Source of the DNA: Armatimonadota bacterium
GTDB taxonomy: Bacteria > Sysuimicrobiota > Sysuimicrobiia > Sysuimicrobiales > Humicultoraceae
Assembly (NCBI GenBank): GCA_037443365.1
Contig: JBBIOM010000034.1
Span: 1 to 20,232 of the forward strand
Reading direction: 5' to 3'
DNA length: 20,232 nucleotides
The notes beneath the pieces are model-generated. The model was not told the DNA's origin and made no database searches. It was given only the letters and a program-made list of their open reading frames with translations. Shown piece by piece: positions 1 through 20,232 of the stretch. Within the stretch, counting starts at the first letter, position 1, and every line of letters starts with the position of its first letter. The position numbers were made by a program, and so were the translations under genes.

Positions 1-1625
<1,625 letters not shown>

Positions 1626-1946
1626 CTATCCCTTCGCCTTGGTCTTGGCCGACGGCTTCTCGACGACGGCCAGCACGTCGCTGGCGCGGAGGATCAGCAG
1701 ATCGCCATCGTCGGTCTTGACCTCGGTGCCGGCGTACTTGGCGTACAGCACGCGGTCGCCCACCTCGACGTCCAGGGGGACGCGCTTCTCGCCATCCTCG
1801 TCCCAGTTGCCCGGTCCCACCGCGATGACCTCACCGTGCTGTGGCTTCTCCTTGGCGGTGTCCGGCAGGACGATGCCGCCCTTGGTGCGCTCCTCCTCTT
1901 CCAGGGGCTTGACGACCACGCGGTCGCCCAGTGGCTTGAGCTTCAT
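1626..1946 (-). CDS. groS: Co-chaperonin GroES (Cpn10)
   Basis: [13 protein letters not shown]...[16 protein letters not shown]...VAVGPG-type signature; SD AAGGAGG at 1957-1963. Confidence 0.98.
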
Positions 1947-1980
1947 CGCTTGCTTCCCTCCTTGCGGGGTGTCTGTGGAT

Positions 1981-2007
1981 TTGGCACTCTCAGTGCCCGA
2001 GTGCTAA
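1981..2007 (-). promoter_or_regulatory. CIRCE element (HrcA operator) upstream of groES
   Basis: Minus strand reads TTAGCACTC-GGGCACTGA-GAGTGCCAA, one mismatch from the consensus TTAGCACTC-N9-GAGTGCTAA, and lies between the promoter and the groES SD. Confidence 0.96.
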
Positions 2008-2019
2008 CCACCCCCCATC

Positions 2020-3036
<1,017 letters not shown>

Positions 3037-3054
3037 GGTGGCCGGTGGCGCTCC

Positions 3055-3570
3055 CTACTGCGCCAGCCGAGTGCGCAGCGACTCCAGCCGTGCCTGCGCC
3101 TCTGGGTCCCTGAGGTTGCCAGTCCACATGACCACGGCGTCTTCCCCGTTGTCGCTGTAGTAGCGCCGGCGCAGGGCCACCTCGCGCAGGCCGAACTTGC
3201 GGTACAGCGCGAGCGCATCCGTGTTCGACGGCCGGACCTCCAGCGTCAGCCAGCGCGCCCCGCGCGCCACGGCGGCGTCAATGAGCGCGAGGAGCAGCCG
3301 GCTGCCGATCCCGGCGCGGCGGTGGAGCAAGTCCACGGCCAGCGTCGTCACGTGCGCCTCGTCGAAGATCACCCACATGCCGGCATAGCCAACGACGGCG
3401 CCCATCTCGCTGCGGGCCACAACGTAGACGGCCGACCTGTTGTGCGCCAGCTCGGACTCATACGCGTTCCTGGGCCAGGGTGAGGCGAAGGAGTCCTGCT
3501 CGATCGCGCAGACAGCCGGCAGGTCCGCCAGCGTCATGGGCTCGATGCGCACGCGGGTTATCTGCTTCAT
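3055..3570 (-). CDS. rimI: Ribosomal protein S18 alanine N-acetyltransferase RimI (GNAT); alternative start at 3600
   Basis: IEQDSFASPW, VGYAGMW, EAHVTTLAV, RRAGIG acetyl-CoA loop, LEVRPSN, ALALYRKFG, YYSDNGEDAVVM; canonical position between tsaB and tsaD. Confidence 0.93.
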   Translation of the reverse strand: MKQITRVRIEPMTLADLPAVCAIEQDSFASPWPRNAYESELAHNRSAVYVVARSEMGAVVGYAGMWVIFDEAHVTTLAVDLLHRRAGIGSRLLLALIDAAVARGARWLTLEVRPSNTDALALYRKFGLREVALRRRYYSDNGEDAVVMWTGNLRDPEAQARLESLRTRLAQ

Positions 3571-3607
3571 CCGACACCCGCAGCCGCGGTCATCGGGCAT
3601 CGCGCGG

Positions 3608-4348
3608 CTACGCGCCCCCCTTCTCGCAGGATGAAGACCGTTCCTCCCAGGCCCGGGCCTCGGGCCCGCGCGCGTAGATCAGGGAGACCGCCATGGGATC
3701 GTGGCGGATGCCGCCCTGCAAACGCGCGAGGCCGACGGCCCCCAGCACGGACGCGCGCGGCCACCATCGCTCCTCCGGCGCCGGAGAGGCGAGCGGGCCC
3801 AACGACTCCAGGATCGTCCCGGCGTGCATCCGGAGCCCCTCGCCGGATGCGACGACGCGCTCGTCAATCCGGGGCAGCAGGGCTCCCAGCGCGCCCGGGC
3901 GGGACAGCAGATCAGGCGTTAGCCGCACAAGATCGCCGGAGGGCTTCCCACGCCGGAAGAGCGCAGCGACCACCTCCCCGCGGCGGGCATCGGCAACGGA
4001 CAGCACCAGGCACGGGCAGCCGTGTTCTGCCCCGGATGCGACGCCCGCTGCGATCACGTCGAGCGTGGGGACCCCGACGAAAGCCCGGCCAGTCGCGTGC
4101 GCCCAGGCCGAGGCCGTGGCCGCGCCGATGCGTAGCCCGACGAAGCCACCCGGGCCCAGCGAGACGGCCAGGGCATCCACGTCCCGGGCGCGCATGCCGG
4201 CATCGCGAAGCAGCGCGGCGATCGCGTCTACAAGCCACTCGAGGTGCGCGCCGGGCACGTCGGCCGATCGCTCGCAGACAAGCCCCTCTGGACCCACGAC
4301 GGCCACGCTCCCGCGCCGCGTGCTGACCTCGATGGCGAGCACGCGCAC
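3608..4348 (-). CDS. tsaB: tRNA threonylcarbamoyladenosine biosynthesis protein TsaB
   Basis: Likely true start is GTG at 4348 (MRVLAIEVSTRRGSVAV) with AGGAGG at 4359-4364; motifs GPGGFVGLRIG and DARRGEV. The ORF-track extension to 4498 overlaps tsaE and is unlikely. Confidence 0.93.
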   Translation of the reverse strand: MRVLAIEVSTRRGSVAVVGPEGLVCERSADVPGAHLEWLVDAIAALLRDAGMRARDVDALAVSLGPGGFVGLRIGAATASAWAHATGRAFVGVPTLDVIAAGVASGAEHGCPCLVLSVADARRGEVVAALFRRGKPSGDLVRLTPDLLSRPGALGALLPRIDERVVASGEGLRMHAGTILESLGPLASPAPEERWWPRASVLGAVGLARLQGGIRHDPMAVSLIYARGPEARAWEERSSSCEKGGA

Positions 4349-4353
4349 GGCGC

Positions 4354-4815
4354 CTACGCCTCCTGCACCGCTGCCAGGCGGTCCGCCATGGAAGCGGGCG
4401 CGCAGAGAACAAAGACGCGGTGATCCGGGGAGGCGCCGAATGCGCACTCGACCCACAGGTGATCCCCCGGCAGGATCCACGGTGCGCGATCGGCCCATTC
4501 CACGATGACGATGCCGTCACCGTCCATGATCTCTTCCAGGCCCAGGTGCGCCAGATCAGCGGCGCGCTCGAGGCGGTAGAGATCTGCATGGTAGACGCGC
4601 ACAGGGCCTGCGTACTCGCGGATGACCACGAACGACGGGCTTACCATGTACCCTCTCGCACCGGTGCCCTGCGCCAACCCCCGCGCGAGCACGGTCTTGC
4701 CCGACCCCAGCGGTCCGGCGAGCGCCACAACATCCCCAGGGCGCAGGCGCGCACCCACGCGCCGACCCAGCAACTCGGTGCCTTCGGGTGAGTGAGTCTC
4801 GGCGGCTATGCGCAT
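4354..4815 (-). CDS. tsaE: tRNA threonylcarbamoyladenosine biosynthesis ATPase TsaE
   Basis: Walker A GPLGSGKT, SPSF, HADLYRL and IVEW motifs. Confidence 0.96.
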   Translation of the reverse strand: MRIAAETHSPEGTELLGRRVGARLRPGDVVALAGPLGSGKTVLARGLAQGTGARGYMVSPSFVVIREYAGPVRVYHADLYRLERAADLAHLGLEEIMDGDGIVIVEWADRAPWILPGDHLWVECAFGASPDHRVFVLCAPASMADRLAAVQEA

Positions 4816-4845
4816 GCGACCGGGGCGCGCCAGGGGATCGCGACG

Positions 4846-6183
4846 CTATCCCATAGGATCGGTGTCAGGCCTGACCTGCAGGCGCAGGCCGTCGAGCCCC
4901 ACCACGCGCACCCGCTGGCCGGCCTCGATCGGGCCCGCGACGGAGATCGCGCTCCACATCTCGCCCTGCACGTGCACCTCGCCCTCGGGGTCCAGCCGCG
5001 ACCTCGCGATGCCTGTAGCGTCGGTCAGGCGCTCCTGTCCGCTGCGCGGCCCGGCGCGCTGAGCGCGTATCCCCGCGCCCACGGCGAACAGGAAGAAGGC
5101 GGCCAGCAACGCCGCCACGGTCAGGATCAGGCGCAGCGAGATCTGCAGGAAGGGGGCCTGGTGCTCGGTGAGCAGAACCGCGCCGATTATGAAGGCGATG
5201 ACGCCGCCCGCGGTGAGCACGCCGTGCCCGGGTACCTTGAGGTCGGCGATGAAGAGCAGGATCGCAAACGCGATCAGCAGCAGGCCCGCGACGTTCACCT
5301 GCACTATGGCGAACGAGGCCATGCCCAGGATCAGCGCGATGCCCCCCACGACCCCGGGCAGTATGGCCCCAGGGTTGTACAGCTCGACCATGATGCCCAG
5401 GATCCCGATGTTCATCAGGATGAACCCGACGTTGGGGTCGCTGAGCGTGAACAGGAACCGCTCGGTCAGATCCATCCCGCGGTCGAGGACCCGCACTCCT
5501 GCGGTACGCAGCTTCTTCGGGCCCAGGTCGGTCTCGACGGTCCGCCCGTCTATCTTGCGGAGCAGGTCGTGCACGTCCGAGGCCAGCAGGTCCACGACCC
5601 GCTCCCGCACCGCCTCCTCCTCGGTAATGGACGACGCCTGCCGCACGGCCTTCTCGGCCCACTCGGCGTTACGCCCACGGCGACGGGCCATTGCGCGCAG
5701 GTTGGCCACCGCGTCGTTGATGGCCTTCTCTATCGCGGCCTTGTCCGGTTCCTTTTCATCTTCATCGCGTGTCCCGAGGGCGATAGGGGTGGCGGCGCCG
5801 ATGCGCGTTGCGGGCGCCATGGCCGCTATGTGCGCCGCGTAGGCGATGAACACCCCTGCGGAGGCCGCACGCGCGCCGTGAGGCGCAACGTAGACCACGA
5901 CCGGCACCCTGGCATTCAGGATGGCCTTGGTGATCTCGTCCATGGAGCGCATCAGCCCGCCCGGGGTGTCCATCTGGATGATCAACGCCTCGACGCCCGC
6001 GGGGTCGGCTTCACGCACCGCGCGCAGGATGAACCGCGCCGTGGCCGGACCGATGACGCCGTCCACGGTGATGCGGTGCACCACCGGGCCGTCCGCCTGT
6101 CCGGGCGGCGCGGCCCAGACGGCGGAGGAAGCCGCCGCCACCGCCGCAAGCAGGACGATCGCGGCCAGCCGAAGTCGCCTCAT
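4846..6183 (-). CDS. nfeD: Long-form NfeD: membrane-bound ClpP-class serine protease with TM bundle and C-terminal OB fold
   Basis: Start ATG at 6183 overlaps the upstream stop (ATGA), with a GGAGG SD. Signal-peptide-like N-terminus; DTPGG, AASAG (catalytic Ser), AMAPATRIGAATP; hydrophobic helices with ELYNPG; C-terminal LDPEGEVHVQGEMWSA. Confidence 0.9.
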   Translation of the reverse strand: MRRLRLAAIVLLAAVAAASSAVWAAPPGQADGPVVHRITVDGVIGPATARFILRAVREADPAGVEALIIQMDTPGGLMRSMDEITKAILNARVPVVVYVAPHGARAASAGVFIAYAAHIAAMAPATRIGAATPIALGTRDEDEKEPDKAAIEKAINDAVANLRAMARRRGRNAEWAEKAVRQASSITEEEAVRERVVDLLASDVHDLLRKIDGRTVETDLGPKKLRTAGVRVLDRGMDLTERFLFTLSDPNVGFILMNIGILGIMVELYNPGAILPGVVGGIALILGMASFAIVQVNVAGLLLIAFAILLFIADLKVPGHGVLTAGGVIAFIIGAVLLTEHQAPFLQISLRLILTVAALLAAFFLFAVGAGIRAQRAGPRSGQERLTDATGIARSRLDPEGEVHVQGEMWSAISVAGPIEAGQRVRVVGLDGLRLQVRPDTDPMG

Positions 6184-6878
6184 GAGCGTCGGGCCTCCTC
6201 CACCAGACGAGTGAAGAGTCGCAGGTGAACCGGGTAGTGCCGTACCATGCGCTCGGGATGCCACTGGACCGCCACCACCCACCGGTGCCGCCGGCTCTCC
6301 AGTCCCTCGATCGTGCCGTCCGGGGCGCGCGCGGTGATCACGAAGCCGGGCGCGGCCTCGGCAACCGCCTGGTGATGGTATGAGTTCACGAGCAGGGGCC
6401 CGGAACCCATGACGGCTGCCAGGCGGCTCTCGGCCTCCACAATGACCTCGTGCGATCTCTCCCAGTAGTCCCCGCCGCTCTGGTAGTGAGAGGCAGAGGA
6501 GACGCCCGCAAGGGACAGGTCCTGCCACAGGGTGCCGCCGGCCGCCACGTTGATGACCTGGGCCCCCCGACAGATGCAAAGCGACGGCATATCCGCGCGG
6601 AGAGCGGCGCGGGCGAGGTCGAGTTCCATCTGGTCACGCGCCTCGTCAATCCTCAACGTCTCCTGCACCCCGGCGATGATCTCTTGCCCGTAGTGCCTCG
6701 GGTGTATGTCCTCGCCGCCCGGGAGCAGCAGCGCATCGAAGGCCTCGGGAAGACGATCACCCGGGCCCGCGACAACAGGCCGCCCTCCTGCCAGACGTAC
6801 CGCGTCACAGTAGCGGTGGGGCACGTTACCCTGCCTCGTGGTTATCAAGACAATGGGCGAGCCGTCCTCAGGGCGCAT
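6180..6878 (-). CDS. Class I glutamine amidotransferase, peptidase C26 / PuuD-like gamma-glutamyl hydrolase
   Basis: LLLPGGEDI, nucleophile elbow ICRGAQ, NSYHHQA, QWHPE (Cys-His-Glu triad). ATG at 6878 with GGAGG upstream is preferred over 6923. Confidence 0.88.
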   Translation of the reverse strand: MRPEDGSPIVLITTRQGNVPHRYCDAVRLAGGRPVVAGPGDRLPEAFDALLLPGGEDIHPRHYGQEIIAGVQETLRIDEARDQMELDLARAALRADMPSLCICRGAQVINVAAGGTLWQDLSLAGVSSASHYQSGGDYWERSHEVIVEAESRLAAVMGSGPLLVNSYHHQAVAEAAPGFVITARAPDGTIEGLESRRHRWVVAVQWHPERMVRHYPVHLRLFTRLVEEARRS

Positions 6879-7596
6879 AGACCGGCTGCTGTCCCCCTCC
6901 GTAGCCAGGCCCCGAGCCCTCACCCTGGCTGCTGATTGTAAGCGACTGCGCGTCCAATCTGATCGAGCGGATCTTGAAGGTCACCGGCCACAGGCGCTGG
7001 TGCATCACCGGATTCAACTGCCGCTCAAGGTCGCGGATGGCGGCCGAGGGCACGGGCAGCGCGCCGGCGTGGAGCGTGTCGAAGTAGAAGAAGACCTCGG
7101 TGGTGCCAGAGACCGCGAAGAAGCCCTTCATGCGCAGCCTCGTCGGTTGTCCGCGGAGCATGACCGTGCCCGAGCCCAGCAAGTAGCCGTCTTCTGCCCA
7201 CAGCCGGATGTCGTCGAAGGCGTTGCCGGCGTTGAAGTAGTCCTGAAGGCTGCGCAGCAGAACCCTGACCTGCAAGGCGCTGTCTCGGAAGTCGAGCACC
7301 TTGAGCACGCCGGCCCCAAGCGCGGCCGGGTCGAGGCTCACGCCGACCAGCCGGACCGTCGCCTCGTCAACGCGCAGGCCCTCATTCAGGAGGAGGCGCC
7401 GGCCGGCCACTGTGATGCGCGCGTATCCTCCCTCGTACAGGTCCGGGATCGCCTCGATCCGCAGCTCCTCCGCCGATCGGAGAAACGTTCCGAAGGCGCG
7501 GCGAAGCAGCGCCTCGTCGGCCTCAGCCGGCACTGCCAGGACCACGGTGGCCAGGAGCGCCAGGGCGAGGACAGGCGGCGCGGCACGCCCGGACAA
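6868..7596 (-). CDS. Exported protein, probably DUF2993/LmeA-like lipid-binding family
   Basis: TTG start with GGGGA SD; hydrophobic signal peptide ending AEA; beta-rich alternating pattern; C-terminal LNPVxxxxxWPVTFKIRSIRL resembles DUF2993 proteins from memory. The family call is inference; the ORF fills the gap between neighbours exactly. Confidence 0.6.
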   Translation of the reverse strand: MSGRAAPPVLALALLATVVLAVPAEADEALLRRAFGTFLRSAEELRIEAIPDLYEGGYARITVAGRRLLLNEGLRVDEATVRLVGVSLDPAALGAGVLKVLDFRDSALQVRVLLRSLQDYFNAGNAFDDIRLWAEDGYLLGSGTVMLRGQPTRLRMKGFFAVSGTTEVFFYFDTLHAGALPVPSAAIRDLERQLNPVMHQRLWPVTFKIRSIRLDAQSLTISSQGEGSGPGYGGGQQPVYAP

Positions 7597-7606
7597 CGGA
7601 ATCCCC

Positions 7607-8599
7607 CTACCCCTCGGTCAGCCACCCGGCGTAGGCGAACAGCGCGGGCTGGCCGCCCGTGTGCCAGAACACCACGGTCTGGTCCGGAGCGAACTGGCCG
7701 CGCCGAGCCATGTCGACGAGCCCTGCCATGGCCTTGCCCGTGTAGACCGGGTCCAGCAGTATCCCCTCTGTCCTGGCCACCAGACGGATCGCGTCGAGAC
7801 ACGCGGGCGTAGGAACCGCGTACCGCTCGCCCACGTATTCATCCGTCACCACGATGTCGTCCGGATGGGGCCTCCAGTCGAGACGCAGCAGGGCGCCGAG
7901 CTCCTCTGCCAGGCCCAGCACGCGCGTGGTGACCACCTCGCGTGCCGGCCCGACGCTTATGCCCTGCACGCGGATCCCGGACTGCGTGACCTTCATCGCC
8001 GTGTAGAGCCCGGCCTGTGTCCCTCCGGAGCCGGTGGCGTGTACGATCGAGTCGGCGCGGATGCCCCTGCTGTTCAGCTGATCGAGCAGCTCCAGCCCGG
8101 CGTTCACGAAGGCCGCGGCCCCGAGCGGGGTCGATCCGCCCAGCGGGATCACGTAGGGAATGCGCCCCTGCCTGCGCAGGTCGCGCGCGACGTCTTCCAC
8201 GACCGCCATCAGGACATAACTGTCGTCCGTGTTGATGATGCGCACGTCGGCTCCCAGGACCGAATCGAGCAGCAGGTTGCCCTGCCGCTGTGCGGGCTCC
8301 TCGCCGCTTAGCACCACGATCGCGTCCAGACCAAGGCGGCGCGCCGCGGCCGCGATGGACCGGGCGTGGTTCGACTGCACGGCGCCCACGGTGATCACCA
8401 CGTCGCAGCCCCGGTCCACTGCCTCGCCCATCAGGTACTCGGCCTTCCGGACCTTGTTCCCCCCGAACGCCAGCCCCGTGATGTCGTCGCGCTTGAACAG
8501 AATGCGCGGCCCTCCCAGGTAGGCCGAGAGCGACGGTGCCTCCTCCAGCGGAGTGGGTAGCGAGCCGAGCTTGATGCGTGGCAGGCGTCCGAGTTGCAC
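7607..8599 (-). CDS. dcyD: PLP-dependent D-cysteine desulfhydrase family protein (ACC deaminase/DcyD superfamily)
   Basis: KRDD...GGNKVRK (PLP Lys), QSNH, GSGGT, LDPVYTGKA, HTGG. Thr/Thr at the positions that are Glu/Leu in true ACC deaminases (DPVYEGK, HLGG). Confidence 0.88.
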   Translation of the reverse strand: MQLGRLPRIKLGSLPTPLEEAPSLSAYLGGPRILFKRDDITGLAFGGNKVRKAEYLMGEAVDRGCDVVITVGAVQSNHARSIAAAARRLGLDAIVVLSGEEPAQRQGNLLLDSVLGADVRIINTDDSYVLMAVVEDVARDLRRQGRIPYVIPLGGSTPLGAAAFVNAGLELLDQLNSRGIRADSIVHATGSGGTQAGLYTAMKVTQSGIRVQGISVGPAREVVTTRVLGLAEELGALLRLDWRPHPDDIVVTDEYVGERYAVPTPACLDAIRLVARTEGILLDPVYTGKAMAGLVDMARRGQFAPDQTVVFWHTGGQPALFAYAGWLTEG

Positions 8600-8620
8600 C
8601 GGATCCCCCTCTCTCCCTCT

Positions 8621-10252
8621 CTATCGCGCGCGGCGCGCCTCCTGCGCGCGCTCCCTGATCATGGCGTGGGCTGCTGCTACCGTGACGGCTTCGAAGCGTA
8701 ACTCGGTGCCAGGACCTGCCTGCGCCACGCGGCCCAGGTCGGGCGCAATCACCCAGGCCATCTTCGGATAGCCACCCGTGGTCGGACCGTCGGCCAGGAT
8801 CACGAGCGGGCCTCCGTCCGCCGGAACCTGCACAGCGCCTGGGGTCAGGCCGTCCGACAGGATCTCGGCGCTGTCCCGGTGCTCCAGCATCGGGCCTGCC
8901 AGGCGCGTCCCGCTCCGGTCGCGCTGCGCGGTGGCCCGAAACGCCGCACCCAGGAACGCCGCCTGCGCACCGGACGTGAAGGCGTCGACCTGGGGACCAA
9001 GAACGACGCGCACCGGGCTGTTGTCACGCCCCGGCGCATGCGCGGAGCACGTGGCCCGCCGCCGCGTGCTGCTTGCTTCTCCCACTCCAAGAGTATCTCC
9101 TGCCCTCAGCGCGCGCCCCAGTGGACCGCCCGGGCCGCCCCGGGCGTAGGCGGAGCGACTGCCAAGCAGCAGCGGAGCGTCCACCCCGCCGGCAACGCCC
9201 AGGTAGAGCCATTGCCCGGCCCTTGGCGGCTCGAACTCGAGCAGGTCTCCGGTTCGCACACGCACCGGCTCGAGCGGTTCAAGCGCCCTCCGATTGAGCA
9301 GGGCCGCGATCTCGGCGCCTGCTACGGCGATCTCGGCCTCGCGCAGCACGCGCAGCCGCGGGCCGGGAAAGGTCAACTCCAGGGCAGCGGCGTCCGGCGC
9401 GTTGCCGAGCACGGCGTTCGCCGCGTCCAGGGCAGGGCAGTCCAGCGCCCCACCTGCCGGAACACCGAACCTCCTCCACCCGGCCCTGCCGCGGTCCTGC
9501 ACGGTTGTCATCAACCCGGGCTCCAGCACCTCGAAGAGCGGCCGCGCGGGCACGCCCGGCATCCCCTCCTGCGTCACCGCCCCGCATCTCAAGGAAGCGT
9601 TCTGAACAGGGACGAACCGCACCCGATCGCCCGGGCGCAGCATACACGGCGGGTCATGCCAGGGGTCGAAGAGGCGAAGCGGAGTGCGTCCCAATAGATG
9701 CCAGCCCCCCGCGGTCTCGTAGGGGTAGATGCCGCTGAAGGCATCCGCGATGCCCACGCTGCCGGCAGGCACGCGGATGCGGGGGGTGGCGCGACGCGGC
9801 ATCCGCAGGCGCGGCTCCAGCAGGCCCAGATAGGGGAATCCTGGCGCAAAGCCGAGCATGTGGACCAGGTAGTCGGTCCGGCTGTGCATCTCGATGACCT
9901 CGGCCGGGCGGAGATTGCAAGAGAGCGCAACCGCCTCGAGGTCCGGCCCGGCCGCGCCGCCGTATGCAACCGGGACCTCCAGGAGGGCCCCATCCAGGGC
10001 CGGCGCCGGCCGCGCGGCCCGCGCAGCGGCCAGGGCGCGCCCGGCGACATCGTCGAACGACGTGCCCAGCGGATCGTAGATCACCAGGACCGAGCAGAGT
10101 CCTGGGATCGTTTCCACCACCCCCGGCAGTTCGCGAAGGAGGCGATCGGCGCCGTGCACGCGCGCGGCGACGCCAGGCGAGAGATCAGGGGCGAACTCCA
10201 CGAGGACCGCGCGGTCCCCGGCCGGTGCCACGCCCGGCCACGCGGCGCCCAC
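8621..10252 (-). CDS. Fused 5-oxoprolinase subunits PxpB-PxpC (KipI/KipA, AHS1/AHS2 carboxyltransferase-like domains)
   Basis: N-half: GDRAVLVEF, VPVAYGG, LGFAPGFPYL, PAGSVGIA, GGWHLLGRT (PxpB). C-half: PGLMTTVQDRGR, GVAGG, LGSRS, DRSGTRL, GAVQVPADG, TTGGYPK (PxpC). Single uninterrupted 543-aa frame. Confidence 0.9.
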   Translation of the reverse strand: MGAAWPGVAPAGDRAVLVEFAPDLSPGVAARVHGADRLLRELPGVVETIPGLCSVLVIYDPLGTSFDDVAGRALAAARAARPAPALDGALLEVPVAYGGAAGPDLEAVALSCNLRPAEVIEMHSRTDYLVHMLGFAPGFPYLGLLEPRLRMPRRATPRIRVPAGSVGIADAFSGIYPYETAGGWHLLGRTPLRLFDPWHDPPCMLRPGDRVRFVPVQNASLRCGAVTQEGMPGVPARPLFEVLEPGLMTTVQDRGRAGWRRFGVPAGGALDCPALDAANAVLGNAPDAAALELTFPGPRLRVLREAEIAVAGAEIAALLNRRALEPLEPVRVRTGDLLEFEPPRAGQWLYLGVAGGVDAPLLLGSRSAYARGGPGGPLGRALRAGDTLGVGEASSTRRRATCSAHAPGRDNSPVRVVLGPQVDAFTSGAQAAFLGAAFRATAQRDRSGTRLAGPMLEHRDSAEILSDGLTPGAVQVPADGGPLVILADGPTTGGYPKMAWVIAPDLGRVAQAGPGTELRFEAVTVAAAHAMIRERAQEARRAR

Positions 10253-10255
10253 CTG

Positions 10256-11410
10256 CTAGTCTGCCTCCACGCCGACCGCTTCCACTGGCCTGGAGTTGCG
10301 CAGGTAGATCCTGGGAACACGCCGTCCGATGCGACAGAATATCTCATGAGGGATCGTCTGAGCGGACGCGGCAACCTCGTCCACCGGCAACCCGGGACCG
10401 AACACGATCACCTCTTCGCCCTCCCGGACCGGCGCATCGCCCGCGTCCAGCATGGTGTAGTCCATGCAGACGCGCCCGACCACAGGCAGCCGGCCACCGC
10501 CCGCAAGCATCTGCCCGGCGCCGCCCAACAGCCGCGGGTAGCCGTCGGCGTAACCCAGTCCCACCGTGGCGATAGTGGTAGCCTGCTGGGTCCGGTAGGT
10601 GCCGCAGTAGGACACCGGGGTCCCGGCCGGAACACGCTGCGCGCGGGTCACGCGAGAGGAGAGCGTCATGGCGGGGCGCAGATCCAGGGCCCCAAGGTGC
10701 GGCCCGGGCGCGACACCGTAGAGCGAGATGCCGATGCGCACCATGTCCAGGTGGGACTCAGGATGCGCGAGGGTCGCGGCGCTGGCCGCGGCGTGCGCCA
10801 TCGCCTGGGGGAACCGCTCCCGCACGAGCGCCACCGCCTGCGCAAAGGCGGCGAGCTGCGCGCGCGTGCGCGCCGGATCGGGTGAATCGGCGCAGGCCAT
10901 GTGCGTGAAGACGCCTTCCACCTCAACCTTCGAGGGATCCACACGTTCCAGAAATCCGGCCAGGTCCTCGACCCGCACGCCCATGCGCGTCATGCCGGTG
11001 TCCACCTTGAGGTGGATGCGCTGCCTGCCCCCGGGACCGGGCGACTGCGCCGCCAGCAAGGCATCGGGCGTGCCCACCGTCAGGCGGCACTGTGAGCCGG
11101 CGACGCGCGGCAGCCAGCCGCCCAGGGCCGGCCCCAGTATCAGCGTGGGGGCGCTCACGCCTGAAGCCATCAGCGCCGCGGCCTCACCCGGGGTCATCAC
11201 ACCCAGCCAGGCGGCACCGGCTTCGAGCGCGGCTCGAGCCACAGGCACGAGCCCGTGACCGTAGGCGTCCGCCTTGACCACCGCCATGAAGGCGGTACCA
11301 GCAGGGAGCAATGCGCGGATCGCGCGCACGTTGTGCGCCACGGCGTCGAGGTCAACCGTGGCCCACGTTCGCGCTCGCGCGAGCAGCAGGCGGCCTTCGA
11401 GGTCACTCAT
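10256..11410 (-). CDS. alr: Alanine racemase
   Basis: Start ATG at 11410 overlaps the nnr end; AVVKADAYGHG (PLP Lys), HLKVDTGMTRMG, FTHMACAD, VSYCGTY (catalytic Tyr), GYADG, VGRVCMD. Confidence 0.95.
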   Translation of the reverse strand: MSDLEGRLLLARARTWATVDLDAVAHNVRAIRALLPAGTAFMAVVKADAYGHGLVPVARAALEAGAAWLGVMTPGEAAALMASGVSAPTLILGPALGGWLPRVAGSQCRLTVGTPDALLAAQSPGPGGRQRIHLKVDTGMTRMGVRVEDLAGFLERVDPSKVEVEGVFTHMACADSPDPARTRAQLAAFAQAVALVRERFPQAMAHAAASAATLAHPESHLDMVRIGISLYGVAPGPHLGALDLRPAMTLSSRVTRAQRVPAGTPVSYCGTYRTQQATTIATVGLGYADGYPRLLGGAGQMLAGGGRLPVVGRVCMDYTMLDAGDAPVREGEEVIVFGPGLPVDEVAASAQTIPHEIFCRIGRRVPRIYLRNSRPVEAVGVEAD

Positions 11411-12992
11411 GGGTGGCCGGATCAAGCGGGGTGACCAGCTCGGCGACCGATCCCGAACGAACGGCCGCCAGGGCCCCGGGCAGTTCGTCGGCCACCTCGC
11501 GCGCCAGCACGCCCACCGGCCCCCGGGCCGCGGCCGCGCGGTCGCCGGCCAGGCCATGCAGGTACGCGCCTGCCCAGGCCGCCGAGGCAGGGGGCAGGCC
11601 CTGACCCACAAGCGCGGCAATGACCCCGCAGAGCACATCGCCCATGCCTCCGGCTGCCATGGCCGGATTCCCTGTGGGGATCACGAAGGCCGCGCCGCTA
11701 GGATCGGCGACGACCGTGCGCGCGCCCTTCAGGACGACCACCGCACGGTGACGCGCGGCTGCCGCGCGTGCCGAGGCCAGGCGCTGACGTTGGACCTCGT
11801 TTACGCCGCAGCCCAGCAGGCGCGCCATCTCGCCGGGGTGCGGCGTCAGGATGCGCGGTGCCCTGCCTGCGGGCAGGGCGCCAGGGGCGGCGGCCATGAC
11901 GTTCAGGGCGTCGGCGTCCAGGACCAGCGGCACAGGGCACTCCTCGAGCAGGCGCGCCACCACGCTTGCCGGCCCGTCCAGGCGCGAGATCCCGGGCCCG
12001 CAGGCGACCACATCCGCGGCACCAGCCAGCTCGAGGACGCCGCCCGCGGCTTCGGCGGCCAGGGCGCCGCCATCGTCGGGGAGCGGCACCGGCATTCCTT
12101 CAATGACCGCGGGGCCCACCACCGGGTAGATCGTGCCAGGGACGCCCAGCGTCACCAGCCCGGCGCCGGCCCGCAGCGCTCCGAGCACGGCGAGCACCGC
12201 GGCGCCGCTGTGCCCAACCGAGCCTGCGACCACCAGCACCCGGCCTACATCACCCTTGTGGGCGTCGAGGCGGCGCTGCGGGATCGCCGCGTCTGCCATC
12301 GCGCGGGTGACCAACGTGGTGGGAATGCCTGCCTCGTCGATCAGACGCCGCGGGTGTCCAACGTCGGCCACCCAGATGCGCCCGGCGTGGGCCGCGCCCG
12401 GGGCCAGGACCAGCCCTGCCTTGGGGAGCCCCATCGTGACAGTGGCCGTGGCGCGCACGGCATGGCTGTCCGCGGCGCCGGTATCGCCGTTCACGCCCGA
12501 AGGAATGTCTATGGCCAGAACCGGCCGGCCGCAGGCATTGATGGCCTCGATCGCCCTGGCCGCCAGACCCATGGCCGGGCCGCGAAACCCTGTGCCGAAC
12601 AGGCCGTCAACCACCAGGTCCGCGCCTGCCAGCATCCCGCGCAACCCTGGCATGGCCGTGCTGTCGAGATTGGCGATCTCTACCCCGGCCCGGCGGGCGG
12701 CCTGGAGATTCACCGCGGCGTCGCCGCTGATCTCGGCATCGCGGCCCACCAGCGCCACCAGGACCCGCCACCCGGCCGCCCGCAGGACGCGGGCGGCCAC
12801 CAGCCCGTCACCGCCGTTGTTGCCCTTGCCCGCGACCACGCATACGCCTGCACAGCGCCCTCCCACCAGGCGCGCGGCGGCCTGCGCCACTGCGCGCCCG
12901 GCCGCCTCCATGAGGAGCAGCGTGGGCACGCCAAACTCGTCGGCGGCCCGCCGGTCCAGTAGTGCCATCTCTTCGCTGGTTGGGAGCTTCAA
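11403..12992 (-). CDS. nnr: Bifunctional NAD(P)H-hydrate epimerase/dehydratase (NnrE-NnrD, YjeF)
   Basis: LMEAAG, GKGNNGGDG, DGLFGTG, DIPSG (epimerase); HKGDVG, GAGLV, GPG, LDADALN, TPHPGEMARL, GGMGDVL (dehydratase); TTG start with GGAGG at 12999-13003. Confidence 0.96.
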   Translation of the reverse strand: MKLPTSEEMALLDRRAADEFGVPTLLLMEAAGRAVAQAAARLVGGRCAGVCVVAGKGNNGGDGLVAARVLRAAGWRVLVALVGRDAEISGDAAVNLQAARRAGVEIANLDSTAMPGLRGMLAGADLVVDGLFGTGFRGPAMGLAARAIEAINACGRPVLAIDIPSGVNGDTGAADSHAVRATATVTMGLPKAGLVLAPGAAHAGRIWVADVGHPRRLIDEAGIPTTLVTRAMADAAIPQRRLDAHKGDVGRVLVVAGSVGHSGAAVLAVLGALRAGAGLVTLGVPGTIYPVVGPAVIEGMPVPLPDDGGALAAEAAGGVLELAGAADVVACGPGISRLDGPASVVARLLEECPVPLVLDADALNVMAAAPGALPAGRAPRILTPHPGEMARLLGCGVNEVQRQRLASARAAAARHRAVVVLKGARTVVADPSGAAFVIPTGNPAMAAGGMGDVLCGVIAALVGQGLPPASAAWAGAYLHGLAGDRAAAARGPVGVLAREVADELPGALAAVRSGSVAELVTPLDPATHE

Positions 12993-13095
12993 GCGTCGCC
13001 TCCGCCTCTGCCGTTGCGAGGCTTCTTGTCGGCGATGCCGGTTTCCTCTCGGGGCTTACCCACAGAATCCACAGCCGGGGAACAGCAGTTGGGGA

Positions 13096-13124
13096 TTGAC
13101 CGGCCGGTCCCCTGGTGCTAGGGT
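13096..13124 (+). promoter_or_regulatory. Sigma70-type promoter pointing against the operon, driving the structured RNA
   Basis: -35 TTGACC (13096-13101), 17-bp spacer, extended -10 TGc-TAGGGT (13116-13124). The purine at 13131, 7 nt after the -10, is the first base of the RNA closing helix. Confidence 0.72.
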
Positions 13125-13130
13125 ACGGCT

Positions 13131-13300
13131 AGAGGAGTGCGAGCCCAACGGCGAAGTAGCCGAGTCAAACGTCGCGCACGTGGACTCCGAAAGCCGGACG
13201 GTCTTCTCGGGAGGTAACTCCCGAGAATAGCCTACCGAGCGGTACGAACCGGCGACGCGACCGAAGACGGTGAAAAGTCGGACAAAGCGAGCGCTCCTCT
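13131..13300 (+). ncRNA. Structured non-coding RNA of ~170 nt; 6S (SsrS)-like rod or unassigned motif
   Basis: 5' AGAGGAGUGC (13131-13140) pairs with 3' GCGCUCCUCU (13291-13300). Apical hairpin UUCUCGGGAG-GUAA-CUCCCGAGAA (13204-13227) lies exactly at the midpoint. Nested helices CGUCGC/GCGACG and GCCG-GA-CGGU/ACCG-AG-CGGU; A-rich loops on this strand; own promoter; no credible ORF. Existence is better supported than family identity. Confidence 0.7.
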
Positions 13301-13315
13301 TCGATTTGCCCCACG

Positions 13316-13696
13316 CTAATCCCCGAGCGCAACCGCGCTGGCCAGAGCGAGATCGCGCGTGTGAGACAGCGTGACCAGCACGCTGGTGACACCCTGCTGC
13401 TCTGCGATCCGGCGCGCGGCGCCGTGCAGTCGCACAAGCGGCCGCCCGCACGCATCGTCTGCGATCTCTATCTCGCGCCACGCCACTCCGCGCCGTCCTA
13501 CCCCGAGCGCCTTCATCACGGCCTCCTTGGCCGCGAAGCGCGCCGCCAGCCGGGGTCCTCGGACCGCCTCGGGCCGCGCGTGCCCTGTCTCTCCCGGTGT
13601 GTAGATCCGCGTGGTGAACGCGTCGCCCCAGCGCGCAACCGCGCGCTCTATGCGGTCCACCTCGATGAGGTCGCTCCCTAGCCCGAGCACCCTCAT
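13316..13696 (-). CDS. acpS: Holo-[acyl-carrier-protein] synthase
   Basis: GLGSDLIEVDRI, LAARFAAKEAVMKALG, GRP, VTLSH motifs. Confidence 0.96.
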   Translation of the reverse strand: MRVLGLGSDLIEVDRIERAVARWGDAFTTRIYTPGETGHARPEAVRGPRLAARFAAKEAVMKALGVGRRGVAWREIEIADDACGRPLVRLHGAARRIAEQQGVTSVLVTLSHTRDLALASAVALGD

Positions 13697-13869
13697 CCCG
13701 GCGGCTCCGCCTCGTCAGCCAGCATGATGGGGATCTCTGCGCCCTCGATCCGCCGGATCGGATACCGGCGCCCGCAGGCCGAGCAGACGATGCGGTCGCC
13801 CTCGCGCACCACCGGCGCGTGGTCCACCGGGCACGCCAGCACCCGCAGGAACTCCGCGTCAATCGCCAT
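13693..13869 (-). CDS. Trm112-like (YcaR/UPF0434) small protein, 58 aa
   Basis: Not in the ORF track. MAIDAEFLRVLACPVDHAPVVREGDRIVCSACGRRYPIRRIEGAEIPIMLADEAEPPG; LACP...C..C.R.YPI...IP.ML.DEA is the family pattern. Purine-rich SD upstream; ATGA overlap with acpS. Confidence 0.88.
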   Translation of the reverse strand: MAIDAEFLRVLACPVDHAPVVREGDRIVCSACGRRYPIRRIEGAEIPIMLADEAEPPG

Positions 13870-13883
13870 CAGCGCACCCCTTC

Positions 13884-15731
<1,848 letters not shown>

Positions 15732-15781
15732 GCCCGACCTCCGTGCACGAGATGGAAGCCCGAAGTCCGATAGACGCTATC

Positions 15782-16561
15782 CTAGCCGCCTGAACCCGCC
15801 GCCCGCGGCCGCCACCGCTCGCGAAGAGCCATCAGGAACAGCGGCGGTATCGTGCGCACGACGCCCCACCTTCGCGGCTCGCGCGAGACCCTGTAGAGCC
15901 ATTCAAGACCCGCCCGCTGCATCCAGCGCGGTGCGCGCGCGACGCGACCTGCCAGCACGTCGAGCGACCCTCCCACGCCGATCACAACCGGCACGCCCAG
16001 ATCCGCGCTCCAACGCCGCATCCAGCGTTCCTGCCGCGGCGCGCCAAGTGCAACCAGGAGGATATCGGGGAGGGCAGACCGGATCTGCTCCAACACCCCT
16101 GGCTCCTGCTCTGGTTCGAAGAACCCGTGGCGGGTTCCGGTGATCCGCAGCGGCGGATGCAGCCGCCGCAGCGCCGCGGCCGCTTCCTCGGCCACGCCCG
16201 GCGCGCCGCCCAGCAGGAAGACGCCCCACCCTGCCGAGGCGGCGCTGGCGCAAAGGGCGAGCGCCAGGTCAATCCCTGCCAGGCGCTCGGAGAGCGGCAC
16301 TCCCAGTATGCGCGCGGCCAGGATCACCCCGATCCCGTCAGCGGTGACGAGCGCCGCGTCGTTGATCAGGGCGCGAAGTTCCGGGTCGCGCGCCGCCTGC
16401 ACCAGGAGCGAGCCGTTGAGGGTCACCACATAGCCGGGGTTGCGAGTCCCGATCCGGTCGCGCGCCCACCGCAGCGCGGCATCGAGTCCCACGTCGTGCA
16501 CCTGGGCTTCGAACAGCAGGCGCCTGGCCGCGGCGATCCCCGCGGGGTCCGGCCCTGTCAC
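15782..16561 (-). CDS. WecB/TagA/CpsF family glycosyltransferase (GT26, N-acetylmannosaminyltransferase-like)
   Basis: VVTLN, ADGIG, FLLGG, HGFF, VALGAPRQERW, GVGGSLD, RAPRWMQRAGLEWLYR..EPRRW; GTGA overlap with the glmM stop. Confidence 0.93.
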   Translation of the reverse strand: MTGPDPAGIAAARRLLFEAQVHDVGLDAALRWARDRIGTRNPGYVVTLNGSLLVQAARDPELRALINDAALVTADGIGVILAARILGVPLSERLAGIDLALALCASAASAGWGVFLLGGAPGVAEEAAAALRRLHPPLRITGTRHGFFEPEQEPGVLEQIRSALPDILLVALGAPRQERWMRRWSADLGVPVVIGVGGSLDVLAGRVARAPRWMQRAGLEWLYRVSREPRRWGVVRTIPPLFLMALRERWRPRAAGSGG

Positions 16562-17904
16562 GACGGCGCACCCAGACGGTCGGCGATGACCGACGCGACC
16601 CTATCCGCGACGGCGCGGGCCTCCTCGTGGCTTGCGGCCTCGACCATGACCCGGACCAGGGGCTCGGTGCCAGACGGCCTCACCAGGATTCGGCCGCGCG
16701 AGCCGAGACAGGCCTGGGCCTCGGCCACAGCCCTGTCCACCTCCGGCGCGTCAATCGGTCCGTTGCGCTCCCGCACCCGCACGTTCACTAGCACCTGTGG
16801 GAAGCGCGGGATCTCCGCTCGCAGGTCGGAAAGCCGGCGCCGGGTCGCCGCCATCACGTTCGCAAGCGCGATCGCGGTCACCAGGCCGTCCCCGGTTGTG
16901 GCCATGTCGAGAAAGATCAGGTGCCCGCTCTGCTCGCCCCCCAGCGTGGCGCCGCTCTCGATCATGCGCTCGAGCACGTAGCGGTCGCCGACCGGGGCCC
17001 GCTCGAGCCGGATTCCTTCCTGCGCCAGGCGCTGCTCGAGTCCCAGGTTGCTCATCACGGTCGCAGCGACGACCCCGCCGGAGAGCCGGCCGGTGCGGTG
17101 CCGGTGGAGCGCGCAGATCCCCATGAGCGCGTCGCCGTCAACTTCCTCGCCCTGCTCGTCCACGGCGAGCACGCGGTCGGCATCGCCGTCGTGCGCGAAC
17201 CCGACGTCGGCGCCGCAGGCCAGCACGGCCTTCCTCAGGGGACCCAGATCCGTGGAGCCGCAGCCCACGTTGATGCGGGAGCCGTCGGGCTCAGTGTGAA
17301 TTGCAGCGACCCGGGCGCCCAGCATCTCCCAGAGACGCGGCGCCACCCGTACGGCGGCGCCGTGGGCGCAGTCCACCACGACCTTCATGCCGCGGAGAGG
17401 GCCCGCGGACAGGCTGACCAGGTGCGCCAGGTAGCGCTCCACACCGTCGGGGATCGCCTCGATCCTCCCCATGGCGGTTCCGGTTGGTCGCGGGAGATCG
17501 TCTCGCTCGAGGAGGGATTCGATGGCGGCTTCCCTGCCGTCGGGCAACTTGAACCCATCGGCTCCGAACAGCTTGATGCCGTTGTCCTCGACCGGGTTGT
17601 GCGACGCTGATATGACCACCCCGCACGCGGCGCCCAGGTCGCGGGCCAGGTAGGCCACGGCGGGCGTGGTCAGGATGCCGCCCAGCAGGACGTGCCCTCC
17701 CACCGAGCAGACCCCGGCTGCGAGCGCCGCTTCCAGCATGGGGCCCGAGAGGCGGGTGTCGCGGCCCAGGATGAACGTCGCGTCCGCCCCGCCCAGCTCG
17801 GTGCCGGCCGCGCGGCCGACGCGAAACGCCAGCTCGGGCGTCAGGTCGAGGTTTGCGACGCCCCGGATCCCGTCGGTTCCAAAGAGCCGTCGGATGGCCG
17901 CCAT
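16558..17904 (-). CDS. glmM: Phosphoglucosamine mutase
   Basis: LFGTDGIRG, GRDTRLSG, ISASHNP (phospho-Ser), DGDADR, GGEQSGH, RPSGTEP. Confidence 0.97.
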   Translation of the reverse strand: MAAIRRLFGTDGIRGVANLDLTPELAFRVGRAAGTELGGADATFILGRDTRLSGPMLEAALAAGVCSVGGHVLLGGILTTPAVAYLARDLGAACGVVISASHNPVEDNGIKLFGADGFKLPDGREAAIESLLERDDLPRPTGTAMGRIEAIPDGVERYLAHLVSLSAGPLRGMKVVVDCAHGAAVRVAPRLWEMLGARVAAIHTEPDGSRINVGCGSTDLGPLRKAVLACGADVGFAHDGDADRVLAVDEQGEEVDGDALMGICALHRHRTGRLSGGVVAATVMSNLGLEQRLAQEGIRLERAPVGDRYVLERMIESGATLGGEQSGHLIFLDMATTGDGLVTAIALANVMAATRRRLSDLRAEIPRFPQVLVNVRVRERNGPIDAPEVDRAVAEAQACLGSRGRILVRPSGTEPLVRVMVEAASHEEARAVADRVASVIADRLGAPS

Positions 17905-17910
17905 GCAGTC

Positions 17911-18312
17911 CTAGGGGCGCGCGATGGTGACGAGCACGATCGCAGGAGTCGCCTGGGCCGATGCTATGCCCGCCGGGGCCGGCACCCTGAGCGTAACACG
18001 GTACGTCCCAACGTCCATGGCCCCCACCTGGGCGATGGCACGCACGTCGGACGCCCTCACCTCCAGCACGGCCGGGGTCGGTCCGCGCATCTCGAGGTCC
18101 ACGATCCGCGGGTAGGCCGTCGCCACGAGATCGGAGGACAGCCCCGCGAAGGTCACCTCCACGTTGCGCACGACCAGCGAGGCCACCATAGCGTGCTCGG
18201 GCCTGGCGATCTGCGCGCTCCCCACGTAGTACCACATCGTGGTAGCGATGGCCAGCGACAGCGCCAGCAGCCGTGCGCGCTCTGAGAACAGCCGATCGAG
18301 GCGAGCCTTCAT
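17911..18312 (-). CDS. cdaR: Short CdaR/YbbR-like diadenylate cyclase regulator, 133 aa
   Basis: Likely true start is ATG at 18312, overlapping the cdaA stop (ATGA). MKARLDRLFSERARLLALSLAIATTMWYYV matches the CdaR N-terminal TM pattern (SL..A..LW.YV), followed by one YbbR-like domain (PRIVDLEMRGP...GTYRVTLRV...P.IVLVTI). Canonical cdaA-cdaR-glmM position. Confidence 0.8.
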   Translation of the reverse strand: MKARLDRLFSERARLLALSLAIATTMWYYVGSAQIARPEHAMVASLVVRNVEVTFAGLSSDLVATAYPRIVDLEMRGPTPAVLEVRASDVRAIAQVGAMDVGTYRVTLRVPAPAGIASAQATPAIVLVTIARP

Positions 18313-19115
18313 GGATGCGCCTGGTTCCGGCGCCAGGGCCAGAGCGTCGGGCTGCGCGGCCCGCCGTGAGCCAGCAGGCCCAGCAGCGCGACCTTGAGCT
18401 CCTCCTCGGACAGGCCGGGGCTCAGGGTGCCGCCACGCGCCAGGGAAATCGCGCCGGTCTCCTCGGAGACGACCACGGCCACGGCGTCGGTCACCTCGCT
18501 GATGCCGACCGCCGCCTTGTGCCGGGTGCCCAGGGTCCGGCTCAGTTGCGGGCTCTCGCTGAGCGGGAGCAGGCAGCCAGCCGCCATGAGACGGTTGCCG
18601 CGAATCACCACCGCTCCATCGTGCAGCGGCGTGTTGTGGAAGAAGGTGGTGATGAGCAGCTGCACCGACGCCAGCCCGTCGATCTTGATTCCCGACTCGA
18701 TGACGTCGCCAAGGCCTGTGCGCCGCTCCAGCACGATCAGCGCCCCGGTCTTGCGGGTCGCGAGCACACGGCACGCCCGCGCGACGTCGTTCACAAGGCG
18801 TATCATCTCCTCGCGACCCAGTCCGTGGCCCAGCCCGGAGACAAGAACGCCGCCGCGCCCAAGCTGCTCCAGCATGCGCCGCAGTTCTGGCTGGAAGATC
18901 ACGAGGACGGCGATCGGGATAACCACTCCCAGGTACGAGAGTACCCACTGCAGCGTGCTCAGCTTGAGGAGCCGGCTGGCGGTGTAGACGACGAACAGCA
19001 CGGCCAGCCCGGTCGAGAGCTGCACGGCCCGCGTGCCGCGCACGAGCCACAGGACCTGATAGACCAGAGCCGTCACGATGGCGATGTCCAGCAGGTCTAG
19101 GGCTCGGATGGGCAT
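18309..19115 (-). CDS. cdaA: Membrane diadenylate cyclase CdaA/DacA (c-di-AMP synthase)
   Basis: LDIAIV, GTRAVQL, three hydrophobic segments, IFQPELRRMLEQLG, GALIV, PLHDGAV, GTRHKAA, VSEETG. Confidence 0.96.
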   Translation of the reverse strand: MPIRALDLLDIAIVTALVYQVLWLVRGTRAVQLSTGLAVLFVVYTASRLLKLSTLQWVLSYLGVVIPIAVLVIFQPELRRMLEQLGRGGVLVSGLGHGLGREEMIRLVNDVARACRVLATRKTGALIVLERRTGLGDVIESGIKIDGLASVQLLITTFFHNTPLHDGAVVIRGNRLMAAGCLLPLSESPQLSRTLGTRHKAAVGISEVTDAVAVVVSEETGAISLARGGTLSPGLSEEELKVALLGLLAHGGPRSPTLWPWRRNQAHP

Positions 19116-19232
19116 GGGTGACGACTCAAGGTGTTCCTTCTCTATAGAGTCAGCGCGATCAGGGCTCTTGGTGCGCGCGATTCACACGAGCATGATACTA
19201 CATCGCCCGCTCGGCTTCGAGCGGGCGATGGC

Positions 19233-19259
19233 AAACCCCCGCCGCCGGCGGCGGGGCGT
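19233..19259 (-). terminator. Probable intrinsic terminator after rpsI
   Basis: Perfect 20-bp palindrome CCCCGCCGCC/GGCGGCGGGG (19237-19256), ~20 nt after the rpsI stop, followed on the minus strand by GUUU. The short U tract suggests it may be leaky. Confidence 0.6.
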
Positions 19260-19275
19260 GGCGATCCCGGGGACA

Positions 19276-19674
19276 CTAGCGCTTGCTGTACTGTCCGGCC
19301 TTGCGCGCGCGCTTGAGCCCGTACTTCTTGCGCTCCTTCTCCCGCGGGTCACGCGTCAGGAACCCCCCCTTGCGCATGGCCGGGCGCAGCGCATCGTCGG
19401 CCTCGAGCAGCGCCCGCGCGATTCCGTGCCGCACCGCCCCGGCCTGCCCGGAGACTCCGCCTCCGGATACGCTTGCGATCACGTCGAAGCGGTCGTCGGC
19501 ACTCGCCGCCAGCAGCGGCTGGCGGACCATCGTCTGCAGCGGGGACGTCGGGAAGTAGGAACCGAGATCCTTGCCGTTGATCGTGATCCTGCCCGCTCCG
19601 GGGATCAACCTCACCCGCGCGACCGCCGTTTTGCGGCTGCCTGACGTCATCGCAACCACCTGCACACCTGCCAC
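19276..19674 (-). CDS. rpsI: 30S ribosomal protein S9
   Basis: [43 protein letters not shown]-terminal YSKR. Confidence 0.98.
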
Positions 19675-19696
19675 GGGGATTCCCTCGCTCCCTCTG

Positions 19697-20125
19697 CTAC
19701 CAGGCCAGGGGCACAGGCTTCTGGGCCTGCTGCCGGTGCGCCGGACCCCGGTAGACCTTGAGTTTCTTGATCAACTGGCGACCCTGCCGGGTCTTGGGCA
19801 GCATCCCCCGGACCGCCTCGGTGATGGCCCGCTCGGGACGCGTCTTCATCAGCACCTCGTAGGAGATCTCCTTCAGGCCACCCGGGTAGCCCGAGTGCCG
19901 GTACCGGCGCTTCTGCTGCAGCTTGCGCCCGGTCAGGCGCACGCCCGCGGCGTTTATGATCACGACGAAGTCACCGACGTCGGCGTGCGGCGTGAAGGTG
20001 GCCTTGTGCTTCCCGCGCAGCAGCGTCGCCACGCGCGTGGCCAGCCGGCCCAGCACCCTACCGTCGGCGTCTATCAGGTGCCAGCGGCGGTCTGTCTCAG
20101 CGGCTGTTGGAATGGCTGTCTTCAT
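19697..20125 (-). CDS. rplM: 50S ribosomal protein L13
   Basis: WHLIDA...LGRLA...[44 protein letters not shown] at 20131-20135. Confidence 0.98.
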
Positions 20126-20193
20126 GCATACCTCCGGCGGGCGTCAAGAACGCCGGGGACCGCGGCGGTCACCCGGCGAGCGAGCCACGGCCT

Positions 20194-20223
20194 AGTCTAA
20201 TATGCACGGAAGAAGGGTGTCAA
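20194..20223 (-). promoter_or_regulatory. Sigma70-type promoter of rplM-rpsI
   Basis: Perfect -35 TTGACA (20223-20218), 18-bp spacer, -10 TAGACT (20199-20194), in a locally AT-richer patch ~70 nt upstream of rplM. Confidence 0.78.
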
Positions 20224-20232
20224 GCGCGCCGG

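Follow-up and report, generated by a model that had tools for sequence, protein, structure and literature searches.

Among the RNAs with which the locus described in this work can be compared, 6S RNA is conserved mainly in shape, and some bacteria have two 6S RNAs. SRP RNA forms a long hairpin with imperfect pairing; its apical loop is of the GNRA type, and its conserved internal loops bind a protein. CsrB/CsrC, RsmX/Y/Z and Qrr are protein-sequestering or multi-paralogue small RNAs; a promoter and a terminator, several paralogues and a shared promoter type are common for regulatory small RNAs. In Y RNA and YrlA the two ends of the molecule are joined in a long stem, and several or tandem copies can occur. 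The window (the whole stretch of 20,232 nt that was analysed) comes from a genome of CSP1-3 (proposed name Sysuimicrobiota), a widespread uncultured phylum of soil, subsurface and hot springs. It hosts what is very probably a real stand-alone gene for a structured RNA of a new family, called rod RNA hereafter (Table 1). The rod RNA is the member of an undescribed family of this phylum, and is not 6S RNA.

Locus, strand and distribution

The RNA resides in the gap which separates acpS from nnr, as the first-pass annotation had reported; minus-strand genes with Pfam support are separated here by gaps of 323 and 187 nt (stretches other than 4499-4845 considered). It had been regarded as a stand-alone plus-strand gene endowed with its own promoter, and not as a cis riboswitch, and this view stands: no plus-strand gene is found in the window after the RNA, and the next gene is convergent. 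By its sequence the promoter is of the consensus housekeeping type. The -35 hexamer, the spacer and the extended -10 pointed out earlier are all present, and are conserved at the same distance in homologues. TGnTAnnn[T/A] is found 3-9 nt before the RNA 5' end in 59 of 73 distinct upstream regions, although the flanks vary, GGATTG(AC) is conserved at the -35 at at least 80%, and the same -35 / extended -10 form precedes the RNase P RNA of the same genome. A simple promoter/terminator scan of 12800-13600 found nothing, as the rule requires 9 of 12 hexamer matches and the rod RNA promoter has 8. Transcription would start at A13131, 7 nt after the -10, and plausibly terminate at the U-rich tail UCGAUUU (13301-13307). 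Conservation among relatives begins at 13126-13131, blastn matches start at the predicted +1, and at least five T in an 8-nt window are found within 20 nt after the closing helix in 105 of 129 distinct copies.

Covariance model scores are 133-204 bits in the forward and no more than 30.7 bits in the reverse orientation. The consensus pairs include 381 G-U cells vs 21 A-C cells, and the RNA is therefore on the plus strand. One may argue that no RNA gene exists, and that the locus codes for a small protein or is conserved as a DNA element, since inverted repeats would exist in DNA too, and short ORFs are present. Yet, the excess of G-U over A-C cells is a one-strand RNA signature, and through compensatory changes the pairing is retained while the sequence is not. 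Moreover, no ORF start is common to more than 28 of 73 sequences, and the ORFs of 268 and 365 aa overlapping the locus have no Pfam match. Next to no credit can thus be given to the DNA-element or coding view; a small ORF or a type I toxin mRNA had been considered, and was ruled out because no ORF is conserved.

Rod RNAs have been identified by blastn in 35 of 41 relatives, and by covariance model R1 in 74 of the 94 CSP1-3 genomes, at 1 to 8 copies each. They occur also in 114 metagenome stretches (the model search of metagenomes gave 83 hits in 80 loci), and about 150 distinct natural variants are known in all. One family of genomes (f5) is devoid of them (0 of 12); in 5 of its genomes, 95-100% complete, no model match better than E 0.24 was found, and acpS and nnr abut, with no gap. 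A second paralogue subfamily carries another upstream motif and no DnaA-like boxes. A link to mobile elements was considered and set aside, the core pattern being found in 0 viral contigs, and blastn giving no plasmid or phage match.

Rod RNAs are flanked by unrelated housekeeping genes (nnr, acpS, DUF255, DUF1844, M20 peptidase). In tblastn searches of 64 genome-locus hits, nnr lies upstream on the opposite strand, 116-587 nt away, in 38, and acpS downstream on the opposite strand, 2-2953 nt away, in 24 (at most 173 nt in 21). Among the genes downstream of 143 hits, those met most often are same-strand DUF255 genes (27) and opposite-strand acpS (22). No recurring neighbour emerged when the neighbours of 20 diverged paralogues were clustered. 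Several "conserved" neighbour ORFs to which Pfam assigns no domain have the look of spurious frames, such as arise antisense in GC-rich DNA.

The RNA had been described as antisense to any acpS-nnr read-through mRNA. The geometry is correct in the window, but antisense cannot be the general function of the rod RNA, because many copies sit at unrelated sites. In its local form, this hypothesis holds that transcription of the RNA, or its hairpin, keeps acpS and nnr apart and affects the minus-strand read-through mRNA. The antisense position between two co-oriented genes, the recurrence of nnr and acpS next to the RNA and their contact in the family devoid of it fit such an insulator. However, copies preceding DUF255 genes or residing elsewhere, and the diverged paralogues, do not, and an insulator would have no need of covarying helices, a dedicated promoter and invariant loops, which makes this role highly improbable.

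The chances of a riboswitch-like sensor are similarly slight. A ligand would stabilise P1, P1 and the U-rich tail would terminate transcription, and read-through would control the downstream gene. The loops are highly conserved, a U-run is found directly 3' of P1, in two loci two tandem copies precede one gene, and redox or NAD chemistry is suggested by the presence of nnr and DUF255 nearby. Against this, no consistent downstream same-strand gene, as a riboswitch or cis leader would regulate, was found over the 143 hits. The DUF255 genes inspected, among them those following tandem copies, have their own TATAAT 3' of the RNA tail, each tandem copy carries its own promoter and tail, and no Rfam riboswitch matches.

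Table 1. Features of the rod RNA locus and of a second small RNA gene of the same genome
Feature	Position	Strand	Remarks
nnr	11403-12992	-	
nnr-acpS gap	12993-13315		between two minus-strand genes
DnaA-box-like 9-mer TTACCCACA	13056-13064	+	adjacent to the next; the two lie 58-75 nt upstream of the 5' end
DnaA-box-like 9-mer GAATCCACA	13065-13073	+	
GAAC-N4-GTTG motif GAACAGCAGTTG	13080-13091	+	ends 4 nt before the -35
-35 hexamer TTGACC	13096-13101	+	
Extended -10 TG-c-TAGGGT	13116-13124	+	17-nt spacer to the -35
Rod RNA (predicted ends)	13131-13307	+	about 175 nt; covariance model score 191.7 bits
P1, closing helix	13131-13140 with 13291-13300	+	compensatory at 4 of 8 modelled pairs
P2	13149-13152 with 13277-13280	+	CGGC with GUCG
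Internal loop GAAGUA/GAAAA	13153-13158 opposite 13272-13276	+	resembles loop-E / bulged-G motif
P3	13159-13166 with 13266-13271	+	GCCG with CGGU (13268-13271); 2-nt bulge, then UC with GA (13266-13267)
P4, long interrupted helix	13171-13187 with 13246-13261	+	holds invariant CACGUGGAC (13177-13185)
Internal loop CGAAA/GGUAC	13188-13192 opposite 13241-13245	+	second loop-E-like motif, opposite orientation
Middle helix	13193-13203 with 13228-13240	+	register varies by subgroup; paired in every subgroup; only 2 pairs of the segment in the model
Apical hairpin	13204-13227	+	GUAA loop 13214-13217; stem 13204-13213 with 13218-13227
acpS	13316-13696	-	
Second small RNA, unannotated	G000:C26:23331-23415		other contig; shorter hairpin; same composite promoter

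Fold and covariation

As judged by comparative folding, the rod RNA is one long, imperfect and unbranched hairpin of about 55 pairs. The plus strand folds at -78.1 kcal/mol (z -4.09; none of 200 shuffles equals this), the minus strand with a z of -2.63. A structure-blind alignment (MAFFT and RNAalifold) gave 41 pairs, 17 of which with compensatory changes; the other alignments (A3, A4) were fitted to the model, and favour its structure. In 73 distinct genome copies 98.8% of the cells are paired, vs 34-59% in controls in which partners had been slid, compensatory changes are found at 18 of the 41 pairs, and cells changed at both sides are 240 vs 85 in shuffles, none of 500 shuffles reaching the observed value. 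The 75 distinct metagenome copies behave similarly (98.7% of cells paired, 17 of 41 pairs compensatory, 188 both-side-changed cells vs 52 in shuffles). The long hairpin thus has the support of two independent sets of sequences. When folded without constraints, 61 of 73 sequences form one unbranched hairpin, with a median of 38 of the 41 consensus pairs recovered, and 12 of 73 are branched. In the window's own sequence the branched fold has the minimum free energy (-78.1), with the rod 2.5 kcal/mol less stable.

The 10-bp closing helix P1 had been correctly drawn, and covaries (AU 47 / GC 24 and AU 40 / GC 31 are examples). In P2 the pair 19-162 is CG in 53, UA in 13 and GC in 3 of the 73 genome copies, and the pair 21-160 is GC in 44, GU in 26 and AU in 3; CG 44 and UA 23 are found in the 75 metagenome copies. 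P3 pairs are invariant (the G-U at 13159/13271 is found in 73 of 73), and therefore uninformative for or against pairing; most loop residues are likewise unvarying. P4 shows compensatory changes at 9 of 13 pairs in the genome copies (CG 49 / UA 18; GC 41 / CG 25; UA 34 / GC 33), and at 8 of 13 in the metagenome copies. The apical hairpin, GUAA loop included, is present as previously noticed, and its helix varies in a concerted manner in the 73 genome copies (CG 44 / GC 25; GC 61 / AU 12); the apical loop is of the UAA type in the main family, and variable in the diverged paralogues.

In addition to the apical GUAA, the near-invariant parts are the internal loops GAAGUA/GAAAA, AAAC/CGAA, CACGUGG/CCGGCG and CGARA/RGUAR. 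The first is near-invariant in sets of 40, 73 and 75 sequences. In the CGAAA/GGUAC loop, G-A is found at columns 64/123 in 73 of 73 sequences, and CG (46) or UA (9) at columns 63/124.

Other parts of the fold initially proposed were not confirmed. In the 73 homologues only 61.5% of the cells are paired in the intermediate helix 13193-13202/13234-13243, and 86.1% in the helix 13170-13175/13252-13257, where 31 unpaired cells fall at one pair. The two mini-hairpins exhibit no compensatory change, and 6 and 22 unpaired cells. The fold as a whole leaves 86.2% of the cells paired vs 98.8% in the consensus rod. The large A-rich bubble, regarded as a hallmark of 6S RNA, is replaced by P2, by the GCCG/CGGU pairing of P3 (13159-13162 with 13268-13271) and by P4. 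The origin of the 6S misreading is hence clear: the fold of a single sequence suggested a bubble, which comparative data close.

Upstream motifs and proposed function

The rod RNA promoter is preceded by two kinds of motifs. DnaA-like boxes were defined as 9-mers with at most 2 mismatches to TTATCCACA, CACA being kept; the latter, which we take to be the DnaA box consensus, was compared with the box cluster upstream of dnaA in the same genome. The two boxes of the window are each 1-2 positions off TTATCCACA. Among 119 distinct loci, 166 boxes are found within 200 nt upstream of the RNA in 103, and 15 boxes downstream in 15. Boxes near rod RNA promoters are about 24-fold enriched over the genome density of 0.295 per kb, and there are only 2 tandem pairs in the whole genome. 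The genome's only box cluster, which lies directly upstream of dnaA, is made of the same box forms found at the RNA promoters, and the latter are therefore flanked, at the sequence level, by candidate DnaA boxes of the organism's own type. Whether DnaA acts at the rod RNA promoter is a matter on which confidence and doubt are balanced.

The second motif, GAAC-N4-[GT]TT[CGT], occurs no more than 22 nt 5' of the -35 in 102 of the 123 distinct promoters that could be anchored, and 32 of the 123 have the strict GAACN4GTTC. The GAACAGCAGTTG of the window, just upstream of the -35, resembles candidate boxes upstream of recA (CGAACATTTGTTTG, between the -35 and the -10) and lexA (CGAACAAATGTTCG) of the same genome, but lacks the C/G on the flanks and the last C that both of these have. 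The GAAC-N4-GTTy reading relies on what we assume to be the LexA consensus. The composite promoter (boxes, motif and -35/-10) is found twice in the 2.2 Mb genome, each time before a small structured RNA. The second of these RNAs, listed in Table 1, has in common with the rod RNA a CACGUGG/CNGGCG element.

According to the scenario preferred here, a promoter of its own, of the housekeeping type (-35 TTGACC, extended -10), would drive transcription of the RNA, and the transcript would end where the closing helix meets the U-rich tail. The rod RNA may act in trans by binding a protein, as a scaffold or a decoy, and the conserved internal loops may be the sites recognised by the protein. DnaA, and possibly a LexA-like factor, could set transcription via the 9-mers and the GAAC-N4-GTTy motif upstream of the -35. 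Taken as a whole, this picture of a new-family RNA gene of about 175 nt, encoding a trans-acting, protein-binding rod whose transcription is set by DnaA, is considered fairly probable. For protein binding taken by itself the arguments weigh about equally on either side; a search for a partner in the neighbourhood (neighbours clustered for the 143 hits and the 20 diverged paralogues) returned housekeeping genes alone.

Alternatively, the rod RNA could be a trans-acting small RNA which pairs with mRNAs by a conserved unpaired stretch or by the 3' strand of P1, which is rich in pyrimidines. Diverged and tandem paralogues, a gene standing alone between its promoter and terminator, and a promoter type common to the second small RNA would all suit such a regulator. 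However, very little of the molecule is left unpaired: conserved single-stranded runs do not exceed 4-6 nt and lie inside internal loops, where conserved residues stand opposite one another, as in structured motifs, and offer no single accessible seed. Base pairing as the mode of action is accordingly held to be decidedly unlikely.

The protein-binding scenario may be extended. The rod RNA and the second small RNA could form a dedicated regulon, with promoters read by DnaA, perhaps along with LexA, and report replication or DNA-damage status to a shared partner, which would recognise the common CACGUGG/CNGGCG element and the loop-E-like loops. The regulon is speculative, and on balance doubtful. 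If true, it would represent an RNA arm of cell-cycle control, and to our knowledge none of this type is known in any bacterium. Should the promoter motifs prove to be genuine sites for DnaA or LexA, a testable link would be established between replication status and RNA-based regulation. The natural variants, the covariation, the near-invariant loops and the dedicated promoter provide in any event a level of support usually limited to RNAs with an important cellular role.

Relation to described RNA families

The first-pass annotation had left two options, a divergent 6S RNA or an undescribed class of RNA. The latter holds, because no Rfam 15 family matches in the window or in 20 homologous loci. 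At gathering score the window has 0 matches to the 4227 models; with E up to 10, the four matches at the locus all have E of at least 2.8, and 13-16 bits; with E up to 1, the 20 homologous loci have one match, which falls outside the RNA. In the literature on CSP1-3 / Sysuimicrobiota or on structured noncoding RNA of Armatimonadetes, supplements aside, no published description of the rod RNA was found, nor did a literature search retrieve one of the 15-base conserved stretch. The terms non-coding, noncoding, ncRNA and small RNA are absent from the main text of the two main genomic descriptions of the phylum. For a chemoautotrophic enrichment, PMC11604079 reports a stranded metatranscriptome said to extend to 12 Sysuimicrobiota MAGs.

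The rod RNA resembles 6S RNA in length (about 175-180 nt) and in standing alone as a gene behind a strong promoter; both are closed by a long helix and have a terminal hairpin, and the rod RNA, too, may act by binding a protein. It could accordingly be imagined as a divergent or second 6S RNA, which binds the RNA polymerase holoenzyme as a mimic of an open promoter; the lowest-energy fold of the window's own sequence has an open central region, and a second 6S RNA would have precedents. However, RF00013 has no match at 12950-13450 with E up to 10, or in the 20 homologous loci with E up to 1, and a canonical 6S RNA is encoded elsewhere in the genome (G000:C4:3474-3655; 74.6 bits, cut-off 46.4). 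In addition, the centre is paired by covariation, the mini-hairpins lack compensatory changes, and most homologues (61 of 73) fold as a rod without a large bubble. Near-invariant loops and up to 8 copies per genome are also unlike 6S RNA, and this identity is regarded as very unlikely.

Signatures of SRP RNA, RNase P RNA and tmRNA had rightly been reported as absent from the locus, and the corresponding genes are on other contigs. The SRP RNA of the genome (G000:C16:46632-46897) scores 72.2 bits with RF00169 and 176.1 bits with RF01854 (large type), and neither model matches at the rod RNA locus. As 6S, SRP, RNase P RNA and tmRNA are each found elsewhere in the genome, the rod RNA replaces no missing housekeeping RNA. 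With bacterial SRP RNA (4.5S or large type) it shares the shape of a long hairpin interrupted by conserved internal loops and capped by a GNRA-type loop; the sequences of the loops differ, and the rod RNA, unlike SRP RNA, is multi-copy.

In two rod RNA internal loops (A/G)GUA is opposite GA(A/R) beside a helix, presumably the loop E / sarcin-ricin (bulged-G) arrangement of 5S and 23S rRNA. The likeness is at the level of the motif alone; 5S rRNA and other Rfam models have no match at the locus. As in Y RNA and YrlA, the two ends of the rod RNA meet in an extended stem, and several copies, some of them in tandem, may be present. A Y RNA / YrlA acting with Ro60 (Rsr) was nevertheless rejected as a candidate, since a search to which control genomes respond detected the TROVE domain (PF05731) in none of the 94 CSP1-3 genomes, and no Rfam match was obtained. 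From CsrB/CsrC, RsmX/Y/Z and Qrr the rod RNA differs in being one rigid rod, with no repeated GGA hairpin loops and no sequence similarity; yet it has in common with them a stand-alone nature, diverged and tandem paralogues within one genome, and a shared, dedicated type of promoter.

A covarying rod encoded in the acpS-nnr gap

The RNA described here is an independent gene unit, encoded on the plus strand and folded into a covarying rod with invariant loops. The genes of the window form a minus-strand array, continuing past alr. The first-pass annotation had called attention to a promoter, a closing helix and a hairpin in the gap between nnr and acpS, and this basic observation is real, since the sequences are in place and the plus strand folds better than shuffled versions (-78.1 kcal/mol, z -4.09, none of 200 shuffles being as good); the minus strand has a z of -2.63. 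Two long ORFs, of 268 aa (13056-13862, minus strand) and 365 aa (12133-13230, plus strand), overlap the locus. Neither has a match in Pfam, and both seem to be frames left open by chance in GC-rich sequence. No ORF is kept across the homologues of the RNA.

Coordinates of the rod RNA gene, its elements and associated genes (window positions unless a contig of the window's own genome, G000, is named)
Feature	Coordinates	Strand	Remarks
cdaA-like gene	18309-19115	-	
glmM	16558-17904	-	
WecG-type transferase gene	15782-16561	-	
glmS	13884-15731	-	
acpS	13316-13696	-	
nnr	11403-12992	-	
alr	10256-11638	-	
Gap between nnr and acpS	12993-13315		323 nt; rod RNA gene on +
-35 TTGACC	13096-13101	+	then 17-nt spacer
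Extended -10 TG-c-TAGGGT	13116-13124	+	
P1, closing helix	13131-13140 with 13291-13300	+	then variable internal loop
P2	13149-13152 with 13277-13280	+	
Internal loop GAAGUA / GAAAA	13153-13158 opposite 13272-13276	+	
P3	13159-13162 with 13268-13271; 13165-13166 with 13266-13267	+	then loop AAAC opposite CGAA
P4	13171-13187 with 13246-13261	+	holds invariant CACGUGGAC
Internal loop CGAAA / GGUAC	13188-13192 opposite 13241-13245	+	
Middle helix	between CGAAA/GGUAC loop and GUAA hairpin		register varies by subgroup
Apical hairpin	13204-13227	+	perfect 10 bp, GUAA loop
Second unannotated small RNA gene	G000:C26:23255-23425 = L306:1056-1226		outside the window

RNAalifold, run on a structure-blind alignment, returned one long hairpin of 41 pairs, 17 of which show compensatory changes. 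This is the unbiased control for the alignments of genome and metagenome copies, which were fitted to the model and favour its structure. Among 73 distinct genome copies 98.8% of the cells (one base pair in one sequence) are paired, against 34-59% in slid controls, and 18 of the 41 pairs are compensatory; the figures for 75 distinct metagenome copies are 98.7%, 37-59% and 17 of 41. Two-sided changes affect 240 cells in the former set versus 85 after shuffling (0 of 500 shuffles reach 240), and 188 versus 52 in the latter. Folded without constraints, 61 of the 73 sequences form a single unbranched hairpin, a median of 38 of the 41 consensus pairs being recovered. The excess of G-U over A-C cells (381 vs 21), and model scores of 133-204 bits on the forward and at most 30.7 bits on the reverse strand, show that the RNA is made from the plus strand.

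The closing helix and the apical GUAA hairpin had been correctly drawn. The intermediate helices had not: only 61.5% of the cells are paired in 13193-13202/13234-13243, and 86.1% in 13170-13175/13252-13257, the register of which is shifted by the consensus. The mini-hairpins thought to define a central bubble show no compensatory changes, have 6 and 22 unpaired cells, and compete with covarying long-range pairs, among which columns 19-162 (CG 53, UA 13, GC 3), 21-160 (AU 3 among its forms) and 45-142 (CG 49, UA 18). The window's own sequence is among the 12 exceptions to unbranched folding. Because of its C-A mismatch 13177/13255, a branched fold is favoured over the rod by 2.5 kcal/mol, which is why reading a single sequence suggested a bubble.

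Distribution and genomic contexts

The rod RNA has a restricted yet deep distribution, has expanded in copy number, and owns a dedicated promoter with DnaA-type boxes. By blastn (query 13100-13315) it was matched in 35 of 41 related genomes. Most matches start at query position 26-32 (window 13125-13131), and the RNA is conserved as a unit beginning at the predicted +1. When 40 copies were aligned with their flanks by MAFFT, only promoter elements were constant upstream of +1, and only a U-rich run 3' of the closing helix, the rest being variable. The covariance model R1 finds a single copy in the window's genome (191.7 bits; next matches 18 and 14 bits), and detects the RNA in 74 of 94 genomes from phylum CSP1-3 (Sysuimicrobiota), distributed among families f1 (31/33), f2 (17/22), f4 (23/23), f6 (1/1) and f7 (1/1), and missing from f5 (0/12) and f3 (0/1). 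Genomes of f4 (3-5 Mb) can carry as many as 8 copies, among them strongly diverged ones (35-130 bits). Five f5 genomes, 95-100% complete, gave a best R1 E-value of 0.24 and no rod RNA. Three f5 genomes (loci L258, L259 and L260) preserve the glmS-acpS-nnr-alr order with acpS and nnr abutting or overlapping, and have neither the 323-nt gap nor the RNA gene; gene and promoter thus behave as a module that can be inserted or deleted.

Scanning 185,579 species genomes for an exact pattern retrieved 62 stretches, all from metagenome-assembled genomes, titled Armatimonadota, 'Armatimonadetes bacterium CSP1-3', 'Bacillati bacterium ANGP1', Bacillota, Candidatus Fervidifonticultor, Geohabitans, Calidihabitans and Thermofontivivens. 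The pattern is also found in 114 metagenome stretches and in 0 viral contigs; plasmids and phages gave no blastn match. Rows of two unpublished genomes (G015, G024) are included in alignments A1 (40 rows) and A3 (100 rows) and in the tallies of blastn relatives, R1 across the phylum, TROVE proteins and the second small RNA. No claim depends solely on them.

For 64 hits in genome loci, tblastn placed nnr upstream on the opposite strand in 38 and acpS downstream on the opposite strand in 24. Immediate neighbours of 143 hits, not de-duplicated, include opposite-strand nnr upstream (37) and acpS downstream (22), a same-strand DUF255 thioredoxin-like gene downstream (27) and a DUF1844 gene upstream (26). 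No neighbour gene recurs among 20 diverged paralogues. At two loci two copies lie in tandem, ~310-335 nt apart, each with a promoter and U-tail of its own. The DUF255 (YyaL-like) genes behind them (L091:5280-5310, L094:650-680) have their own TATAAT ~12 nt ahead of the start codon, and may thus give mRNAs with little or no leader. Both features bear out the early opinion that the RNA is no cis riboswitch, and in general it is neither a leader nor a local antisense device.

Promoter architecture and a second small RNA

The strongest clue to function is the promoter. The window's genome contains 24 instances of TTGAC-N14-16-TGnTAnnnT, a form that also precedes RNase P RNA, and the 6S, SRP RNA and tmRNA genes have TGnTAnnAT elements; the TTGAC/extended -10 form is the housekeeping promoter type of the organism. 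Three more elements are conserved upstream, irrespective of where a copy is located. The first is a single or double 9-mer similar to TTATCCACA, placed roughly between -85 and -58; the window has TTACCCACA and GAATCCACA, many relatives TTGCCCACA and CTATCCACA, and f4 a perfect TTATCCACA. The second, GAAC-N4-GTTy, ends a few bases 5' of the -35 and is found in relaxed form in 102, as a strict palindrome in 32, of 123 promoters. The third, GGATTG(AC), is the -35 with its 5' flank. Within 200 nt upstream, 103 of 119 distinct loci have DnaA-like boxes, 166 in total, and within 200 nt downstream the total is 15; their genome-wide density is 0.295 per kb. The sole genome cluster of at least three strict boxes (G000:C9:15489-15730), directly upstream of dnaA and likely the oriC/dnaA promoter region, is made of TTGTCCACA (three times), TTATCCACA, TTTTCCACA and TTGCCCACA, which qualifies the boxes at the rod RNA promoter as the organism's DnaA type. 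CGAAC-N4-GTT(C/T)G boxes reside at recA and both lexA-like genes; the second element resembles them yet is less complete, and a link to LexA is therefore only possible. In a second, diverged subfamily of paralogues (loci L265-L279, L034, L039, L069, L035, L104) DnaA-like boxes and GGATTGAC are replaced by an upstream AATACGAC, 6-8 nt and CCGATRG (R, A or G), which suggests that rod paralogues are regulated differently.

The 2.2-Mb genome has just two promoters of this composite kind, that of the rod RNA and one at G000:C26:23255-23325, where tandem DnaA-like boxes, GAAC-N4-GTTT, GGATTGAC and an extended -10 precede the second small RNA. This is a ~85-nt hairpin followed by a U-rich tail (-52.6 kcal/mol, z -5.0), with no match in Rfam and at least one compensatory change in its closing helix. 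blastn detects it in 52 of the phylum's 94 genomes, among them 31 of 33 in f1, and also in f5, where the rod RNA is absent. Its promoter segment cross-matches rod RNA promoters in three other genomes, and CACGUGG paired to C-N-GGCG is common to both RNAs. In one genome (G019:C32:19987-20370) a copy of it and a diverged rod paralogue are adjacent, on opposite strands, convergent and ~50 nt apart.

Plausible mode of action and comparison with known RNAs

The housekeeping holoenzyme would transcribe the rod RNA from 13131, with a 3' end plausibly at 13301-13307, and DnaA, perhaps also a LexA-like protein, may modulate transcription. The RNA itself would bind a protein in trans via its conserved loops. 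Protein binding is preferred over base-pairing because nearly the whole RNA is helical, and because the conserved residues lie opposite one another within structured loops, leaving no single accessible seed.

The notion of a divergent 6S RNA is not supported, as the locus has no credible Rfam 15 match and a canonical 6S RNA (74.6 bits) is located elsewhere in the genome. The proposed Rfam 15 search gave nothing at gathering score on the window, four chance-level matches on the locus at E up to 10, and, over 20 homologous loci, none falling on the rod RNA. The genome also encodes RNase P RNA (264.9 bits) and tmRNA (148.3 bits); its SRP RNA, at G000:C16:46632-46897, belongs to the large Bacillus-like class (RF01854, 176.1 bits) rather than to the short 4.5S one. 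Ro60 (TROVE-domain) protein is absent in 94 genomes. No description of the rod RNA was found in Rfam 15 or in searches of main-text literature; passages of PMC11604079 contain none of the terms non-coding, noncoding, ncRNA and small RNA, and all six keywords looked up in the main text of PMC11962464 are absent there. The rod RNA is accordingly rated as a new RNA class. Two of its loops, in which (A/G)GUA faces GA(A/R) beside a helix, resemble loop-E/bulged-G motifs in opposite orientation.
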